A stretch of DNA of 64,000 bases. Source: a phage. Below are positions 1-64,000 of this stretch, one piece after another. The notes under the pieces are model-generated. The model worked only from the letters and a program-made list of their open reading frames with translations. It did no database searches and had not been told where the DNA came from. Made by a program: the position numbers and the translations under genes. The stretch is from sequence record PZ179883.1; one strand, given 5' to 3'. Positions within the stretch are counted from its first letter, which is position 1. Each line of letters starts with the position of its first letter.

Positions 1-640
1 AACTATCGAGCTCACCAATAGTTTTACGAAAATCAGGAAAATTCTTTTTAACCAAAGCTGCTACAACTTTCATATCAGCTATAGCAATTCCTTCATGCTT
101 ACAGATTTCAGTCAATCGACGAATCATCTGCTTCATCATTTCAATTTTATCTTCATCGGTCGGTTGACCGAATGTAATAACTCGGCAGCGTGACTGAAGA
201 GGTTTAATAATACCATCAATATTGTTAGCAGTAATAATAATACTACAGTTTGAACTATAAGCTTCCATAAAGGAACGAAGATGTCGCTGAGACTCTGCTA
301 GCCCTGAGCGGTCAAATTCATCAATAACAATTACTTTTTGACGACCATCAAATGAAGCTGCACTAGCAAAATTAGTCAAAGGACCGCGAACGAAATCAAT
401 TTTACAATCTGACCCATTCACAAACATCATATCAGCATTTACATCATGACACAATGCTTTCGCTACGGTTGTTTTACCTGTTCCTGGAGAAGGAGAATGA
501 AGAATAATATGTGGAATTTTACCTTTACTTGTAATAGATTTAAAGGTTTCTTTATCAAAGGCGGGAAGAATACATTCATCGATAGTAGATGGACGATATT
601 TCTGTTCAAGAATGTGTTCTTTTTCATTTACAGTAATCAT
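1..640 (-). CDS. 44: clamp loader large subunit gp44, 5' part (3' end lies beyond window start)
   Basis: Minus-strand ATG at 638-640 translates MITVNEKEHILEQKY..., Walker A HSPSPGTGKTT near 470-500; GAGGAAA RBS just upstream; absent from track because truncated. Confidence 0.85.
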   Translation of the reverse strand, partial: MITVNEKEHILEQKYRPSTIDECILPAFDKETFKSITSKGKIPHIILHSPSPGTGKTTVAKALCHDVNADMMFVNGSDCKIDFVRGPLTNFASAASFDGRQKVIVIDEFDRSGLAESQRHLRSFMEAYSSNCSIIITANNIDGIIKPLQSRCRVITFGQPTDEDKIEMMKQMIRRLTEICKHEGIAIADMKVVAALVKKNFPDFRKTIGELDS

Positions 641-672
641 AATTTCCTCATTCAAGTTTTAGTGTAAATTAT

Positions 673-690
673 AAAGGGCCGAAGCCCTTT
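673..690 (-). terminator. UUCG-tetraloop stem-loop between genes 45 and 44
   Basis: Minus-strand AAAGGGC-UUCG-GCCCUUU followed by U-rich sequence. Confidence 0.5.
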
Positions 691-691
691 A

Positions 692-1378
692 TTAAAAGTC
701 GTGGGTAGAATCAGCTTCAAGAGCTACTACATAATTCGCATGTTCACCTTCAAATTTAGCAGCGCCTTGTTTACCTTTTGCCCAGAGAAGAAGTTTATAA
801 TTTCCTGGTTGCATTTTCATATTTGCCATATTGATAATGAAATTAAATGTATTTTCACCATCATAATCACCAAGAGTCAAAGAATATTTAACACGGGTCA
901 AAGCAGAATCTTCTACTTTGTTAAAACCGTTAATTACAATTTTACCTTCTTTTACTGTGATAGCAATTGTATCAATCTGCAGACCGCGAGATACACGCAA
1001 CAGCTGTTGAAGGTCTTCAGCTTTAATTTCAGTAACAACAGATGCTACCGGGAATGGAATTGGTTTATTAGGAGCAACTACTGTACTCGGATCGGCTGCT
1101 GGCCAAAAAATTGTTGAACGGGCATCAGCAATTTTAATATTACCATCTTCTGACTGGGAAATTTCTGCATCATCATTAACGAGAGACAGAATACCAAGAA
1201 AACCGTTCAAATCGTAAATCGCTACATCAAAATCAATAGTGTCAGAAATATTTGCTTCCGCATAAGTTGTACCATTAACCGCGCGAGTCATAATAAATTG
1301 ACCGGATTTAAGCATAATACCAGAGTTAATAGTAGCGAAATTTTTAAGCAGAGCAGTAGTATCTTTAGACAGTTTCAT
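692..1378 (-). CDS. 45: sliding clamp gp45
   Basis: 228 aa, near-identical to recalled T4 gp45 (MKLSKDTTALLKNFATINSGIML...); ATG verified. Confidence 0.95.
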   Translation of the reverse strand: MKLSKDTTALLKNFATINSGIMLKSGQFIMTRAVNGTTYAEANISDTIDFDVAIYDLNGFLGILSLVNDDAEISQSEDGNIKIADARSTIFWPAADPSTVVAPNKPIPFPVASVVTEIKAEDLQQLLRVSRGLQIDTIAITVKEGKIVINGFNKVEDSALTRVKYSLTLGDYDGENTFNFIINMANMKMQPGNYKLLLWAKGKQGAAKFEGEHANYVVALEADSTHDF

Positions 1379-1408
1379 GTAATTTCCTTCAATTCAAAAT
1401 GAGATTTA

Positions 1409-1434
1409 ATTTTATAACTAATTTAATAAAGCAA
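1409..1434 (-). promoter_or_regulatory. candidate middle (MotA-dependent) promoter for gene 45
   Basis: Minus strand TTGCTTTA (MotA-box-like) at 1427-1434, 12 nt, then TAAAAT; GAAGGAAA RBS before gp45 ATG. Confidence 0.4.
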
Positions 1435-1824
1435 TTAACGATTAAAATCAGCAGCAATTGTTTCCGCAACAATTTGAGCAGCAACAATTAGACGTTCATC
1501 TGCATTACCGCAATAATCATCTTCAAGGCGTTCACCGCATGAAGTCATAATAAATTTAGCACCAGCATTTAGAGATTCTGTCGTATGTTTGCGCATTAGT
1601 TCAATCCATTTATCACTCACTTCACGATCGATAGCTTCATAATACGCATGACGAGCAGGTGCAGATTTAATTTTATTCTGAATAACTTCCATTGCGTTAT
1701 CAGAAAGAGACAAAACCCATGCTCGACGAATTTTATTTTGGTTTTGCGGATTTGATTCAGAACGCACGTGTTTTGGCTGAATATCTTTTACATCAACAGT
1801 ATAATTCACAGTAATTTTAGTCAT
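1435..1824 (-). CDS. rpbA: RNA polymerase binding protein RpbA
   Basis: 129 aa, position between 45 and 46 as in T4; ATG verified. Confidence 0.6.
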
Positions 1825-1833
1825 AATACACCT

Positions 1834-2022
1834 TTAGTCATAATAATCAGTAACAGTCCAAGCTTCATTCCTGTTGGACATTATTTTCGTATATTCTGAT
1901 TTAAATGCATTCTTAAGCATAGATTCAGTAACTATATGCTCTTCATTAGAAAAATTATTTCTCAGAATATATCGTTTTATTTCAGGAATAGTTAATAAAT
2001 GCTGTCCAGTTGAATATTCCAT
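1834..2022 (-). CDS. hypothetical small protein (62 aa)
   Basis: Track ORF in minus-strand gene array between rpbA and 46. Confidence 0.45.
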   Translation of the reverse strand: MEYSTGQHLLTIPEIKRYILRNNFSNEEHIVTESMLKNAFKSEYTKIMSNRNEAWTVTDYYD

Positions 2023-2077
2023 GTTTTTCCTCCATAGAGATTATACTCTAATAAATTAAAGCATAATCTCTTATAAA

Positions 2078-3760
2078 TTAAACCATTACAGTAAATCGAC
2101 CAACTTTCTTCATTTGAAGATGCTGACCATATTCTTGCGGGTCATGGTCTTTATGCGAAATTATAAAAACATTAGTGTTTTTCATTGAATTTATAATATT
2201 AGCTACACCTTTAATACCTTCGGCATCAAATGACCCATCAAACACTTCATCAAGAATTAATGTACTAATACTAACACCAGATACGATAGAAGCAATATCA
2301 CGCCAAGTAAATAAAAGAGCAATATCAATTCGTGCCTTTTCACCTTCACTAAATGAAGCATAACTAAAATCTTCACGACCACGGGATTTAATTGTCTCAT
2401 TAAATTCTTCATCTAATGTAAACACATAATCCGCTTCCATTATTTTAAGATAATGGTTAATCTGCTTATTAAATAATGGAATGTACTTTTTAATAATAGC
2501 ACCTTTAATACCAGAATCTTTGAGCATATCAGTCAAAATTCCTCGGTGGTATTTTTCCATTACTAAATTAGTTTTTGTCTTAACAATTTTATCAAGTTCT
2601 TCTTGAAGCAATGCTATTTCATCAGCATGGTCAATAAACTCGGATGATGCTTTTTCTATAGCTGCTTTAACTTTTTTAGCTTTATCTACTGTCGTGATTA
2701 GAGATTGCTTTTTATTGCGAATATCATTTGCCAACGACTGCTGGGTTTTAATATTATCTCGGTATTCATCAACAAGAACTTTTAAATTATCACGATGTGT
2801 TGAAAGCTGTTCAAACGAATGCGTACATTCAGAAACTTTATCTTTAATTTTAGAAACAACTTTATCACCGGAACTTAATTGTGACAAGCAGGTTGGACAT
2901 AATCCACCTTCGTGATACATATTAATGACTTTATTATACGAGTCAATTTTTGATTTAATTAAAACTGCTTCTTGACCGATTTTATTAAATGCATCAGTCG
3001 GGTCTTCATCTAAAACAATATTAACTAATCTTTCATTAGCTTCTTCTATTTCCGATTTTAGCGTTCTAGCTTCTTTTGCCAAATCATCATACATATTTTG
3101 AAGACGAGTAAGGTTGTCACCCGTTAATTTTTTCTGGCGTTCAACGTTATCATTATATATTTTAATTTGTTGGATAATACTATCTTTTTTAACGTCAAGC
3201 ACTTGGTTTTGTGAATTTAATTCACGTATTAGTGCTTTATTAAGCTTATCCATTTCAGCTAATGTTCCTACCTCAAGCAGGTCTTCCACAAGCTTTCTTC
3301 GCGCAGGGGTCGACAAACCCATGAAAGGGGTATACCCTGCTGTACCAAGGACAACAATCTGCTTGAAACTGGCATATGACATTCCGATAAGCTGTTCAAA
3401 TTCTGCTTGGAAATCTTTACTGCTGGCAGATTCATTAAGACGTGTACCGTTAACGGTGATTTCGAAAACGTTTGGTTTTTGTCCTCTTTTGATATAGTAC
3501 TTTTTCTCATCATATTCCATCCACAGTTCAACTAAAAGTTCTTTCTTATTTGTGCTGTTTATTAATTGGCCTTTCTTTACATCACGAAATGGCTTGCCAA
3601 AAAGCCCAAATGTGATGGCTTCTAACATAGTAGACTTACCACCGCCATTTCGTCCAGTAATAAGAGTTTTTTGAACCTTATCTAATTGAATGTCAATAGG
3701 ATTTCCACCTACTGACATTATATTTTGATACCTAACTCGGTTTAGTTTAAAATTCTTCAC
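2078..3760 (-). CDS. 46: recombination endonuclease subunit gp46 (Rad50/SbcC-like ATPase)
   Basis: 560 aa; Walker A GRNGGGKST, long coiled-coil middle, C-terminal LILDEVFDG; start is GTG at 3758-3760 with AAGGAA RBS. Confidence 0.9.
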   Translation of the reverse strand: MKNFKLNRVRYQNIMSVGGNPIDIQLDKVQKTLITGRNGGGKSTMLEAITFGLFGKPFRDVKKGQLINSTNKKELLVELWMEYDEKKYYIKRGQKPNVFEITVNGTRLNESASSKDFQAEFEQLIGMSYASFKQIVVLGTAGYTPFMGLSTPARRKLVEDLLEVGTLAEMDKLNKALIRELNSQNQVLDVKKDSIIQQIKIYNDNVERQKKLTGDNLTRLQNMYDDLAKEARTLKSEIEEANERLVNIVLDEDPTDAFNKIGQEAVLIKSKIDSYNKVINMYHEGGLCPTCLSQLSSGDKVVSKIKDKVSECTHSFEQLSTHRDNLKVLVDEYRDNIKTQQSLANDIRNKKQSLITTVDKAKKVKAAIEKASSEFIDHADEIALLQEELDKIVKTKTNLVMEKYHRGILTDMLKDSGIKGAIIKKYIPLFNKQINHYLKIMEADYVFTLDEEFNETIKSRGREDFSYASFSEGEKARIDIALLFTWRDIASIVSGVSISTLILDEVFDGSFDAEGIKGVANIINSMKNTNVFIISHKDHDPQEYGQHLQMKKVGRFTVMV

Positions 3761-4020
3761 AAAAGATTCCTTTTAATGTATCTTTTAGACCATTCTATCA
3801 TATCATCATAATCTAAAAAGTATTCATCAAATTCAGCCATGCAAACAACGCCTTGTGCTGTTTTTGATGTAATATAAATTATTCCAACATATCTAGAATC
3901 TTCTTCGGTATAATCAATGTTTGCTATGAATTCATCATTAATGTCAAATGTCGAAAACTTCACAGTATGCATCCTTAATACAAGATACGGCCATATCTCG
4001 CAATGATTTAGGTGTGTCAT
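3757..4020 (-). CDS. hypothetical protein (46.1-like position)
   Basis: 87 aa track ORF between 46 and 47; overlaps next ORF, start uncertain. Confidence 0.4.
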   Translation of the reverse strand: MTHLNHCEIWPYLVLRMHTVKFSTFDINDEFIANIDYTEEDSRYVGIIYITSKTAQGVVCMAEFDEYFLDYDDMIEWSKRYIKRNLL

Positions 4021-4207
4021 TATCTAAAATGTTGAAGTTAAAAGATACAGCCCAGTCAGTGCAGACCGTAACCTTTTTAATACAATTATCTTCAACCTTT
4101 AGCGGTTCAAACCAATATTCAATAATTTCTTTATGCCCAATATCATCTTTTACTTCGCATTCAAAATGCTGACTCATCATAACATTTTTAAATTCATCAA
4201 AAGTCAT
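3944..4207 (-). CDS. hypothetical protein (46.2-like position)
   Basis: 87 aa track ORF, stop overlaps gene 46-side ORF, start abuts gp47 stop. Confidence 0.45.
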   Translation of the reverse strand: MTFDEFKNVMMSQHFECEVKDDIGHKEIIEYWFEPLKVEDNCIKKVTVCTDWAVSFNFNILDNDTPKSLRDMAVSCIKDAYCEVFDI

Positions 4208-5223
4208 TGTGTTGCCTCTACATATAACTGATTTGCATATTGAATAAGTGCTTCGCGATCAGAATCAGTGATGTCTGGAATTGCATTAATGTATTCTTCC
4301 ATCAACGTCTGAAGAGATTGAACTTCCACTTCTTCGTTATCATCTGATTCGACAGAGTTATCAATCTTTGACACAACTCGTAATGAATGCACAACTTTTT
4401 CTAGTTCAGATTCGAACTTCGTTAGATTTTTGTCTACCTCAGTTACTATAACACGTACTGATAGATTTGTAAAATCTTTATAGTCAATTTTTCCCTTAAA
4501 TGGATATTGAATTCGACGATGCCAGGTAGTGTTGTTTGGAATAAATTCCATTCGTTCTGTTTCTGTATCAAACATCCAGAATCCACGAGGGTCATTCTCG
4601 TCACCTGCAGTTAGTGTCCATGGTGTCCCAATATATCTGACGTTAGCAGCCTCAGAGATAGTATGGAAGTGACCAGACCACACCTCTTTATAAGTCTTAA
4701 GGAAATCAGGTTCAAGACCGTGAGATTTCATTCCTTTATAAAAATAAAATCCATTCAGCTCCCAGTGACCGACACAAAAAGAAGCAGATGAAGTTTTGAT
4801 GTGTTCAAGAATTTCACCAGTATTTTCTTCACACATCCAAGGAATTAAATCAATCAAGCATCCGTCAAAATCTACTGTAGTAGGCTTATCATATACTTTA
4901 ACATTAGGATATTTAGCCAAAAGCTCAGTAGAAGCATTTGGATGCATTACATTTTTATAGTGGAGATCGTGATTTCCTACAATAGTATGTAATGTGATTC
5001 CAACGTCATCAAGCATTTGAACTATTTCACGAGCAAACTCCATAGTTTTATGCGTGATTGCTTTTCGCACATCAAAAATATCACCATATTGAATCCATGT
5101 AGTAATTCCATTTTTCTTAGAATATTCTATCGCTTGTTTAATTCCATCAATTTGAATACCGCGAATCCATTCATCATCAGCTTTAACGCCTAAATGCCAA
5201 TCACCTAAATTTAAAATTTTCAT
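4204..5223 (-). CDS. 47: recombination endonuclease subunit gp47 (Mre11/SbcD-like phosphoesterase)
   Basis: 339 aa; calcineurin-like motifs GDWHLG, GDIFD, GNHD; ATG 5221-5223 verified. Confidence 0.9.
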   Translation of the reverse strand: MKILNLGDWHLGVKADDEWIRGIQIDGIKQAIEYSKKNGITTWIQYGDIFDVRKAITHKTMEFAREIVQMLDDVGITLHTIVGNHDLHYKNVMHPNASTELLAKYPNVKVYDKPTTVDFDGCLIDLIPWMCEENTGEILEHIKTSSASFCVGHWELNGFYFYKGMKSHGLEPDFLKTYKEVWSGHFHTISEAANVRYIGTPWTLTAGDENDPRGFWMFDTETERMEFIPNNTTWHRRIQYPFKGKIDYKDFTNLSVRVIVTEVDKNLTKFESELEKVVHSLRVVSKIDNSVESDDNEEVEVQSLQTLMEEYINAIPDITDSDREALIQYANQLYVEATQ

Positions 5224-5360
5224 ATATCAAGAACCGTCGTTGAAATGCAAAATAAAATTATTGAAATAAATCCATCTGGAGTACTAAAGAACCCAATCCA
5301 ACACGCTCTGGTGAACAAATAAAACGCTAGAAAAAGTATCACATATCCAAGAAATATCAT
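5220..5360 (-). CDS. small hydrophobic peptide (46 aa), translationally coupled to gene 47
   Basis: ATG 5358-5360 preceded by GGAG; translation MIFLGYVILFLAFYLFTRACWIGFFSTPDGFISIILFCISTTVLDI; TGA overlaps gp47 ATG (ATGA); below track size cut-off. Confidence 0.4.
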   Translation of the reverse strand: MIFLGYVILFLAFYLFTRACWIGFFSTPDGFISIILFCISTTVLDI

Positions 5361-5383
5361 TATATCAAACTCCGTATAAAGCT

Positions 5384-5401
5384 AAAGGGCCGAAGCCCTT
5401 T
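5384..5401 (-). terminator. UUCG-tetraloop stem-loop at the a-gt stop codon
   Basis: Same AAAGGGC-UUCG-GCCCUUU element; weak U tract. Confidence 0.4.
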
Positions 5402-6602
5402 ATTTTGTAATAATGTCAAACTGTTCTTTAAAGCAGAAGCTTGAATCTTGGTGCTGATACAAAAATTCATAAGCTTTTTCACGTTCGCGGTCATAAAGAG
5501 CTCGGTCAGATGACAGTTCTTTAATACGTTCAAATGTTGATTCCATGTCATTTTCATCAAACCAAACGATACCGCTATCATGAGAAATTAATGGAGTATT
5601 ATCAACACGGAATTTTAAATTTTCGCCCGTAGATTTCCAAAATACCGGAATTGTTCCACATGCACCAAGCTCGAGATGAGTGTATTCTAAAGAACGCTGT
5701 AGATATTTTTTGTCCAACTTACTCAGCTGATAACCAAATCCGGATTTACTCATGCGTTCAAGCATTTCGCTATTTACATAACGGTCAAGAATTTGCGTTG
5801 GCAAATTAGGAGCAATTTTAATTTGGTCTACTTGATGAAGACGATAATACTCGTATGGAATTCCTTTTTCTTTAATAGGAATGAACGCTGGAGAACGTTC
5901 CAGACCTTCCATAATAGTACTTAGTCCTGCAGGTTTAAGATGTTTTTCATGAAAATCAAACATCTGATAAAAGCCTTTCCATGTAGTCGTACGACCAATC
6001 CAACGGTTGATATTCATGTTAATTTCAGAAACATCTTTCCAGTAGGTTGACCGAACCTTCGCAATATCCATAGGAGGCTGAAAGTTATATACGGTCGGCG
6101 CTTCTTCAATATCATCAAACAGAGAAACTGTTTCTGGATACCATTCTTTCATCAAAACTTTATTAAAGTCACCATTATCAGAATGGCTAAAAATAACATC
6201 AGCTCGACGAACAGTTTCTTCTAATCCCAAATTTCGGCGCAAAGAAAGAGAAGAATGGTCATGTTGATAAACTACAACACGAACCGAAGGTTTAATGTTA
6301 TCAATAATTTTTTTATAGTTATTAATAGTGTCTTCTTCAACCGAAGTAGCAGGAACTGAATTGATAATTAGAATATCACAATCATTTACCAGCTTAAGTG
6401 TTTTATCGTATTCTTTTGCCAATAAAACCGGAATTGAAAATGATTTATAATCATGCGCACAATTACGAGTAAATGATTTATCTTTAGCATAAACCAAAGT
6501 TACTTCATGACCATTTTTAATAAACCAATCACGCTGCTCAAGAGAAAATTTAGTTACACCGCAACCTTCAAGACCTCGAGCCATAAAAATACATACTTTC
6601 AT
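5400..6602 (-). CDS. a-gt: DNA alpha-glucosyltransferase
   Basis: 400 aa, same length and position as T4 alpha-gt; ATG verified. Confidence 0.8.
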   Translation of the reverse strand: MKVCIFMARGLEGCGVTKFSLEQRDWFIKNGHEVTLVYAKDKSFTRNCAHDYKSFSIPVLLAKEYDKTLKLVNDCDILIINSVPATSVEEDTINNYKKIIDNIKPSVRVVVYQHDHSSLSLRRNLGLEETVRRADVIFSHSDNGDFNKVLMKEWYPETVSLFDDIEEAPTVYNFQPPMDIAKVRSTYWKDVSEINMNINRWIGRTTTWKGFYQMFDFHEKHLKPAGLSTIMEGLERSPAFIPIKEKGIPYEYYRLHQVDQIKIAPNLPTQILDRYVNSEMLERMSKSGFGYQLSKLDKKYLQRSLEYTHLELGACGTIPVFWKSTGENLKFRVDNTPLISHDSGIVWFDENDMESTFERIKELSSDRALYDREREKAYEFLYQHQDSSFCFKEQFDIITK

Positions 6603-6652
6603 TTAATATCCTCTTTGTTTTGGTTTATTTTACCAAAAATTTATAAAGCAAT

Positions 6653-6672
6653 ATAGGAGCCGAAGCTCCTAT
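6653..6672 (-). terminator. UUCG-tetraloop stem-loop upstream of a-gt
   Basis: AUAGGAGC-UUCG-GCUCCUAU then U-rich. Confidence 0.45.
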
Positions 6673-6842
6673 CCACATAATACGCCATACAGAGGCTCGT
6701 TAGAACTTTTAAATTTTATGCGCTTATATTTTATAGTTCCTTCTGCTTTAGCTTTATCATGAGACTCTTTAAAGCGTCTCATCATTTCCTCTTTAGAGGA
6801 ACGAATTTTATTATAATCTATTTCAGAAGTCTGGGTGTTCAT
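6669..6842 (-). CDS. small basic ORF (57 aa), uncertain
   Basis: ATG at 6840-6842, MNTQTSEIDYNKIRSSKEEMMRRFKESHDKAK...; weak RBS; below track cut-off. Confidence 0.25.
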   Translation of the reverse strand: MNTQTSEIDYNKIRSSKEEMMRRFKESHDKAKAEGTIKYKRIKFKSSNEPLYGVLCG

Positions 6843-6845
6843 CTT

Positions 6846-7052
6846 TCATAGTTGCCACCATTTTTTGACTTGATAGGAATCAACCCACACTTTCATATTA
6901 GGGTCTGCTCTTACAATAGGAGGATTAACTTCTTTAATTGAACTATCATGGTATTCTTTTTCAGAAATTTTCACACAAAGATGACCATTTAAAGATTCAG
7001 TAAATCCTGCATTAATTTTAAGACGCTTGAATTTTACGTGTGTAAGCATCAA
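6846..7052 (-). CDS. hypothetical protein (68 aa)
   Basis: Track ORF in minus array. Confidence 0.4.
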   Translation of the reverse strand: MMLTHVKFKRLKINAGFTESLNGHLCVKISEKEYHDSSIKEVNPPIVRADPNMKVWVDSYQVKKWWQL

Positions 7053-7335
7053 TCATATCCTCAATCTGCGATCTAGTAGTCTTCCAAAGAATACTGATGA
7101 GTTCATCGTTATATGGCTGTTTCAGAATATCCCGACTTTTCTTGATAGCATATTCGTATTGAGCAAAATTATTGTTTTCAGCTGCGATCTGAGCGTGCTT
7201 ATAAAGACGATTCAGTTCGCGTTTGTTTTTAGACAATAACTTATTTGCTTTTCTTTCTGCTTCAAGACGGTTCTTTTCTTCAATAGAAGAAATAAGCTTT
7301 TCCACTTCATCATTAATTTCGGGTTTATCAGTCAT
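7018..7335 (-). CDS. hypothetical helical/charged protein (105 aa)
   Basis: Track ORF; Lys/Glu-rich helical composition. Confidence 0.45.
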   Translation of the reverse strand: MTDKPEINDEVEKLISSIEEKNRLEAERKANKLLSKNKRELNRLYKHAQIAAENNNFAQYEYAIKKSRDILKQPYNDELISILWKTTRSQIEDMIDAYTRKIQAS

Positions 7336-7336
7336 A

Positions 7337-7555
7337 TTATTTCTCTAATATAAAATAAAAATCATCATCTGTTAAATGATACCGATAGTTTAATTCTACA
7401 CCATTAGATTTAAAAGCGGTATCATACGGATTTTCTGGGTCAATATCAATGTCAAGAGCTAAAACTTCCCTGAGATACATTTTAAGTAAATAGGGAATAG
7501 CTTCAACTTCAGGTATTTCTTCCAAGAATCCGGAGAGGTTAATCGTTAGCCTCAT
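7337..7555 (-). CDS. hypothetical protein (72 aa)
   Basis: Track ORF immediately downstream of gp55. Confidence 0.45.
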
Positions 7556-8096
7556 ATAAAAAATCCAAACTAGGAGAATCGTCTACAACACTTTTCTTTT
7601 CAGCCCCCGGTGTTCTATAGGTTGATTCTTCGTAATGCGTCATTTTATCGTAGATGTCTTGAATAAAAGTTTCATCTACTAACGCAACCATATCGTCGTC
7701 ACGACTGTCATAGACATTGTGAACGAAGTAACTATATTTCTTTGCAACTTCCTTACGTTCTTTTTTAATACGTTGGACGAATGCATTAAAACAAGCTTGA
7801 GTTATATATGCATGCGGGTTTTTATATTTCGTTTCATCAAAATTATGAAGCCCCTTAATAGAAGCTTCTATACCATCTGCAATCATTTCTTGTTTCCAGG
7901 ATTGGGTGTATCCTGAAAAGTTGAAACGTTTAGATAAGCCTTCTGCAATAAGCATAATGGCTAATCCGATGGTATCATTCTGACGAACTACTTTATTTGG
8001 GTCTTTATTATTTGCTAATTCTGTTTTCCAATCAATAATAGCTTGTAAAAGCTCTTTATTGTTTACGTAATTATATTTAGGCTTAGTTTCTGACAT
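7539..8096 (-). CDS. 55: late-transcription sigma factor gp55
   Basis: From ATG 8094-8096: [24 protein letters not shown]..., 185 aa, matches recalled T4 gp55; track start at 8102 is GTG. Confidence 0.9.
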
Positions 8097-8174
8097 TTTC
8101 ACCTCTTAGCTCAATTCATAGATCTATTATATCATAATATTTGAAGATCTATCTTAAAGCATAGAGGATATCAG

Positions 8175-8444
8175 TTATCTAAGTAAACAGTATGCTTGGA
8201 ACACTTTCTCCATCATCTTTTTAAATTCATGAATATCTATGTAATGACTAGTTAAATCAGCATGATATAAAAAGTCTAAAAACTTTTCATGTGTGCTAAC
8301 ATATTCACTTTCATTTAATTCAGAAACATGGCTTTCCCAATATCCAACACCAGTCTTATTTGGGAAAAATGAAATTTTCATATATTGGTCAACATAGAAA
8401 ATTCCATAATTTTCAATAGTAATAGAAATATTAATAAATTTCAT
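8175..8444 (-). CDS. hypothetical protein (89 aa)
   Basis: Track ORF, 55.x region. Confidence 0.45.
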   Translation of the reverse strand: MKFINISITIENYGIFYVDQYMKISFFPNKTGVGYWESHVSELNESEYVSTHEKFLDFLYHADLTSHYIDIHEFKKMMEKVFQAYCLLR

Positions 8445-8656
8445 ACATTCATCAACTTAGCCGCTTCAAGAGCTGCATCTAGTGAATCAAATTGGTCAAC
8501 GTATTCAATCAATTCGCCATAATTAGCGTATAACCACCATTGGCTAAATTCATACTCAAGGATGAATCCATTTCCTTCAATTTGAGTTAAACCAATGCCA
8601 TTTGTATTTACTTCATATCCAGCAAGACGCAAATCGTTAATAAGAGCTTCGTTCAT
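8441..8656 (-). CDS. hypothetical protein (71 aa)
   Basis: Track ORF, stop/start overlap with neighbours. Confidence 0.45.
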   Translation of the reverse strand: MNEALINDLRLAGYEVNTNGIGLTQIEGNGFILEYEFSQWWLYANYGELIEYVDQFDSLDAALEAAKLMNV

Positions 8657-8658
8657 AA

Positions 8659-8985
8659 TTATACCTTAGTAATTTTCAGGTCTGCAAATTTTTTCTTACG
8701 TTGATTTTTCATGCGACGAATAGTTTTATCGGAAATTTCATGCTTTTGATAAGCTTTAGATTCTACACCAAAAGCTTTAACATCAAATTCTGACAAGATA
8801 TATTGAACCAACAATTCACGGACAGTATTGCGTCCAATCTTCTGATCATTCTGTTTCATCGTCTGATGAAGCTCTTTTTCCCATTTATCCAAAATTTGAG
8901 GAGTTACAATATCGCCTTTTTCTAGCAAAGAAACTACTTTATCATATGCGTAAGAATTGATGGCGTTTTTAATTTGAATAGTCAT
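8659..8985 (-). CDS. hypothetical protein (108 aa)
   Basis: Track ORF, basic C-terminus. Confidence 0.45.
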   Translation of the reverse strand: MTIQIKNAINSYAYDKVVSLLEKGDIVTPQILDKWEKELHQTMKQNDQKIGRNTVRELLVQYILSEFDVKAFGVESKAYQKHEISDKTIRRMKNQRKKKFADLKITKV

Positions 8986-9018
8986 ACATTATCCTCAATT
9001 ACGTTAAAATTTTATTAT

Positions 9019-9039
9019 CCAAAAAGGGCCGAAGCCCTT
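9019..9039 (-). terminator. intrinsic terminator (UUCG hairpin plus U tract)
   Basis: AAGGGC-UUCG-GCCCUU followed by UUUGG. Confidence 0.5.
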
Positions 9040-9238
9040 AGCTAAACTTTTTGGCACCCTTCCAGCCTTCGTACATCATTGCGACTGACAATGACAAAGC
9101 TCCTTCACATGCTGCATACTTATTATTCCAGAACCAATTTAGAAAAACTTCATCCTCAATACCATTGTGTTTCATGTTCTGGAAAAATTTGGCGCGTTCT
9201 TCAGCAATTCGCTGCGATAATTTAGATTCAGGATTCAT
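9038..9238 (-). CDS. hypothetical protein (66 aa)
   Basis: Track ORF. Confidence 0.4.
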   Translation of the reverse strand: MNPESKLSQRIAEERAKFFQNMKHNGIEDEVFLNWFWNNKYAACEGALSLSVAMMYEGWKGAKKFS

Positions 9239-9454
9239 TTAAATTTCCCAATTACCATTTTCATCAATAAATTTAATCCAGTCATTTACTGACCACTTAG
9301 TTGTATCGCCTTTTGGAGTAGCATTTAAAGTATATAGCCCTTGCTTAAAAAGCATTCGTTTGATATTCATATTTTCCTCAGCTGTAACGATAGCACTCGT
9401 TTGATTTACGTTTAGCAACTCGTTGAGAAATATTATAATCAAAATCATCATCAA
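9239..9454 (-). CDS. hypothetical protein (71 aa)
   Basis: Track ORF. Confidence 0.4.
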   Translation of the reverse strand: MMMILIIIFLNELLNVNQTSAIVTAEENMNIKRMLFKQGLYTLNATPKGDTTKWSVNDWIKFIDENGNWEI

Positions 9455-9716
9455 TGTAAACTGATTTTTTCAACTTTCTTACTTCACTACGCAATTGACG
9501 ATTTAGCTCATCTTTAACTTCTGAATCAATGCCTTTCATTCTACGCCATTTATCTGAGCGAAAAATGTTTTCAACCATATCTTTATGACTTACACCATCA
9601 GGAGCTTTACGCTTTCCGAAATAGTCATAATCACGAACTTTCAAGTCTTTACGACGATACGTTTTACCCATGGAGTTTAATTTCCTTAGCAACTGAACTA
9701 AATACAGCACGATCAC
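9378..9716 (-). CDS. hypothetical basic protein (112 aa or shorter from internal Met)
   Basis: Track ORF; N-terminus overlaps neighbour so true start probably internal. Confidence 0.4.
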   Translation of the reverse strand: MIVLYLVQLLRKLNSMGKTYRRKDLKVRDYDYFGKRKAPDGVSHKDMVENIFRSDKWRRMKGIDSEVKDELNRQLRSEVRKLKKSVYIDDDFDYNISQRVAKRKSNECYRYS

Positions 9717-9846
9717 AAATCATCTGTTTATGTAACTTGAGTATAAGATAATAAACTTCAAAACCGTTTACATAAGTAACACGAACAACATTACCATTAA
9801 TAAAATAATATTGTCCCTTTTTAATCTCTTTATCAACCACAACCAT
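9664..9846 (-). CDS. hypothetical protein (60 aa)
   Basis: ATG 9844-9846 with GAGGA RBS, directly downstream of early promoter. Confidence 0.5.
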   Translation of the reverse strand: MVVVDKEIKKGQYYFINGNVVRVTYVNGFEVYYLILKLHKQMICDRAVFSSVAKEIKLHG

Positions 9847-9876
9847 ATCAAATCCTCAAAGGCAATTCATATGTTA

Positions 9877-9906
9877 ATAATACCACAGTTTGAACTTGTT
9901 GTAAAC
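9877..9906 (-). promoter_or_regulatory. early promoter (GTTTAC -35, 18 nt, TGGTATTAT extended -10)
   Basis: Minus strand GTTTAC at 9901-9906 and TATTAT at 9877-9882; A/T-rich TTCACAAAG upstream element. Confidence 0.6.
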
Positions 9907-9976
9907 AACTTTGTGAAAATTATTTTAGGGAATGATAAGAAGTGAATGATAGTTAGAATGGTAATATACAGAATGT

Positions 9977-9999
9977 GAGAAAGAAAGGCCCAGAGGGCC
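9977..9999 (-). terminator. intrinsic terminator after nrdH-like gene
   Basis: GGCCC-UCU-GGGCC followed by UUUCUUUCU. Confidence 0.5.
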
Positions 10000-10003
10000 C
10001 ATC

Positions 10004-10312
10004 TTAGTCTTCTATGATATCTCTATCATATCCAAGTGAAATGAGAGTTTCTTTGAAATGTTTAATGTTCTTTTGTCTAGAATCATTAATGAAAATGACT
10101 GGATAACGAATGTTAAGAGATGTGAATCCAGCGCGTTTAGCAAGAGATACAATCAGTGGACGATCATACTCAATCTTACCGTTATTTGTAAGAACTTTAT
10201 AGAAAGTAAAAGGAGCATTGAGCTCCTTTAGAAGTTTTGTAACTGATTGACATCCAGGACAACGACCTACTTCATCTGGAATTCCATAGACTTCAATCTT
10301 ATTTTGTTTCAC
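10004..10312 (-). CDS. nrdH: glutaredoxin-like protein (NrdH-like)
   Basis: 102 aa with CPGC redox motif; GTG start with AAGGAA RBS; adjacent to nrdG/nrdD. Confidence 0.6.
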   Translation of the reverse strand: MKQNKIEVYGIPDEVGRCPGCQSVTKLLKELNAPFTFYKVLTNNGKIEYDRPLIVSLAKRAGFTSLNIRYPVIFINDSRQKNIKHFKETLISLGYDRDIIED

Positions 10313-10314
10313 AA

Positions 10315-10551
10315 CTATTCCTTACTGAGAGCAGCATTCAGCTTATTAGTAATTTTATCCAGACGCTCATTGAACTCACTAGAAGATAGTCCTTTTTCTG
10401 GAGAAATCAAACTAATCACGAAAAATATAGCAATAAAAGGAATAAGGAAAATAGCTCCAACTGCCATAAACAAAAAGAATGTTACGGTTGTAAGAAAATC
10501 AGCTAAACCTTTACGAAATTTATACATATTTACCCTTAATTGATTAACCAA
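10315..10551 (-). CDS. small membrane protein (78 aa)
   Basis: Hydrophobic stretch AVGAIFLIPFIAIFFVISLI. Confidence 0.45.
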   Translation of the reverse strand: MVNQLRVNMYKFRKGLADFLTTVTFFLFMAVGAIFLIPFIAIFFVISLISPEKGLSSSEFNERLDKITNKLNAALSKE

Positions 10552-10641
10552 GCATTGATAAGCACTAAACTATATTGCGAATAAAATTCTGGACCAAAAT
10601 GAAAAATCATATCATTTATAGTGTCCATAATATAATTCAAT

Positions 10642-11112
10642 TTAATCATGTTTCCACACCCCATCGGTATTTGACCAAAGTCGCTGATTATCTGATCCTC
10701 GCCACAGCTTTTTGGTCGGAAGATTTTTCTCATACTTCCCATCAATAATAACATCAACATATTTAAGCATTTCTAGTTGTTTAATATCTTCAAATTTATA
10801 TCCTGTCCACAACCAAATGCTTTTATTGGGATAAAGATTTTTTACTGTTTGAACAATGCAATGAACAACATCTCGGTTATCAGGATAGAGAGGGTCTCCT
10901 CCAGTTATAGTTAATCCTTCTATATAATCATTATTCAAACATTCAATTAATTGTTCTAGTGTTTCACCAGTGAATGGAACGCCATTTCTAGCATTCCATG
11001 TTGATTTATTATAACAACCTTCGCATTTATGCAAACAACCTGTAACGAAAAGAACGACCCTGCATCCAGGGCCATTCACAAAATCGCAGGGATAAAATCT
11101 ATCGTAATTCAT
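10642..11112 (-). CDS. nrdG: anaerobic ribonucleotide reductase activating protein (radical SAM)
   Basis: 156 aa; CxxxCxxC-type cluster region GCLHKCEGCYN; overlaps nrdD stop. Confidence 0.85.
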   Translation of the reverse strand: MNYDRFYPCDFVNGPGCRVVLFVTGCLHKCEGCYNKSTWNARNGVPFTGETLEQLIECLNNDYIEGLTITGGDPLYPDNRDVVHCIVQTVKNLYPNKSIWLWTGYKFEDIKQLEMLKYVDVIIDGKYEKNLPTKKLWRGSDNQRLWSNTDGVWKHD

Positions 11113-12926
11113 TGGTGTTTAACCCTATGCATGATTTCTTTATTTTTGCCAAGATTAAATCCACGTTCATTCGGATTTCCCAAATAACCACAAGTTCTTC
11201 TTATTGTGTTCATCTTTTTAGGATCAGTTTCTCCACAAATAGAACAAACAAATCCGTTTTCAGTAGGAGTCATTTCATGGGTACTTCCACATGTAAAACA
11301 TTTATCTACTGGCATATTAACACCAAAATAATCTAAATGTTGTGCAGCATAATCCCATACAGCCTCAAGACCCTTTAGGTTATTTTTCATATCAGGAAGT
11401 TCAACATAAGAAATGTGACCACCTGTCGCAATGAAATGATATGGGGCTTCGCGAGAAATCTTTTCAAATGGAGTAATATTTTCTTCTACTGAAACGTGGA
11501 AACTGTTAGTATACCAGCCTTTATCGGTAACATCTTTTACACTTCCATATTTTTCGGTATCAAGTTTACAGAAGCGATAGCACAGGTTTTCAGCAGGAGT
11601 AGAATACAAACTAAAAGCAAATCCAGTTCTTTCAGTCCACTGCTTAAGACGAGCATTCATTTTAGTTAAAATTTCTTGTCCAATATCACGACCGACAAGA
11701 ATATTCAATTCGTGAATACCGATGTATCCTAGGGACACTGAACTTCTACCGTTTTTAAATAACTCAATTATATCGTCATCAGGTTTAAGACGAACCCCGA
11801 ATGCACCTTCTTGGTAAAGAATAGGAGCAACAGTCGCTTTAACTCCTTTTAAGGAACTAATTCTACACATCAATGCTTCAAAACATAAATCCATTCGTTC
11901 ATTGAACAATTCAGTAAATTTCTGTTCATTGAACTGTGTTCCAATATAAGAATCTAACGCAATACGAGGAAGATTCAGTGTTACAACGCCAAGATTATTA
12001 CGTCCATCAAGAATTTCATTACCAGTCGAATCTTTCCATACACTTAAGAAACTGCGGCAACCCATTGGAGAAACAGGAATAGATGAACCTGTGATAGCTT
12101 TATTGTTCTTAGCCGAAATGATGTCAGGATACATTCTTTTACTTGCACACTCTAGAGCAAGCTGCTTAATATCATAGTTCGGATCGTCTTTATAAAGATT
12201 AACACCTTCTTCAACGAACATAACAAGCTTAGGGAAAATAGGAGTTATCCCATCACGACCAAGACCTTTAATACGATTTTTCAGAATTGCTTTCTGAATC
12301 ATTCGTTCAGTCCAGTCAGTTCCCGTACCAAATGTAATTGTTACAAAAGGCGTTTGTCCGTTTGAACTAAAGAGAGTGTTTACTTCATATTCATAAGCTT
12401 GAAATGCATCGTATACGTCTTTTTCTGTTTTAGATTGAGCATAATTCAACGCATCAGCGATTTGCCATTTTTCTGCATCCTCAATATGTTTTGCATAGGT
12501 GCGTTTAACATAAGGAGAAAGTACTTTATCTACATTCGCAAAAGTCGTTCCGCCGTATTGATGGGAAGCAACCTGTGCAGTAATTTGTGCCATAATTGCA
12601 GTAGCAACGCCAATTGATTTAGGAGTTTCAATCTGTGCATTACCGAGCTTAAACCCGTTCTCAAGCATTCCTTTTAAATCTACTAAACAGCAATTAGTAA
12701 ATGGAAGAGCAGGGGAATAATCAATATCATGGAAATGAATAATTCCGCTTTCATGCGCTTTCATAATAAAAGACGGGACCATATTTTTGGCAATGTGTTT
12801 AGACACAATACCAGCCATAAGGTCCCGTTGAGTTGGAAAAACACGAGAATCTTTATTAGCATTCTCGTTTAAAAGGTCTTTATTAGTTTTATGAATCAAT
12901 CCTTCAATTTCTTTTTCAATTGTCAT
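11109..12926 (-). CDS. nrdD: anaerobic ribonucleoside-triphosphate reductase
   Basis: 605 aa continuous ORF; C-terminal glycyl-radical region RTCGYLGNP and zinc ribbon CFTCGS...CSICG. Confidence 0.9.
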   Translation of the reverse strand: MTIEKEIEGLIHKTNKDLLNENANKDSRVFPTQRDLMAGIVSKHIAKNMVPSFIMKAHESGIIHFHDIDYSPALPFTNCCLVDLKGMLENGFKLGNAQIETPKSIGVATAIMAQITAQVASHQYGGTTFANVDKVLSPYVKRTYAKHIEDAEKWQIADALNYAQSKTEKDVYDAFQAYEYEVNTLFSSNGQTPFVTITFGTGTDWTERMIQKAILKNRIKGLGRDGITPIFPKLVMFVEEGVNLYKDDPNYDIKQLALECASKRMYPDIISAKNNKAITGSSIPVSPMGCRSFLSVWKDSTGNEILDGRNNLGVVTLNLPRIALDSYIGTQFNEQKFTELFNERMDLCFEALMCRISSLKGVKATVAPILYQEGAFGVRLKPDDDIIELFKNGRSSVSLGYIGIHELNILVGRDIGQEILTKMNARLKQWTERTGFAFSLYSTPAENLCYRFCKLDTEKYGSVKDVTDKGWYTNSFHVSVEENITPFEKISREAPYHFIATGGHISYVELPDMKNNLKGLEAVWDYAAQHLDYFGVNMPVDKCFTCGSTHEMTPTENGFVCSICGETDPKKMNTIRRTCGYLGNPNERGFNLGKNKEIMHRVKHQ

Positions 12927-13396
12927 TTTAAACTCTTTCTAAGCTGCTTCTTAAATGAAGCTATTAACTGTGTTTTGGTGTCAGATTCATTATATTCAAA
13001 TCCTCTTTGAAGCATCTCGGCCATCATTTCCTCTTTTCCTAAACGAGAAAATTCCTTTGATTTATCTCCAACAAAGTTAGGGTGAATATTGTTTTGGGTG
13101 TAATCGGATTTTAAATAAGTAAGTAAATTTTCTAACCATTCAAGATAATCAACACCTTGTCCCTTTAAGCCAGAACGATTAAATTTATGTTTCATTTGAC
13201 CTTCTGCGGCATTGCAGAGATTACAAAGCAATCCACGTACCTTTCCTGCTTTTGGTCCATTTAATTCATGGTCATGATCAAGATGATTAGCTTGAACATC
13301 AGGATTTAGTTCTCGTTGGCAAATTAAACATTTACCGTTTTGTGCATCATAAAATTTCTGTTTTTCTTCTTTATATAATTTGCCAGTCAATAACAT
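12923..13396 (-). CDS. 49: endonuclease VII (Holliday junction resolvase)
   Basis: 157 aa, MLLTGKLYKEEKQKFYDAQNGKCLICQRELNPDVQANHLDHDHELNG... matches recalled T4 gp49. Confidence 0.9.
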   Translation of the reverse strand: MLLTGKLYKEEKQKFYDAQNGKCLICQRELNPDVQANHLDHDHELNGPKAGKVRGLLCNLCNAAEGQMKHKFNRSGLKGQGVDYLEWLENLLTYLKSDYTQNNIHPNFVGDKSKEFSRLGKEEMMAEMLQRGFEYNESDTKTQLIASFKKQLRKSLK

Positions 13397-13402
13397 AATA
13401 AA

Positions 13403-13427
13403 ACCCTTACCTTAAATAGATAAGGGT
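13403..13427 (-). other. stem-loop immediately upstream of gene 49 start
   Basis: ACCCTTA / TAAGGGT 7 bp stem with 11 nt loop, 6 nt before the gp49 ATG. Confidence 0.4.
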
Positions 13428-13438
13428 ATTTATTATTT

Positions 13439-13490
13439 TTAAGTATTGTAAAACATTCGATGCAATCGTTTATACTGTCGAATCATCTTT
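13439..13490. repeat. direct repeat copy A (about 50 bp, about 84 percent identical to 13652-13700)
   Basis: AAGTATTGTAAAACATTCGATGCAATCGTTTATACTGTCGAATC aligns with copy B. Confidence 0.7.
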
Positions 13491-13615
13491 TTAGTAGGAC
13501 GAGAATAGGTTCCTACGCAAGTGGTCATATGAGGGTCCGTAGAATGTCCTTTAATAAAAAGTTTCCAAACCTTACCGCCATTTAACTTTTCAGTATAAAC
13601 CAATTCGGTTTTCAT
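13439..13615 (-). CDS. small ORF (58 aa) sharing C-terminal 14 aa with pin
   Basis: ATG 13613-13615; MKTELVYTEKLNGGKVWKLF...IRQYKRLHRMFYNT; 3' end lies in a ~50 bp direct repeat of the pin 3' end. Confidence 0.35.
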   Translation of the reverse strand: MKTELVYTEKLNGGKVWKLFIKGHSTDPHMTTCVGTYSRPTKKMIRQYKRLHRMFYNT

Positions 13616-13651
13616 TAAAATGTCCTGTCAGAAAAAGAATTTTGAGTTTTT

Positions 13652-13700
13652 TCAAGTATTATAAAACATTTGATGCAATCGCTTATATTGCCGAATCTTT
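13652..13700. repeat. direct repeat copy B (3' end of pin)
   Basis: AAGTATTATAAAACATTTGATGCAATCGCTTATATTGCCGAATC. Confidence 0.7.
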
Positions 13701-14137
13701 TGGTCAGAAAAAGAAATTTGAGTTTCAAGCCATTCAATGTACTCTGCGGCAGCTTGCATCAGGTTACCTTCATAGCCATCGTTATTTTCTTGCGCAGCTA
13801 ATTTAGCTAATGCGTATGAAATACGTTCACCTTGAAAAGAGGCTTCAGGCTTCTGAACATCTTGGCTAGTTCTCTCTACAACTTCTTCAATTTCGCCATT
13901 TTCGACTGATTCAGTATTCCACAAGCACCAATACGTAATTGGCTTATCGTAGATGTTAATAATCTTTCCGTCGGAAAGTTCAATTTCAATAATTCCAGTA
14001 TCAGGTTCTATATCATCTTCACATTCTTTTGCAAGTTCACGAACTTTAAAGACAGTACCTGCACTAAGTTCCGGCCAGTAATTACACAGCCCTATATCAA
14101 CACGATTAATTCTAAACCACTTATCTACTGTAATCAT
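13652..14137 (-). CDS. pin: PinA-like protein (candidate Lon protease inhibitor)
   Basis: 161 aa from ATG 14135-14137 (track start 14155 is TTG); size and position next to gene 49 match T4 pin; no motif confirmation. Confidence 0.5.
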   Translation of the reverse strand: MITVDKWFRINRVDIGLCNYWPELSAGTVFKVRELAKECEDDIEPDTGIIEIELSDGKIINIYDKPITYWCLWNTESVENGEIEEVVERTSQDVQKPEASFQGERISYALAKLAAQENNDGYEGNLMQAAAEYIEWLETQISFSDQKIRQYKRLHQMFYNT

Positions 14138-14259
14138 GTCCCATCTCCATATCAATTAAGTCATTTATCGTTGGTTCATTATATACTGTTTCTTCATCAG
14201 TGTAAACCGGTTCTTCCGGCTCTGGCTCTACAGTTTCCCATCTAGCCGCCCACCAAGGT

Positions 14260-14469
14260 TTAACCCCGAAGCTTATTAAGTTCTTCATAATCAATCCAGG
14301 ATTCTAATCCTGATGGCAAATCAGATTCAATTTCCCAAAGAAGTTCTTCAATTTTCTGAAGACGATCTAATTCTTCGGCTGGAATAGTAACCATTGACGG
14401 AGTTCTTGATACACTAATATCGTAAATCATATTTACCCCAGTTTGACCATGCAATCGCCATATTTCCAT
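14260..14469 (-). CDS. hypothetical acidic protein (69 aa)
   Basis: Track ORF. Confidence 0.4.
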   Translation of the reverse strand: MEIWRLHGQTGVNMIYDISVSRTPSMVTIPAEELDRLQKIEELLWEIESDLPSGLESWIDYEELNKLRG

Positions 14470-14648
14470 TTAGAAATAGACTTTTCACCATTAGAATAAT
14501 AAACTTCGAGTTTAGCACGATTATTTTTAATTTGAATAACCTTGGCTGTCATCAAAGTTCCATACCCGTAATAAACTGCGACTTCATCACCTACATATAC
14601 CGCGCTTCCGCGGTAGTCATGGATATAATCAGTTCCTTCGAGCATCAT
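14433..14648 (-). CDS. hypothetical protein (71 aa)
   Basis: Track ORF, start overlaps nrdC stop. Confidence 0.45.
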   Translation of the reverse strand: MMLEGTDYIHDYRGSAVYVGDEVAVYYGYGTLMTAKVIQIKNNRAKLEVYYSNGEKSISKWKYGDCMVKLG

Positions 14649-14908
14649 TTAAAATATTCTCGCAGTTGGTCAAATCCACCAATATGACTTCCATCAGGAG
14701 CAAATACCTGGGGCATTGTCAAGCCGATTTGAGTATCACGACCTAGTTTAGTCAGAAGCTCAGCAATTTTCTCATCATCAAAAACACCTTTTTCCGGCAT
14801 AATGTTGATAAATTCAAACGGCTGTTTCTTCACGGTCAAAAGACGTTTTGCATTATCGCAATACACACATTTATGAATGTTGCTATCATAACCATATACT
14901 TTAAACAT
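14645..14908 (-). CDS. nrdC: glutaredoxin/thioredoxin NrdC
   Basis: 87 aa, CVYC redox motif, MFKVYGYDSNIHKCVYCDNAKRLL... Confidence 0.85.
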   Translation of the reverse strand: MFKVYGYDSNIHKCVYCDNAKRLLTVKKQPFEFINIMPEKGVFDDEKIAELLTKLGRDTQIGLTMPQVFAPDGSHIGGFDQLREYFK

Positions 14909-14909
14909 A

Positions 14910-15200
14910 TTATTCCTTAATTCCTAGTACTTGTTTAAAAATCTCGTCATAATCAAGACTTTGGCCCGTTTGTTCTTTATGTTTGTATATAATATCACTT
15001 ACTTCTGATAGCATATTTTTATATGAACGAGTTAAAGCAGATTTAAGCACGCTATATCTATCAGGAAATTTACCATGTTCATTATAATAAGCTATTGCTA
15101 ATTCACGGACTGCCTTTTCAGCAGTCTCCATATATTCTTTACGCTTGGTCATTTTCTTCTCGGTTAAATCGGTGTTTGCAATGACGACATTTATATTCAA
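14910..15200 (-). CDS. hypothetical protein (96 aa or shorter)
   Basis: Track ORF; overlaps upstream ORF, start probably internal. Confidence 0.4.
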
Positions 15201-15456
15201 GCTCTGGTTTACGCCAGTTAATCAATTGGACCTGTTCAGTACCACATTTTGGGCAGTTCGGAACATTCTTAGAAGCCCTTTCGCGGCGTTCAACCATAAC
15301 CATAATGGCATCCCAAGCAGGAGGTTTAAAGTCTAGATCGTCACAGCCATGAATCTTTCCACGCATTTCTAAATCGTCTTCTTCACCAGCCATAATAATT
15401 TTAATTAGACTGGAATTACTTGAAGCTGCAATATCTTCTAATAAGCGCTTTTTCAT
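15139..15456 (-). CDS. zinc-ribbon protein (105 aa)
   Basis: CPKCG...CRHCKH four-cysteine motif. Confidence 0.5.
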
Positions 15457-16382
15457 TTCAATACCTCAATAGCATTACGTAAACCATTTGCTTTGGCGGT
15501 TAAAGCCTTAAGAACTTTAGTATGCTCTTCAATCTGTTTTTCAACTTCAATTAAGCGTGTATTAAGATATTCGCGTTCTTCACTCAGGTTATCAATCTTT
15601 TCTACTTTAGGTTCTTTTACAACTGGCTTATATGTATTAGGGTTCTTCAGTTTAATTAGAATGCGTGAACTGTACAGCATTGAACCATTATCTTCGGTTT
15701 CGTCATACATTTCCACTACGTCCATCATCTCCACCATCGTGCAGAGTTTATAAGACAACGAACGAATAGTTTTGTTGTGCTTATTAATTTCTCTAGCTGT
15801 CATGGTGCCGAGATTACGTGAGTAATAATAAGGAACCTGGATATTAATTAATACTGATGAACCACCTGGCTTGTGTGTTACTTCATCAGCAATAACCCAG
15901 TCCTTAACATGAACTGTATTTGTACGGTCATCGCCCGCGGTAAATAGTTTACGAGCATGCTTAAAAAGCATATTCACTTGGTCATTGAATTGACAAGCGA
16001 ATTTATCAGCAAATTTAGTTTCAGGAATGGTAGATAACCAATCAGCCAAATGGGTCTTTTTAACATCGTTAACAATAGTAAATTCAACCAAATCGGTTAT
16101 AGATGTCGCAGATTTAATGAAGCTCGGCTTCATAAAGTTTTTAATGTTATCACTAGCTACAGTAGAAGATAACAGACGAGAACGTTTAAACCATTGAAGC
16201 AAATTGCCTAACGAATGAGAATAAGCGTTTTGAGTATCTTTACAGATATGATTTTCCTGGCTAACATATTGAAGGAAATCACGAAGAATATTATTAATTA
16301 CTGCTCTGTGCCCGATCTGATAATTACGATGTTTAGTAATAAGACTGTCAAAATAATCAATATAATGTTTACGAGTTTTCAT
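15453..16382 (-). CDS. coiled-coil-tailed paralog family member 1 (309 aa)
   Basis: ATG verified; N-terminal MKTRKHYIDYF, Pro/Lys linker KPVVKEPKVEK, C-terminal heptad coiled coil. Confidence 0.6.
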   Translation of the reverse strand: MKTRKHYIDYFDSLITKHRNYQIGHRAVINNILRDFLQYVSQENHICKDTQNAYSHSLGNLLQWFKRSRLLSSTVASDNIKNFMKPSFIKSATSITDLVEFTIVNDVKKTHLADWLSTIPETKFADKFACQFNDQVNMLFKHARKLFTAGDDRTNTVHVKDWVIADEVTHKPGGSSVLINIQVPYYYSRNLGTMTAREINKHNKTIRSLSYKLCTMVEMMDVVEMYDETEDNGSMLYSSRILIKLKNPNTYKPVVKEPKVEKIDNLSEEREYLNTRLIEVEKQIEEHTKVLKALTAKANGLRNAIEVLK

Positions 16383-16434
16383 GTTCTTCTCACTTAGTTA
16401 ATGATTTATACTCCGAGCCATCCTTGGCTTTAAA

Positions 16435-17436
16435 TTACTTAATTAACTGTAAAGCTTGTTCAAGACGATCCAGGCGATTAACAGATTCTTCCCAAATCCT
16501 TTTAGCCTGTTCATATTCTTTCTGCGCTTTATTAGAAATTTCTAGAGCTTCTTTATAAGCTTTTTCTAATGCAATAACTTCTGGACGAATTTCTACCGAT
16601 TCAGGTGAATCATCAAGATTATCCATTAGTTCCTCAAGGGTAGTTTCTTCTTTAGGAGTATTCACAATTTCTTCGCATTTTTGTTGGTAAATTTCTTTAT
16701 CAGTAGGTGAGTACGCACACTTTACTTCACGAAGACTAACTACAATTTTGTATCCTTCCCAACCGCACACATTCTTAAAAGGATAAGTATGAATATTTTC
16801 GACTGTTTCCATACAAAGTAGTGCAGTCTCTAATTGACGAGTTATATCACTAGCAATTGAGAAAAATTTATTAATGTTCTTTTGATTAGCTTCTGGTGTA
16901 AAAAATTCATAATTCACAAAAATAGCTGCTTTATTTTTATCAAGCTCATATTCTTTTATGATAATCATATCAGAAGCCCAAGGATGAATTTGACGATAAT
17001 CACCATAGCATAATTTAGAAGCTGATTTTAGAATTTGCTTTTTGAAAAGTCTGAAATTACTAATCCAACGACGAGTAAAAATATTCTCAGGGTCTTCTTT
17101 ATTATTAAGATGATAAGAATTAACATCACCGAACCAATTATATCCTACTACATCTTTGGTTCGTTTAATTTCTTTCCCAAAATTACCAAGAATATCCTGA
17201 TTAACTAAATATGAAAGAAGACGAGAACCTTTAAAGGTTTCCTTAATATCACCTTTATCTTCGCGACTAGAAATTTTATGAACTTCATGAATAAATTTGC
17301 TGGAAGAAACAATGCTTACATCAATATTATTGAGCCATTGATTGATAATGGAAATCACGCTATTCTGACTAGACACAGGTTTAACTTTATCATCAATAAC
17401 GCTGTTGAATGATTTGATATATTCATTACGAGTCAT
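16435..17436 (-). CDS. coiled-coil-tailed paralog family member 2 (333 aa)
   Basis: ATG with GAGGAG RBS, downstream of early promoter; shares RLFKKQILKSASKL motif and C-terminal coiled coil. Confidence 0.6.
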   Translation of the reverse strand: MTRNEYIKSFNSVIDDKVKPVSSQNSVISIINQWLNNIDVSIVSSSKFIHEVHKISSREDKGDIKETFKGSRLLSYLVNQDILGNFGKEIKRTKDVVGYNWFGDVNSYHLNNKEDPENIFTRRWISNFRLFKKQILKSASKLCYGDYRQIHPWASDMIIIKEYELDKNKAAIFVNYEFFTPEANQKNINKFFSIASDITRQLETALLCMETVENIHTYPFKNVCGWEGYKIVVSLREVKCAYSPTDKEIYQQKCEEIVNTPKEETTLEELMDNLDDSPESVEIRPEVIALEKAYKEALEISNKAQKEYEQAKRIWEESVNRLDRLEQALQLIK

Positions 17437-17464
17437 ATTAATCTCCTCAGTAGAAAGTAAGAAT

Positions 17465-17494
17465 ATTATACCACATCCCTGTGGTAAAGTAAAC
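17465..17494 (-). promoter_or_regulatory. early promoter (GTTTAC, 18 nt, TGGTATAAT)
   Basis: GTTTAC 17489-17494, TATAAT 17465-17470; 28 nt upstream of ATG 17436. Confidence 0.65.
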
Positions 17495-18516
17495 TAGTTC
17501 AGTGCATTTAGTGCATTGTTCAGTTTAGAACGTTGCTTCGTGAGATTTTTGACTTTTTCTTGAGCTTTTTCTAGCATCTTTTCAGCTTCTAGCACTTCAT
17601 TAGTTGCTTTAACGAGTTCATCATCTACTGCCTTGATAGACTTCTCAATCGCATCTGCATGCCATTTTTCAACAGGTTTAAGACTCGGATTTTCAATAGG
17701 AAGAAAATTCACTTTATTGAATTTCCATGCATCTTTATTACCTGAACTATACATCCAAAATTTAGGATCGTTTGATGAGTAATTGGATAAATTTAAGTTA
17801 TCTTGCACTTCCTGCTTTTTCTCTTGTGTGACTTCGTCCTTTCTCAAAAAATCGTATTTAAATGAAACGATCATATCAAGTTCATATGTTGTTGTATGTT
17901 CCCAATTTCGCTCAAAACGAGGTAAAATCTTAGATTGAACAGCAGCAACAACATCCATATACTTAAATGCTTCTGTTAACTGCGATTTAAGGCATTCACA
18001 AATTGAAAGAGAATTTTTTGTATTAGGTTTAAAGCTAATTCGTGCAGTTCTATTATTTTCTTTTAATGGTCTTACTTCCATCTGAAGAGTATAACCATCA
18101 AATTTCAGATTCTTTAAGTTAATATCAGAACCTTTTAATCGACTAGCCGTCGACAAAATTTGCTTTAATTGTCTACGGAACAGAGCAATAAATCTCCATT
18201 CAATACGATAATGATTTGGATTGAAAAATCCAGATGATAAATCGACCTTACTTTGACCAACGCCTTGAACAAATAGAGGATTTTTATAATCAATAGTTTT
18301 ACAGAAATCGGTGAGCTGTTCACGAGCAGTCATTTGTGTAATATACCCTGCTTTACTAAAATTACGCACCCATTCACTGCTATTCGTATACTTAAAGTGA
18401 TGAATAACACGATTAACTTTATCAGGGTCTAAATTATTTTCACACAAAAATGTCATAACATCACGAGTATAGCTGGCATTACGAACCATATCTTCAATTT
18501 GAGAACGAGTTTTCAT
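17494..18516 (-). CDS. coiled-coil-tailed paralog family member 3 (340 aa)
   Basis: ATG verified; ALFRRQLKQILSTASRL motif; C-terminal coiled coil. Confidence 0.6.
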   Translation of the reverse strand: MKTRSQIEDMVRNASYTRDVMTFLCENNLDPDKVNRVIHHFKYTNSSEWVRNFSKAGYITQMTAREQLTDFCKTIDYKNPLFVQGVGQSKVDLSSGFFNPNHYRIEWRFIALFRRQLKQILSTASRLKGSDINLKNLKFDGYTLQMEVRPLKENNRTARISFKPNTKNSLSICECLKSQLTEAFKYMDVVAAVQSKILPRFERNWEHTTTYELDMIVSFKYDFLRKDEVTQEKKQEVQDNLNLSNYSSNDPKFWMYSSGNKDAWKFNKVNFLPIENPSLKPVEKWHADAIEKSIKAVDDELVKATNEVLEAEKMLEKAQEKVKNLTKQRSKLNNALNALN

Positions 18517-18524
18517 GGTGTTCC

Positions 18525-19412
18525 TTAAGATTTAAGTAAATCAACGATTTTAATTAATTTTTCACGCTCAGATTTAGCTTTACTACTCAATCCAGATAGT
18601 CTGAAAATTTCATCATCATATTGCTGAATAGAAATATTTAGCTCTTCAATCTGCTTATTAAAATAAGCAATTTGTTCAGAATGTTTTTCATTACTGCGAA
18701 CTGGTACAGGTTTTGTAGGTAATTTAGTTGAACTGGATTCATCTGGGCGATAAATTAAAATACAACTTGAACCGATAGGGCATTTTGCACCAGATGAATA
18801 TTCTAATGTTCCAGCTTCTTTTAAAACTTCAAAAGCTAAACAGAGATGATGCCCCATATTAACATAATCTGTAGAGCGAGCTCTGATGTAATAATCATCT
18901 CCACGAGTACTAAATTTAAAGCATTTAAGGTCTTCTGTATTATTGGTCTTAAAAATCATTTGTTTATCTAGACCTTTAGCTAATCGAGCGCCTAATGCTA
19001 ATAATCGTCGTTGATTTTCCCACAAATCCGCTATCATTTGGTCAAATGATAATTTCGGCATTAGTCGACCATAAAGGTCATATCCTTTATTATAATTGCG
19101 AAGGATTTCACTCGCATTAATACGAGACAACGCTCCAATTTTATTAAGGGCTTTCATGATGCGATTAGATAAACCCATTCCAGATCCGTTTGTTCGTTGC
19201 AAATGTTTATCTAATCCAAACCCAATATCAACTTTAAATTTATCTAAAATTTCAGCATGAACATCTCTGTCAATAACATTCAAATCCAAAGTTGGGTTAA
19301 ATCTATGAAAAAATTTATCTGGCTCTCCACGACGAAGTACAGTCCATTCATTTAATTTTTTATTAACTAAAGATTTAATTACTGCATTGACATTATTAAT
19401 TACTACTGACAT
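18525..19412 (-). CDS. coiled-coil-tailed paralog family member 4 (295 aa)
   Basis: ATG verified; RRLLALGARLAKG motif; C-terminal coiled coil. Confidence 0.55.
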   Translation of the reverse strand: MSVVINNVNAVIKSLVNKKLNEWTVLRRGEPDKFFHRFNPTLDLNVIDRDVHAEILDKFKVDIGFGLDKHLQRTNGSGMGLSNRIMKALNKIGALSRINASEILRNYNKGYDLYGRLMPKLSFDQMIADLWENQRRLLALGARLAKGLDKQMIFKTNNTEDLKCFKFSTRGDDYYIRARSTDYVNMGHHLCLAFEVLKEAGTLEYSSGAKCPIGSSCILIYRPDESSSTKLPTKPVPVRSNEKHSEQIAYFNKQIEELNISIQQYDDEIFRLSGLSSKAKSEREKLIKIVDLLKS

Positions 19413-19423
19413 ATTTTTCTCAC

Positions 19424-19828
19424 TTAATTTTCAATTTTACTAAATACACAGAATATGATGGAAAAGACTATATAAGCACCGCATACAGATTGAACTAATA
19501 CCATTCCAAAGAACCAAACAATATTATCAAACAATGTCTGTTTTACGTCGAAAGGACGTAAACTTACAGTAATATTATCACCTTTTTCTATTGAAGAATA
19601 CATCTCTGGGGAAATATATTCACTAAATCTATAACCGTCTTTGAGTTCATATACAGCAATAAACGATAAACTAGACCCCTTTCCTTGAGTTCCTGTAATA
19701 GTATTAACTACAGTAACATCATAATCTTTATAATGCATATAATCATTAATAGCATAATAACCATATGCAACTACTACACATAAACAACATATCAATAAAT
19801 TCAATCTTTTAATTATCAACTGTTTCAT
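19424..19828 (-). CDS. membrane protein (134 aa, two hydrophobic helices)
   Basis: N-terminal LLICCLCVVVAYGYYAI and C-terminal FFGMVLVQSVCGAYIVFSIIFCVF. Confidence 0.5.
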   Translation of the reverse strand: MKQLIIKRLNLLICCLCVVVAYGYYAINDYMHYKDYDVTVVNTITGTQGKGSSLSFIAVYELKDGYRFSEYISPEMYSSIEKGDNITVSLRPFDVKQTLFDNIVWFFGMVLVQSVCGAYIVFSIIFCVFSKIEN

Positions 19829-19883
19829 AATAATCTCAATTAAAAGGGCTTAGAACCATTATACCATCCTTGGTATAAAGCGG

Positions 19884-20411
19884 TTATGCGAGTACCGTCT
19901 TTAACCGTTCTTCAAACTTCCGAAGAGTATTTTGGCGTTCAGCTCTTTGCTTTTTGTAAGTTTCAATACGCTCTGAAATGAGAGAGTATCGTTCATTTAC
20001 TGATTCTTTCATAAAATCAGGAATTTCACGAGAAGCTTTAATCTCGTCAAATTTATCAATAACAGCTTGCTCTTCAGCAATTAAGTTATCATACATTAAA
20101 ATATCTTTCTTGATGAACTCAATATCTTCTTGAGTTACACGAGACATTTTAGATGCTTTATCCTTTTTGTACTGTTCGTTAGTATCACGAGACCAGTGTA
20201 ATGTACGATTTTTATTCGTATTCTTGTAAATTTCTACAATACCGATCTCATCAATAATAACGATCCAATTCCAACGGGATTTGTAAATTTGTCCTCCATC
20301 AACAGTGATTTCACCTCCGATTGAGATGTCGTTAAAGAACTTGCTTTGCGCTTCAGATTTAAATTTGCCATCGTTGTAATTTACCAAGTTGAAAATATCT
20401 TTAGCGTTCAT
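19884..20411 (-). CDS. hypothetical protein (175 aa)
   Basis: ATG 20409-20411 with GGAGGAA RBS directly downstream of early promoter. Confidence 0.55.
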   Translation of the reverse strand: MNAKDIFNLVNYNDGKFKSEAQSKFFNDISIGGEITVDGGQIYKSRWNWIVIIDEIGIVEIYKNTNKNRTLHWSRDTNEQYKKDKASKMSRVTQEDIEFIKKDILMYDNLIAEEQAVIDKFDEIKASREIPDFMKESVNERYSLISERIETYKKQRAERQNTLRKFEERLKTVLA

Positions 20412-20439
20412 TTTCTGTTCCTCCGTAGTTGATAGTTGT

Positions 20440-20469
20440 ATAGTACCACAGAGGAACAGTCTTGTAAAC
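20440..20469 (-). promoter_or_regulatory. early promoter (GTTTAC, 18 nt, TGGTACTAT)
   Basis: GTTTAC 20464-20469, TACTAT 20440-20445; upstream of ATG 20411. Confidence 0.6.
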
Positions 20470-20471
20470 CA

Positions 20472-20786
20472 CTAAAAGAAACTTCTTTCACAATTTTTTC
20501 CACTGAACCATGCGCTTACTGCTTTCTTAGTCTCAGGAGCAGTGTTATCCATAAACCATTCAAAGGCAGCCTTTTTATGATTCTGGAGGGCTTCTCGGGC
20601 TTTAATCTGCTCACGGTCTATTAACACTAACATATGAGCCTTTCTTGTCACCATGGGCTTCTTATGATTTTTTGAATACTCCCAGTCATTTGTCCATCGC
20701 ATTGTCGTTGCGAATTGAAATACAGCTTCTTTAATCTTAGTTTCGTAAATTTCACGAGCCTTTGAGTATAACATCATTACCTCCAT
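20472..20786 (-). CDS. hypothetical protein (104 aa)
   Basis: Track ORF. Confidence 0.45.
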   Translation of the reverse strand: MEVMMLYSKAREIYETKIKEAVFQFATTMRWTNDWEYSKNHKKPMVTRKAHMLVLIDREQIKAREALQNHKKAAFEWFMDNTAPETKKAVSAWFSGKNCERSFF

Positions 20787-20876
20787 TCACCAGTTTAATT
20801 CTAGTCATCTTTTTGATGGCAGTCCATATAATCTATTTCTGAACTGCCTTTTTGTCTTAGAAGGCCTCTTATGAAT

Positions 20877-21845
20877 TTATTTCAGAAGAGTAACCTCAGC
20901 GATTTCTTGCCAACCGTTTTTGTCGGTCATAATAAAGTCAGCAAGATAAAGAGCAGTACGCAGTGAAACATTGCGTAAACGATTAACATTGACTTTCATC
21001 CATGATAATGCTTTATAAGTTTCTTCATCAGAAAGACCGCGCTTTTGCATCATGTCAGTTGAAAGAATAACATCTTCAACCCTGACCATAATTTCTTCAT
21101 TAGTGTGAACACCCAAATCCAAATAAACTGAGCGGGACACCAATGCTTGTAAGTGTGGGGCAAGTTTAGTACCACGGTCTAATTCGCGGTCAATGTCAAC
21201 GTTTGTGATAAAAACAATCGTTCCTTTAAATTCAAACTCACGGTCAATGCCTTTTTCTTCTAAGTAAGAAGATGCAGTGCTCCAGCAGACTTTACGGGTC
21301 TCTCCAGTGTCCAGAGCAGCTTTTAGAAGATTAAGAATGTCCATATCAGAGAAAACATCCACATCATCAATCAAAAGGACGGAATTCTCTTCACGATTAT
21401 TCCAAAGCTGTTCATAAAGACCAATACCAGAGATTTTACCATTAATGCTTTTATATTCAATGTATCCATTATCATTTGCTTTATTTAAAGCTTTATCTAA
21501 AGAATACGTTTTACCAATACCTGCTGCGCCAGAGATAATTAATGAACGAATATTTCCATTAATAATACCGTTCGTCATCATTCCCATAACATTAAATCTT
21601 TTATTAATGCGGGTTTTCATATCTTCATATGATTCTTTAACTTCTTCAACTTTTACACCATCATATGAAATATCTGATTTGTAAACCCAAACACCGCGAC
21701 GTTTACCGTCAATTTCAACAAAAACTTTACCATCTCCTTGTGCATCTACCGGAGCATTATCTGGGAACCATTCACCTAAGAGCTCAAAAGTTCCAGAGAT
21801 TTCTTTACCGAAGTAGATACCCTTATTGATAGTTACAGTTTTCAT
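20877..21845 (-). CDS. AAA+/P-loop ATPase-like protein
   Basis: From ATG 21843-21845 (track start is GTG): Walker A GAAGIGKT, Walker B VLLIDDVD, sensor FITN; GGAGAA RBS. Confidence 0.6.
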   Translation of the reverse strand: MKTVTINKGIYFGKEISGTFELLGEWFPDNAPVDAQGDGKVFVEIDGKRRGVWVYKSDISYDGVKVEEVKESYEDMKTRINKRFNVMGMMTNGIINGNIRSLIISGAAGIGKTYSLDKALNKANDNGYIEYKSINGKISGIGLYEQLWNNREENSVLLIDDVDVFSDMDILNLLKAALDTGETRKVCWSTASSYLEEKGIDREFEFKGTIVFITNVDIDRELDRGTKLAPHLQALVSRSVYLDLGVHTNEEIMVRVEDVILSTDMMQKRGLSDEETYKALSWMKVNVNRLRNVSLRTALYLADFIMTDKNGWQEIAEVTLLK

Positions 21846-21881
21846 TTTATTCTCCAATTTCACATTTGTTTTGATAGGGTA

Positions 21882-21911
21882 ATAGTATCACACTACTACC
21901 CTGCTGTAAAC
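21882..21911 (-). promoter_or_regulatory. early promoter (GTTTAC, 18 nt, TGATACTAT)
   Basis: GTTTAC 21906-21911, TACTAT 21882-21887; GATAGGGTA...TACCCT inverted repeat around -10. Confidence 0.55.
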
Positions 21912-21914
21912 AAT

Positions 21915-22178
21915 TTATTTTAATGTTTGCCAAATTTTTACTGCTTCGCGACGAGATACTTCTACAGCTCCAAGTTCTACAGCTTTTTGGCGTCGCCGAG
22001 CGTGTAAGTCATAATGTTTAATGCGTTTATCTTGAAACCAAGAACGTTTCATTCCTATTGCTTCTGCCATTTCGTGAAGCTCTTCAATATCTCCATCAGT
22101 GAACATATGACAATTTTTAGTTGGATGACCGCGAAGTTTCCATCCATGATTCATTAAAACATCTACGTAAACTGTCAT
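21915..22178 (-). CDS. hypothetical protein (87 aa)
   Basis: Track ORF. Confidence 0.45.
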   Translation of the reverse strand: MTVYVDVLMNHGWKLRGHPTKNCHMFTDGDIEELHEMAEAIGMKRSWFQDKRIKHYDLHARRRQKAVELGAVEVSRREAVKIWQTLK

Positions 22179-22324
22179 TGATTCTTCTCCAAATAAGTTT
22201 CGATAATTTTCTGAGCGAGATAAACTGCATTATCTTCAGTTGCATCTTCTAAGAAACTTTCAAAACACTCTGAAATTTCTTCTGTGTCAATCAACTTTTT
22301 TACTTCAATTGGTGTAATTTTCAT
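22175..22324 (-). CDS. small acidic protein (49 aa)
   Basis: Track ORF 22175-22393 trimmed to ATG 22322-22324; the extension would read through the promoter at 22362-22391. Confidence 0.4.
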   Translation of the reverse strand: MKITPIEVKKLIDTEEISECFESFLEDATEDNAVYLAQKIIETYLEKNQ

Positions 22325-22361
22325 TTTGTTTTTCCGTTTAAGTGTTTGTTTTGATAGTTGT

Positions 22362-22391
22362 ATAGTACCATAAAGCTTTATGCTTGTAAAC
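22362..22391 (-). promoter_or_regulatory. early promoter (GTTTAC, 18 nt, TGGTACTAT)
   Basis: GTTTAC 22386-22391, TACTAT 22362-22367; AAAAATTTTTCACAAAATT upstream element; follows terminator 22416-22440. Confidence 0.6.
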
Positions 22392-22415
22392 AATTTTGTG
22401 AAAAATTTTTGAAAT

Positions 22416-22440
22416 AAAAAAGGGAGCCCGAAGGCTCCCT
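22416..22440 (-). terminator. intrinsic terminator after NTase-fold gene
   Basis: AGGGAGCC-UUCG-GGCUCCCU followed by UUUUUAUUU. Confidence 0.65.
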
Positions 22441-22441
22441 A

Positions 22442-23455
22442 TCATTTATAATAACTTCGGTGGTTTTCAAGATAAACCCTCTCAAGGAAGTCATCCCAAA
22501 AACCCATGTCTACTTTTTGCTGCATACCGTTCTTAGAAGCTTCAGTAGATGCTGCTTCTACTTGATCGACCACATCTTCCAAAAACTCTTGAACCGTTTT
22601 AAATGGATGTTTACCCAACTTCACGTCGAGAATAAATGGAGCATCTTGGAGTGGATAAACCAAGTCACCAGTTTTGTAAATTTCCAATAGTTGAAGTCCA
22701 CCACGACAAGCATGGCTCAGAGCTTTCCAGTCAATGCCTTCGTTGGCTTCGGCCTTACGAGCACGTTCACCGTATTCAGCATCTAATTTGTTCAGTGACT
22801 GCTTAAGCTCAATAAGAGAAAGAGTTGTCTGATATTTACGACCCAACACAGTGTAGAACGTTTGTGGGCCTGTTTTCTCATGATTATGGAACACCCATTC
22901 ACAGAATTCGTTTTCTGGAAGACGATGCTTAATATCTTCAACTTTAGTACGACGCTGCTTAATGGAACCGTCTTCTTGGTAATCAACCCATTGCTCAGGG
23001 ATTTGATTAACTACTTTCAATACATCACGTAATGCTGCCAAACGAGAACCCTTGACACCGTATTTAGAAGCTTGCTTACGGACATATCCTAAATATGATT
23101 TCATGTTAGTCGTATAAAAACGAGAACGGTTGTCTTGAATAAACTTCCACACATCAGGCAAATCAGATTTAACCACTAACTCAGGTGGAGTGTGAAGCAT
23201 ATCTAACGCTACAGTTTCACCATCTGCTGCTAATTTAAAGAAATATTTAAGACTATACAATTCGTGGTCAATATCATCTTTAGTGTTTTTAGATGATGTG
23301 TTGTTAGTGTTTTTACTCATATGCTCTTTAACATTTCCGATAAGAATATCACGAGCAGGAGGAACAAAGATTTCTTTAAAATCTACATCAGATTCTGGGG
23401 TAGAAGTTCCATAAAGATGACTACCAAAATAGCTTTTCATTACTGTTTTCATCAT
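22442..23455 (-). CDS. nucleotidyltransferase-fold protein (337 aa)
   Basis: N-terminal GS-x10-DVD motif (GSHLYGTSTPESDVDF) typical of Pol-beta-like NTases; followed by a terminator. Confidence 0.5.
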   Translation of the reverse strand: MMKTVMKSYFGSHLYGTSTPESDVDFKEIFVPPARDILIGNVKEHMSKNTNNTSSKNTKDDIDHELYSLKYFFKLAADGETVALDMLHTPPELVVKSDLPDVWKFIQDNRSRFYTTNMKSYLGYVRKQASKYGVKGSRLAALRDVLKVVNQIPEQWVDYQEDGSIKQRRTKVEDIKHRLPENEFCEWVFHNHEKTGPQTFYTVLGRKYQTTLSLIELKQSLNKLDAEYGERARKAEANEGIDWKALSHACRGGLQLLEIYKTGDLVYPLQDAPFILDVKLGKHPFKTVQEFLEDVVDQVEAASTEASKNGMQQKVDMGFWDDFLERVYLENHRSYYK

Positions 23456-23913
23456 TCAGCCTTATATTCAATAACAGGACATACTTTAGCTTTACGAGCT
23501 TTTAAAAATTCAACGATAATCGATTTCTTGGGTTGAATAGGAGGTAAACCTTTATACGCCCTATCAATATTTTCTACGTGTAAAGCATAATCCTTTTTCC
23601 ATTTATAATCTTTATATTTTTCACGCAGTTGTGCAGGAATAACAAATGAACCGATAATAAGTAAAACAAGCAAAATGGCAAGTATAAATGCTGATGGAAT
23701 AAGAGTCCATAAACTACCAAAAATAAGCCATTTCTGTATGATTTCTGCGCAGATGATAGTTAGACCTACGAGTATAGTACATCCGAAAAAAGAAACGAAA
23801 AATGTAGGGATAACAATAGACCAAAAGTATGCGCACAGCGTCTTAGGTCGTTGCCATTCATCGTTAAACAATTTGAATAATTTATAGTGCCAAGAGTTTT
23901 CATTAATAATCAT
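23452..23913 (-). CDS. multi-pass membrane protein (153 aa)
   Basis: Several hydrophobic segments; stop overlaps NTase start. Confidence 0.5.
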   Translation of the reverse strand: MIINENSWHYKLFKLFNDEWQRPKTLCAYFWSIVIPTFFVSFFGCTILVGLTIICAEIIQKWLIFGSLWTLIPSAFILAILLVLLIIGSFVIPAQLREKYKDYKWKKDYALHVENIDRAYKGLPPIQPKKSIIVEFLKARKAKVCPVIEYKAE

Positions 23914-23915
23914 AA

Positions 23916-24437
23916 TTATCCTTTCATTGAAGGTGTAACAGTTGTTAAATACTTAATCATAGCTTCAGCTTCTGATTTTGATAATGAAATTTCTTCATTG
24001 TTTTGACGAATAGAAATAAAATCCGGATGACGGTCACCACCGGCTTTTAAAACACACATATAAGTATCAGTTTCATCTTCAATATTTGAAATGATTGAAG
24101 CAGTTCCACACGAATGTGGTTTTTGATAAATCAATACAGCTTTTCTTCCACCATTTGACTGTTCATAAACTTTTAATACATCAAACAAATCACTTCTTTT
24201 ATCAATAGCTAAAATGTTGTTTTCATCTTCAATGTTAAATCCTTCGGATACTTCATAAAGTGTCACCCATAAATCACCTATATCGATAGTAGCATTTTCC
24301 TTTCCATGACTTTCAAGAGCATGACAAATTTTCTTGATTTCGTCATAACTCATTTTAATAATATCATCTCCTTGACTAAGAAAGATGTCATTTTTAAATT
24401 CAACACGAATTAAACCGCTTCCACTTGAAATAAACAT
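23916..24437 (-). CDS. hypothetical protein, tandem paralog A (173 aa)
   Basis: C-terminus EAEAMIKYLTTVTPSMKG resembles neighbour. Confidence 0.5.
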   Translation of the reverse strand: MFISSGSGLIRVEFKNDIFLSQGDDIIKMSYDEIKKICHALESHGKENATIDIGDLWVTLYEVSEGFNIEDENNILAIDKRSDLFDVLKVYEQSNGGRKAVLIYQKPHSCGTASIISNIEDETDTYMCVLKAGGDRHPDFISIRQNNEEISLSKSEAEAMIKYLTTVTPSMKG

Positions 24438-24443
24438 ATTTCC

Positions 24444-25001
24444 TCACTTTGAAATCATAGTTGGAATGACAGAATCAAGATAAGTCTTTAACGCAATAGC
24501 TTCGTCTTTGGTAAATGTGACAATATGTGATCGAAAATCGTCAATTTGGCGAATAGTTAAGACATCTCCCTCTTCATAACATTTTGATACATTTAAAAGA
24601 GTTTCATCATTCTGATTGCAAGCGTTAGTAATAATAGCATTGCAATTTTTGAGCCATTTTAAACTATGTTTTCTTTCATTAGAATAATAAAAATATTTAA
24701 TCTTATCTATAAAACTATCCCAATGGATAACTGATAAACACATTGACTCACTTTTAATATTAAATCCTGGGCATGAAGAATAAAAATGAATTTTGTGCTC
24801 ATCATTGATGCTTACTATTTTATCAGTATAAGGATATTCAATTTGGGTTAAATGAATGATTTCACTAGGCGTAAAATATAGCATATCGTCTTCTTGTGTC
24901 AAACGATACATATTATTTACTTTTTCTATAGCTAATTCACCAAAAAGCGGACTAACTTCTAATACTAATCGTTTCATATTGATTCTCTTCGACTCACCCA
25001 C
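24444..25001 (-). CDS. hypothetical protein, tandem paralog B (185 aa)
   Basis: C-terminus DEAIALKTYLDSVIPTMISK resembles neighbour. Confidence 0.5.
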   Translation of the reverse strand: MGESKRINMKRLVLEVSPLFGELAIEKVNNMYRLTQEDDMLYFTPSEIIHLTQIEYPYTDKIVSINDEHKIHFYSSCPGFNIKSESMCLSVIHWDSFIDKIKYFYYSNERKHSLKWLKNCNAIITNACNQNDETLLNVSKCYEEGDVLTIRQIDDFRSHIVTFTKDEAIALKTYLDSVIPTMISK

Positions 25002-25113
25002 AATTACATACTCCTTTGAATAATATCAATAATGTTGTTCACCAGATTATAAGTAAACATTGGATAATTATATTGAATCATCACATACACAACAAACAAA
25101 ACTTTCATTCTCT

Positions 25114-25149
25114 TCTCCTTGGCAGTTGACAAGATTACTATATCATAAT
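25114..25149. repeat. 14 bp perfect inverted repeat with 8 bp spacer
   Basis: AGTTGACAAGATTA - CTATATCA - TAATCTTGTCAACT. Confidence 0.8.
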
Positions 25150-25156
25150 CTTGTCA
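25127..25156 (-). promoter_or_regulatory. candidate early promoter overlapped by a 14 bp inverted repeat
   Basis: GTTTAC 25151-25156, TATAGT 25127-25132; inverted repeat AGTTGACAAGATTA/TAATCTTGTCAACT at 25114-25149 spans the -10 and spacer. Confidence 0.4.
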
Positions 25157-25167
25157 ACTTGTAAACC

Positions 25168-25341
25168 ATTAAATGACGTTTTCAATAAAATTCTGAAGCT
25201 TTGTGTGAGCATCAACCATAATTTTCATTTCTTCCTTTGCGAAAGCTGTACCTCTTTCCCGAGCAGAATACTCATAGTCAGAAACTGCATTAGCATATTC
25301 TTCAATTAGCTTCATTAAAAACATTTGCTTTTCAGTTTTCA
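25168..25341 (-). CDS. small ORF (57 aa), uncertain
   Basis: ATG 25339-25341 with AGGTGG RBS; below track cut-off; 10 nt overlap with upstream ORF. Confidence 0.3.
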
Positions 25342-25562
25342 TTATTCCACCTAATCATTTCAAGATATTGAACTAACTTAGCTTTGGATTTATCCAAATC
25401 CTTTTTAGCTGCTTCTATACCGTCGTATGAATATCCTTCACAGTGCTCAACTGCCAATTGATATGAATCTATTTCAATATCACGTGCTAATTTAATGATT
25501 TTTTCAAACTGTTCACGTGTTAGCATACTAAACTCTCGTATTATGATCAATAATTTCATCAA
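25332..25562 (-). CDS. hypothetical protein (76 aa)
   Basis: Track ORF. Confidence 0.4.
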   Translation of the reverse strand: MMKLLIIIREFSMLTREQFEKIIKLARDIEIDSYQLAVEHCEGYSYDGIEAAKKDLDKSKAKLVQYLEMIRWNNEN

Positions 25563-25746
25563 GAAACATATCTAACGCTTCTACAGCATTATCAACTTTA
25601 GCTTCAAATTCTTCAATACCTGATAAGGCAAAGTTAATGCGTTCCTCATCTGCTTTGCGAATTAAAGCTATCAATTCCTTAATTTTATCCGCTTGTTCAA
25701 TGCTAGTCATTATTCCACCACATATGAAAGAGAGAATATTGCACAC
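25528..25746 (-). CDS. hypothetical protein (72 aa)
   Basis: Track ORF. Confidence 0.4.
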
Positions 25747-25898
25747 GCCATATGAGTTGCAACTTCATCACACATATCATAACGTTTCTTAAGAAGTTCT
25801 ACAAGTTCTTCACTAGTGACTTCATCCATGTCGACGAAAAAATCACCATTAATGATGACGTAGATATTTCCTTCTTGATTGAGTGCTTCAATTTTCAT
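25710..25898 (-). CDS. small acidic protein (62 aa)
   Basis: Track ORF trimmed to ATG 25896-25898 with GAGGAG RBS; TTG extension would span the promoter. Confidence 0.4.
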
Positions 25899-25926
25899 GA
25901 TGTTCTCCTCTTTATCCGATAGTTGT

Positions 25927-25956
25927 ATAGTATCACAGCTCAAATGGAAAGTAAAC
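25927..25956 (-). promoter_or_regulatory. early promoter (GTTTAC, 18 nt, TGATACTAT)
   Basis: GTTTAC 25951-25956, TACTAT 25927-25932; follows terminator 25965-25989. Confidence 0.6.
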
Positions 25957-25964
25957 CGGTAAAA

Positions 25965-25989
25965 TGAAAAAAGTCTCCCGAAGGAGACT
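25965..25989 (-). terminator. intrinsic terminator after rI-adjacent gene
   Basis: AGUCUCC-UUCG-GGAGACU followed by UUUUUUCAUUUU. Confidence 0.65.
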
Positions 25990-25993
25990 AATG

Positions 25994-26380
25994 TTATTCG
26001 AGGGAAAGAAGATACTTACTTTGGTAAAACATTCCAGTAATATCATCTATCGTGCTTTGAATGGCTGGAGGCATTTCTTTGTAAATGCTGTTAGATTGGT
26101 CTAGTATACGATCAATCATTTTAATTGTGTCGGTAGGAAGTTTACTGGCATCTGGAATAGAAGGCGTGTATTTTCTACCAGAATACCCCAAATATTGCTC
26201 ACCAAATTTATCAATCAAATCTGGCAACTCAGAGAAAATAAAATCGTATGCTTTGTGTCTAGCATAACTTTTAGTTTCAAAATGCGCAGAATGAAAATAA
26301 GCTTGTGCAGCCATTAATAAACCTAAGTATTCATCTGCCTTTGAAGGTTTTCCACTTTGTGAAAAGTCGCTGAATTTCAT
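25994..26380 (-). CDS. hypothetical protein adjacent to rI (128 aa)
   Basis: Track ORF, stop followed by terminator hairpin. Confidence 0.5.
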
Positions 26381-26670
26381 TCAGTCTCCAATTTAATGTT
26401 CATAATTCTAGCGTATGATTGTGCCATCTCCGCGCCTCGCTCTATACATTCAAAATCGGAAGAGCACGGGTCATTTTTATAAGTCGTTCGCATAAAACTA
26501 TAGAACTGTTCAGATGATTCTACGCTTTTATTTTCAAAAAGCATATAAACGTGTCTAATACCAGATTCCATAAATTTATCAAAATGAGGATCGACATTCG
26601 CTTCAATTGGTGGAGATAAAGCAAACGCTAATCCTAGCATGGCAAATAGTGCCGTTGCTTTTAAGGCCAT
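26377..26670 (-). CDS. rI: lysis inhibition regulator rI
   Basis: 97 aa with N-terminal signal-anchor MALKATALFAMLGLAFALSPP; matches recalled T4 rI. Confidence 0.8.
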   Translation of the reverse strand: MALKATALFAMLGLAFALSPPIEANVDPHFDKFMESGIRHVYMLFENKSVESSEQFYSFMRTTYKNDPCSSDFECIERGAEMAQSYARIMNIKLETE

Positions 26671-26682
26671 AAAGGCCTCCTA

Positions 26683-26895
26683 TCATTTTTGTCCTGTATT
26701 TACTTTATGCCGATGCACGGCCTTAACTTTATCAAGGTATTTTTCAAAATTTCGCAATCTAGTATAGTCTGCCGGAGATTGGTTGAGTGATACTTCTCGA
26801 CGCAAAGCTGAAATGATATTTCCAACTTCCCTACGAATTTCATCTAATTGAAGAACAGTAAGATTGCGAAGTTGCTTTTCAGTTAATTGTAGCAT
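26683..26895 (-). CDS. hypothetical protein (70 aa)
   Basis: Track ORF between rI and tk, late-promoter box upstream. Confidence 0.45.
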
Positions 26896-26920
26896 ATATA
26901 CCCCTTTAGTTAGATAAACC

Positions 26921-26928
26921 TATTTATA
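26921..26928 (-). promoter_or_regulatory. late promoter box TATAAATA (minus strand)
   Basis: Exact TATAAATA 26 nt upstream of ATG 26895, between tk and the rI cluster. Confidence 0.5.
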
Positions 26929-26937
26929 ACTTTTGCA

Positions 26938-27519
26938 CTAACCGAGCTTTTTAGTTAATTCGTTCCAATGTTTTCTACACAAAGAAACATAAATTTCATC
27001 ACCAATACAGATTTGATTACCTTCTTTAACTGGTGTTCCATCTTCCATTAATCGAGCTGTCATAATAGCTTTTTTACCACAATGACAAACTGCCTTTAGT
27101 TCAATAAGTTTATCTGCAATCGCCAAAAGTTCTTTAGAACCTTCAAATAATTTTCCAGCGAAATCAGTCCTTAGCCCATAAGCCATAACAGGAACATTAT
27201 ATGTATCAACAATTCGACTTAATTGATGCACCTGTTCAGTTTTTAAAAACTGAGCTTCATCTACAAATACACAATGAATATCTTTTTGTGCTTCAGCCCA
27301 TTTATAGAACTCAAAAATATCCATATCATCCGTAATAATATTCGCTTCCTGCTTAATTCCAATGCGAGAAACGACTTCACAGACAGAATCGCGAGTATCA
27401 ATAGCAGGCTTAAGAACTAATACACCCATTCCGCGTTCTTTATAATTATGTGCAGCAGTCAAAAGAGAAGCAGATTTTCCAGCATTCATTGCTGCGTAAG
27501 TAAAAATTAAACTCGCCAT
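26938..27519 (-). CDS. tk: thymidine kinase
   Basis: 193 aa; P-loop YAAMNAGKS, zinc-ribbon cysteines CHCG...C. Confidence 0.9.
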   Translation of the reverse strand: MASLIFTYAAMNAGKSASLLTAAHNYKERGMGVLVLKPAIDTRDSVCEVVSRIGIKQEANIITDDMDIFEFYKWAEAQKDIHCVFVDEAQFLKTEQVHQLSRIVDTYNVPVMAYGLRTDFAGKLFEGSKELLAIADKLIELKAVCHCGKKAIMTARLMEDGTPVKEGNQICIGDEIYVSLCRKHWNELTKKLG

Positions 27520-27528
27520 ATCACCTTC

Positions 27529-27714
27529 TTAAAGCATATTCACATAAGCTATTAATTCGTTTTCTTTCTTATCAAACCGATCAGCAAATTCTTCTTGCTG
27601 TTCGGGAGATAGCGGGCCGTATTCATCATAAAAGGTGTTTGCTTCTGTATGCTCATCTAGAAGTTCATGGATAAGCTCAAACAATTTATCTTTTTGTTCT
27701 TTACTCAGACTCAT
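27529..27714 (-). CDS. hypothetical acidic protein (61 aa)
   Basis: Track ORF. Confidence 0.4.
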   Translation of the reverse strand: MSLSKEQKDKLFELIHELLDEHTEANTFYDEYGPLSPEQQEEFADRFDKKENELIAYVNML

Positions 27715-27880
27715 ATATTAATTTCCAGGAGTTTTAAAATAATTCGCTTTTGCTTAAATATTTCCATAGTTAAATGACCAGTATCTTTTTGACCGATTCC
27801 AATGGCAAAACCTTTATTGACAGCGAGTTCAATTAAATTATCAAGCTCACGTAACACTTCATACTGTAACTCAAAACTAT

Positions 27881-28093
27881 TCATTTCGGTTTACCTTCTT
27901 TAACGAAATCTGGATAAGGATAAAATCCCGAATAAAATCCTTCACCTTTATGATTGATGCATCCTTTATTAGAACAATAGCACCAATAATCGAAATCACA
28001 AGCCATTTCATCGTTGCATAAAGCAAAAACAACTGGCCATTTACACTTTTCACAATGGGCATTTTTAAGAATACTAGTTTGGCTCATAACCAT
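27881..28093 (-). CDS. cysteine-rich small protein (70 aa)
   Basis: Multiple CxxC-like pairs (CEKCKW, CDFDYWCYC, CINH). Confidence 0.45.
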   Translation of the reverse strand: MVMSQTSILKNAHCEKCKWPVVFALCNDEMACDFDYWCYCSNKGCINHKGEGFYSGFYPYPDFVKEGKPK

Positions 28094-28311
28094 GTAACCT
28101 TTAAGCAGTATTCTTCTACATGCTGTTTACGACCTTTCTTATCAATAAAGGTATATTCAACGAATGTTCCAATGTAGTCTTTATCTACATCATGCGGACT
28201 ATTAATTGGACATTTAGTACGGCAAATGCGTTCCCATTGACGAATAATTACTGCCTTATTCTTTGGGTCATATGGATGTGGATAATGTATATTCATAATA
28301 ACGGTTCCCAA
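28084..28311 (-). CDS. hypothetical protein (75 aa)
   Basis: Track ORF. Confidence 0.4.
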   Translation of the reverse strand: MGTVIMNIHYPHPYDPKNKAVIIRQWERICRTKCPINSPHDVDKDYIGTFVEYTFIDKKGRKQHVEEYCLKVTWL

Positions 28312-28760
28312 TCAACAATCACAATTTCTAATTTAGAGGAATATGTATCTAAAATCCCCTCAATAATATCCCAGTTCCCTTTACCTATGCCTGCACCAAT
28401 CCTAGGCATATAGATTGTAGGTTTAATCAGTTTATTTTCACCAAACTCATTTAATTCTAACATACAATTCATTAAAGCGGAATACTCAAAATTTGGCCCT
28501 GGTTGAAATTGAGTATAAAGGTTGAAGCAATACGCTTTATGAGTCCTAAAGTATTTTTCATAGACTGAGTAAGAACCGAGTTTAGTTACATCACCCCATT
28601 CAGTCTGTAATTTATCAGCTTCCAAAATTTTAGGGAAAGCTTTGGTTAATTGACCCGCTACGCCTGAACCCATAGTATGAAAACAATTGCATCCATGCGC
28701 AATATTTTTACCTTCAGCGAAAAGGGCGACAATATCGCCCTTGATATATTTTACAATCAT
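28293..28760 (-). CDS. macro-domain-like protein (155 aa)
   Basis: GDIV...IAHGCNC...MGSGVAG resembles the macro domain GDIT/VNAAN/GGGV phosphate-binding loops. Confidence 0.5.
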   Translation of the reverse strand: MIVKYIKGDIVALFAEGKNIAHGCNCFHTMGSGVAGQLTKAFPKILEADKLQTEWGDVTKLGSYSVYEKYFRTHKAYCFNLYTQFQPGPNFEYSALMNCMLELNEFGENKLIKPTIYMPRIGAGIGKGNWDIIEGILDTYSSKLEIVIVDWEPLL

Positions 28761-29104
28761 CTAGTACTCAATCCTCGATTATAAGAATCTACCAAACGGT
28801 CAACCATTGAATGACAAGCGGCTTTATCTTTCTCCTCCGCAACTGAACATTCTAAGGTATTCCACTTTTTAGCATATCGTTTTAATAATGTATCGTTTTT
28901 GTATCTGCTTGATTTATCTCTTTCTCCGTCTTTATATGCATATATTAATTTCTGCGCAAATTCAGCTTGGCATGCTTTATTTTTCCCACAATAATCTGCC
29001 GCAGTGCGATTTACATATTCTCTAATTTCAGTATATGATGTATCTGCTGACGCAGAAGCAGAAAATGAAATTAATCCTATACATAAAACCAAAATTTTAG
29101 TCAT
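28757..29104 (-). CDS. secreted cysteine-containing small protein (115 aa)
   Basis: Signal peptide MTKILVLCIGLISFSASASA; size and position match T4 vs, unverified. Confidence 0.45.
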   Translation of the reverse strand: MTKILVLCIGLISFSASASADTSYTEIREYVNRTAADYCGKNKACQAEFAQKLIYAYKDGERDKSSRYKNDTLLKRYAKKWNTLECSVAEEKDKAACHSMVDRLVDSYNRGLSTR

Positions 29105-29642
29105 TTACTATTTCCAAAAGTTTATTATTTTTAAGGTAATTAGCCTTTTCTAGGACTTCAGAAGCATATTTAGAACCAGCTTTAACATTCCATCCCGAAT
29201 TATAAGAGGATATTGCTTTTCTTATATCGCCCTTATGTATATTTAACCAATAAGAAAGTTCAATGTACGCCCAGGAAGCTGAATTGGATCGTTTATTCAA
29301 CATTCTTTTTATTTCAGCATCGGTCATATTATAACCAAGTTCCTTAACTCTTGCTCGCATAGTAGGCAAATAATTTTGGAACATTCCATAAGCGTGATGC
29401 TTTGGTTTAGATTTTAAATTAACTCCGCCAGAGCTTTCTTGCCATAAAATAGCAGCCATTATATGACCTAATCCGCTCTTGTGGATATTTTTGTGTGTTT
29501 TATATTTTCCATCCTTAGAAAATTGTTCCCCGAATTGATACGCGTAACGCATGTTATCGAGTTGGACATTACTGAAAGTATGCTCGGAGCTATGTGCCAT
29601 CATTGAAATGGCCAATAGACCAGCGAGTAGTGCTTTTCTCAT
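29097..29642 (-). CDS. secreted SLT-domain (lytic transglycosylase-like) protein
   Basis: Signal peptide MRKALLAGLLAISMMAHS; ILWQESSGG motif resembling the GH23/SLT catalytic QES motif. Confidence 0.5.
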   Translation of the reverse strand: MRKALLAGLLAISMMAHSSEHTFSNVQLDNMRYAYQFGEQFSKDGKYKTHKNIHKSGLGHIMAAILWQESSGGVNLKSKPKHHAYGMFQNYLPTMRARVKELGYNMTDAEIKRMLNKRSNSASWAYIELSYWLNIHKGDIRKAISSYNSGWNVKAGSKYASEVLEKANYLKNNKLLEIVND

Positions 29643-29649
29643 GCTTACC

Positions 29650-30111
29650 TCATTGAGTTTTAATTACTGCTTTAGAAGCCTTTCCTGGTAAACGACGACT
29701 GTTGATAATTGCCATCCTACATTGAAGTGACGGGTCTTTGAACTTCGCGTTAGGTTTACAAACTGTAAATCCAAGCCAAAGATTTCCATCTGTGATTTCT
29801 AAACGTCCAGGACGATATTCAACCCCATCAATAAAATCCTCGTCAATGTCAGGACGCGGAGGCATACTCAGGAATTCATTAACTTCTAAAACATGGTCTT
29901 TTATTTTATGGAATAATTCAAAAACATATGTCTCATCAATCTCCCGTTGAATTGCACGATCAAGAAGATGCTGAGAATATTTTAGATGAAACGATGAGAC
30001 CCCTGCTGCTTTTGATGCCTCACGAATCTCATTGTTAATTTGACGAAACTCCGACTCAAAGTGACGACGAAGCTTATTTCGACGGATAAAAACTTCTGTA
30101 TTGATAGTCAT
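29650..30111 (-). CDS. regB: endoribonuclease RegB
   Basis: 153 aa, same length and position as T4 regB; early promoter immediately upstream. Confidence 0.65.
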   Translation of the reverse strand: MTINTEVFIRRNKLRRHFESEFRQINNEIREASKAAGVSSFHLKYSQHLLDRAIQREIDETYVFELFHKIKDHVLEVNEFLSMPPRPDIDEDFIDGVEYRPGRLEITDGNLWLGFTVCKPNAKFKDPSLQCRMAIINSRRLPGKASKAVIKTQ

Positions 30112-30138
30112 GTTATTCTCCTCTTAACTGATAGAAAA

Positions 30139-30168
30139 ATTATACCACAGTCAAGAGGAAAAGTAAAC
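30139..30168 (-). promoter_or_regulatory. early promoter upstream of regB (GTTTAC, 18 nt, TGGTATAAT)
   Basis: GTTTAC 30163-30168, TATAAT 30139-30144; 28 nt before regB ATG. Confidence 0.65.
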
Positions 30169-30170
30169 AG

Positions 30171-30491
30171 TTATTCTTTAAATCTAATCAATTTATTCAT
30201 AGACTTTGAAACTTCTGCACGAACCTCATGTAGATTTTTGAGCTGTTCAAGACGCTGCTCATAGTAAGCAATTTCATCTTCTTCGAGACAGTCCTGTGAA
30301 TCTTCTTTAAGATAACGTGCATAGTCCTGGAAAGCGTTACGAACTACTTCCTGGAAGTCATCAAGACTTTGAATTTTCTTAGGAGCAACAGATACACGAC
30401 GAGGGGCAGTATAATACTCATAACCAAACCCTGCGCTTAATTGAGCCATTAGTATTTTTCCTCTGGTTGGAACACTGCGCGACAAGCCCAC
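30171..30491 (-). CDS. hypothetical protein (106 aa)
   Basis: Track ORF. Confidence 0.45.
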
Positions 30492-30715
30492 ATACTGGCT
30501 TCTTTGAGTTTCATTTTAGCAATAGTTAACTGATCGAGGCTTTCGGCGTAATTCTTCGCGAGTTCATCATCTTCACAGCTATCAAATGCTTCCCAGAATT
30601 CATCATATAAAGCATCAAAGATAAGCCCTAAACGAACTTCAGCATCTTTGATAGCATTCACTTTACTGATTTTATCGTCAGTATGTGGTTTATAACCTTT
30701 AATGTCTTCAATCAT
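30449..30715 (-). CDS. small acidic protein (88 aa); candidate Acb2-type nucleotide sponge by synteny only
   Basis: Second ORF after regB, the position of T4 vs.4; no sequence confirmation. Confidence 0.3.
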
Positions 30716-30929
30716 ATTTTACTTCCTCACCTGTTCCCAAATCATATTCAACTAAACGAATAGGTTCATGAATGCCATATCCTTGAACAGAAATTTCTGT
30801 CGTAGGATAAATTCCATTAATATCACCCATGTTCCACGCTTCATTAAATTGCTGTTCGCCTGAATTACTAAACCACTCGGCGAAAGCATTTAGCACATCT
30901 TCAGAACCTTCAATAATTATCTTTGCCAT
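30708..30929 (-). CDS. hypothetical protein (73 aa)
   Basis: Track ORF. Confidence 0.4.
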   Translation of the reverse strand: MAKIIIEGSEDVLNAFAEWFSNSGEQQFNEAWNMGDINGIYPTTEISVQGYGIHEPIRLVEYDLGTGEEVKYD

Positions 30930-31303
30930 TACAAACTCTCAGTAAAGGTACGAGCGATAACGTCGCGCTGCTGTTCCGGAGTCAGAGAGTTAAAGCGAAC
31001 TGCATAACCGGATACACGGATGGTCAGCTGCGGATATTTTTCCGGATGCTTAACTGCATCTTCCAGAGTTTCGCGACGCAGAACGTTAACGTTCAGGTGT
31101 TGACCACCTTCAATTTTAACTGTAGGTTGTGTTTCAATTTCAATTTCACGGGCATGCAAACCATAGAAAATTTCTGGGTCTACAAAAGAGTCCTCTTTAA
31201 AAGTTTTAGAGACAATAATTCGTGCTTGAATACCATCTTCAAAATAAATAGTACCTTTATGCGTGCCTTCAAGAATTTGATATGCTTTCATATAACCTCT
31301 CAA
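30929..31303 (-). CDS. autonomous glycyl radical cofactor (GrcA/YfiD-like)
   Basis: C-terminal [25 protein letters not shown], the glycyl-radical loop of PFL/GrcA; a T4 YfiD homologue is known. Confidence 0.75.
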
Positions 31304-31629
31304 TTAGAAAATAAATTTATCCAAGATTGCTCTTTAATTAAAAATGGCTCAGAATCATATGCCATTAAACTTTGGGTGATTAGTCCTTTAAAAGGTCCAT
31401 CAATAAATTCCATGGCAAAATATGGAATTTTATTCATTAATCTTGCATTAGGAGCAGTGCACAAAACTCTGCATCCTTTGAATACGCCTTTTTGTAATTT
31501 GTATTGCTTAGGATAAAATTCGCTCAAGGCGTTGTTATTTGCCAAAATTTCAAAATGATTCACCAATTTATTTTTAATAGTTTTTGGCGAAAAATAAAGA
31601 TATTCGAAAAGTTGCGTGTCTGTCATCAT
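31300..31629 (-). CDS. hypothetical protein (about 109 aa from internal ATG)
   Basis: Track ORF 31300-31680 trimmed to Met18 to remove overlap with upstream gene. Confidence 0.4.
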
Positions 31630-32213
31630 TGCATTCCGATTATGAAAAACTGTGGACGAGTAATACCACCAATGCAGCATTTACTATTGCAACAGTGGTG
31701 CACAGTTTCAATATGAATATCGTAAATTTTATCCATATCAGGAGATTTAACAGGCTCATCGATTATATACAAAATCCGCGAAAGCGATAAACCTCTGAAC
31801 TTGCTTCCTTTATTACCGATAAAACTACGGATAGAATCGGTAAATAAGCGGAATCGAATATCATCGCTAGAATAACGAGAAAACTCTTTTTTAATGTGGC
31901 CCGCAGAAATTTTAGCGTAAGCTGAAGTATTAGAAAGAACAATAACTGTTCCACCATCATACAGCCAATTAGCAGCGAAGTTAGTCACAGCAGTTGATTT
32001 ACCAGATTGACGCCCACCATCTAGTCGAAGTGTACAATACTGTTTAAGTAAGTCTTCAAATGGCGGGATATATTCGTTTTTACAAATTTCTTCTACTCTA
32101 GCATCAGAATGGTGTGTAAAAGCATTCATCAGGGATAGATAAGGACCAGTTAAAAATGTTCTCATTTTATTCTCTCTAAATTTGGGCCATTCCATGGCGC
32201 ATGAATTGTCCAT
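31626..32213 (-). CDS. P-loop NTPase-like protein (195 aa)
   Basis: Walker A GGRQSGKST, Walker B-like LYIIDEP; start codon choice uncertain. Confidence 0.5.
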   Translation of the reverse strand: MDNSCAMEWPKFRENKMRTFLTGPYLSLMNAFTHHSDARVEEICKNEYIPPFEDLLKQYCTLRLDGGRQSGKSTAVTNFAANWLYDGGTVIVLSNTSAYAKISAGHIKKEFSRYSSDDIRFRLFTDSIRSFIGNKGSKFRGLSLSRILYIIDEPVKSPDMDKIYDIHIETVHHCCNSKCCIGGITRPQFFIIGMQ

Positions 32214-32310
32214 TTCTGTATTTACCCATTACCGCACTTGGGCTCGACCTTATTACAGGTTGGCGGGAATCCCTCACAGAATCATGAGGTCCAGGTTATT
32301 CCCATGTTAT

Positions 32311-32727
32311 TTAAATGTAAATATTTTTGCCGTAATACTTATACCAGTGTGGCTTCATTAAAATTTTTTCATCGAGTCGTTGTTGACTCAACTTAATAGC
32401 TGATTTGCATGGATTATAATCATTTTTCCATTCTACTGGAATATCGCTGATGTCAGGAACTTCAGTATCTTTTATACTGAACCCGCGTTTTAAGCATTCC
32501 GTTATAATGTCCGATTGACGCTTTCGCAAAAATTCTAACTTATCGTAAAAGAAAGTAACATGACCAGAACCTAAAATAAATTTAGAAGATATTTTAAAAT
32601 CTTTAACGCGCTTACCATTTGCCACATGTTTACGAACTATACCAAAAACACGTGGCAATTCACGATACTCAGCCATAAGATGTTGGTCGGTCAGTTCAGA
32701 AACAAGTGTTAAATTGATACGAGTCAT
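32311..32727 (-). CDS. denV: endonuclease V (pyrimidine dimer DNA glycosylase)
   Basis: From ATG 32725-32727 with GGAGGA RBS: [29 protein letters not shown]..., 138 aa, matches recalled T4 DenV. Confidence 0.9.
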
Positions 32728-32754
32728 AATTTCCTCCAAGTAGTTGATGAATGT

Positions 32755-32784
32755 ATAGTATCAAAGTCCTTGGAGGAAGTAAAC
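32755..32784 (-). promoter_or_regulatory. early promoter upstream of denV
   Basis: GTTTAC 32779-32784, TACTAT 32755-32760; between ipII stop and denV start. Confidence 0.6.
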
Positions 32785-32785
32785 A

Positions 32786-33588
<803 letters not shown>

Positions 33589-34044
33589 TTAAAAGAGGCT
33601 GTTCATTATTCGGTAAAGTGAAGGGCCCATCACATATTGCCACTGAGTACGAGGAATAAGGGCAAAAGCATCCATCTCTGGAATCATAACACCATCTTTA
33701 TTTTCAAAATAAGACTCGCAATGGCAATTTCTAAACATCTCATGCTCTACTGGAATCGTATAATAAAATAACTGTAAGTCTTTATTACTAGAATATTTAA
33801 ATACACCTAGGTCTTCTAGAAGGTCTGGATTATAATTGCTAAAACCAGTCTCTTCTAAACATTCTCTTCGTGCTGCATCTAGTGCGTTTAAATCAGAATT
33901 TTCTACACGGCCTTTTGGAATATCCCAGCGATGTGCCATCATTCCAGGCTTACGAGAACCAGTAACCCGTCCCATGAATAAATCTTTATCTTCTGTCATA
34001 AAGATAATACCAGCTGATAATGTTTTCATTTTAATTTCCTGCAT
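33589..34044 (-). CDS. nudE: Nudix hydrolase
   Basis: 151 aa; Nudix box GRVENSDLNALDAARRECLEETG. Confidence 0.8.
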   Translation of the reverse strand: MQEIKMKTLSAGIIFMTEDKDLFMGRVTGSRKPGMMAHRWDIPKGRVENSDLNALDAARRECLEETGFSNYNPDLLEDLGVFKYSSNKDLQLFYYTIPVEHEMFRNCHCESYFENKDGVMIPEMDAFALIPRTQWQYVMGPSLYRIMNSLF

Positions 34045-34514
34045 TCAATGATAAAGTTATTTAAATTTTGAGTATATTTCTTTTCATCAAAAATCTTTTG
34101 TTGTCTGCGTAGCCGCCATGGCATTTCGATGAACACACACCATATTCCTGATAGTATTGCTGCTGTCAAAATATTAACAAGTATGATTAAAAGAATCCAA
34201 TCTCCCGTTCTGCCTACTGGACTTTCTCCAAAGAAGCAAAATACAAATGATGTCACAGGAAAACTAATAATGTACCACAGAATCATAATTTTATCTGTGA
34301 ACCAATCAGCGTTCGTTAATTTAGCGCGACCATTATGAATACATACGAATTTATCATCTGTTGCAGTAGATGGCTTAACTGGTTGATATCCCATTCTAAA
34401 CTCCCTAATCAGCAAATTTTTCATATCTTCGGAACAGCCATTCCAGTCAACTCTATCAACTGGAATGCCATCATCCCCATCATCTAAATCATACCAGCGA
34501 GTTTTTAAAATCAT
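34026..34514 (-). CDS. membrane protein (162 aa)
   Basis: Hydrophobic helices ILWYIISFPVTSFVFCFF and LLIILVNILTAAILSGIWCVFI. Confidence 0.5.
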   Translation of the reverse strand: MILKTRWYDLDDGDDGIPVDRVDWNGCSEDMKNLLIREFRMGYQPVKPSTATDDKFVCIHNGRAKLTNADWFTDKIMILWYIISFPVTSFVFCFFGESPVGRTGDWILLIILVNILTAAILSGIWCVFIEMPWRLRRQQKIFDEKKYTQNLNNFIIECRKLK

Positions 34515-34873
34515 CTGATTTTCCTACAATCACTCACAAACTCTTTCATTGATTCATTTTCAATATAAGACATGTAGCTATTATATTCTTTTAATTGTAT
34601 TTTGTAATCCTTTTTTCTTTGCCAATTTATTTTAAAATTATCATAATGAAAATATAGAATGATACAAAAGAATGAAAATAATGAAATAATTTTAGTATAG
34701 CGAAGTTCACTCCAAACTTCTATTATATTTACTGTGCCATCGATGTTTAAAATAAGACAGTCAATTAACAATCCAAAAAGACTACCCGCAAGAGCTGCAG
34801 CCAACGCCACAGCAAAAATTAAAAATGACTCAGGAAGCGAATATTTGACTTTATTTAGTTTTGGCTTTTGCAT
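34511..34873 (-). CDS. membrane protein (120 aa)
   Basis: Hydrophobic helices FLIFAVALAAALAGSLFGLLIDCLIL and ISLFSFFCIILYF. Confidence 0.5.
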   Translation of the reverse strand: MQKPKLNKVKYSLPESFLIFAVALAAALAGSLFGLLIDCLILNIDGTVNIIEVWSELRYTKIISLFSFFCIILYFHYDNFKINWQRKKDYKIQLKEYNSYMSYIENESMKEFVSDCRKIR

Positions 34874-35268
34874 CGTGATTCCTTAACAAATTTCATAATT
34901 TCATCAAATTCATACGCAGCAAGTTTAAGCTGATATTCCTTTTTAATCTTTTTACACTGTGCTTTCCAATCACGTACACGTTTACGATAATGTCTTCCTT
35001 GATACCAGTATCCTACCCAATTTACAGGTACTAATAAAAGTGGAACTATTAATGGAAGAATTAGCATTAACACAAGTATTTCGCCAGAATCAATATCAGT
35101 CATAACATCTAAAACACCTCCAATAATCAATAGAATTACAAATGATATGAGTATAACAGGACCTATTAACACATCAGTAGAAATTATCTGACGCTTTGGT
35201 TCATACTTCACAGGTTTACTTGGAAGGTATAGTGATGGTTTTGACATATTCTCTACATTCCTTAACAA
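34855..35268 (-). CDS. membrane protein (137 aa or shorter)
   Basis: Two hydrophobic helices; N-terminus overlaps upstream gene. Confidence 0.45.
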   Translation of the reverse strand: MLRNVENMSKPSLYLPSKPVKYEPKRQIISTDVLIGPVILISFVILLIIGGVLDVMTDIDSGEILVLMLILPLIVPLLLVPVNWVGYWYQGRHYRKRVRDWKAQCKKIKKEYQLKLAAYEFDEIMKFVKESRCKSQN

Positions 35269-35824
35269 ATTTTTCTAGTAATAAATCACTTTCAAAATTG
35301 GGATTTTCTACAAATTTATCAAAAAGATCATCAACAATAGTTAAGATATTCTTTTTACTAAGAATACGTTTATTTTCATGCTTCGTTTCAGAATCAACTA
35401 TAAGAGTAAAGAAATATTTCTTGCCCTGAAATTTTACAGTAGTATCAATATAAAATAAATTTGACTTTTGTAAATTACGTTTAAACCATGCGTCACTTAA
35501 ACTATAAATGCCAAGATAATCATAATCGTCGTTTAAATAACAAACTGTCCATTCAGGAGAAATGAAATCAGTAAATTCAACATCAAAATCACATGTCAAT
35601 GAATGAATTGATTCAATACTGTTAATAAGTATTCCAGGACGTATTAAGGACTTTTTACCTCTATAAAATCTTCCAGAAAGACTTTCGTCAGTTTCATACG
35701 AAGACCCCCAATAGTAATTACGCCCTTCTGCCATACGTTTAAGAGCATTTAGTAATTGGTCTGGAACATCAACATGTCTTTGGAACTCTTCAAACATTGA
35801 ATTGAAATCATTTTGCATTCTCAT
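35216..35824 (-). CDS. hypothetical protein (202 aa)
   Basis: Track ORF preceded by hairpin. Confidence 0.5.
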   Translation of the reverse strand: MRMQNDFNSMFEEFQRHVDVPDQLLNALKRMAEGRNYYWGSSYETDESLSGRFYRGKKSLIRPGILINSIESIHSLTCDFDVEFTDFISPEWTVCYLNDDYDYLGIYSLSDAWFKRNLQKSNLFYIDTTVKFQGKKYFFTLIVDSETKHENKRILSKKNILTIVDDLFDKFVENPNFESDLLLEKFVKECREYVKTITIPSK

Positions 35825-35841
35825 TCCTATTTACTCCAAGT

Positions 35842-35861
35842 ATAAGGGGCCGAAGCCCCTT
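35842..35861 (-). terminator. UUCG-tetraloop stem-loop after coiled-coil gene
   Basis: UAAGGGGC-UUCG-GCCCCUUA; weak U tract. Confidence 0.45.
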
Positions 35862-35865
35862 ATCA

Positions 35866-36459
35866 TTATTTCAGAGAATTAATGTATTCCTGAACATCAG
35901 CAGAGGTAGTTTCAACCCCAGAAATATTACCGTTAAAGGTTTCAACTCGAGCAAGGGTATCTTCAATATCAACCTTAGTCAGTGCTGCAATTTCAACTAC
36001 ATCATCGGCAGTACTAATTCCAAGGGCATTTGCTGCACGAGTTTCACGGATATATTCCAATTTAACCGCAAGTTCTTGACGAGCATCATCTAACTCAACT
36101 ACTTTCTTGGCGATTTCAATTCGCATTTCAGCATAACCGTCAGCCTTAGTAGTCAACTGCTCAGCTGTTCGACGATATAGTAAACCGAGTTTAGCATGCA
36201 TTGTTACATCTTGGCCTTCGGAAAGAAGTTTACGAATTTCACGCTCTTTTGATTCGGCCTGTCGATTCTTTTCGATAACAAGTTCACGAATACGTTTTTC
36301 TTCGTTAATAGATTTAACAGAAGCAGTTTTTAGATCTTTAATTTTATCAAGTAGTTTTGCTGCTGCAGCAGTATACTGTTCTTCGACAGATAGATTTTTA
36401 GCCATAGCAGAACCAAGTTTAGTGCGAATAAACTCAACAATTTTCTTCAGTGTGTTCAT
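35866..36459 (-). CDS. long alpha-helical coiled-coil protein, PspA/IM30-like pattern (197 aa)
   Basis: ATG with AAGGAAA RBS; continuous charged heptad-like helices; PspA assignment is inferential. Confidence 0.4.
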
Positions 36460-36560
36460 AGTATTTCCTTAGGTTAATTGAGATTTAAAATCCGTAGGAG
36501 TATAATACTCTATCGTCAAATTATAGGCTCATAATATCTCAATCATGAGCCTGCGTAAAC

Positions 36561-36824
36561 TTATTTCATATTATTGAAATATTCTTCTGCGATTTCGTCG
36601 TTATCATGGTAAACTTTAGAAGACAGTTTAACATAACCTTCTGCTGTGAACATATTAATCACAACTTTTACAGTATACCACTGACCGTCTTCATTACCCA
36701 TTACTGCGTAAGTTTCAAACATCGGATGGTCAGGACCGATGACTTTAATATCATTCACTGTACGACCGAAATCTTCTGAAACGCATTTCATAAAGAAGTT
36801 GAACAGTTCGCCGTAATTATCCAT
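36561..36824 (-). CDS. hypothetical protein (87 aa)
   Basis: Track ORF trimmed to ATG 36822-36824 with GGAGAA RBS, downstream of early promoter. Confidence 0.5.
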   Translation of the reverse strand: MDNYGELFNFFMKCVSEDFGRTVNDIKVIGPDHPMFETYAVMGNEDGQWYTVKVVINMFTAEGYVKLSSKVYHDNDEIAEEYFNNMK

Positions 36825-36867
36825 TTCATTCTCCAAGTTGTTTTCTGTATCAGTAGTTGATAGTTGT

Positions 36868-36897
36868 ATAGTACCATGGAAGAACAGAGATGTAAAC
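36868..36897 (-). promoter_or_regulatory. early promoter (GTTTAC, 18 nt, TGGTACTAT)
   Basis: GTTTAC 36892-36897, TACTAT 36868-36873; AAAAATTTTTTCACAAAA upstream element. Confidence 0.6.
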
Positions 36898-37020
36898 AGT
36901 TTTGTGAAAAAATTTTTAGGGAATTCTAGGGCAGGGATGGGCAATTAAAGGATAGGATAATATATTATAAAGGGTATAAACTAAATGATGCCTAGAGAGG
37001 TCCAGAAAGGCCTAGATACC

Positions 37021-37046
37021 AAAAAGCCCTATCATTTAGATAGGGA
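37021..37046 (-). terminator. intrinsic terminator after internal-protein-like gene 37054-37617
   Basis: CCCUAUC-UAAAU-GAUAGGG followed by CUUUUUGG. Confidence 0.55.
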
Positions 37047-37053
37047 TTTAAAA

Positions 37054-37617
37054 TTATTTACCTAGTTTACTTATTATAGCTTCTGCAGCAGCTTTTAGCT
37101 TAGATGCAGTGTTAATACGATTTTTAATTTCAGTATACGCATCGCCAAGAACATCAAGGCTATCAGAATAAACACTTACACTATTGCGTTCGCTATTTGA
37201 AATAGAACCTTTAGTTTTGCGGTCAAAATCGGTGTACACGTCTTGAAGATCGCGGGCTGCCTTCTTTGCATCATCCAATGCATCAAGAGCTTTATTCAAA
37301 GCATTAACGTATTTTTTAGTGTCGAACATATTCTTAGAAATTTTAACAGGTGCGCGTTCAGGAGTAGCTAACACAGATTTAGGAACCTGAGCGCCAGATG
37401 CCAATTTCTTAGAAATTTTGAAAAATGCTTTATTGAATTTATTTTCTTGACTCATTGTAAAAGAACTATTATCGATGTTGTACATTTCAATAGCTTTAGC
37501 TTTCCACTTAAGAAAATCGCCGCGGTCTTTTGGGTCCAATTGGAAGAATACTTTAGTAAGATCTGCTTCAGATGGTAATTTTGCTGCTTCGGTTAAAAAT
37601 TCGGCATAGGTTTTCAT
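37054..37617 (-). CDS. internal-protein-like gene with capsid targeting sequence (187 aa)
   Basis: N-terminus MKTYAEFLTE; Ala/Lys-rich body; terminator hairpin after stop. Confidence 0.6.
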   Translation of the reverse strand: MKTYAEFLTEAAKLPSEADLTKVFFQLDPKDRGDFLKWKAKAIEMYNIDNSSFTMSQENKFNKAFFKISKKLASGAQVPKSVLATPERAPVKISKNMFDTKKYVNALNKALDALDDAKKAARDLQDVYTDFDRKTKGSISNSERNSVSVYSDSLDVLGDAYTEIKNRINTASKLKAAAEAIISKLGK

Positions 37618-37706
37618 TTAAAATCCTTGAAATAATTTATCGGTTGGTTATTAATTATTTATTACTTTGTTACTATCCGTAACAGCGTTATCCGAGTGAT
37701 TCAAAC

Positions 37707-37735
37707 TAAAAAGCCCCAACCTTTCGGTCGGGGCT
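37707..37735 (-). terminator. intrinsic terminator, copy 1 of a 31-nt identical element
   Basis: Minus-strand GCCCCGACC-GAAA-GGUUGGGGC followed by UUUUUAG; identical to 38262-38291. Confidence 0.7.
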
Positions 37736-37742
37736 AAGAATG

Positions 37743-38216
37743 TCATTTGATTTGTTTAGCAGACCAAATGCGGTCTTTAATAATTTTTTGGATGTCTTCA
37801 ACATACTCAAGAGAGTGAACATGTGGATTATCTTTGAAACTATAAGCACGGGCTAACTTTTGGCCTTCGGTTTTGATTACTAAAAGCTCTTTAAGGATAG
37901 CTTCATATTTAGCGATAATTCCTTTAACGATATTTTTTTCTTGTGCCGCTTTAGGATCTGCTTTAGGAGCAGGTTTACCCGAAGCCTTTGCAAAAGCAGC
38001 GCCAGTAGCAACTAAACTTTTCCAGGCCATACTAACTGCATTTCCCGTAAATCCTTCCGCTTTCATGTCGCGTGCAAACTGGAATCGCGATTCATCAGAA
38101 GCATCTTTATAGGAATATTTACCCGCGGCAATGGCAGCTTTTGCAACAGCTTGAATTTCGGTGCTAGATGCTTCATTTAACACCGCTTCATTTAAAAATT
38201 GAGTATATGATTTCAT
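37743..38216 (-). CDS. internal-protein-like gene with capsid targeting sequence (157 aa)
   Basis: ATG 38214-38216 with AGGAAA RBS gives MKSYTQFLNEAVLNEAS; track N-terminal extension overlaps the terminator. Confidence 0.6.
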   Translation of the reverse strand: MKSYTQFLNEAVLNEASSTEIQAVAKAAIAAGKYSYKDASDESRFQFARDMKAEGFTGNAVSMAWKSLVATGAAFAKASGKPAPKADPKAAQEKNIVKGIIAKYEAILKELLVIKTEGQKLARAYSFKDNPHVHSLEYVEDIQKIIKDRIWSAKQIK

Positions 38217-38253
38217 CTTATTTCCTGTTTTAATTTGTAGATTTAATATACTA

Positions 38254-38261
38254 ATATTTAT
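38254..38261 (-). promoter_or_regulatory. late promoter box TATAAATA upstream of internal-protein-like gene
   Basis: Minus-strand TATAAATA abutting terminator 38262-38291 and 38 nt upstream of ATG 38216. Confidence 0.5.
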
Positions 38262-38291
38262 ACCAAAAAGCCCCAACCTTTCGGTCGGGGC
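38262..38291 (-). terminator. intrinsic terminator, copy 2 of the 31-nt element
   Basis: Same hairpin plus U tract, at the downstream edge of the tRNA/small RNA region. Confidence 0.7.
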
Positions 38292-38342
38292 TAAGCCTTG
38301 CGGCAACCTTGTCGGGGTTCCACCTGCTAAGGCAAGTGTTTG

Positions 38343-38434
38343 TACGAAACGCCGGGATTCGAACCCGGTTATTAAGTAGTTGACGCTACTCAATATTTTT
38401 AAAAGGCCATATCTCGACCATATCCGAACGTTCC
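38343..38434 (-). ncRNA. tRNA-like small RNA candidate (perfect T-arm, 7 bp acceptor-like helix, non-canonical core)
   Basis: CCGGG-TTCGAAT-CCCGG T-arm at 38351-38367; 38344-38350 pairs with 38428-38434 (one G-U); no canonical anticodon arm; lies between CDS 38600-38950 and a terminator. Confidence 0.35.
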
Positions 38435-38599
38435 GTCAAAAACGCTACTCGGCTTACGGCAAAGATATTTCCTCGAATCGATAATTCGGTGCGCCGTTTC
38501 TGCTGTGATAGTAAAGAGCCAGAACACAGTAAAACTGTGGGAGGAAACTATACTCCAGGGAACATCAGTCCGACGACTTACCGGTAGCGACCCGGTTTC

Positions 38600-38950
38600 T
38601 TAATATTCTTTTAAAGAATCAATATATTCACGGCGTTTACGCCACAAATCAATTGCTTCATACGCGGATTCAGCATTTCGAATTAGCCGGCATTTATGTA
38701 AAGACTTATGATTTTGATATTGTGTAGATAACGGAATTGTATCTAAAAGGTCTTTACGATCAAAATATTCGTAACCATCTAAACCAAATGAACGATTTTT
38801 GAGAAATTGCCAATGACCATATTCGTTTTCGACATAAACATAATCTGCATGCTGATAAAGCAAATTAATTACACGTTCAGAAATAACAGTATCATTATGA
38901 TTAAAATAGAATGTTAAATCATGAACTACTAAATAAACATTACCTTTCAT
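38600..38950 (-). CDS. hypothetical protein (116 aa) embedded in tRNA/small RNA region
   Basis: ATG 38948-38950 with GAGGAAAA RBS, 17 nt downstream of tRNA-Arg. Confidence 0.55.
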   Translation of the reverse strand: MKGNVYLVVHDLTFYFNHNDTVISERVINLLYQHADYVYVENEYGHWQFLKNRSFGLDGYEYFDRKDLLDTIPLSTQYQNHKSLHKCRLIRNAESAYEAIDLWRKRREYIDSLKEY

Positions 38951-38966
38951 ATTTTCCTCACTTAAT

Positions 38967-39042
38967 TGGTCGAGGCAGTAGGGATCGAACCTACGACCTA
39001 GGACTTAGAAGGTCCTTGCTCTTCCTTCTGAGCTATGCCCCG
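38967..39042 (-). tRNA. tRNA-Arg (anticodon TCT), CCA encoded
   Basis: Manual fold: 7 bp acceptor, T-loop TTCGATC, anticodon loop CTTCTAA. Confidence 0.85.
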
Positions 39043-39046
39043 TAAT

Positions 39047-39128
39047 TGGGGTGACCGATGGGAGTCGAACCCATGACTACGAGAATCACAATCACAATCT
39101 CGAGTTCTACCAACTGAACTACGGCCAC
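39047..39128 (-). tRNA. tRNA-His-like (GTG) with 13-nt anticodon loop; possible pseudo-tRNA
   Basis: Acceptor, D-arm, T-arm and discriminator C resemble tRNA-His; anticodon stem CGAGA/TCTCG encloses TTGTGATTGTGAT. Confidence 0.55.
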
Positions 39129-39242
39129 ATTAATACCTACTCCAACAATCAAGATGTCTTCACACGAAATTAAGAGAAGAGTGATCAGTTCAACCCCTAT
39201 AATCGCGTCAAGTAGATATTAATGTGACAGTTGTCACAAATT

Positions 39243-39317
39243 TGGCGGACGTGATAGGATTCGAACCTATAACCAATCGCTTAACAGGCGATCGCTCTGC
39301 CATTGAGCTACACATCC
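39243..39317 (-). tRNA. tRNA-Asn (anticodon GTT), CCA encoded
   Basis: Manual fold: acceptor GGATGTG/CACGTCC, anticodon loop CTGTTAA, T-loop TTCGAAT. Confidence 0.85.
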
Positions 39318-39321
39318 AAAT

Positions 39322-39408
39322 TGGTGGGGAGTGGTGGAGTCGAACCACCCGAGTCGCAATGACAATGGATTTACAGTCCACACCGCTACCTCTACGGGAT
39401 AACTCCCC
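39322..39408 (-). tRNA. tRNA-Tyr (anticodon GTA), long variable arm, CCA encoded
   Basis: Manual fold: anticodon loop CTGTAAA, T-arm GGTGG-TTCGACT-CCACC. Confidence 0.8.
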
Positions 39409-39417
39409 AAATTAATT

Positions 39418-39492
39418 TGGTGGCCCTGGGTGGAATTGAACCACCATCTGGCGATTATGAGTCGCTTGCTTGAACCTTCCAGCTACAGGGCC
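39418..39492 (-). tRNA. tRNA with CAT anticodon (Ile2-type as in T4, or Met)
   Basis: Manual fold: acceptor GGCCCTG/CAGGGCC, anticodon loop CTCATAA. Confidence 0.75.
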
Positions 39493-39493
39493 T

Positions 39494-39569
39494 TGGTGCT
39501 GATTGACGGAATCGAACCGCCGACCTTCTCATTACAAGTGAGTTGCTCTACCTACTGAGCTAAATCAGC
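39494..39569 (-). tRNA. tRNA-Thr (anticodon TGT), CCA encoded
   Basis: Manual fold: acceptor GCTGATT/AATCAGC, anticodon loop CTTGTAA. Confidence 0.85.
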
Positions 39570-39574
39570 AAAAC

Positions 39575-39664
39575 TGGCGGAGGCGATAGGATTTGAACCT
39601 ATGAGTCGCCGGAGCGACTGCCGGTTTTCAAGACCGGTGCATTAAACCACTCTGCCACGCCTCC
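39575..39664 (-). tRNA. tRNA-Ser (anticodon TGA), long variable arm, CCA encoded
   Basis: Manual fold: anticodon arm CCGGT-CTTGAAA-ACCGG, T-loop TTCAAAT. Confidence 0.85.
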
Positions 39665-39666
39665 AG

Positions 39667-39740
39667 TCTCCGTGGCAGGATTTGAACCTACGACATTCTG
39701 CTCCCAAAGCAGACGCTCTACCAAACTGAGCTACACGGAG
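39667..39740 (-). tRNA. tRNA-Pro (anticodon TGG), CCA not encoded
   Basis: Manual fold: acceptor CTCCGTG/CACGGAG, anticodon loop TTTGGGA. Confidence 0.85.
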
Positions 39741-39750
39741 TAAATTAAAT

Positions 39751-39824
<74 letters not shown>

Positions 39825-39829
39825 AAATT

Positions 39830-39916
39830 TGGTGCGAGAAGTGGGACTCGAACCCACAAGGAAATCATTCCGCAGCATTTTAAGTGCTGTGCCTTTACCA
39901 ATTTGACCATTCTCGC
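39830..39916 (-). tRNA. tRNA-Leu (anticodon TAA), long variable arm, CCA encoded
   Basis: Manual fold: acceptor GCGAGAA/TTCTCGC, anticodon loop CTTAAAA. Confidence 0.85.
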
Positions 39917-39922
39917 TCTATA

Positions 39923-40531
39923 TTATTTATTACGTGAAAAAGATTGTTCTATCAATTCTGGACACTTTCGTTCTATCCATTTTCTAGCTTTTTGTGGGCT
40001 TATACCTATTATTTTAGCAGCTTTACTAACCCATCCAAATTTAGAATAATCGATTTTAACTAATTCTTCGTAAATTTCATCAGTTAAAATCTTTTCATTA
40101 ATATTTACCAGTAAATGATATAATTTATTATCATTAGCAATTTTAATGAATCTTTTATAGTTTCCGCCTTTACTTAAACCTAATGAAGTAATTGCAGATG
40201 ATATAGTAGCCGAATTTAATAATGCGTTTAAAATTTCTTCATCACTAACATTATAACGCTTTTTATTATTTTTAATATTTTTACCAGCAAAAGTATCAGT
40301 TTGCGAATGGCAATTTGGACATAATAATCTTAAATTTGATTTAAGATGATTTTTGTTATTTCCATCAATATGGTCTAATTGCAGAACAATATGCTTATTT
40401 TGCCATTTTGAAATTTTACAAATTGCACACTCATATGGAAAAATATTTTCTTTTATTATTTTGTCTTTCAGCTTTCCTGTACTAAAATTTGGATGTTTTC
40501 CTTCAAAAATTTCAGCTAATTTAGTATCCAT
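39923..40531 (-). CDS. HNH homing endonuclease-like protein
   Basis: HNH motif LQLDHIDGNNKNH...LLCPNCHSQTD; 202 aa from ATG 40529-40531 (track start 40555 is TTG); stop abuts tRNA-Leu. Confidence 0.7.
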   Translation of the reverse strand: MDTKLAEIFEGKHPNFSTGKLKDKIIKENIFPYECAICKISKWQNKHIVLQLDHIDGNNKNHLKSNLRLLCPNCHSQTDTFAGKNIKNNKKRYNVSDEEILNALLNSATISSAITSLGLSKGGNYKRFIKIANDNKLYHLLVNINEKILTDEIYEELVKIDYSKFGWVSKAAKIIGISPQKARKWIERKCPELIEQSFSRNK

Positions 40532-40641
40532 AATATAATTCCCAATTATTAACAAAGGCTCTCTAACAAGAACCCTTGATGATAGAGGGTATTAATCAGT
40601 GCGATATGAGTTAATAATAACAAATAATTCTTAAAGCATAT

Positions 40642-40929
40642 TTACCATTTATAATAATACATATTTACGATGCATTCAAGACCCAAAGGATTCTTGAAAA
40701 TATCATATTCAAGAGGACCTTTTTCTGTTTCAATAAAGAAATCAAAATTTACTGTATTAAATTTACGTTCTTCCTTCACTAATTTAACTTGAGAAGATGA
40801 ACGGTCAATGTAAACCTTTTCAACTTCAAAACATGTTAAAATGCCATAATCATCAATCAAAGCTTTAGCCGCGTCTTGATCATATTTATATCCATTTTCA
40901 ATGGATGATACTTTCGCATAAAGAATCAT
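40642..40929 (-). CDS. hypothetical protein (95 aa)
   Basis: Track ORF. Confidence 0.45.
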   Translation of the reverse strand: MILYAKVSSIENGYKYDQDAAKALIDDYGILTCFEVEKVYIDRSSSQVKLVKEERKFNTVNFDFFIETEKGPLEYDIFKNPLGLECIVNMYYYKW

Positions 40930-40931
40930 TA

Positions 40932-41330
40932 TCAGCCTTCATCAACAATAGTGTGAGTATTAGCATTTACGATTTGCCACCAATCAAAGCGATTAGAATC
41001 CATCGGTTTGTTTTCATTTTCTTTGATAATGTCACGGAGTTCATCTTCAGAGAATGCTTTAGCAATTAAATCGGTATACCCACCACGGGGATAATAATTA
41101 TCACCTGCAAACAAAAGGAAATTTACCTTCCCGGAAGCAACATATGCTTCCTTAGGATACTTGTTTCCTGCGTGGTCAACCACTTCAATATAACGGTAAG
41201 GAATATCGGTTCTTTCAACCCATTGCCATGCCGCCGCAGGGGAATCGAAAGCATCTACACCTAAACGATTATCTTCATCTTTAGACGGATTATTTTCGTA
41301 ATCCGCATATACATAATATTCAACGTTCAT
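40932..41330 (-). CDS. hypothetical protein (132 aa)
   Basis: Track ORF. Confidence 0.45.
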   Translation of the reverse strand: MNVEYYVYADYENNPSKDEDNRLGVDAFDSPAAAWQWVERTDIPYRYIEVVDHAGNKYPKEAYVASGKVNFLLFAGDNYYPRGGYTDLIAKAFSEDELRDIIKENENKPMDSNRFDWWQIVNANTHTIVDEG

Positions 41331-41515
41331 TATTCACCTTTAGAAATTTTATCCATAACAATAGCAATTAAACCAATTAAAAATGCTACTACAAGTGAAA
41401 ACACATTTTCTGCTGTAGTCAATAATCCACATATAAATCCAACAAACATTGAAAAACTAAAAGCGGAAGCAGAAATTGCAATAGCAACATTTCGAATTAA
41501 TTCACAACGTTTCAT
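41330..41515 (-). CDS. small membrane protein (61 aa)
   Basis: Two hydrophobic segments; downstream of early promoter. Confidence 0.45.
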   Translation of the reverse strand: MKRCELIRNVAIAISASAFSFSMFVGFICGLLTTAENVFSLVVAFLIGLIAIVMDKISKGE

Positions 41516-41543
41516 TTTATTCTCCTCAGTAGTAGATAGGGTA

Positions 41544-41573
41544 ATAGTATCACTACCCTATCTAAAAGTAAAC
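41544..41573 (-). promoter_or_regulatory. early promoter with perfect 9 bp inverted repeat around -10
   Basis: GTTTAC 41568-41573, TACTAT 41544-41549; GATAGGGTA (41534-41542) / TACCCTATC (41553-41561). Confidence 0.55.
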
Positions 41574-41807
41574 TTATTTTTTACGAAAAATTGATTTATT
41601 TTCTGCTGCCCATTTTTCAATAACTGCAGCAGGACCAGTAACAACAATTTTATCACCGTAATCTTCTGCGGCGAGTTGACCGAAATTATCTAATGCATCA
41701 CGAAGAACTCCATGAGGCATTTCACCCATTTTATCTTTCTTGCCAGTGTAAATAAACTCAACTTTTACATCAGCAGTTTCAGCAATAAATTCTTGGTAAG
41801 TTTTCAT
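41574..41807 (-). CDS. ipI: internal protein I-like (capsid targeting sequence MKTYQEFIAE)
   Basis: ATG 41805-41807 gives the canonical IPI targeting sequence; alternative ATG at 41819 adds MEIK. Confidence 0.6.
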   Translation of the reverse strand: MKTYQEFIAETADVKVEFIYTGKKDKMGEMPHGVLRDALDNFGQLAAEDYGDKIVVTGPAAVIEKWAAENKSIFRKK

Positions 41808-41841
41808 TTTGATTTCCATTTGGTTTTGTTTTGATAGGGTA

Positions 41842-41871
41842 ATAGTATCACAACTAAAACCCTATGTAAAC
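41842..41871 (-). promoter_or_regulatory. early promoter upstream of ipI
   Basis: GTTTAC 41866-41871, TACTAT 41842-41847; ATAGGGT...ACCCTAT inverted repeat; TTCACAAAGTT upstream element. Confidence 0.55.
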
Positions 41872-41883
41872 AACTTTGTGAAA

Positions 41884-42568
<685 letters not shown>

Positions 42569-42569
<1 letters not shown>

Positions 42570-43294
42570 TATAGTACCTTTAGTGTATTTTTAATTTTAG
42601 AAAAAAGTTCTTCAAGAGAACCATCGTTTGTAATTACTAAATCGCCATCACGAATTGGCAATCCAGCTTCTGTAATATGTGTATCATTGGATTTTTGACC
42701 AGGACGAACTACATGAATTACTGTAGCACCCATCGCCCTAGCCGCATCCATTTCATGATCTTGACGGGTATCAGGAACGATATAATAATCATAACCTGAG
42801 TTAAATTTATCAAGATAATCTAAAGCAAATAATTTTACCCAATACATGCGGTCGAAGTTATTAACAATCAAATCCGTACCTAGGGCTTGCATCAGACGAC
42901 GGACTGACCATTGATCTTCAATATTATTTATAACGTCAATAATCTTGTTACATGCTACGGAATCAACTGATTCTTGTCCTTCGTCCTCAAAAACAAACAC
43001 ATCTTTAATTGGGCTTTTACCATTAAGATAGCAAAATGCTTGTTCCATAATCGTGATTACTTCTAATTTAGTCAGATTTAAATTAGTCTCACGATCATAG
43101 TCAATTCCTTCAAACTCTTTACGAGTTAAGCAAGGATAGTCGGTGTTTGCTGCAAATACACCCCATGCATAAGCCAATGCATCCTTAATAGGACCAGCAA
43201 GTTGATATTTAACTGCAGAATAATTATTCATGATAAAATCTGCAGTAGTATCTTTTCCACTACGCTTTACACCACTTAAAAAGATTAGTTTCAT
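42569..43294 (-). CDS. 1: deoxynucleoside monophosphate kinase gp1
   Basis: 241 aa; P-loop LSGVKRSGKDT; matches recalled T4 gp1 N-terminus. Confidence 0.85.
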
Positions 43295-43343
43295 ATGTTT
43301 CTCCTCAAATTTAGTTAAGATTATAACACATGAAACTGAAGCA

Positions 43344-43874
43344 TTAAACTTCTGCTATAATTTTGCCATCTTTTTCTACTTGAAAATACGTATAAGGAAT
43401 CGTTGCTGTACATACTAAAGCTGGGTCTGAATCTTCCGTGTAGCTAAATTCTACTTCAGACAGGTCAGAAACCCAAGGCTTATAAAAATTTATTGACATC
43501 ACGATTTCAGTTTTACTATTATCTAAAATGTAAAGCGTAATGTACTCAGGACCTGTTTTTTGGGCAGTATTTTCGCCTGTAAGATAGTTACTAGTTCCTA
43601 GCATCCATTCATACATTCCTATCCACGACTTAAGCTCTTCATCAACTATAAATCTCACGATGAGTGGATCGTACTCAAATGTAACACCTGGACGTTGTGC
43701 TCGGCCTAGTCCAAACGGCCCAGTCACGGTATCAGTAACAGGTATTCTAATTCCTGGAATAGGAACTGACTGAGCATTTAAAGTAAAAGCAGATGTAGTA
43801 TTACTATGTGGTATTGATACTACAAAGTTAGTTGTATTTGCTTGGTTAAAAATTTGTTGCAGAGCTTGCGACAT
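43344..43874 (-). CDS. 3: tail completion/sheath stabiliser gp3
   Basis: 176 aa from ATG 43872-43874 with GAGGAA RBS (track start is TTG); synteny 1-3-2-4. Confidence 0.65.
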   Translation of the reverse strand: MSQALQQIFNQANTTNFVVSIPHSNTTSAFTLNAQSVPIPGIRIPVTDTVTGPFGLGRAQRPGVTFEYDPLIVRFIVDEELKSWIGMYEWMLGTSNYLTGENTAQKTGPEYITLYILDNSKTEIVMSINFYKPWVSDLSEVEFSYTEDSDPALVCTATIPYTYFQVEKDGKIIAEV

Positions 43875-43980
43875 ATATTCCTCATAATGCTTTATAACTG
43901 TTGGTGGTATAATGGGTCTAAGTCCCTTCCATTCAATTCCATTTAGAACAAACAACAGAAAAGAATGGAAGATAATAGAA

Positions 43981-44805
43981 TTAAATATTTGACCAGACTT
44001 TGTTTGCAGAGAAACGTTTTCCTTTTGAAACGAACTGCTGAAGTGGCATCAATACAACGTTCGCCCAGTCTTTCGGGGCGATTTCAACAAGGCTACCCAT
44101 AATATTACCAGGTATATATGCCTTAATCATTTGGTCTGCACCCCTAAATCCTTTCACTTGACTCCAATCAATTTTTAATTTCGTTTTATTAGTAATAGTA
44201 GGTGTATTTGAATATTGCTTTAAAAGCTCTTCTAGAAACTGTTGACGAGCTTTAGGTGGAATATAGTGCAAGTTCAATCCGTACATTAAATTATGCTTAC
44301 CTAAACCAAGGTAAATTATCAAAGGAAATTTATCCCAGTAAGGAAGAGTTTCCTTGTGTTTAGCATCATAAGCAAAAGCATATATTCGTCCCGGCTGCGG
44401 GCGAACAACCTTATGTCCTTTTACTTGCTTAATAGTTTCAGCAAACCACTTTCTGGTTTTATTATTAATTGCTGCGCCTTCATTACGAATTTTATCGCGC
44501 AATGTTTGTCTGAATGAATTTATCATAAGCAGTTGTCTTTCTTGCTTATTGAGTTTATTCATTGGTTTTGATTCAAGCTTTTGAATCTTTTCAGCCGTTT
44601 TAATTCCTGAAGCATATTTTGACATTGCTGAAGTAAACGTAGAGTATTTGATTCCTCTTTCTTCAGCAAATTGCTTTCCTGTCATTCCTTTTGCTTTGGC
44701 CTTTTTGTATTCAAGACCTATCTGAATCCATTTCTTTTCGTTTAATGATTGCTTAACCTTTGGAACTTGGGGAATGCTTTCATTAATTATTTGAAAAATA
44801 GCCAT
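43981..44805 (-). CDS. 2: DNA end protector gp2
   Basis: 274 aa, size and order as T4 gp2. Confidence 0.65.
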
Positions 44806-45257
44806 TATGCCCCCTTAAAGCCAAGAGCTCGTAATCCATCTTCTGTTAGAATTCTAAATTTTATTCCACGCTTTTCAGCTAAAGATTGTGCTGCTTTCCA
44901 TTTGTCGGTATTAACAGAATATGTATAAATTTCATTCATAAATCTTTTCTTCGCTGCGGTTGTTAGATGTGCTGGTTTAACTGGTGGTTGTGTTTCTTTT
45001 TTAGGTTTTATTTCAATAAAAAATTCTTGTCCAGAAGAATCTTTCATCCAAATATCCATGAAGTATCTACGTTTTTTCCCTTCTGCATTACAAAAATAAG
45101 GAATTACTGCTGTTTCACTACCCCATGCAATAATTTCTGGATTTTTATCTAACCATTCAAAAAAGAATTTTTCCCAATTTGATCTATACGTAATTTTTTT
45201 AGGGTCACCTCTATACTTTGATATATTTTTAGGAACCCATTTTCCAGAATATGCCAT
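44805..45257 (-). CDS. 4: head completion protein gp4
   Basis: 150 aa; ATG 45255-45257 with AAGGAG RBS; late promoter box upstream. Confidence 0.65.
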
Positions 45258-45268
45258 TGGATTCTCCT

Positions 45269-45276
45269 TATAAATA
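45269..45276 (+). promoter_or_regulatory. late promoter box TATAAATA for gene 53
   Basis: Plus-strand TATAAATA 29 nt upstream of gp53 ATG; divergent from the gene 4 box. Confidence 0.6.
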
Positions 45277-45283
45277 GATAATA

Positions 45284-45291
45284 TATTTATA
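45284..45291 (-). promoter_or_regulatory. late promoter box TATAAATA for gene 4
   Basis: Minus-strand TATAAATA 27 nt upstream of gp4 ATG. Confidence 0.6.
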
Positions 45292-45304
45292 AACAGGAGG
45301 GCCC

Positions 45305-45895
45305 ATGCTCTTTACATTTTTTGATCCGATTGAATATGCGGCCAAAACGGTGAATAAAAACGCGCCGACTATTCCTATGACAGATATTTTTAGAAACTAT
45401 AAAGACTATTTTAAACGCGCTCTTGCGGGATACCGCTTACGTACTTATTATATCAAAGGTTCACCACGCCCGGAAGAATTAGCAAATACTATATATGGAA
45501 ATCCACAGTTGTATTGGGTTTTATTGATGTGTAATGATAATTATGACCCGTATTATGGATGGATTACTTCACAAGAAGCAGCTTATCAAGCATCTATACA
45601 AAAATACAAAAATGTAGGTGGAGACCAAATAGTATATCATGTGAATGAGAACGGTGAAAAATTTTATAATTTAATATCATACGATGATAATCCATATGTT
45701 TGGTATGATAAAGGTGATAAAGCTAGAAAATATCCTCAATATGAAGGAGCACTTGCTGCTGTTAATACGTATGAAGATGCTGTTATTGAAAATGAAAAAC
45801 TTCGTCAAATAAAAATAATAGCAAAATCAGACATCAATTCATTTATGAACGACCTTATACGTATAATGGAGAAATCTTATGGAAATGATAAGTAA
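45305..45895 (+). CDS. 53: baseplate wedge protein gp53
   Basis: 196 aa; AGGAGG RBS; late promoter TATAAATA upstream. Confidence 0.7.
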   Translation: MLFTFFDPIEYAAKTVNKNAPTIPMTDIFRNYKDYFKRALAGYRLRTYYIKGSPRPEELANTIYGNPQLYWVLLMCNDNYDPYYGWITSQEAAYQASIQKYKNVGGDQIVYHVNENGEKFYNLISYDDNPYVWYDKGDKARKYPQYEGALAAVNTYEDAVIENEKLRQIKIIAKSDINSFMNDLIRIMEKSYGNDK

Positions 45896-47606
45896 TAACC
45901 TTAATTGGTTTGTTGGTGTTGTTGAAGATAGAATGGACCCATTAAAATTAGGTCGTGTTCGTGTTCGTGTAGTTGGTCTGCATCCACCTCAAAGAGCACA
46001 AGGCGATGTAATGGGTATTCCAACTGAAAAATTACCATGGATGTCAGTTATTCAACCTATAACTTCTGCAGCAATGTCTGGAATTGGAGGTTCTGTTACT
46101 GGACCGGTAGAAGGAACTAGAGTTTATGGTCATTTTTTAGACAAATGGAAAACTAACGGAATTGTCCTTGGCACGTATGGTGGAATAGTTCGCGAAAAAC
46201 CGAATAGACTTGAAGGATTTTCTGACCCAACTGGGCAATATCCTAGACGTTTAGGAAATGATACTAACGTATTAAACCAAGGCGGAGAAGTAGGATATGA
46301 TTCCTCTTCTAACGTTATTCAAGATAGTAACTTAGACACTGCAATAAATCCCGATGATAGACCACTATCAGAGATTCCAACCGATGATAATCCAAATATG
46401 TCAATGGCTGAAATGCTTCGCCGTGATGAAGGATTAAGACTAAAAGTTTATTGGGATACCGAAGGATATCCGACAATTGGTATTGGTCATCTTATCATGA
46501 AGCAACCAGTTCGTGATATGGCTCAAATTAATAAAGTTTTATCAAAACAAGTTGGTCGTGAAATTACTGGAAACCCAGGTTCTATTACAATGGAAGAAGC
46601 GGTAGCTTTATTTGAACGTGATTTGGCTGATATGCAACGTGACATTAAATCACATTCTAAAGTTGGCCCAGTTTGGAAAGCAGTTAATCGTTCTCGTCAA
46701 ATGGCATTAGAAAATATGGCATTTCAGATGGGTGTCGGCGGTGTAGCTAAATTTAACACAATGTTAACTGCTATGTTAGCCGGAGATTGGGAAAAAGCAT
46801 ATAAAGCTGGTCGTGATTCATTGTGGTATCAACAAACAAAAGGCCGTGCATCCCGTGTTACCATGATTATTCTTACAGGTAATTTGGAATCATACGGTAT
46901 TGAAGTGAAAACACCGGCTAGGTCTTTGTCAGCAATGGCTGCTGCTGTAACAAAGTCTTCTGATCCAGCTGACCCTCCTATTCCGAATGATTCGAGAATT
47001 TTATTTAAAGAACCTGTTTCTTCATATAAAGGTGAATATCCGTATGTTCACACAATGGAAACTGAAAGCGGTCATATTCAGGAATTTGACGATACCCCGG
47101 GACAAGAACGATACAGATTAGTCCATCCGACTGGAACATATGAGGAAGTATCACCGTCAGGAAGAAGAACAAGAAAAACTGTTGATAATTTGTATGATAT
47201 AACAAATGCTGATGGTAATTTTTTGGTAGCTGGCGATAAAAAGACTAATGTCGGTGGATCAGAAATTTATTACAACATGGATAATCGTCTTCACCAAATA
47301 GATGGAAGCAATACGATATTTGTGCGTGGCGATGAAACTAAGACAGTTGAAGGTAATGGAACTATCCTAGTCAAAGGTAATGTTACTATTGTAGTTGAAG
47401 GTAATGCTGACATTACAGTTAAAGGAGATGCTACTACTTTAGTTGAAGGAAATCAGACTAATACAGTAAATGGAAATCTTTCTTGGAAAGTTGCTGGGAC
47501 AGTTGATTGGGACGTTGGTGGTGATTGGACAGAAAAAATGGCATCTATGAGTTCTATTTCATCTGGTCAATACACAATTGATGGATCGAGGATTGACATT
47601 GGCTAA
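45879..47606 (+). CDS. 5: baseplate hub/tail lysozyme gp5
   Basis: 575 aa; internal lysozyme domain (MLRRDEGLRLKVYWDTEGYPTIGIGHL) and C-terminal VxGxxxx beta-helix repeats. Confidence 0.95.
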   Translation: MEMISNNLNWFVGVVEDRMDPLKLGRVRVRVVGLHPPQRAQGDVMGIPTEKLPWMSVIQPITSAAMSGIGGSVTGPVEGTRVYGHFLDKWKTNGIVLGTYGGIVREKPNRLEGFSDPTGQYPRRLGNDTNVLNQGGEVGYDSSSNVIQDSNLDTAINPDDRPLSEIPTDDNPNMSMAEMLRRDEGLRLKVYWDTEGYPTIGIGHLIMKQPVRDMAQINKVLSKQVGREITGNPGSITMEEAVALFERDLADMQRDIKSHSKVGPVWKAVNRSRQMALENMAFQMGVGGVAKFNTMLTAMLAGDWEKAYKAGRDSLWYQQTKGRASRVTMIILTGNLESYGIEVKTPARSLSAMAAAVTKSSDPADPPIPNDSRILFKEPVSSYKGEYPYVHTMETESGHIQEFDDTPGQERYRLVHPTGTYEEVSPSGRRTRKTVDNLYDITNADGNFLVAGDKKTNVGGSEIYYNMDNRLHQIDGSNTIFVRGDETKTVEGNGTILVKGNVTIVVEGNADITVKGDATTLVEGNQTNTVNGNLSWKVAGTVDWDVGGDWTEKMASMSSISSGQYTIDGSRIDIG

Positions 47607-47640
47607 TATACTTCCAATGAGCGCTGATTTAGGAGAATCC

Positions 47641-48135
47641 ATGGAAGGTTCTTCTATCGACGTCACCTTTACCGCTCAATTAGAAACAGGTGAAACGTTA
47701 GTATCTATAAATATAACTAGTTACGAAGAAACTCCTGGGGTTTTAGTAGAAGAAAATCGTTTATATGGAACGTATGAATCTGTATTTGGATTTGGAAATG
47801 ATGCGTTGAAATATCGTTTAGATAATGAATTTAAAACCGCTGCTTCATGGGAAGACCTTCCAACTGATTCTAATACTCAGTTATATTTATGGAAAGCTCC
47901 TCAAAACCTTCAGAAGACATTCACTTACGAAGTAACATTAATATATGACTACCAAGAACAAGGTGAATCTGGAGGTTCTGGCAGTAATTCTAGGTCATCT
48001 TCTGATACTACTGAACCAACGAATCCTCCAGCTCCAATAAGAAAAACTCTTGTTAAAAATTACACAAAAACTATAGTTGGAAATTGGAGTCGTTGGGCTA
48101 ATAAATTGAGAAGCTATGTGTATGAGAGGCCATAA
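47641..48135 (+). CDS. 5.1: gp5.1-like protein (164 aa from ATG with AGGAGAA RBS)
   Basis: Track ORF 47578-48135 trimmed to the only ATG with a strong RBS. Confidence 0.5.
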
Positions 48136-48429
48136 ATGTCAGGATTAAGTTATGATAAGTGTGTTACTGCCGGCCATGAAGCATGGCCTCCAACGGTTGT
48201 GAATGCTACACAAAGTAAAGTATTCACCGGAGGAATTGCTGTTCTTGTAGCAGGCGATCCAATTACAGAACATACAGAAATTAAAAAGCCATATGAAACA
48301 CATGGCGGAGTGACACAACCTAGAACTTCTAAGGTATATGTCACTGGAAAGAAAGCTGTTCAAATGGCTGATCCAATATCATGCGGTGATACTGTGGCTC
48401 AGGCATCATCTAAAGTATTCATTAAATAG
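48136..48429 (+). CDS. 5.4: PAAR-like baseplate spike tip protein gp5.4
   Basis: 97 aa, position immediately before gene 6. Confidence 0.65.
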
Positions 48430-48437
48430 GATTTAAA

Positions 48438-50420
48438 ATGGCAAATACCCCTGTAAATTATCAATTAACAAGAACAGCAAATGCTATTCCCGAGATATTC
48501 GTCGGGGGTACGTTTGCTGAAATAAAACAAAACCTCATTGAATGGCTTAATGGCCAAAATGAATTTTTGGATTATGATTTTGAAGGCTCAAGATTAAACG
48601 TTCTGTGTGACCTTTTGGCTTATAATACGCTGTACATTCAGCAGTTTGGTAATGCTGCTGTGTATGAAAGCTTTATGCGTACTGCTAACTTACGTAGTTC
48701 AGTAGTTCAAGCGGCACAAGATAATGGATATTTACCTACTTCAAAATCAGCTGCTCAAACTGAAATTATGCTAACTTGTACAGACGCATTGAATAGAAAT
48801 TACATTACTATTCCTCGTGGTACTCGCTTTTTAGCATATGCAAAAGATACTTCAGTTAATCCTTACAACTTTGTATCTACTGAAGATGTTATTGCTATTC
48901 GTGATAAAAATAACCAATATTTTCCACGTTTAAAATTGGCCCAGGGACGTATAGTAAGAACTGAAATCATTTATGATAAATTAACACCTATTATCATTTA
49001 TGACAAAAATATTGATAGAAACCAGGTTAAACTATATGTTGATGGAGCAGAATGGATTAACTGGACAAGAAAGTCAATGGTTCATGCTGGTTCTACATCA
49101 ACAATTTACTACATGCGTGAAACTATTGATGGAAATACTGAGTTTTATTTTGGTGAAGGCGAGATTTCTGTTAATGCGGCAGAAGGAGCATTGACTGCTA
49201 ATTATATTGGAGGTCTTAAACCTACCCAGAACTCTACGATTGTTATTGAGTACATCAGTACTAACGGTGCAGATGCGAATGGTGCAGTCGGATTTTCATA
49301 CGCAGATACATTAACAAATATAACTGTCATCAATATTAATGAAAACCCAAACGATGACCCAGATTTTGTTGGGGCAGATGGCGGCGGCGATCCAGAAGAT
49401 ATTGAACGTATTCGCGAATTGGGTACTATTAAACGCGAAACCCAGCAACGCTGCGTAACTGCGACTGACTATGATACATTCGTTTCAGAGAGATTTGGTT
49501 CTATTATTCAAGCCGTTCAGACTTTCACTGATTCTACTAAACCTGGTTATGCATTTATTGCTGCTAAACCTAAATCAGGATTGTATTTAACTACTGTGCA
49601 GCGTGAAGATATTAAAAATTATCTCAAAGATTATAATTTAGCTCCTATTACGCCATCAATTATTTCTCCTAATTATCTTTTTGTTAAGACTAATTTAAAA
49701 GTCACATATGCTTTAAATAAGCTGCAAGAATCAGAACAGTGGCTAGAAGGTCAAATAATTGATAAAATTGATCGTTATTATACCGAAGATGTAGAAATTT
49801 TTAACTCATCTTTCGCTAAATCTAAGATGTTGACATATGTAGATGATGCAGATCATTCTATCATTGGCTCATCCGCGACAATTCAAATGGTACGTGAAGT
49901 ACAAAACTTCTATAAAACGCCTGAAGCGGGTATTAAATACAATAATCAAATAAAAGATCGTTCTATGGAATCTAATACGTTTTCATTTAATTCTGGACGA
50001 AAAGTTGTAAATCCTGATACTGGTTTAGAAGAAGATGTATTATATGACGTTCGTATAGTATCAACAGACCGAGATTCTAAAGGAATTGGCAAAGTTATTA
50101 TTGGTCCATTTGCTTCTGGCGATGTTACAGAAAATAAAAACATTCGTCCATACACGGGCAACGATTTTAATAAATTAGCAAATTCTAGTGGACGCGACAA
50201 ATACTATGTTATCGGTGAAATAAATTATCCAGCTGATATGATTTATTGGAATATCGCTAAAATTAATTTAACATCCGATAAATTTGAGGTTCAGACTATT
50301 GAACTATATTCTGACCCAATAGACGATGTTATTTTCACACGTGATGGTTCACTGATTGTATTTGAAAATGATTTACGCCCGCAATACTTAACTATCGATT
50401 TGGAGCCTATATCACAATGA
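48438..50420 (+). CDS. 6: baseplate wedge protein gp6
   Basis: 660 aa, T4 order 5-6-7-8. Confidence 0.85.
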   Translation: MANTPVNYQLTRTANAIPEIFVGGTFAEIKQNLIEWLNGQNEFLDYDFEGSRLNVLCDLLAYNTLYIQQFGNAAVYESFMRTANLRSSVVQAAQDNGYLPTSKSAAQTEIMLTCTDALNRNYITIPRGTRFLAYAKDTSVNPYNFVSTEDVIAIRDKNNQYFPRLKLAQGRIVRTEIIYDKLTPIIIYDKNIDRNQVKLYVDGAEWINWTRKSMVHAGSTSTIYYMRETIDGNTEFYFGEGEISVNAAEGALTANYIGGLKPTQNSTIVIEYISTNGADANGAVGFSYADTLTNITVININENPNDDPDFVGADGGGDPEDIERIRELGTIKRETQQRCVTATDYDTFVSERFGSIIQAVQTFTDSTKPGYAFIAAKPKSGLYLTTVQREDIKNYLKDYNLAPITPSIISPNYLFVKTNLKVTYALNKLQESEQWLEGQIIDKIDRYYTEDVEIFNSSFAKSKMLTYVDDADHSIIGSSATIQMVREVQNFYKTPEAGIKYNNQIKDRSMESNTFSFNSGRKVVNPDTGLEEDVLYDVRIVSTDRDSKGIGKVIIGPFASGDVTENKNIRPYTGNDFNKLANSSGRDKYYVIGEINYPADMIYWNIAKINLTSDKFEVQTIELYSDPIDDVIFTRDGSLIVFENDLRPQYLTIDLEPISQ

Positions 50421-53400
50421 CAGTAAAAGCACCTTCAGTCACTAGTCTCAGAATTTCCAAGTTATCCGCAAATCAGGTGCAAGTACGCTGGGATGACGTT
50501 GGTGCTAATTTCTACTATTTTGTAGAAATCGCTGAGACAAAAACAAACTCGGGGGAAAATCTCCCGAGCAATCAATACCGATGGATTAACTTAGGATATA
50601 CTGCAAATAACAGCTTCTTTTTTGATAATGCTAATCCATTGACATCGTACATTATTAGAGTAGCTACAGCTGCACAGGATTTTGAGCAGTCTGATTGGAT
50701 TTATACCGAAGAGTTTGAAACTTTTGCTACAAACGCTTATACATTTCAAAACATGATTGAAATGCAATTAGCTAATAAATTCATTCAGGAAAAATTTACT
50801 CTTAATAATTCTGACTATGTTAATTTTAATAATGATACTATAATGGCTGCATTGATGAATGAATCATTCCAATTCAGCCCATCATATGCTGATGTTTCAT
50901 CAATAAGTAATTTTATTATTGGTGAAAATGAGTATCATGAAATACAGGGTTCTATTCAGCAAGTATGTAAGGATATTAACCGAGTTTATTTGATGGAATC
51001 AGAAGGGATTCTATACCTTTTTGAGCGTTATCAACCTGTAGTTAAAGTATCCAATGATAAAGGACAAACTTGGAAAGCTGTAAAGCTCTTCAATGACCGC
51101 GTAGGATATCCTTTGTCTAAGACAGTATATTACCAATCTGCGAACACAACATACGTTCTAGGATACGACAAGATTTTCTATGGCCGCAAATCGACTGATG
51201 TTAGATGGTCAGCTGACGATGTCAGATTTAGTTCTCAGGATATAACATTTGCTAAACTTGGAGATCAACTTCATTTGGGATTTGATGTTGAAATATTTGG
51301 TACTTATGCTACATTACCAGCGAATGTATACCGCATTGCAGAAGCTATTACTTGCACCGATGATTACATTTATGTTGCCGCCAGAGACAAAGTTAGATAC
51401 ATAAAAACAAGCAATGCACCCATAGATTCTGATCCATTATCTCCAACATATTCGGAAAGGCTTTTTGAACCTGATACAATGACTATAACCGGAAATCCTA
51501 AAGCAGTATGCTATAAAATGGATTCTATCGGTGATAAAGTTTTTGCTCTTATTATTGGTGAAGTTGAAACATTAAATGCTAATCCTAGAACATCAAAAAT
51601 AATTGATTCTGCTGATAAAGGAATATATGTTTTAAATCATGACACAAAAACATGGAAAAGAGTTTTTGGCAACACTGAAGAAGAAAGAAGACGTATTCAA
51701 CCAGGGTATGCGAATATGTCAACTGATGGTAAATTAGTTTCTCTATCATCGAGCAATTTTAAATTTTTAAGTGATAATGTTGTTAATGACCCTGAAACTG
51801 CAGTAAAATATCAGTTAATCGGTGCTGTTAAATATGAATTTCCTCGTGAATGGTTAGCTGATAAGCATTATCATATGATGGCATTTATAGCAGATGAAAA
51901 GTCTGATTGGGAAACTTTTACTCCTCAGCCGATGAAATACTATGCAGAACCATTCTTTAACTGGTCTAAAAAATCTAACACACGTTGTTGGATAAACAAC
52001 TCTAATAGGGCTGTGGTAGTTTATGCAGATTTAAAATATACTAAAGTTATTGAAAATTTTCCAGAAACATCGCCAGATAGATTAGTTCATGAATACTGGG
52101 ATGACGGCGATTGCACTATAGTAATGCCAAACGTTAAATTCACGGGATTTAAAAAATATGCGTCTGGGATGCTTTTTTATAAATCCTCTGGTGAAATAAT
52201 TTCTTATTATGATTTTAACTATCGAGTGAGAGACACGGTTGAAATAATTTGGAAGCCAACTGGAATATTTTTAAAAGCATTTTTACAAAACCAAGAGCAT
52301 GAAACCCCTTGGTCGCCTGAAGAAGAGCGTGGATTAGCTGACCCTGATTTAAGACCATTGATTGGCACAATGATGCCTGATTCTTATTTGTTACAGGATT
52401 CGAATTTTGAGGCATTTTGCGAAGCATATATTCAGTATCTTTCTGATGGATATGGAACCCAGTATAATAATTTACGAAATTTAATTCGTAACAAATATCC
52501 ACGAGAAGAGCATGCATGGGAATATTTGTGGTCAGAGATATATAAAAGAAACATTTATTTAAATGCTGACAAACGTGATGCTGTTGCAAGATTTTTTGAA
52601 TCACGTAGCTATGATTTTTATTCTACTAAAGGAATTGAAGCATCATACAAATTTCTTTTTAAAGTTCTTTATAATGAAGAAGTTGAAATTGAAATTGAAT
52701 CTGGTGCTGGTACTGAATACGATATAATCGTTCAATCTGATTCTTTAACTGAAGATTTGGTAGGACAAACGATTTATACAGCCACAGGAAGATGTAATGT
52801 TACTTATATAGAAAGAAGTTATTCTAATGGTAAATTGCAATGGACCGTAACTATTCATAATCTTTTGGGAAGATTAATTGCTGGTCAAGAAGTTAAAGCA
52901 GAAAGACTTCCGAGTTTTGAAGGCGAAATTATTCGTGGTGTTAAAGGAAAGGATTTGCTTCAAAATAATATAGACTATATTAATAGAAGCCGATCATATT
53001 ATGTAATGAAAATTAAATCCAATTTACCTTCTTCTCGCTGGAAATCTGACGTTATTCGTTTTGTTCATCCAGTAGGATTTGGATTTATAGCAATTACCCT
53101 TTTAACGATGTTTATTAATGTTGGTTTAACTCTTAAACACACAGAGACTATAATTAATAAATACAAAAACTACAAATGGGATTCTGGATTGCCTACTGAA
53201 TATGCTGATAGAGTAGCTAAATTAACTCCAACTGGCGAAATTGAACATGATTCAGTGACAGGAGAAGCAATTTATGAACCTGGCCCAATGGCTGGTGTAA
53301 AATATCCTCTTCCTGATGACTATAATGCTGAAAATAGTAATTCAATATTTCAAGGTCAATTGCCTTCTGAACGACGCAAGTTAATGAGTCCTCTATTTGA

Positions 53401-53515
53401 CGCATCTGGAACAACATTTGCACAGTTTAGGGATTTAGTTAATAAACGTCTAAAAGATAATATAGGAAATCCAAGAGACCCTGAAAATCCAACACAGGTT
53501 AAAATAGATGAATGA
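50417..53515 (+). CDS. 7: baseplate wedge protein gp7
   Basis: 1032 aa, overlaps gp6 stop. Confidence 0.85.
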   Translation: MTVKAPSVTSLRISKLSANQVQVRWDDVGANFYYFVEIAETKTNSGENLPSNQYRWINLGYTANNSFFFDNANPLTSYIIRVATAAQDFEQSDWIYTEEFETFATNAYTFQNMIEMQLANKFIQEKFTLNNSDYVNFNNDTIMAALMNESFQFSPSYADVSSISNFIIGENEYHEIQGSIQQVCKDINRVYLMESEGILYLFERYQPVVKVSNDKGQTWKAVKLFNDRVGYPLSKTVYYQSANTTYVLGYDKIFYGRKSTDVRWSADDVRFSSQDITFAKLGDQLHLGFDVEIFGTYATLPANVYRIAEAITCTDDYIYVAARDKVRYIKTSNAPIDSDPLSPTYSERLFEPDTMTITGNPKAVCYKMDSIGDKVFALIIGEVETLNANPRTSKIIDSADKGIYVLNHDTKTWKRVFGNTEEERRRIQPGYANMSTDGKLVSLSSSNFKFLSDNVVNDPETAVKYQLIGAVKYEFPREWLADKHYHMMAFIADEKSDWETFTPQPMKYYAEPFFNWSKKSNTRCWINNSNRAVVVYADLKYTKVIENFPETSPDRLVHEYWDDGDCTIVMPNVKFTGFKKYASGMLFYKSSGEIISYYDFNYRVRDTVEIIWKPTGIFLKAFLQNQEHETPWSPEEERGLADPDLRPLIGTMMPDSYLLQDSNFEAFCEAYIQYLSDGYGTQYNNLRNLIRNKYPREEHAWEYLWSEIYKRNIYLNADKRDAVARFFESRSYDFYSTKGIEASYKFLFKVLYNEEVEIEIESGAGTEYDIIVQSDSLTEDLVGQTIYTATGRCNVTYIERSYSNGKLQWTVTIHNLLGRLIAGQEVKAERLPSFEGEIIRGVKGKDLLQNNIDYINRSRSYYVMKIKSNLPSSRWKSDVIRFVHPVGFGFIAITLLTMFINVGLTLKHTETIINKYKNYKWDSGLPTEYADRVAKLTPTGEIEHDSVTGEAIYEPGPMAGVKYPLPDDYNAENSNSIFQGQLPSERRKLMSPLFDASGTTFAQFRDLVNKRLKDNIGNPRDPENPTQVKIDE

Positions 53516-54512
53516 TTCAAGTGTTATCTATCGTGCGATAGTTACTTCAAAATTTAGAACAGAAAAAATGTTGAATTTTTATAATTCAATTGGGAGTGGT
53601 CCGGATAAAAACACTATCTTTATCACATTTGGAAGATCAGAACCGTGGTCATCAAATGAAAATGAGGTGGGCTTTGCTCCACCTTATCCAACTGATTCTG
53701 TATTGGGTGTAACTGACATGTGGACTCATATGATGGGAACCGTAAAGGTTCTTCCATCTATGCTTGATGCGGTTATTCCTCGTAGAGATTGGGGAGATAC
53801 TAGATATCCGGATCCATACACATTTAGAATTAACGATATTGTAGTATGTAACTCAGCTCCTTACAATGCTACTGAATCAGGCGCAGGATGGCTAGTATAT
53901 CGTTGTTTAGATGTTCCTGACACAGGAACATGCTCAATAACATCTTTGACTGACAAGGATGAATGTATTAAGTTAGGTGGAAAATGGACTCCTTCTGTTA
54001 GGTCAATGACTCCTCCTGAAGGTCGAGGAGACGCGGAAGGAACAATCGAACCTGGAGACGGATATGTTTGGGAATATCTTTTTGAGATTCCGCCTGATGT
54101 ATCTATAAATAGATGCACAAATGAATATATCGTAGTTCCTTGGCCTGAGGAATTAAAAGAAGACCCAACTAGATGGGGGTATGAAGATAATCTCACTTGG
54201 CAACAAGATGATTTTGGATTAATTTACCGTGTTAAGGCAAATACTATCCGTTTTAAAGCATATTTAGATTCAGTTTATTTTCCTGATGCTGCATTGCCAG
54301 GAAATAAAGGATTTAGACAAATATCGATAATCACGAATCCTCTTGAAGCTAAAGTTCATCCAAATGACCCAAACGTTAAAGCTGAAAAGGATTACTATGA
54401 TCCGGAAGATTTAATGAGGCATTCGGGCGAAATGATTTATATGGAAAATAGGCCACCTATTATCATGGCAATGGATCAAACAGAAGAAATCAATATTCTG
54501 TTTACATTTTAA
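53508..54512 (+). CDS. 8: baseplate wedge protein gp8
   Basis: 334 aa. Confidence 0.85.
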   Translation: MNDSSVIYRAIVTSKFRTEKMLNFYNSIGSGPDKNTIFITFGRSEPWSSNENEVGFAPPYPTDSVLGVTDMWTHMMGTVKVLPSMLDAVIPRRDWGDTRYPDPYTFRINDIVVCNSAPYNATESGAGWLVYRCLDVPDTGTCSITSLTDKDECIKLGGKWTPSVRSMTPPEGRGDAEGTIEPGDGYVWEYLFEIPPDVSINRCTNEYIVVPWPEELKEDPTRWGYEDNLTWQQDDFGLIYRVKANTIRFKAYLDSVYFPDAALPGNKGFRQISIITNPLEAKVHPNDPNVKAEKDYYDPEDLMRHSGEMIYMENRPPIIMAMDQTEEINILFTF

Positions 54513-54515
54513 ATT

Positions 54516-54545
54516 AAGGGAGCCTATGGGCTCCCTTTTTTCTTT
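54516..54545 (+). terminator. intrinsic terminator after gene 8
   Basis: AAGGGAGCC-UAUG-GGCUCCCUU followed by UUUUUUCUUU. Confidence 0.7.
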
Positions 54546-54552
54546 ATAAATA
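54545..54552 (+). promoter_or_regulatory. late promoter box TATAAATA for gene 9
   Basis: TATAAATA 25 nt upstream of gp9 ATG, directly after terminator 54516-54545. Confidence 0.6.
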
Positions 54553-54576
54553 CTATAAACTCATAAGGAAACCGCT

Positions 54577-55443
54577 ATGTTCATTCAAGAACCAAAGAAA
54601 TTGATTGATACCGGCGAAATTGGTAACGCTTCTACTGGTGATATCTTATTCGACGGTGGTAATAAAATTAATAGTGATTTTAACGCAATTTATAATGCGT
54701 TTGGCGATCAGCGCAAAATGGCAGTAGCAAATGGCACTGGTGCTGACGGCCAAATTATCCATGCTACTGGATATTATCAAAAGCATTCTATCATAGAGTA
54801 CGCAACTCCGGTGAAAGTTGGTACTAGACATGATATTGATACCTCTACTGTAGGTGTTAAAGTTATCATTGAAAGAGGCGAACTTGGCGACTGCGTTGAA
54901 TTTATTAACTCAAATGGATCAATATCAGTTACTAATCCTTTAACGATTCAAGCTATTGATTCAATTAAAGGTGTTTCGGGTAATTTGGTAGTAACTAGCC
55001 CATATAGTAAAGTTACTTTACGTTGTATTTCATCTGATAATTCTACGTCAGTTTGGAATTATTCTATTGAAAGTATGTTTGGCCAAAAAGAATCACCGGC
55101 CGAAGGTACATGGAATATTTCTACATCTGGGTCAGTTGACATTCCATTGTTTCATCGTACTGAATATAACATGGCTAAATTGTTAGTTACGTGCCAATCG
55201 ATAGATGGAAGAAAAATTAAAACGGCAGAAATAAATATTCTTGTAGATACTGTTAATTCAGCGGTCATTTCTTCTGAATATGCTGTCATGCGAGTTGGGA
55301 ATGAAACCGAAGAAGACGAAATCGCTAATATTGCATTTAGTATTAAAGAAAATTATGTAACGGCGACTATAAGTTCTTCAACTGTCGGTATGAGAGCAGC
55401 AGTTAAAGTTATCGCTACGCAGAAAATCGGGGTGGCTCAATAA
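54577..55443 (+). CDS. 9: baseplate long-tail-fibre socket protein gp9
   Basis: 288 aa; late promoter and RBS upstream. Confidence 0.85.
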   Translation: MFIQEPKKLIDTGEIGNASTGDILFDGGNKINSDFNAIYNAFGDQRKMAVANGTGADGQIIHATGYYQKHSIIEYATPVKVGTRHDIDTSTVGVKVIIERGELGDCVEFINSNGSISVTNPLTIQAIDSIKGVSGNLVVTSPYSKVTLRCISSDNSTSVWNYSIESMFGQKESPAEGTWNISTSGSVDIPLFHRTEYNMAKLLVTCQSIDGRKIKTAEINILVDTVNSAVISSEYAVMRVGNETEEDEIANIAFSIKENYVTATISSSTVGMRAAVKVIATQKIGVAQ

Positions 55444-57248
55444 TGAAACAAAATATTAATATCGGTAATGTTGTTGATGATGGTACTGGTGACTACCTGC
55501 GTAAAGGTGGTATAAAAATAAATGAAAACTTTGATGAACTTTATTATGAACTTGGTGATGGAGATGTTCCATATTCAGCCGGTGCCTGGAAAACTTATAA
55601 TGCTTCATCTGGACAAACACTAACGGCAGAATGGGGAAAATCATATGCCATTAATACTTCGTCTGGAAGAGTAACTCTACAACTTCCTAAAGGAACTGTT
55701 AATGATTACAACAAGGTAATTAGAGCTAGAGACGTATTCGCTACATGGAACATCAATCCAGTTACTTTAGTAGCTGCTTCCGGAGATACAATTAAAGGGT
55801 CGTCATCATCGGTTGAAATTAATGTTCAATTTAGTGATTTAGAGTTAGTTTATTGCGCTCCAGGACGTTGGGAATATGTCAAAAACAAACAAATTGACAA
55901 AATTGTTAGTTCAGATATTAGTAACGTAGCTCGCAAAGAATTTTTAGTTGAAGTTCAAGGACAAACTGACTTTTTAGATGTTTTCAATGGAACTAGTTAT
56001 AATGTTAATAACATAAGAGTGAAGCATCGTGGTAACGAATTATATTACGGTGATGTATTTAGTGAAAATAGCGACTTTGGCTCTCCAGGGGAAAATGAAG
56101 GCGAATTAGTTCCTCTTGATGGATTTAATATTCGATTAAGACAGCCATGTAATATTGGTGACACCGTTCAAATTGAAACATTTATGGATGGTGTATCACA
56201 ATGGAGAAGTTCATATACAAGACGCCAAATAAAAGTACTAGATTCAAAACTAACATCAAAGACTTCATTAGAAGGAAGTATTTACGTTACTGATTTATCA
56301 ACGATGAAATCAATTCCATTTTCCGCTTTTGGATTAATTCCTGGTGAACCTATTAATCCTAATTCTCTTGAGGTTCGTTTTAATGGAATTTTACAGCAGC
56401 AGGCTGGAACAGCTGGATATCCTCTGTTTTTGTGTGAAGGCGCTAATTCAGATACGCAAGAAGGATGTATATCTCTTGGCGGCGAATGGAAAGAATCAAA
56501 CACGGATTATTCTATAGAATATGAAGACGGAAAACCTATCAGTCTTTTATTTGATAGAAAATTTGAATCCGGCGACATTATCGTTATAACATGGTTCAAT
56601 AACGATTTAGGAACTCTTTTAGAAAAAGATGACATTATTGAATTAACAGATGACCGTTATGTTAGCAAAGGATCATCTACTGAAGTTACTGGTGATGTGG
56701 CCTTAACAGATTTTGATAAAATCGGCTGGCCAAATGTTGAAAAAGTTGATTCTTATACTAGAACGTATAATTCAATATCATCTATTTTCGATAGCATTTA
56801 TCCTGTAGGTTCAATTTATGAAAATGCTATAAATCCAAATAATCCGGTGACTTATATGGGATTTGGTTCATGGAAATTATTTGGCAAAGGACAAGTTTTA
56901 GTAGGATGGAATGATGATGTTACGGATCCAAACTTTGCTTTAAACAATAATGATTTAGATTCTAGCGGAAATCCTTCACATACTGCCGGTGGAACAGTTG
57001 GAACAACAACAGTGACACTTGAGAATGCAAATCTTCCTGCAACTAAAACCGACGAAAGAGTTTTAATTGAAGACGAAAATGGATCAGTTATTATTGGAGG
57101 TTGCCAATATGACCCAGATGAAACTGGTCCTATATATACAAAATATCGTGAAGACTACGCAACAACAAACTCTTCACATACTCCTCCTGCTAATATTAGT
57201 AATATTCAACCGTCTATTACTGTATACCGTTGGATAAGGATTGCATAA
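55443..57248 (+). CDS. 10: baseplate wedge/short-fibre attachment protein gp10
   Basis: 601 aa; start overlaps gp9 stop. Confidence 0.85.
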
Positions 57249-57907
57249 TGAGTTTACTTAATAATAAAGCGGGAGTTATTTCCCGCTTAGCAGATTTTCT
57301 TGGTTTTAGAACTAAGAAAAATGATATTTCGGTTATGAATAATCAGCCAGTAGGCGCTGTAACAATTTCACAAATAGCAAAAGGTTTTTATGACCCAAAT
57401 GTAGAATCTGCTATTAATGATGTTAGAAATATGGCAGAGCAACAAGTTGGAGCTGTATTAGTTAATATAAGCGGCGTATCTCCTACTGGCGTGCAGCAAA
57501 CAGACTATTGGTCATTTGAAGGAACTGTTACTGATACTTCAGCCAAACCAGGTGACCCAGTTATTGTTAACATGTTTGGTATTCCAGTTAAAGCTACTAA
57601 TGGAATGACTTCAATTGAATTTACTAGTGCCGTTAGAATAGCTCTACAGGAAATGGTTGTAAAATTTATTGCAATTGATTCATTTGAAGACCATCCTACC
57701 ATAGGAAATAAAATACAAGTTAAGTATTTAGATAACCAAGAACATATCTTAGAACAATACTCTGATAAAGGAATTACTTTCAAACAGGAAATAATTTCTC
57801 CTTCTAAACCTGGGTACGGAACTTGGCAATTATTAGGTGCGCAAACTGTTACGCTAGATAGTCACACACAACCTACAGTATTTTATTATTTTGAGAGAGT
57901 AGCATGA
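57248..57907 (+). CDS. 11: baseplate wedge protein gp11
   Basis: 219 aa from ATG 57248 ([20 protein letters not shown]); track start 57230 is TTG. Confidence 0.85.
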
Positions 57908-59454
57908 GTAACAATACATATCAGCACGTATCAAATGAATCAAAATATGTTAAATTCGATCCAGTAGGATCGAATTTTCCTAACACTGTCACAACAGTGC
58001 AGTCTGCATTATCAAAAATAAGTAATATCGGCGTAAATGGTATTCCTGATGCAACTATGGAAGTTAAAGGAATAGCAATGATTGCGTCAGAGCAAGAGGT
58101 TTTAGATGGAACTAATAATTCTAAAATCGTTACGCCAGCTACATTAGCAACAAGATTATTATATCCAAATGCTACTGAAACTAAATATGGTTTAACGCGT
58201 TATTCAACAAATGAAGAAACATTAGAAGGCTCAGATAATAATTCATCAATAACGCCGCAAAAACTGAAATACCACACTGACGATGTGTTCCAAAATAGAT
58301 ATTCGTCTGAGTCATCAAACGGGGTTATTAAAATATCATCTACACCTGCAGCTTTAGCTGGAGTTGATGATACTACGGCAATGACTCCATTAAAAACACA
58401 AAAACTTGCAATAAAATTAATTTCACAAATAGCCCCTTCCGAAGATACTGCATCAGAATCTGTGAGAGGTGTAGTTCAATTATCTACTGTTGCGCAAACT
58501 CGTCAAGGAACTCTCCGCGAAGGATATGCAATTTCTCCGTATACCTTTATGAATTCTGTTGCAACACAAGAATATAAGGGTGTTATACGTTTAGGAACAC
58601 AATCGGAAATTAACAGTAATTTAGGAGATGTTGCAGTAACAGGTGAAACACTAAATGGTCGAGGAGCTACTGGTTCTATGCGTGGAGTAGTTAAATTAAC
58701 GACGCAAGCCGGTATTGCCCCTGAAGGTGATAGCTCTGGTGCATTAGCATGGAACGCAGATGTAATTAATACTCGTGGTGGACAAACTATTAACGGTTCT
58801 TTAAATTTAGACCATCTTACAGCAAACGGAATTTGGTCGCGCGGCGGAATGTGGAAAAATGGCGATCAACCTGTTGCCACTGAAAGATATGCGTCCGAAA
58901 GGATTCCAGTTGGAACTATTATGATGTTTGCAGGTGATTCAGCACCTCCAGGTTGGATTATGTGCCACGGCGGAACCGTGTCAGGAGATCAATATCCTGA
59001 TTATAGAAACGTAGTTGGAGGAAGATTTGGTGGGGATTGGAATAATCCAGGGATTCCTGATATGCGAGGTCTTTTCGTCAGAGGAGCTGGCACGGGCGGT
59101 CATATTTTAAATCAACGTGGACAAGATGGTTATGGGAAGGATAGACTTGGCGTAGGATGTGACGGAATGCATGTTGGTGGTGTTCAGGCACAACAAATGT
59201 CATACCATAAACATGCTGGTGGTTGGGGAGAATACCAAAGACATGAAGCTCCATTTGGCGCGTCAGTTTATCAAGGATATCTTGGAACTAGAAAATATTC
59301 CGACTGGGATAATGCTTCATACTTCACTAATGATGGATTTGAATTGGGTGGACCGAGAGATGCCCTTGGTACACTTAATCGTGAAGGATTAATTGGTTAT
59401 GAAACTAGACCATGGAATATATCATTAAACTATATTATTAAAGTTCATTACTAA
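57904..59454 (+). CDS. 12: short tail fibre gp12
   Basis: 516 aa, position between 11 and wac. Confidence 0.85.
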
Positions 59455-60921
<1,467 letters not shown>

Positions 60922-60924
60922 CAT

Positions 60925-60940
60925 GGGGCCGCAAGGCCCC
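60925..60940 (+). other. GCAA-tetraloop stem-loop between wac and gene 13
   Basis: GGGGCC-GCAA-GGCCCC; no clear U tract. Confidence 0.4.
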
Positions 60941-60952
60941 AAAGGATTTTAA

Positions 60953-62654
<1,702 letters not shown>

Positions 62655-62695
62655 TAAATATTATAAACTAATTAAAGCCCAGATTAGGAGAAATC

Positions 62696-64000
<1,305 letters not shown>

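What the first reader, a model, noticed from the sequence alone, without database searches (positions are those of the whole stretch)
38600..38950. Protein-coding gene wedged between tRNA-Arg and the small RNA region
A 116 aa ORF starts 17 nt after tRNA-Arg with a strong GAGGAAAA RBS. A CDS inside a tRNA/stable-RNA operon would be co-transcribed with and processed out of the tRNA precursor, which is an unusual expression context.
Basis: seen in the sequence. Interest (0 to 1): 0.35.

Follow-up and report, generated by a model that had tools for sequence, protein, structure and literature searches.

The report
Conserved small gene inside phage tRNA operon
This is a real but already catalogued 116-residue gene of unknown function that many T4-like phages (though not T4 itself) carry between their last tRNA gene and two small stable RNA genes, and protein genes embedded in tRNA clusters are normal for this phage group.

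Summary
A 116-aa ATG ORF lies on the minus strand at 38950..38600. It starts 16 nt after tRNA-Arg(UCU), behind GAGGAAAAT, and its TAA stop abuts the homologue of T4 species 2 RNA (rnaD), which is followed by rnaC and a terminator. It is a true gene: dN/dS is 0.12-0.20, codon usage resembles its neighbours, and the 13-nt ribosome-binding region is invariant between two genera. Full-length relatives occur in 426 phage genomes (family phrog_3355), all Tevenvirinae. There is no Pfam, NCBIfam, PADLOC or PDB match by sequence or fold, so function is unknown. T4 and T6 lack it; there a segB + tRNA-Arg cassette abuts rnaD. The T2L ORF called trna.2 in a 2008 paper is almost certainly this gene, and T4 SegB homing eliminated it from T4 x T2L progeny. 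It has no promoter of its own. The nearest good promoter match is a MotA-type middle promoter 1.65 kb upstream, so co-transcription with the tRNAs is very likely. That context is not unusual for these phages (T4 segB, T2 trna.1, the HNH gene in this window). My best guess is a dispensable accessory protein made from the tRNA precursor transcript. Low interest; already known.

The parts
38600..38950 (-). 116-aa CDS (family phrog_3355; T2 homologue annotated 'similar to RB69ORF150c; RB51ORF141'; most likely the T2L 'trna.2' ORF of PMC2330249)
38951..38966 (-). 16-nt spacer with the Shine-Dalgarno sequence (GAGG at 38959..38956). AAGTGAGGAAAAT is invariant in T2 and in Mosigvirus HX01.
   Evidence: the fold shows only weak AU pairing over the initiation region
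38967..39042 (-). tRNA-Arg(UCU) with encoded CCA, immediately upstream of the CDS
38488..38603 (-). Homologue of T4 species 2 RNA (rnaD). By position, its T4-annotated 5' end falls on the last base of codon 116 plus the TAA stop. The 5' hairpin ACCGG-GTCGCTA-CCGGT starts 4 nt after the stop.
38343..38481 (-). Homologue of T4 species 1 RNA (rnaC), 99% identical to T4
38269..38292 (-). Intrinsic terminator hairpin (followed by a T run) that closes the tRNA/ORF/rnaD/rnaC unit. A late-promoter-like TATAAATA follows at 38262..38255.
40614..40640 (-). Perfect match to the MotA-box middle-promoter pattern, at the same place as in T4 and D5505 upstream of the tRNA cluster. It is the inferred promoter of the unit.
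   Evidence: T4 middle promoter described in PMC2330249
39047..39916 (-). Eight intact tRNA genes (Leu, Gly, Pro, Ser, Thr, Met, Tyr, Asn) plus a variant tRNA-His, between the promoter and tRNA-Arg

Best explanation
The ORF is a conserved, dispensable accessory gene of T-even-type phages (subfamily Tevenvirinae) that lies inside the tRNA/stable-RNA operon. It is most likely transcribed from the MotA-dependent middle promoter (and earlier promoters) upstream of the tRNA cluster. The resulting ~2.3-kb precursor would run HNH ORF, tRNAs, tRNA-Arg, ORF, rnaD, rnaC, terminator. The ORF is translated from its own strong, unstructured Shine-Dalgarno site. This could happen on the nascent precursor, or on the fragment released when tRNA-Arg is cut at its 3' end. 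The stop codon abuts rnaD and, if the T4 5' end applies, lies inside it. Maturation of rnaD would then clip the message at or within the stop codon, so translation and RNA processing would compete and expression would be short-lived. A similar control has been proposed for T4 segB. The product is a ~13.8-kDa (own estimate; not computed), near-neutral, aromatic-rich protein with an N-terminal beta-beta-alpha-beta-beta unit and a long C-terminal helix carrying a WRKRRE patch. It has no enzymatic signature. My best guess is a binder of a host or RNA partner that modulates infection (host take-over or counter-defence), not an enzyme. Shown here: gene reality, conservation, position and junction anatomy. 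Inferred: co-transcription, processing sites and protein role.
For: Coding: dN/dS is 0.20 vs T2 and 0.12 vs Mosigvirus HX01, with dS near saturation. Identity by codon position vs HX01 over the first 56 codons is 45/56, 51/56 and 31/56. Codon usage is like the neighbours. Distribution: 426 phage records hold a full-length match, from 100% down to 32% identity. The PHROG match has E 8e-53. An HMM search of 1.84 billion proteins gave 8 hits, the four shortest being fragments and one a 650-aa repetitive protein that matches only over ~30-residue stretches. BFVD fold hits are only uncharacterised proteins of T4-like phages. Operon: the ORF sits 16 nt after tRNA-Arg and its stop abuts rnaD. Both junctions are kept in HX01, including the SD block and a compensatory A-T to G-C change in the rnaD hairpin. 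No strong promoter lies near the ORF, and the only good terminators follow rnaC. The middle-promoter match is at 40614-40640. T4 precedent for transcription through the whole cluster: PMC2330249. Dispensability: the gene is absent from T4 and T6. T4 x T2L progery lacking the T2L trna.2 ORF made up 99.6% of plaques (PMC2330249). Position inside or at the end of tRNA clusters holds in five genera.
Against: There is no direct evidence of transcription, processing or translation for this gene in any phage. The rnaD 5' end is transferred from the T4 annotation, where rnaD follows tRNA-Arg by 1 nt, and may differ here. The protein role is a guess. There is no homology to any characterised protein, and the model is only moderately confident (pLDDT 75, with residues 54-90 poor). 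Equating this ORF with T2L 'trna.2' rests on the paper's text (two ORFs, region between tRNA-Ser and the species RNA genes) plus the T2 GenBank map. I did not see the paper's figure or sequence.
Confidence: 0.6

Rival explanations
1. The protein works on the neighbouring RNAs. It would be a tRNA, rnaD or rnaC binding, processing or protecting factor, for example shielding phage tRNAs from host anticodon nucleases or inhibiting such a nuclease. Its place in the tRNA cluster would then reflect function.
For: Homologues lie inside or at the end of tRNA clusters in Tequatro-, Mosig-, Winkler-, Mosuguk- and Kagamiyamavirus. The C-terminal helix has a basic patch, and polar residues H34, D36, N42, H46, K51, R53 and R107 are conserved. 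Phage tRNA clusters are known counter-defence loci (PMC13096335).
Against: T4 and T6 process and use their tRNAs, rnaC and rnaD without it. Overall pI is about 6.3, which is not that of a typical RNA binder. In the distant genera rnaC lies elsewhere, not next to the gene. Gene order is broadly conserved in these phages anyway, so position alone is weak evidence.
Confidence: 0.2
2. It is a selfish or mobile gene, such as a minimal nuclease or homing-type element that inserted exactly between tRNA-Arg and rnaD.
For: The tRNA region is a hotspot for homing endonuclease genes, such as segB in T4/T6 and the HNH gene here. Presence or absence differs among close relatives. One GenBank record labels the homologue 'endonuclease' (H48).
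Against: No GIY-YIG, HNH, LAGLIDADG or PD-(D/E)XK signal appears in Pfam, NCBIfam or fold searches. Divergence tracks phage genera (82-100% in Tequatrovirus, ~67% in Mosigvirus, 28-38% in other genera) with a conserved position, which indicates vertical descent. Its absence in T4/T6 coincides with a foreign segB + different tRNA-Arg cassette, and in crosses it is the loser of homing, not the driver (PMC2330249).
Confidence: 0.05
3. The ORF is not translated, and the conserved sequence is part of the RNA precursor (a spacer or structured RNA).
For: It lies between stable RNA genes, and no experimental translation data exist.
Against: Third-position-biased substitution, low dN/dS, a conserved reading frame and length across genera with saturated dS, and a conserved SD. 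There is no Rfam hit and no unusual folding energy.
Confidence: 0.03

Closest known systems
T2 / T2L ORF downstream of tRNA-Arg (GenBank MH751506 AYD82733.1 'similar to RB69ORF150c; RB51ORF141'; probably the 'T2L trna.2 ORF' of Brok-Volchanskaya et al. 2008, PMC2330249)
   Same: Same gene: 94.8% identical protein, the same 16-18-nt spacer after tRNA-Arg, and the same TAA|GAAACCGGG junction with rnaD. Described as an ORF of unknown function lying in the T2L segment that T4 SegB homing replaces.
   Different: Nothing of substance. The window's phage also has tRNA-His and Thr, lacks the trna.1 ORF, and has an HNH gene in place of tRNA-Gln.
[quoted passage not shown]
   Same: A protein gene embedded in the tRNA/species RNA transcription unit, on the same strand, without its own promoter. 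Its 3' end is within a few nt of the next stable RNA's 5' end, so precursor processing is thought to clip the mRNA near the stop codon (PMC2330249).
   Different: Unrelated protein, with no nuclease motifs here. The segB initiation region is predicted to be sequestered in a stable hairpin, whereas this ORF's is open. segB is mobile, while this ORF behaves as a vertically inherited resident that segB displaces.
Homing endonuclease ORFs F-TflI/II/III in the phage T5 tRNA cluster (as cited in PMC2330249)
   Same: CDSs inside a phage tRNA gene cluster, for which expression limited by precursor processing has been proposed.
   Different: Different phage family and different (nuclease) proteins. Not examined here.
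Pfam DUF2654 (a member is encoded in this window at 7021..7344, minus strand)
   Same: A 27-residue local resemblance (INLLYQHADY..NEYGHW vs LNRLYKHAQI..NNNFAQY). Both are small T4-like phage proteins of unknown function.
   Different: All hits are below Pfam's cut-off (at most 18 bits vs 25), and hhalign probability is 15%. This is not evidence of homology.

Membership tests
phrog_3355 (phage protein family of unknown function) | Full-length significant match to the family HMM | tested here: met
   E 7.9e-53, residues 1-115 on profile positions 1-116 of 117. All 10 aligned relatives match it.
Protein genes embedded in T-even tRNA operons (segB-type context) | Lies between stable-RNA genes on the same strand, inside the span bounded by the cluster promoter and the terminator after rnaC | tested here: met
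   tRNA-Arg is 16 nt upstream and rnaD abuts the stop. The terminator is at 38292-38269 and the middle-promoter match at 40614-40640.
Protein genes embedded in T-even tRNA operons (segB-type context) | No promoter of its own | tested here: met
   The consensus scans give no sigma-70, MotA-box or late-promoter match in or just upstream of the spacer. The one MotA-like match inside the ORF is not conserved. A sequence scan cannot exclude weak promoters.
Protein genes embedded in T-even tRNA operons (segB-type context) | Actually co-transcribed with, and cut out of, the tRNA precursor | not testable with these tools
   Needs RNA-seq or end mapping of infected cells. Inferred from T4 data quoted in PMC2330249.
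Homing endonucleases (GIY-YIG / HNH / LAGLIDADG) | Recognisable catalytic domain | tested here: not met
   No Pfam, NCBIfam or PDB sequence hit and no PDB fold hit.
Homing endonucleases (GIY-YIG / HNH / LAGLIDADG) | Sporadic distribution and preferential inheritance | tested here: not met
   Divergence follows genera at a fixed position. In T4 x T2L crosses the ORF is excluded, not favoured (PMC2330249).
Known anti-defence / defence protein families (PADLOC-DB) | HMM match | tested here: not met
   0 families at E up to 10. PADLOC holds defence rather than anti-defence proteins, so this says little about an anti-defence role.
Pfam DUF2654 | Score above the gathering threshold (25 bits) | tested here: not met
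   Best 18.2 bits, local only; hhalign probability 15%.

The most novel reading that the evidence does not exclude
The tight tRNA-Arg / SD-ORF / rnaD packing, conserved across two genera, could be a processing-coupled expression switch. The cut that creates the 5' end of rnaD would remove the ORF's stop codon. The protein could then be made only from unprocessed precursor, and processed messages would become non-stop substrates. The protein itself might act on the phage tRNA/small-RNA system or against a host tRNA-targeting defence.
Probability: 0.12. Interest if true: 0.5.

Novelty: already known. Interest (0 to 1): 0.15.

Why it matters
It matters little as a discovery. The gene is annotated as a hypothetical protein in hundreds of T-even-type genomes. 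Its location was almost certainly reported for T2L in 2008, and CDSs inside phage tRNA clusters are familiar. What remains open is its function. The family is restricted to Tevenvirinae, is under clear purifying selection, has no detectable fold relatives in the PDB, and stays associated with the tRNA cluster, a locus now linked to counter-defence. It is also a natural marker of the allele that the SegB cassette displaces. A deletion or complementation test in T2 or RB69 against tRNA-targeting defence systems would be cheap and could give a function to one more of the many unknown T-even accessory genes.

Tried and rejected
(1) Sequence searches found nothing usable. Pfam, NCBIfam and PADLOC gave nothing for the protein. 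PDB profile searches gave only noise, the best being a cGMP-kinase fragment at E 0.013.

(2) I made two AlphaFold models (pLDDT 65 and 75). Foldseek against the PDB gave no hit with E <= 0.001. BFVD returned only uncharacterised T4-like phage proteins.

(3) The word-indexed search of 5.8 billion proteins gave 7 hits. The exhaustive HMM search of 1.84 billion representatives gave 8. There are no cellular homologues; the one 650-aa hit is a low-complexity repeat protein.

(4) The DUF2654 resemblance was followed to a paralogue candidate at 7021..7344 and rejected.

(5) A MotA-box-like match inside the ORF (38838-38864), which might have driven rnaD/rnaC, is not conserved in T2 or HX01 and was rejected.

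(6) A terminator-like hairpin inside the ORF's 3' end (38649-38626) has a poor T tract, and the region's folding energy is no better than shuffles.

(7) My early idea that relatives carry an extra 500-bp copy downstream was a BLAST artefact of the repeated terminator.

(8) Literature searches for 'RB69ORF150c' and 'phrog 3355' found nothing. All database names for the protein are 'hypothetical protein'.

Full report
**What the window is.** The region is 99% identical to Escherichia phages Pinarejo, YUEEL01 and HP3, and matches 918 phage records, mostly Tequatrovirus. The window is therefore a T4-like (T-even type) phage genome segment. Its genes here run on the minus strand.

**Checking the observation.** The ORF listing gives an ATG ORF at 38600..38950 (-), 116 aa. 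ARAGORN and Rfam place tRNA-Arg(UCU) at 38967..39042 (-).
- Read on the minus strand, the junction is ...CCTCGACCA|ATTAAGTGAGGAAAAT|ATGAAAGGT.... The spacer is 16 nt, and GAGG lies 5 nt from the ATG.
- Downstream, the TAA stop (38602-38600) is followed at once by GAAACCGGGTCGCTACCGG.... This aligns with T4 species 2 RNA (rnaD). Next come species 1 RNA (rnaC, 99% identical to T4), a strong terminator at 38292-38269, and a late-promoter-like TATAAATA.

**Is it a gene?** Yes.
- At this base composition an open run of 116 codons has probability about 1.9e-4.
- The codon-usage log-odds score is 0.32 bit/codon in frame, against -0.33 to -1.6 in the other five frames. The window's long ORFs average 0.37 +/- 0.06.
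- tblastn finds full-length matches in 426 phage records. Identity is 82-100% in Tequatrovirus (T2 94.8%), 66-70% in Mosigvirus, 38% in Serratia phage LC53 and 32% in Pectobacterium phage PM2.
- Nei-Gojobori dN/dS is 0.20 against T2 and 0.12 against HX01, where dS is already about 1.8.
- Over the first 56 codons, identity to HX01 by codon position is 45/56, 51/56 and 31/56.
- The block AAGTGAGGAAAAT in front of the ATG is identical in the window, T2 and HX01 despite saturated synonymous sites. This argues that the translation signal itself is under selection.
- The initiation region has only weak AU pairing.

**What is the protein?** I could not assign a function.
- It is a full-length member of phrog_3355, 'unknown function' (E 8e-53).
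- Pfam, NCBIfam and PADLOC give nothing. PDB sequence searches give noise.
- The word-indexed search of 5.8 billion proteins returned 7 relatives. An exhaustive HMM search of 1.84 billion representatives returned 8. Apart from one 650-aa low-complexity repeat protein, these are phage-type proteins of 112-122 aa or fragments.
- Every name given by a source is 'hypothetical protein'.
- With a 10-sequence alignment, AlphaFold gives pLDDT 75 and pTM 0.68. The model has beta-beta-alpha-beta-beta (residues 3-52), a poorly modelled middle, and a long C-terminal helix (93-115) with a WRKRRE patch.
- Foldseek finds nothing in the PDB. In BFVD it finds only uncharacterised proteins of T4-like phages: Serratia X20, EcS1, KPV15, Cronus, SP18 and Vibrio nt-1.
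- Conserved polar residues are H34, D36, N42, H46, K51, R53, D67 and R107. The pI is about 6.3 and 16% of residues are aromatic.
- A local resemblance to DUF2654, of which the window encodes a true member at 7021..7344, is below threshold and not significant.

**Comparison with T4 and the literature.**
- T4 lacks the gene. Its tRNA-Arg is a quite different sequence from the one here and is followed after 1 nt by rnaD. Immediately upstream of it lies segB, a GIY-YIG homing endonuclease gene inside the tRNA cluster. T6 has the same arrangement.
- About 101 records carry the segB-3'/tRNA-Arg/rnaD junction, against 426 with the ORF. The ORF-bearing arrangement is the common one.
- T2 carries the ORF, annotated 'similar to RB69ORF150c; RB51ORF141', plus another CDS (trna.1) between tRNA-Ser and tRNA-Met.
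- Brok-Volchanskaya et al. 2008 (PMC2330249) sequenced the T2L tRNA region. They reported 'two ORFs of unknown function', trna.1 and trna.2, together with four extra tRNA genes.
- They showed that SegB homing replaces the T2L segment between tRNA-Ser and the species RNA genes. Only 0.4% of T4 x T2L progeny kept these ORFs.
- From the map, their trna.2 is almost certainly this ORF. I could not see their figure, so this identification is an inference.
- The paper also states that segB is transcribed mainly from the middle promoter just upstream of the cluster, as part of a ~1.75-kb precursor of the eight tRNAs and the species I and II RNAs. It proposes that precursor processing near the segB stop codon limits expression, and mentions similar ORFs in the T5 tRNA cluster.

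**Operon anatomy in this window.**
- A perfect match to the MotA-box middle-promoter pattern lies at 40614-40640 (-). This is exactly the sequence conserved with T4 and D5505 upstream of the cluster.
- From there the minus strand carries, in order: an HNH endonuclease ORF (40531..39923) that replaces all but about 9 nt of tRNA-Gln; tRNAs Leu, Gly, Pro, Ser, Thr, Met, Tyr, Asn; a variant tRNA-His; tRNA-Arg; the ORF; rnaD; rnaC; and the terminator.
- No credible promoter lies near the ORF. A MotA-like match inside it is not conserved. No terminator precedes rnaC.
- Co-transcription with the tRNAs is therefore the most economical reading. It remains an inference from sequence plus T4 precedent.

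**A detail worth recording.** By alignment with T4 rnaD (5'-AUGAGAAACCGG...), the equivalent 5' end here is 5'-UUAAGAAACCGG.... That is the last base of codon 116 plus the stop codon.
- The same TAA|GAA(A/G)CCGGGTCGCTACCGG(T/C) junction is kept in Mosigvirus HX01, with a compensatory A-T to G-C change in the hairpin stem that follows.
- If the processing site is conserved, maturation of rnaD would leave the ORF message without a stop codon. Translation would then have to occur on unprocessed precursor. This parallels the idea published for segB. It is untested.

**Position in other genera.** Homologues sit after the last tRNAs or among them in Winklervirus (LC53, Gravdalen), Mosugukvirus (PM2) and Kagamiyamavirus (EcS1). 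They are often within about 1 kb of a gp30.3/DUF1768-type gene, and many other small CDSs are interleaved with the tRNAs. In those genera the rnaC homologue lies elsewhere. The association with the tRNA cluster is old, but it could reflect synteny alone.

**Interpretation.**
- Best supported (confidence about 0.6 for the package): a vertically inherited, dispensable accessory gene expressed from the tRNA-operon transcript. Its product is a small non-enzymatic binder involved in host interaction.
- Rivals: an RNA- or tRNA-related role (0.2), a selfish nuclease (0.05), and not translated (0.03).
The gene itself is catalogued in hundreds of genomes.
- I therefore rate it already known and of low interest. 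The remaining open question is what the protein does.

Noticed in passing
window 39047-39128 (-): The tRNA that ARAGORN could not type is tRNA-His(GUG) with a 6-nt tandem duplication (GATTGT GATTGT). This widens the anticodon loop from 7 to 13 nt. D5505 and Pinarejo have the normal 76-nt gene. It is either a disabled tRNA or a sequencing variant.
   Followed up: partly
window 39923-40531 (-), with the tRNA-Gln remnant at about 40532-40545: A 202-aa HNH-type endonuclease ORF (Pfam HNH below threshold, E 0.005) replaces all but the first ~9 nt of tRNA-Gln, just downstream of the tRNA-cluster middle promoter. The same insertion is present in 64 phage records at 95% identity or more. It is a second protein gene inside this tRNA operon, and it costs the phage a tRNA.
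   Followed up: partly
window 37699-37738 and 38256-38295; ORFs 37743..38216 (-) and 37054..37617 (-): Near-identical terminator hairpins (93% over 40 nt) flank a 157-aa ORF. A weaker third copy lies at 37012-37051. The 157-aa and 187-aa ORFs share only the N-terminus MK(S/T)Y..FL.EA. From my own knowledge this resembles the capsid-targeting sequence of T4 internal proteins, suggesting a cassette array of late-expressed internal-protein genes. TATAAATA lies at 38255-38262.
   Followed up: partly
window 38576-38595 (-) vs L005 (HX01) 2846-2868: The 5' hairpin of the rnaD homologue (ACCGG-GTCGCTA-CCGGT) shows a compensatory A-T to G-C change in Mosigvirus HX01. The middle of rnaD is much more diverged from T4 than rnaC is (79% vs 99%). 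A 2025 paper (PMC12685909) reports a convergent adaptive SNP in rnaD of a T4-like phage.
   Followed up: no
L006, L007, L008, L009 (Winkler-, Mosuguk-, Kagamiyama-, Moonvirus): In the distant genera the homologue lies within about 1 kb of a gp30.3 / DUF1768-type gene and several 55-85-aa ORFs. This is a recurrent small-gene neighbourhood in or beside the tRNA cluster. tRNAs were not checked in the Moonvirus locus L009.
   Followed up: no
window 7021-7344 (-): Encodes a clear DUF2654 protein (E 7e-43), another T4-like phage family of unknown function.
   Followed up: no

Follow-up and report, generated by a model that had tools for sequence, protein, structure and literature searches.

The window analysed here, a stretch of 64,000 nt from sequence record PZ179883.1, belongs to a T4-like phage of the genus Tequatrovirus according to the taxonomy of related records, and shares 97.5% identity with phage DCP2 over 25 kb. 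It contains a cluster of ten tRNA genes on the minus strand (Table 1), for which the direction of transcription would be from tRNA-Leu to tRNA-Arg. Nine of these tRNAs have standard loops. The tenth, tRNA-His(GUG), bears an anticodon loop of 13 nt and is the subject of this analysis.

Table 1. Coordinates of the tRNA-His gene, its parts and the neighbouring or related features in the 64,000-nt window.
Feature	Position	Strand	Evidence
tRNA-His(GUG) gene, mutant allele, 82 nt including encoded CCA	39047..39128	-	ARAGORN; Rfam RF00005, 56.6 bits; orthologues annotated tRNA-His
Anticodon stem, 5' strand CGAGA, RNA positions 27-31	39098..39102	-	cmscan alignment; sequence
Anticodon loop, 13 nt, UUGUGAUUGUGAU, RNA positions 32-44 (wild type UUGUGAU)	39085..39097	-	sequence; cmscan; alignment
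Anticodon stem, 3' strand UCUCG, RNA positions 45-49	39080..39084	-	cmscan alignment; sequence
Discriminator C73 (39050) and encoded CCA (39047-39049)	39047..39050	-	sequence; cmscan; alignment
Position -1, U in the RNA (A on the plus strand); G-1 unencoded	39129..39129	-	two alignments
Perfect tandem repeat, period 6, 2.7 copies, 100% match (AATCAC on the plus strand, GATTGT on the RNA strand)	39084..39099		Tandem Repeats Finder
Structured 114-nt leader, directly 5' of tRNA-His in the transcript; context, not part of the duplication	39129..39242	-	fold z-score; compensatory pairs; T2L comparison
Ten-tRNA cluster, in rising coordinate: Arg, His (82-nt allele), Asn, Tyr, Ile/Met(CAU), Thr, Ser, Pro, Gly, Leu	38967..39916	-	ARAGORN; Rfam
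tRNA-Asn and tRNA-Tyr	39243..39408	-	
tRNA-Tyr	39322..39408	-	
tRNA-Leu(UAA)	39833..39916	-	
210-aa ORF abutting the Leu end of the cluster	39923..40555	-	
trna.2-like ORF	38600..38950	-	
rnaD homologue (species II)	38487..38603	-	
rnaC homologue (species I)	38341..38480	-	
115-aa ORF containing a GCAGAA GCAGAA duplication	28757..29104	-	
GCAGAA GCAGAA duplication (~29052)	~29046-29058		comparison with DCP2 and UTI-E4
Site of the TAAATT duplication present in DCP2	17788		

The initial annotation had described this gene as tRNA-His-like with a discriminator C, and its loop as a 7-nt loop expanded to 13 nt by a duplicated hexamer inside a CGAGA/TCTCG stem; both descriptions were borne out, the first by annotated orthologues and the second by cmscan, Tandem Repeats Finder and the alignment with relatives. 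Written by segments, the RNA reads GUGGCCG UA GUUC AGUUGGUA GAAC U CGAGA UUGUGAUUGUGAU UCUCG UAGUC AUGGG UUCGACU CCCAU CGGUCAC C CCA. All 76 positions shared with annotated tRNA-His genes of Tequatroviruses are identical, and the acceptor, D and T arms, C73 and the CCA end are unaltered. ARAGORN located a tRNA at the full 82-nt interval on the minus strand and named it “tRNA-???,” without an anticodon. The Rfam model RF00005 (gathering score of 29 bits) matched positions 39050-39128 of the same strand over its full length (model positions 1-71), with a score 8.5 bits below that of the wild-type gene of phage KarlGJung (56.6 versus 65.1 bits). Since the CGAGA/UCUCG stem was retained in the cmscan alignment and eight loop residues stood where the consensus expects two, the loop comprises 13 nt. 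An alignment that moves the anticodon stem elsewhere and closes a 7-nt loop, which the initial annotation had named as a refuting result, was not obtained with the Rfam model. The allele departs from the canonical anticodon loop, which has seven nucleotides with U33, a purine at position 37 and a 3-nt anticodon: GUG occurs twice in the 13-nt loop, neither copy lying within a canonical 7-nt loop, whereas the wild-type orthologues carry GUG at positions 34-36.

The orthologue in relatives is annotated as tRNA-His with the codon CAC, and the wild-type gene of T4-like phages (KarlGJung bas37_0247, UTI-E4, Aeh1) occupies the same locus, between tRNA-Arg and the leader with tRNA-Asn. The wild-type tRNA-His genes of Tequatrovirus share U-1, C73 and the encoded CCA with the window allele and differ from it in their 7-nt loop, the closest relatives being identical at the 76 shared positions. 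In an alignment of ten phages, such as the initial annotation had called for, KarlGJung, DCP2 and UTI-E4 agree with the window at every column except a single gap of six columns in the loop, and 7-nt loops were present in all aligned phages of the more distant T4-like groups. A sensitive BLAST search with the 82-nt gene as query covered 50,697 phage records, of which 590 contained a homologue, in every case in the 76-nt form; the best identity among these was 92.7% (76/82), and none reached 95%. Because the 76-nt form occurs in all relatives and the six nucleotides are the sole difference from the closest of them, the repeat is an insertion and not a chance feature of the sequence. The identity of the 82-nt gene to Escherichia coli hisR is 76.8%, gap included.

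The search for the same allele was extended to large collections. The exact stem with the duplicated loop gave no matches in IMG/VR, in JGI metagenomes or among 185,579 species-representative (GTDB) genomes. When the stem was left free, the pattern GGTAGA-N8-TTGTGATTGTGAT had 1 + 5 = 6 matches, close to the roughly 4 estimated to occur by chance in the genome set, and none of them was a tRNA; a stricter tRNA-shaped pattern had no matches in the metagenomes. Among 5,426 complete E. coli genomes, all with a hisR of normal length, the insertion was absent, even though E. coli hisR bears the same GATTGTGATT as the phage gene. The duplicated allele was thus found in no other sequence among those searched. 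Searches of the literature for Tequatrovirus papers on this set of tRNAs yielded mitochondrial genome notes only.

The absence of an encoded G-1 alongside an encoded CCA, which had also been pointed out initially, was confirmed. All ten aligned tRNA-His genes of T4-like phages have T at position -1, C73 and an encoded CCA; therefore, the lack of G-1 is a trait of this family of genes and unconnected with the duplication. E. coli hisR, in comparison, has G at this position. G-1 and C73 are major determinants for E. coli HisRS (PMC9976931), and by these identity rules even the wild-type tRNA-His of the phages would be expected to make a poor substrate.

Upstream of the tRNA in the transcript lies the strongly structured 114-nt leader, which has a minimum free energy of -32.7 kcal/mol (z = -4.36; none of 200 shuffled sequences was as stable) and is closed by a stem of approximately 13-15 bp whose 3' strand ends at position -1 of the tRNA. 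T4-like phages of Klebsiella and Erwinia retain the leader along with tRNA-His, and five compensatory pairs, from three lineages only, occur in it. Since T2L lacks both the leader and tRNA-His, the two travel as a block. The leader had no match to an Rfam family. Its identification as rnaC or rnaD of T4 was ruled out, as the homologues of those genes map to 38341-38603. By eye, a simple hairpin is apparently kept at the leader position in more distant phages.

The sequence of the anticodon arm suggests how the insertion came about. The wild-type arm, CGA-GATTGT-GATT-CTCG, contains a direct repeat of 4 nt at a spacing of 6 nt (GATTgtGATT), so that the relatives have 1.7 copies of the 6-nt unit and the window has 2.7, a gain of one exact period. 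The six extra bases can be placed anywhere within the 39084-39099 tract, and BLAST puts them at 39084-39089. The gain of exactly one repeat period is the classical outcome of slipped-strand mispairing, and an insertion equal to one period of a pre-existing microrepeat therefore bears the signature of replication slippage. According to this scheme, slipped-strand mispairing during replication of the wild-type arm would have added one GATTGT, turning the 7-nt loop UUGUGAU into the 13-nt loop given in Table 1. The nearest haplotype, that of Shigella phage S2_01, differs from the window by seven substitutions and two indels over 2.36 kb; within the tRNA cluster of approximately 970 nt, the differences amount to one substitution, a TA indel and the 6-nt insertion. 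Judging by this comparison, the duplication is a recent event on a haplotype nearly identical to that of S2_01.

Further 6-nt duplications were observed elsewhere in these genomes. Compared with DCP2 and UTI-E4, the window has a second tandem hexamer duplication, GCAGAA GCAGAA, in frame within a 115-aa ORF, and in DCP2 the hexamer TAAATT is duplicated, likewise in frame. In this set of sequences, 6-base indels of the kind expected from slippage are a recurrent polymorphism.

The cloverleaf of the 82-nt allele has an energy of -22.2 kcal/mol, in comparison to -23.0 kcal/mol for the wild type, so the cost of the insertion is 0.8 kcal/mol, and in folding the anticodon arm still favours the 5-bp stem. 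The unconstrained minimum free energy structure of the whole tRNA is a non-cloverleaf rod for mutant and wild type alike and is hence uninformative. The only candidate for an alternative fold of the arm, with the loop GAUUGUG and additional G-U and U-A pairs after a UU bulge, was rejected because it is 1.3 kcal/mol worse than the hairpin with the 13-nt loop and lacks both U33 and a purine at position 37. No competitive arm fold restoring a proper 7-nt loop was found among the suboptimal structures. The 82-nt RNA would probably still be transcribed with the cluster, folded into a cloverleaf and processed at its ends along with its neighbours. The oversized loop, for its part, would be expected not to present G34-U35-G36 in the canonical U-turn geometry, and this misgeometry would leave the tRNA inactive or severely impaired in decoding, that is, a nascent pseudo-tRNA.

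Loop size is standard in nearly all tRNAs; the rare natural departures from it amount to one or two additional nucleotides, and among the mutant loops studied the largest comprise 9-10 nt (PMC5009743; PMC4238358). We infer that decoding is lost or severely impaired in the 82-nt allele, because a loop of 13 nt lies outside the sizes reported to decode, none above 10 nt being known to function. Some residual decoding could in principle persist: the seven bases at the 3' end of the loop again read UUGUGAU and, like their wild-type counterparts, may stack on the stem's 3' strand. The allele has the makings of a pseudogene, as it carries a lesion relative to functional orthologues that is conserved neither in the 590 phage records nor in the large collections, and its disabling effect is predicted from the loop size.

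Loss of this tRNA would be expected to do the phage little harm. The T4 genome matches only the part of the cluster from Thr to Leu; in T2L, tRNA-Arg lies directly next to tRNA-Asn without tRNA-His between them; and T6 has a different subset of tRNAs, also without tRNA-His. On this comparison of gene content, tRNA-His is optional in Tequatrovirus, being absent from T4, T2 and T6. The loss of decoding is probably tolerated, since the gene is among the optional accessories of the phage and tRNA-His is also supplied by the host. T4-like phages have from 0 to 24 tRNAs, and predicted pseudo-tRNAs are on record among them (PMC1524935).

Three readings had been put forward in the initial annotation: a recent slippage mutation producing a pseudo-tRNA, an assembly artefact and an unusual tRNA whose decoding is altered. 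Of these, the slippage reading has the strongest support, in view of the 6-nt insertion being the only difference from the closest relatives, of its length of one exact period and of the lack of any other occurrence. We consider it likely that a recent slippage mutation, seen in this isolate only, has given rise to a probably non-decoding pseudo-tRNA-His allele. An artefact would mean that the true gene has 76 nt and that the extra GATTGT was introduced by library amplification, base-calling or consensus polishing across the short repeat. Such an origin would fit a variant seen in one sequence only, against approximately 300 near-identical phage tRNA-His genes and the large collections, and located in a tandem repeat; short repeats of this kind are sites at which polymerases slip, as do some consensus callers. 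The remainder of the assembled sequence, however, speaks against it. The unpaired indels of 1-2 nt relative to DCP2 and UTI-E4 all fall outside ORFs, the other 6-nt indels relative to the same two phages preserve the reading frame, and ORFs of 60 aa or more account for 93% of the window. In no case does an ORF of a relative correspond to two separate ORFs of the window, and ORF length is kept in 81/83 and 79/85 cases for the two relatives compared. Low assembly quality found no support as an explanation, the indel census and the ORF integrity against two relatives having given no sign of errors. In addition, the clean gain of a 6-nt unit at a repeat of 1.7 copies is, to our knowledge, an atypical error for short-read or polished long-read assemblies. 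This indirect evidence from the assembly favours a real mutation, and we regard an artefact as unlikely.

The readings in which the enlarged loop has a function are, taken together, very improbable. The main one holds that the loop was selected, for instance as a decoy for an anticodon nuclease of the colicin E5 type, as a self-restoring substrate or as a tRNA with altered or frameshifting decoding, and we judge it highly improbable. Its appeal comes from several sides: hosts have anticodon nucleases, which phage tRNAs have been proposed to counter through changes in the anticodon loop (PMC10264068; PMC11555353); the tRNAs that the cluster has in excess of T4 include those for His, Asn and Tyr, three of the four targets of colicin E5, which cleaves the queuosine tRNAs with GUN anticodons (PMC10264068); the loop contains two identical UUGUGA units; and in yeast mitochondria a tRNA derived from tRNA-His acquired a new decoding role with an 8-nt loop (PMC3113583). 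If the allele were a selected counter-defence device that presents an anticodon nuclease of GUN/queuosine tRNA specificity with the UUGUGA site in two identical copies, it could act as a decoy that soaks up the nuclease, or double cleavage followed by repair with a T4-type polynucleotide kinase and RNA ligase could yield a normal 7-nt loop. The probability of this particular scenario is extremely low in our estimation. A selected innovation would be expected to spread or to recur, whereas the allele was encountered a single time and did not reappear in any of the lineages or collections searched; it lies one slippage event from the wild type on an almost identical haplotype; and its loop exceeds every size reported to decode (PMC5009743). 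For the last reason and for its single occurrence, the altered-decoding reading of the initial annotation is left unsupported. Furthermore, the loop of the wild-type phage tRNA-His is the same as that of E. coli hisR, and there is therefore no sign of loop-based evasion in the gene family. The 6 nt might also be imagined as a short intervening sequence excised from the transcript to leave a normal tRNA-His. The wild type would indeed be regained if one repeat unit, no matter which, were removed exactly; nothing further speaks in favour of this reading. The tRNA introns known from bacteria and phages are of the group I type and hundreds of nucleotides long, we know of no mechanism that excises 6 nt, the suboptimal folds contain neither a bulge-helix-bulge motif nor extra pairing, and none of the relatives has the variant. 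With no known mechanism or motif to rest on, a mini-intron was rejected as scarcely credible.

The slippage allele can be set beside several known systems. Three predicted tRNA pseudogenes in phage Aeh1 and one in 44RR (PMC1524935) are likewise damaged genes in variable phage tRNA clusters; by comparison, the lesion in the window is a single identifiable and very recent event in an otherwise perfect gene, which has not decayed. Frameshift-suppressor and engineered tRNAs (SufJ and SufB2 with loops of 8 nt, mutants with 9-10 nt; PMC4238358; PMC5009743) also carry insertions in the anticodon loop, some of them spontaneous. Their loops gain 1-3 nt and keep ribosomal function, whereas the loop in the window gains 6 nt and has no evident frameshift target; at 13 nt it lies beyond the loops of 8-10 nt with demonstrated decoding that characterize extended-anticodon tRNAs. 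The yeast mitochondrial tRNA-Thr(UAG) (PMC3113583) is similarly derived from tRNA-His, lacks G-1 and has an enlarged loop (8 nt). In contrast to the window allele, it is conserved within a clade, its anticodon has changed, a synthetase has co-evolved with it, and its loop is larger by one nucleotide only; the window allele occurs singly, retains two copies of GUG and lacks a partner enzyme.

Considered against these systems, the allele is a minor curiosity: it adds one more case to the damaged accessory tRNA genes known from phage clusters and does not represent a new biological system. It clearly illustrates that a microrepeat in an anticodon arm can yield a 6-nt slippage duplication, and it adds to the picture of T4-like phages freely gaining, losing and damaging accessory tRNA genes. 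It also calls for caution in annotation, because tRNA finders will give an undetermined tRNA at this locus. As a natural allele resembling a knock-out, it may be useful for testing the contribution of phage tRNA-His to fitness. A greater importance would attach to it only if it were selected, for example against an anticodon nuclease.

The content of the cluster varies among T4, T2L, T6 and the window phage. Relative to T4, the window adds tRNA-His, tRNA-Asn and tRNA-Tyr and is without the tRNA-Gln of that phage. The tRNA-Tyr gene narrowly exceeds the Rfam tRNA threshold, with 30.3 bits against 29, and its acceptor stem as modelled contains non-canonical pairs; on the tRNA-Sec model it reaches 35.4 bits, which is below the threshold of that model. 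Because KarlGJung gives the same tRNA score, the low value is a trait of the family and not a lesion. The tRNA-Leu(UAA) gene scores 59.3 bits, compared with 64.0 in KarlGJung, and therefore contains at least one substitution relative to it. For the 210-aa ORF at the Leu end, the annotation of the counterpart is putative homing endonuclease in KarlGJung, and HNH or SegB-like in other records. A query including this ORF was covered to at least 80% in only 38 of the 971 matching records. The presence of a mobile endonuclease beside the cluster may help to explain its variable tRNA content. [quoted passage not shown]

What the first reader, a model, noticed from the sequence alone, without database searches (positions are those of the whole stretch)
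39923..40555. HNH homing endonuclease gene abutting the 5' edge of the tRNA cluster
A 202-210 aa protein with a clear HNH motif ends 6 nt before tRNA-Leu. T4-type phages carry free-standing homing endonucleases in this region (segB in T4 is GIY-YIG), so this looks like a different endonuclease family occupying the equivalent niche. Its insertion may explain the missing tRNA-Gln.
Basis: partly seen in the sequence, partly recalled or inferred. Interest (0 to 1): 0.5.

Follow-up and report, generated by a model that had tools for sequence, protein, structure and literature searches.

The report
HNH homing endonuclease replacing phage tRNA-Gln
A selfish-type HNH nuclease gene sits in the tRNA operon of this T4-like phage exactly where its relatives carry the glutamine tRNA gene; the gene is already annotated in many phage genomes, so this is an ordinary homing-endonuclease polymorphism with unusually clean boundaries.

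Summary
On the minus strand, 40531..39923 encodes a 202-aa protein (210 aa from an unlikely TTG). Its stop lies 6 nt before tRNA-Leu(UAA). It has an intact zinc-bound HNH core and C-terminal helix-turn-helix-like modules. The window is a Tequatrovirus (T-even) genome.

In gene-less relatives, tRNA-Gln occupies exactly this slot. In gene-carrying phages a 621-bp cassette replaces 67 bp, leaving only the first 9 nt of tRNA-Gln (TGGGAATTA). 64 phage records carry the cassette and 446 keep tRNA.2-Gln-Leu. The 5' junction is identical in all 60 carrier records listed; both junctions were checked base by base in 8.

Carrier status is unlinked to flanking SNP haplotypes. The ORF is intact and under purifying selection. 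It is the most AT-rich stretch of the window.

Relatives of 58-68% identity sit at the same syntenic place in metagenomic T4-like contigs, one just after an intact tRNA-Gln. In 75 of 80 viral-contig loci, relatives lie inside tRNA arrays. The closest named relative is T5 F-TflIV (35% identity), also in a tRNA region.

Verdict: a free-standing HNH homing endonuclease gene, a new member of a known kind. It is not a positional equivalent of segB, with which it co-occurs in some phages. Cleavage and homing remain untested.

The parts
39923..40531 (-). HNH endonuclease ORF, 202 aa including the TAA stop. An in-frame TTG at 40555 would add 8 residues but is probably not the start.
40298..40429 (-). 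Catalytic HNH (His-Me finger) core, residues 35-78: C35xxC38, D53-H54, N66, C71PNC74-H75.
39947..40243 (-). C-terminal helical modules (residues ~97-195), inferred to be the DNA-binding region; they look helix-turn-helix-like.
   Evidence: Sub-threshold Pfam HTH_29, P22_Cro and HTH_17 matches at residues 172-200. Confident helices in the model. Low-scoring, non-significant structural matches to homeodomain and HTH proteins.
40536..40544 (-). 9-nt remnant of the 5' end of tRNA-Gln (TGGGAATTA). It lies directly before TATT-ATG of the endonuclease gene, and its GGG is the only Shine-Dalgarno-like element.
   Evidence: Alignment with gene-less ZN18, YUEEL01 and T4.
39917..39922 (-). 6-nt spacer TATAGA between the stop codon and tRNA-Leu. 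Other carriers have TATAGC; AGC is also the last bases before tRNA-Leu in gene-less phages, so it is possibly a 3' remnant of tRNA-Gln.
39830..39916 (-). tRNA-Leu(UAA), intact. It is the first tRNA of the cluster in this phage.
40614..40638 (-). T4 middle-promoter-like site: MotA-box-like TGCTTTA, a 12-nt spacer, then TATTAT. It follows the tRNA.2 stop directly and is identical in T4.
   Evidence: Read from the sequence. A 'promoter' feature is annotated at the corresponding place in phage Lutter. The match to the middle-promoter consensus rests on my own knowledge of that consensus. The sigma-70-only scan does not list this site.
40553..40578 (-). Leader hairpin with an 11-bp stem (CAAGGGTTCTT-GTTA-GAGAGCCTTTG), present in both carrier and gene-less phages. 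Nearly all variation falls in the loop or the loop-closing pair; the stem is essentially invariant.
38967..39916 (-). tRNA cluster Leu, Gly, Pro, Ser, Thr, Met/Ile(CAU), Tyr, Asn, His, Arg. It is presumed to be co-transcribed downstream of the endonuclease gene.
   Evidence: annotation of relatives

Best explanation
This is a functional free-standing HNH homing endonuclease gene of the T5 F-TflIV type, embedded as the first cistron of the T-even tRNA operon. A single ancestral event put a 621-bp cassette in place of 67 bp of tRNA-Gln, leaving a 9-nt 5' stub and perhaps 2-3 nt at the 3' end. The gene is probably transcribed from the middle-type promoter that normally drives the tRNA precursor. 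Its message would end where RNase P cuts the 5' end of tRNA-Leu, 6 nt after the stop codon. Inferred mechanism: in mixed infections the enzyme nicks or cleaves the gene-less allele, and recombinational repair copies the cassette in, converting 'Gln' genomes to 'HNH' genomes. The flanks are indistinguishable between the two allele types, so the recognition site must include sequence that exists only in gene-less genomes. That means the tRNA-Gln body or one of its junctions, most plausibly the Gln 3' end / Leu 5' end junction. This would also explain self-immunity. Shown here: gene, motif, fold, exact boundaries, polymorphism, decoupling from flanks, purifying selection and family context. Inferred: nuclease activity, target site, homing and mode of expression.
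For: HNH identity: PHROG HNH families at 6e-124 and 2e-29; invariant catalytic and zinc residues; a model with pLDDT 89.7 whose N-terminal domain matches HNH nucleases. Replacement: gene-less ZN18, YUEEL01, T4, ECO07P4, T2, wV7, PP01 and pSs-1 carry 67 bp of tRNA-Gln where 8 carriers have 621 bp, with identical breakpoints. Polymorphism: 64 records carry the cassette and 446 have the intact tRNA.2-Gln-Leu allele. The 5' junction is one ungapped piece in all 60 carrier records listed, apart from BYEP02's upstream promoter duplication. Spread across backgrounds: gene-less ECO07P4 is 99.6% identical to the window in the flanks while carrier ACG-C40 is 97.9%. Mean pairwise divergence in the nearest 100-200 nt is the same within carriers, within non-carriers and between them, and SNP haplotypes are shared across both classes. 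Carriers have two different upstream genes, and occur with or without an endonuclease gene at the segB position. Function retained: 8 of 8 ORFs are intact, with 15 synonymous versus 4 non-synonymous variable sites. Foreign composition: 25.6% GC against a window mean of 35.0%, essentially the lowest 609-nt stretch. Family context: 68% and 58% identical relatives lie at the same syntenic site in metagenomic T4-like contigs, one 14 nt after an intact tRNA-Gln. 75 of 80 viral-contig loci with relatives contain tRNAs within 2.5 kb; in 68 of these the tRNAs are on the same strand as the gene. In 28 of 80 the ORF ends within 30 nt of a downstream tRNA, 10 of them tRNA-Leu(UAA). T5 F-TflIV is 35% identical over 170 aligned columns (E=2e-22) and starts 24 nt after a tRNA; it is cited as a site-specific endonuclease in PMC2330249 and PMC5714182.
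Confidence: 0.7

Rival explanations
1. The gene is a retained, phage-beneficial nuclease rather than an actively homing element. It might stimulate recombination or amplification within the tRNA cluster, or exclude markers of competitors, as reported for SegB. Its spread would then reflect selection plus ordinary T-even recombination.
For: Strong purifying selection. Relatives of 58-68% identity sit at the same locus in divergent T4-like phages, suggesting long residence. SegB was recently reported to promote amplification of the tRNA/anti-defence locus (PMC13096335, abstract and text). HNH genes in tRNA arrays have been proposed to diversify tRNA repertoires (PMC6409571).
Against: Only about 1 in 8 records with this locus carry it. 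It costs the phage a tRNA gene. It is a compositional outlier. This patchy presence or absence with a fixed junction is the classic signature of a selfish element. The two roles are not mutually exclusive.
Confidence: 0.2
2. The gene is a catalytically dead or non-specific relic whose C-terminal helix-turn-helix modules now act as a DNA-binding regulator of the tRNA operon.
For: About half of the protein is helical and HTH-like. It lies directly after the operon promoter.
Against: All catalytic and zinc-binding residues are intact and invariant across the family. Non-synonymous changes are rare over the whole ORF, including the HNH core.
Confidence: 0.05
3. The tRNA-Gln loss and the HNH gene are unrelated events: an older deletion of tRNA-Gln followed later by insertion of the gene into the empty site.
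For: In metagenomic locus L005 the 68% relative coexists with an intact tRNA-Gln. So the gene does not require loss of tRNA-Gln.
Against: No clear 'empty' allele was seen: 446 records have tRNA-Gln and 64 have the cassette. About 28 further records gave only partial matches to the gene-less allele; the few listed are other genera, and the rest were not inspected. An intermediate, if it existed, is not evident among the records examined.
Confidence: 0.05

Closest known systems
F-TflIV (hegA, T5.075) of coliphage T5
   Same: HNH core with CxxC...CxxC. 35% identity over 170 aligned columns (E=2e-22), including the C-terminal 'GW...A..LG.S' helix-turn-helix-like segment. It is encoded inside the phage tRNA gene region on the tRNA strand, starting 24 nt after tRNA-Ile2. 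Several GenBank records already label the window's gene 'H-N-H endonuclease F-TflIV'.
   Different: It belongs to a different phage family (Demerecviridae), is 227 aa with an N-terminal extension, and lacks the middle helical module (a 23-residue gap). It does not replace a tRNA. Its activity was shown biochemically (Akulenko 2004, cited in PMC2330249); this protein's activity was not.
SegB of phage T4 (GIY-YIG free-standing homing endonuclease in the tRNA cluster)
   Same: A free-standing endonuclease gene inside the same T-even tRNA operon. Its stop codon lies 5 nt before a tRNA gene, tRNA-Arg. It cleaves within tRNA genes of gene-less relatives and drives preferential inheritance of the tRNA region (PMC2330249).
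   Different: It has an unrelated catalytic fold (GIY-YIG; for the BP32 protein at the segB position). It sits at a different position, between tRNA-Ile/Tyr and tRNA-Arg. An endonuclease gene at that position co-occurs with the HNH gene in BP32, G2133 and Pu-Krd-SF1, so the two are not alternatives for one niche.
T4 MobA-E free-standing HNH endonucleases
   Same: Same broad His-Me finger group 1 in the published classification, which also lists F-TflIV (PMC5714182). They are free-standing and found in T-even phages.
   Different: I made no direct sequence comparison here. The window protein forms its own PHROG, 14736. The Mob genes lie next to protein-coding targets, not tRNA genes (PMC2988022).
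HNH genes inside tRNA arrays of mycobacteriophages and mycobacteria
   Same: The literature describes HNH genes interspersed in tRNA gene clusters and proposes that they move or diversify tRNA sets (PMC6409571 and PMC6582537).
   Different: Those reports are qualitative. Neither the exact replacement of a tRNA nor the position-by-position pattern seen here was described in what I read.

Membership tests
HNH / His-Me finger endonuclease superfamily | Catalytic His in the first beta strand (DH), a conserved Asn, and a final metal-ligand His/Asn in the helix. | tested here: met
   D53-H54, N66 and N73/H75 are invariant or nearly invariant in a 38-sequence alignment.
HNH / His-Me finger endonuclease superfamily | Beta-beta-alpha-metal fold. 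| tested here: met
HNH / His-Me finger endonuclease superfamily | Match to Pfam PF01844 above the gathering score. | tested here: not met
   17.2 bits against a cut-off of 21.4 (E=0.0057). Several close homologues do carry a precomputed PF01844 hit, and PHROG HNH profiles match strongly.
Free-standing homing endonuclease gene | Presence/absence polymorphism at one fixed locus among close relatives, outside any intron or intein. | tested here: met
   64 records carry the cassette and 446 do not. The 5' junction is identical in the 60 carriers listed, and both junctions are identical in the 8 compared. No intron family was found by Rfam.
Free-standing homing endonuclease gene | Distribution discordant with the flanking sequence phylogeny. 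| tested here: met
   Flanking SNP haplotypes and neighbouring gene variants are shared between carriers and non-carriers.
Free-standing homing endonuclease gene | Site-specific cleavage or nicking of the gene-less allele. | not testable with these tools
   Requires biochemistry.
Free-standing homing endonuclease gene | Endonuclease-dependent non-reciprocal transfer in mixed infection. | not testable with these tools
   Requires phage crosses.
F-TflIV-like clade (T5 hegA) | Significant full-length similarity and the same HNH plus C-terminal helix-turn-helix-like architecture. | tested here: met
   BLASTP gives 35% identity over 170 aligned columns, E=2e-22, with one internal gap.
F-TflIV-like clade (T5 hegA) | Location in a tRNA gene region on the tRNA strand. 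| tested here: met
   T5 hegA. 75 of 80 relatives' loci contain tRNAs within 2.5 kb, 68 of them on the same strand as the gene.
SegB / GIY-YIG family | GIY-YIG catalytic domain. | tested here: not met
   The window protein has no GIY-YIG match, whereas the BP32 protein at the segB position does.

The most novel reading that the evidence does not exclude
The window's gene may represent an HNH clade specialised on tRNA genes as homing sites across many unrelated phage lineages. Its members would insert at the 5' boundary of a tRNA gene, ride on the tRNA precursor transcript, and be released by RNase P. In doing so they would delete, displace or shuffle individual tRNA genes, here tRNA-Gln. That would make them a main driver of turnover in the phage tRNA repertoires now known to counter bacterial anticodon nucleases.
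Probability: 0.3. Interest if true: 0.6.

Novelty: new member of a known kind. Interest (0 to 1): 0.35.

Why it matters
The locus offers a very clean natural experiment. Two alleles (67 bp of tRNA-Gln versus a 621-bp endonuclease cassette) share indistinguishable flanks, so the recognition site is confined by logic to a short, defined sequence. It can be mapped with one PCR fragment and one purified protein.

It also shows that a homing endonuclease can cost a phage a tRNA gene. Phage tRNA sets are now viewed as counter-defence against bacterial tRNA-cleaving immune systems, so elements that add, remove or amplify tRNA genes affect host range.

The family-wide association with tRNA arrays (75 of 80 loci) gives a quantitative footing to an association that the literature mentions only qualitatively.

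Tried and rejected
- **Sequence search of solved structures** gave nothing meaningful (best E=0.39).
- **An intermediate with both the HNH gene and tRNA-Gln in Tequatrovirus:** BYEP02 has 77 extra bases, but they are a tandem duplication of the promoter/leader, not a tRNA.
- **A co-conversion haplotype linked to the cassette:** none was found. Divergence within carriers, within non-carriers and between them is equal next to the junctions.
- **A group I intron or other known RNA after the L005 homologue:** no Rfam match at gathering thresholds.
- **RNA structure sequestering the start codon:** the predicted pairing is weak (z=-1.9; 8 of 200 shuffles fold as well). I do not rely on it.
- **Simple promoter/terminator scan:** it found no more sigma-70-type sites than shuffled sequence and no terminator between the gene and the tRNAs.
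- **Literature searches for this specific gene:** none found.
- **An isolate phage carrying the 68% homologue:** none is in the collection.
- **Direct similarity between the T2 ORF that sits where tRNA-Thr lies and the window protein:** absent by BLASTP. The only link is a weak shared PHROG.

Full report
**1. What is there**

The window is a Tequatrovirus (T-even) genome segment. A 3.5-kb query around the finding matches 1,165 phage records, the best at 99% identity.

On the minus strand an ORF runs from 40555 (TTG) or, much more likely, 40531 (ATG) to the TAA at 39925-39923. The PHROG profile and all close homologues begin at the ATG methionine, so the product is 202 aa. tRNA-Leu(UAA) starts at 39916, 6 nt after the stop.

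The tRNA cluster continues Gly, Pro, Ser, Thr, Met/Ile(CAU), Tyr, Asn, His, Arg down to 38967. Neither ARAGORN over all 64 kb nor Rfam over the locus finds a tRNA-Gln.

**2. The protein**

- **Family matches.** Pfam HNH matches only below threshold (17.2 vs 21.4 bits). PHROG HNH families match at 6e-124 (full length) and 2e-29.
- **Conserved residues.** In an alignment with 37 homologues the invariant columns are C35, C38, W43, H54, G57, N66, L67, C71, P72, N73, C74, H75 and T78, with D53 nearly invariant. This is the zinc-bound HNH signature.
- **Homologues.** PDB sequence search found nothing. The closest named protein is T5 F-TflIV (hegA): 35% identity over 170 aligned columns, E=2e-22.

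**3. The replacement**

Gene-less relatives (ZN18, YUEEL01, T4, ECO07P4, T2, wV7, PP01, pSs-1) have tRNA-Gln between the tRNA.2 ORF and tRNA-Leu. Alignment shows identity up to and including the first 9 nt of tRNA-Gln (TGGGAATTA, window 40544-40536). The window then continues TATT-ATG, whereas relatives continue with the rest of the tRNA.

On the other side, identity resumes at tRNA-Leu +1. In some carriers it resumes 2-3 nt earlier, at AGC. Between fixed anchors, all 8 carriers examined have 621 bp and all 8 non-carriers have 67 bp. So the cassette substitutes for nearly the whole tRNA-Gln. This is a replacement, not an insertion beside the tRNA.

**4. Distribution**

- tblastn finds 64 records with a copy at least 95% identical, each with a single match, and nothing between those and roughly 35% full-length relatives.
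- The same number, 64, contain the gene plus both flanks as one place.
- 446 records contain the uninterrupted tRNA.2-Gln-Leu allele.
- The 5' junction is one ungapped piece in all 60 carrier records listed. The only oddity is BYEP02, which has a 77-bp tandem duplication of the promoter/leader.
- These counts are of database records and include RefSeq/GenBank duplicates.

**5. Signs of mobility and function**

Carrier status does not follow the flanks. Gene-less ECO07P4 is 99.6% identical to the window outside the cassette, while carrier ACG-C40 is 97.9%. In aligned flanks of 7 carriers and 8 non-carriers, mean pairwise divergence in the nearest 100-200 nt is the same within and between classes (about 1-3%). 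Individual SNP haplotypes occur in both classes.

Carriers also differ in their surroundings:
- the gene upstream is either the 288-nt tRNA.2 or a T2-like 513-516-nt ORF (in MLF4 and phiD1);
- the downstream cluster is of either T4 type or T2 type;
- an endonuclease gene at the segB position is present in some and absent in others. Only the BP32 protein was scanned, and it is GIY-YIG.

The ORF is intact in 8 of 8 copies, with 15 synonymous versus 4 non-synonymous variable sites, which indicates purifying selection. At 25.6% GC it is essentially the most AT-rich 609-nt stretch of the window, whose mean is 35.0%.

Together these are the expected signatures of a live, horizontally spreading element with a single origin. 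The very high general recombination of T-even phages could produce the decoupling on its own.

**6. Wider family**

Three metagenomic T4-like contigs carry relatives of 68%, 58% and 58% identity at the same syntenic place: after gp3, dNMP kinase, 57A, 57B and the tRNA.2-4 homologues, at the head of the tRNA array. In L005 the gene starts 14 nt after an intact tRNA-Gln. Three nt after its stop comes GCGAGACCAAGCTGGTAACG, which resembles the first ~25 nt of tRNA-Leu. This suggests an ancestral Gln-HNH-Leu order, with different neighbours lost in different lineages; that reading is an inference.

Among the 80 best loci recovered from IMG/VR with the family alignment:
- 75 contain tRNA genes within 2.5 kb, and in 68 of these the tRNAs are on the same strand as the gene. 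For scale, about 9% of positions in this window lie that close to a tRNA.
- In 28 the ORF ends within 30 nt of, or slightly overlaps, the 5' end of a downstream tRNA, 10 of them tRNA-Leu(UAA).
- In 36 a tRNA ends within 100 nt upstream.

T5 hegA starts 24 nt after tRNA-Ile2, and T4 segB ends 5 nt before tRNA-Arg. The literature mentions HNH genes in tRNA clusters of mycobacteriophages and mycobacteria only qualitatively (PMC6409571, PMC6582537). The abutment may reflect operon compaction rather than the insertion point.

**7. Expression (inferred)**

Directly after the tRNA.2 stop lies TGCTTTA-12 nt-TATTAT (40638-40614). It is identical in T4 and is annotated as a promoter in phage Lutter. By my knowledge of the consensus it fits a T4 MotA-dependent middle promoter.

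A conserved 11-bp leader hairpin follows (40578-40553). No terminator-like site separates the gene from the tRNAs. The gene would therefore be the first cistron of the tRNA precursor, with its 3' end made by RNase P at tRNA-Leu. The only Shine-Dalgarno-like element is the GGG of the tRNA-Gln stub, 9 nt before the ATG. Weak translation signals are common for T4 endonuclease genes (PMC2988022).

**8. Mechanism and target**

The best-supported reading is a free-standing homing endonuclease. The flanks are the same in both allele types, so a site lying wholly in the flanks would also be cut in the carrier. The recognition site must therefore include sequence unique to gene-less genomes, namely the tRNA-Gln body or its junctions. 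Its deletion then provides self-immunity. Activity, strand specificity and homing are untested.

**9.

**10. Novelty**

The gene is already annotated as an HNH or F-TflIV-like endonuclease in many GenBank records. I found no paper on it or on the tRNA-Gln replacement. It is a new, uncharacterised member of a known kind, and its interest is moderate.

Noticed in passing
window 39047-39128 (- strand): The tRNA-His gene carries a 6-nt tandem duplication (GATTGT GATTGT) in the anticodon loop, giving a 13-nt loop with two GUG triplets. That is why ARAGORN calls it 'tRNA-???'. None of the 344 phage records with this tRNA shows the duplication (best full-length match 76 nt, 92.7%). It is either a private mutation that probably disables the tRNA or a sequencing error.
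   Followed up: yes
window 39129-39242: A ~115-nt spacer between tRNA-Asn and tRNA-His is 100% identical in ECO07P4 and wV7 (alignment A4). It has no Rfam match and contains a short hairpin (TGTGACAACTGTCACA). It might be a small stable RNA or a processing element, comparable to T4 rnaC/rnaD, which lie next to tRNA-Arg.
   Followed up: partly
L096 (phage T2) 3580-4045: T2 has ORFs in two overlapping frames between tRNA-Ser and tRNA-Met, where relatives have tRNA-Thr. The 133-aa ORF ends 8 nt before tRNA-Met and matches phrog_16521 (E=4e-44), the PHROG that the C-terminal half of the window's HNH protein hits weakly (E=2e-4). It may be a decayed endonuclease gene that replaced tRNA-Thr, a possible second ORF-for-tRNA swap in this cluster.
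   Followed up: partly
L090 (BP32) 4377-5042; L091 (G2133) 4274-4939; L092 (Pu-Krd-SF1) 4378-5043: These three phages carry both the HNH gene and a second endonuclease gene at the segB position in the same tRNA cluster. The BP32 protein was scanned and is GIY-YIG. So one tRNA operon can host two unrelated homing endonuclease genes.
   Followed up: yes
L005 4605-5009: After the 68%-identical HNH gene comes a sequence resembling the first ~25 nt of tRNA-Leu. It is followed by about 400 nt of GC-rich non-coding DNA with no Rfam match at gathering thresholds, and then tRNA-Met. A T-arm-like GGTTCGAGTCC lies further on at about 5270, where ARAGORN calls no tRNA.
   Followed up: partly
L004 (BYEP02) about 607-683: A 77-bp tandem duplication covers the promoter and leader hairpin region just upstream of the HNH gene. 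The spacing between several downstream tRNAs is also unusual. This could be real or an assembly artefact.
   Followed up: partly
L089 (T4) 2659-2731 versus L002 (ZN18) 2915-2987: Gene-less phages carry two tRNA-Gln alleles that differ by several changes in the anticodon stem which keep it paired (T4, T2 and wV7 type versus ZN18, ECO07P4, PP01 and pSs-1 type). If the endonuclease recognises this part of the tRNA gene, one allele could be resistant.
   Followed up: no
window 39923-40531: The endonuclease gene is essentially the lowest-GC 609-nt stretch in the whole 64-kb window: 25.6% against a mean of 35.0% (sd 3.2%).
   Followed up: yes
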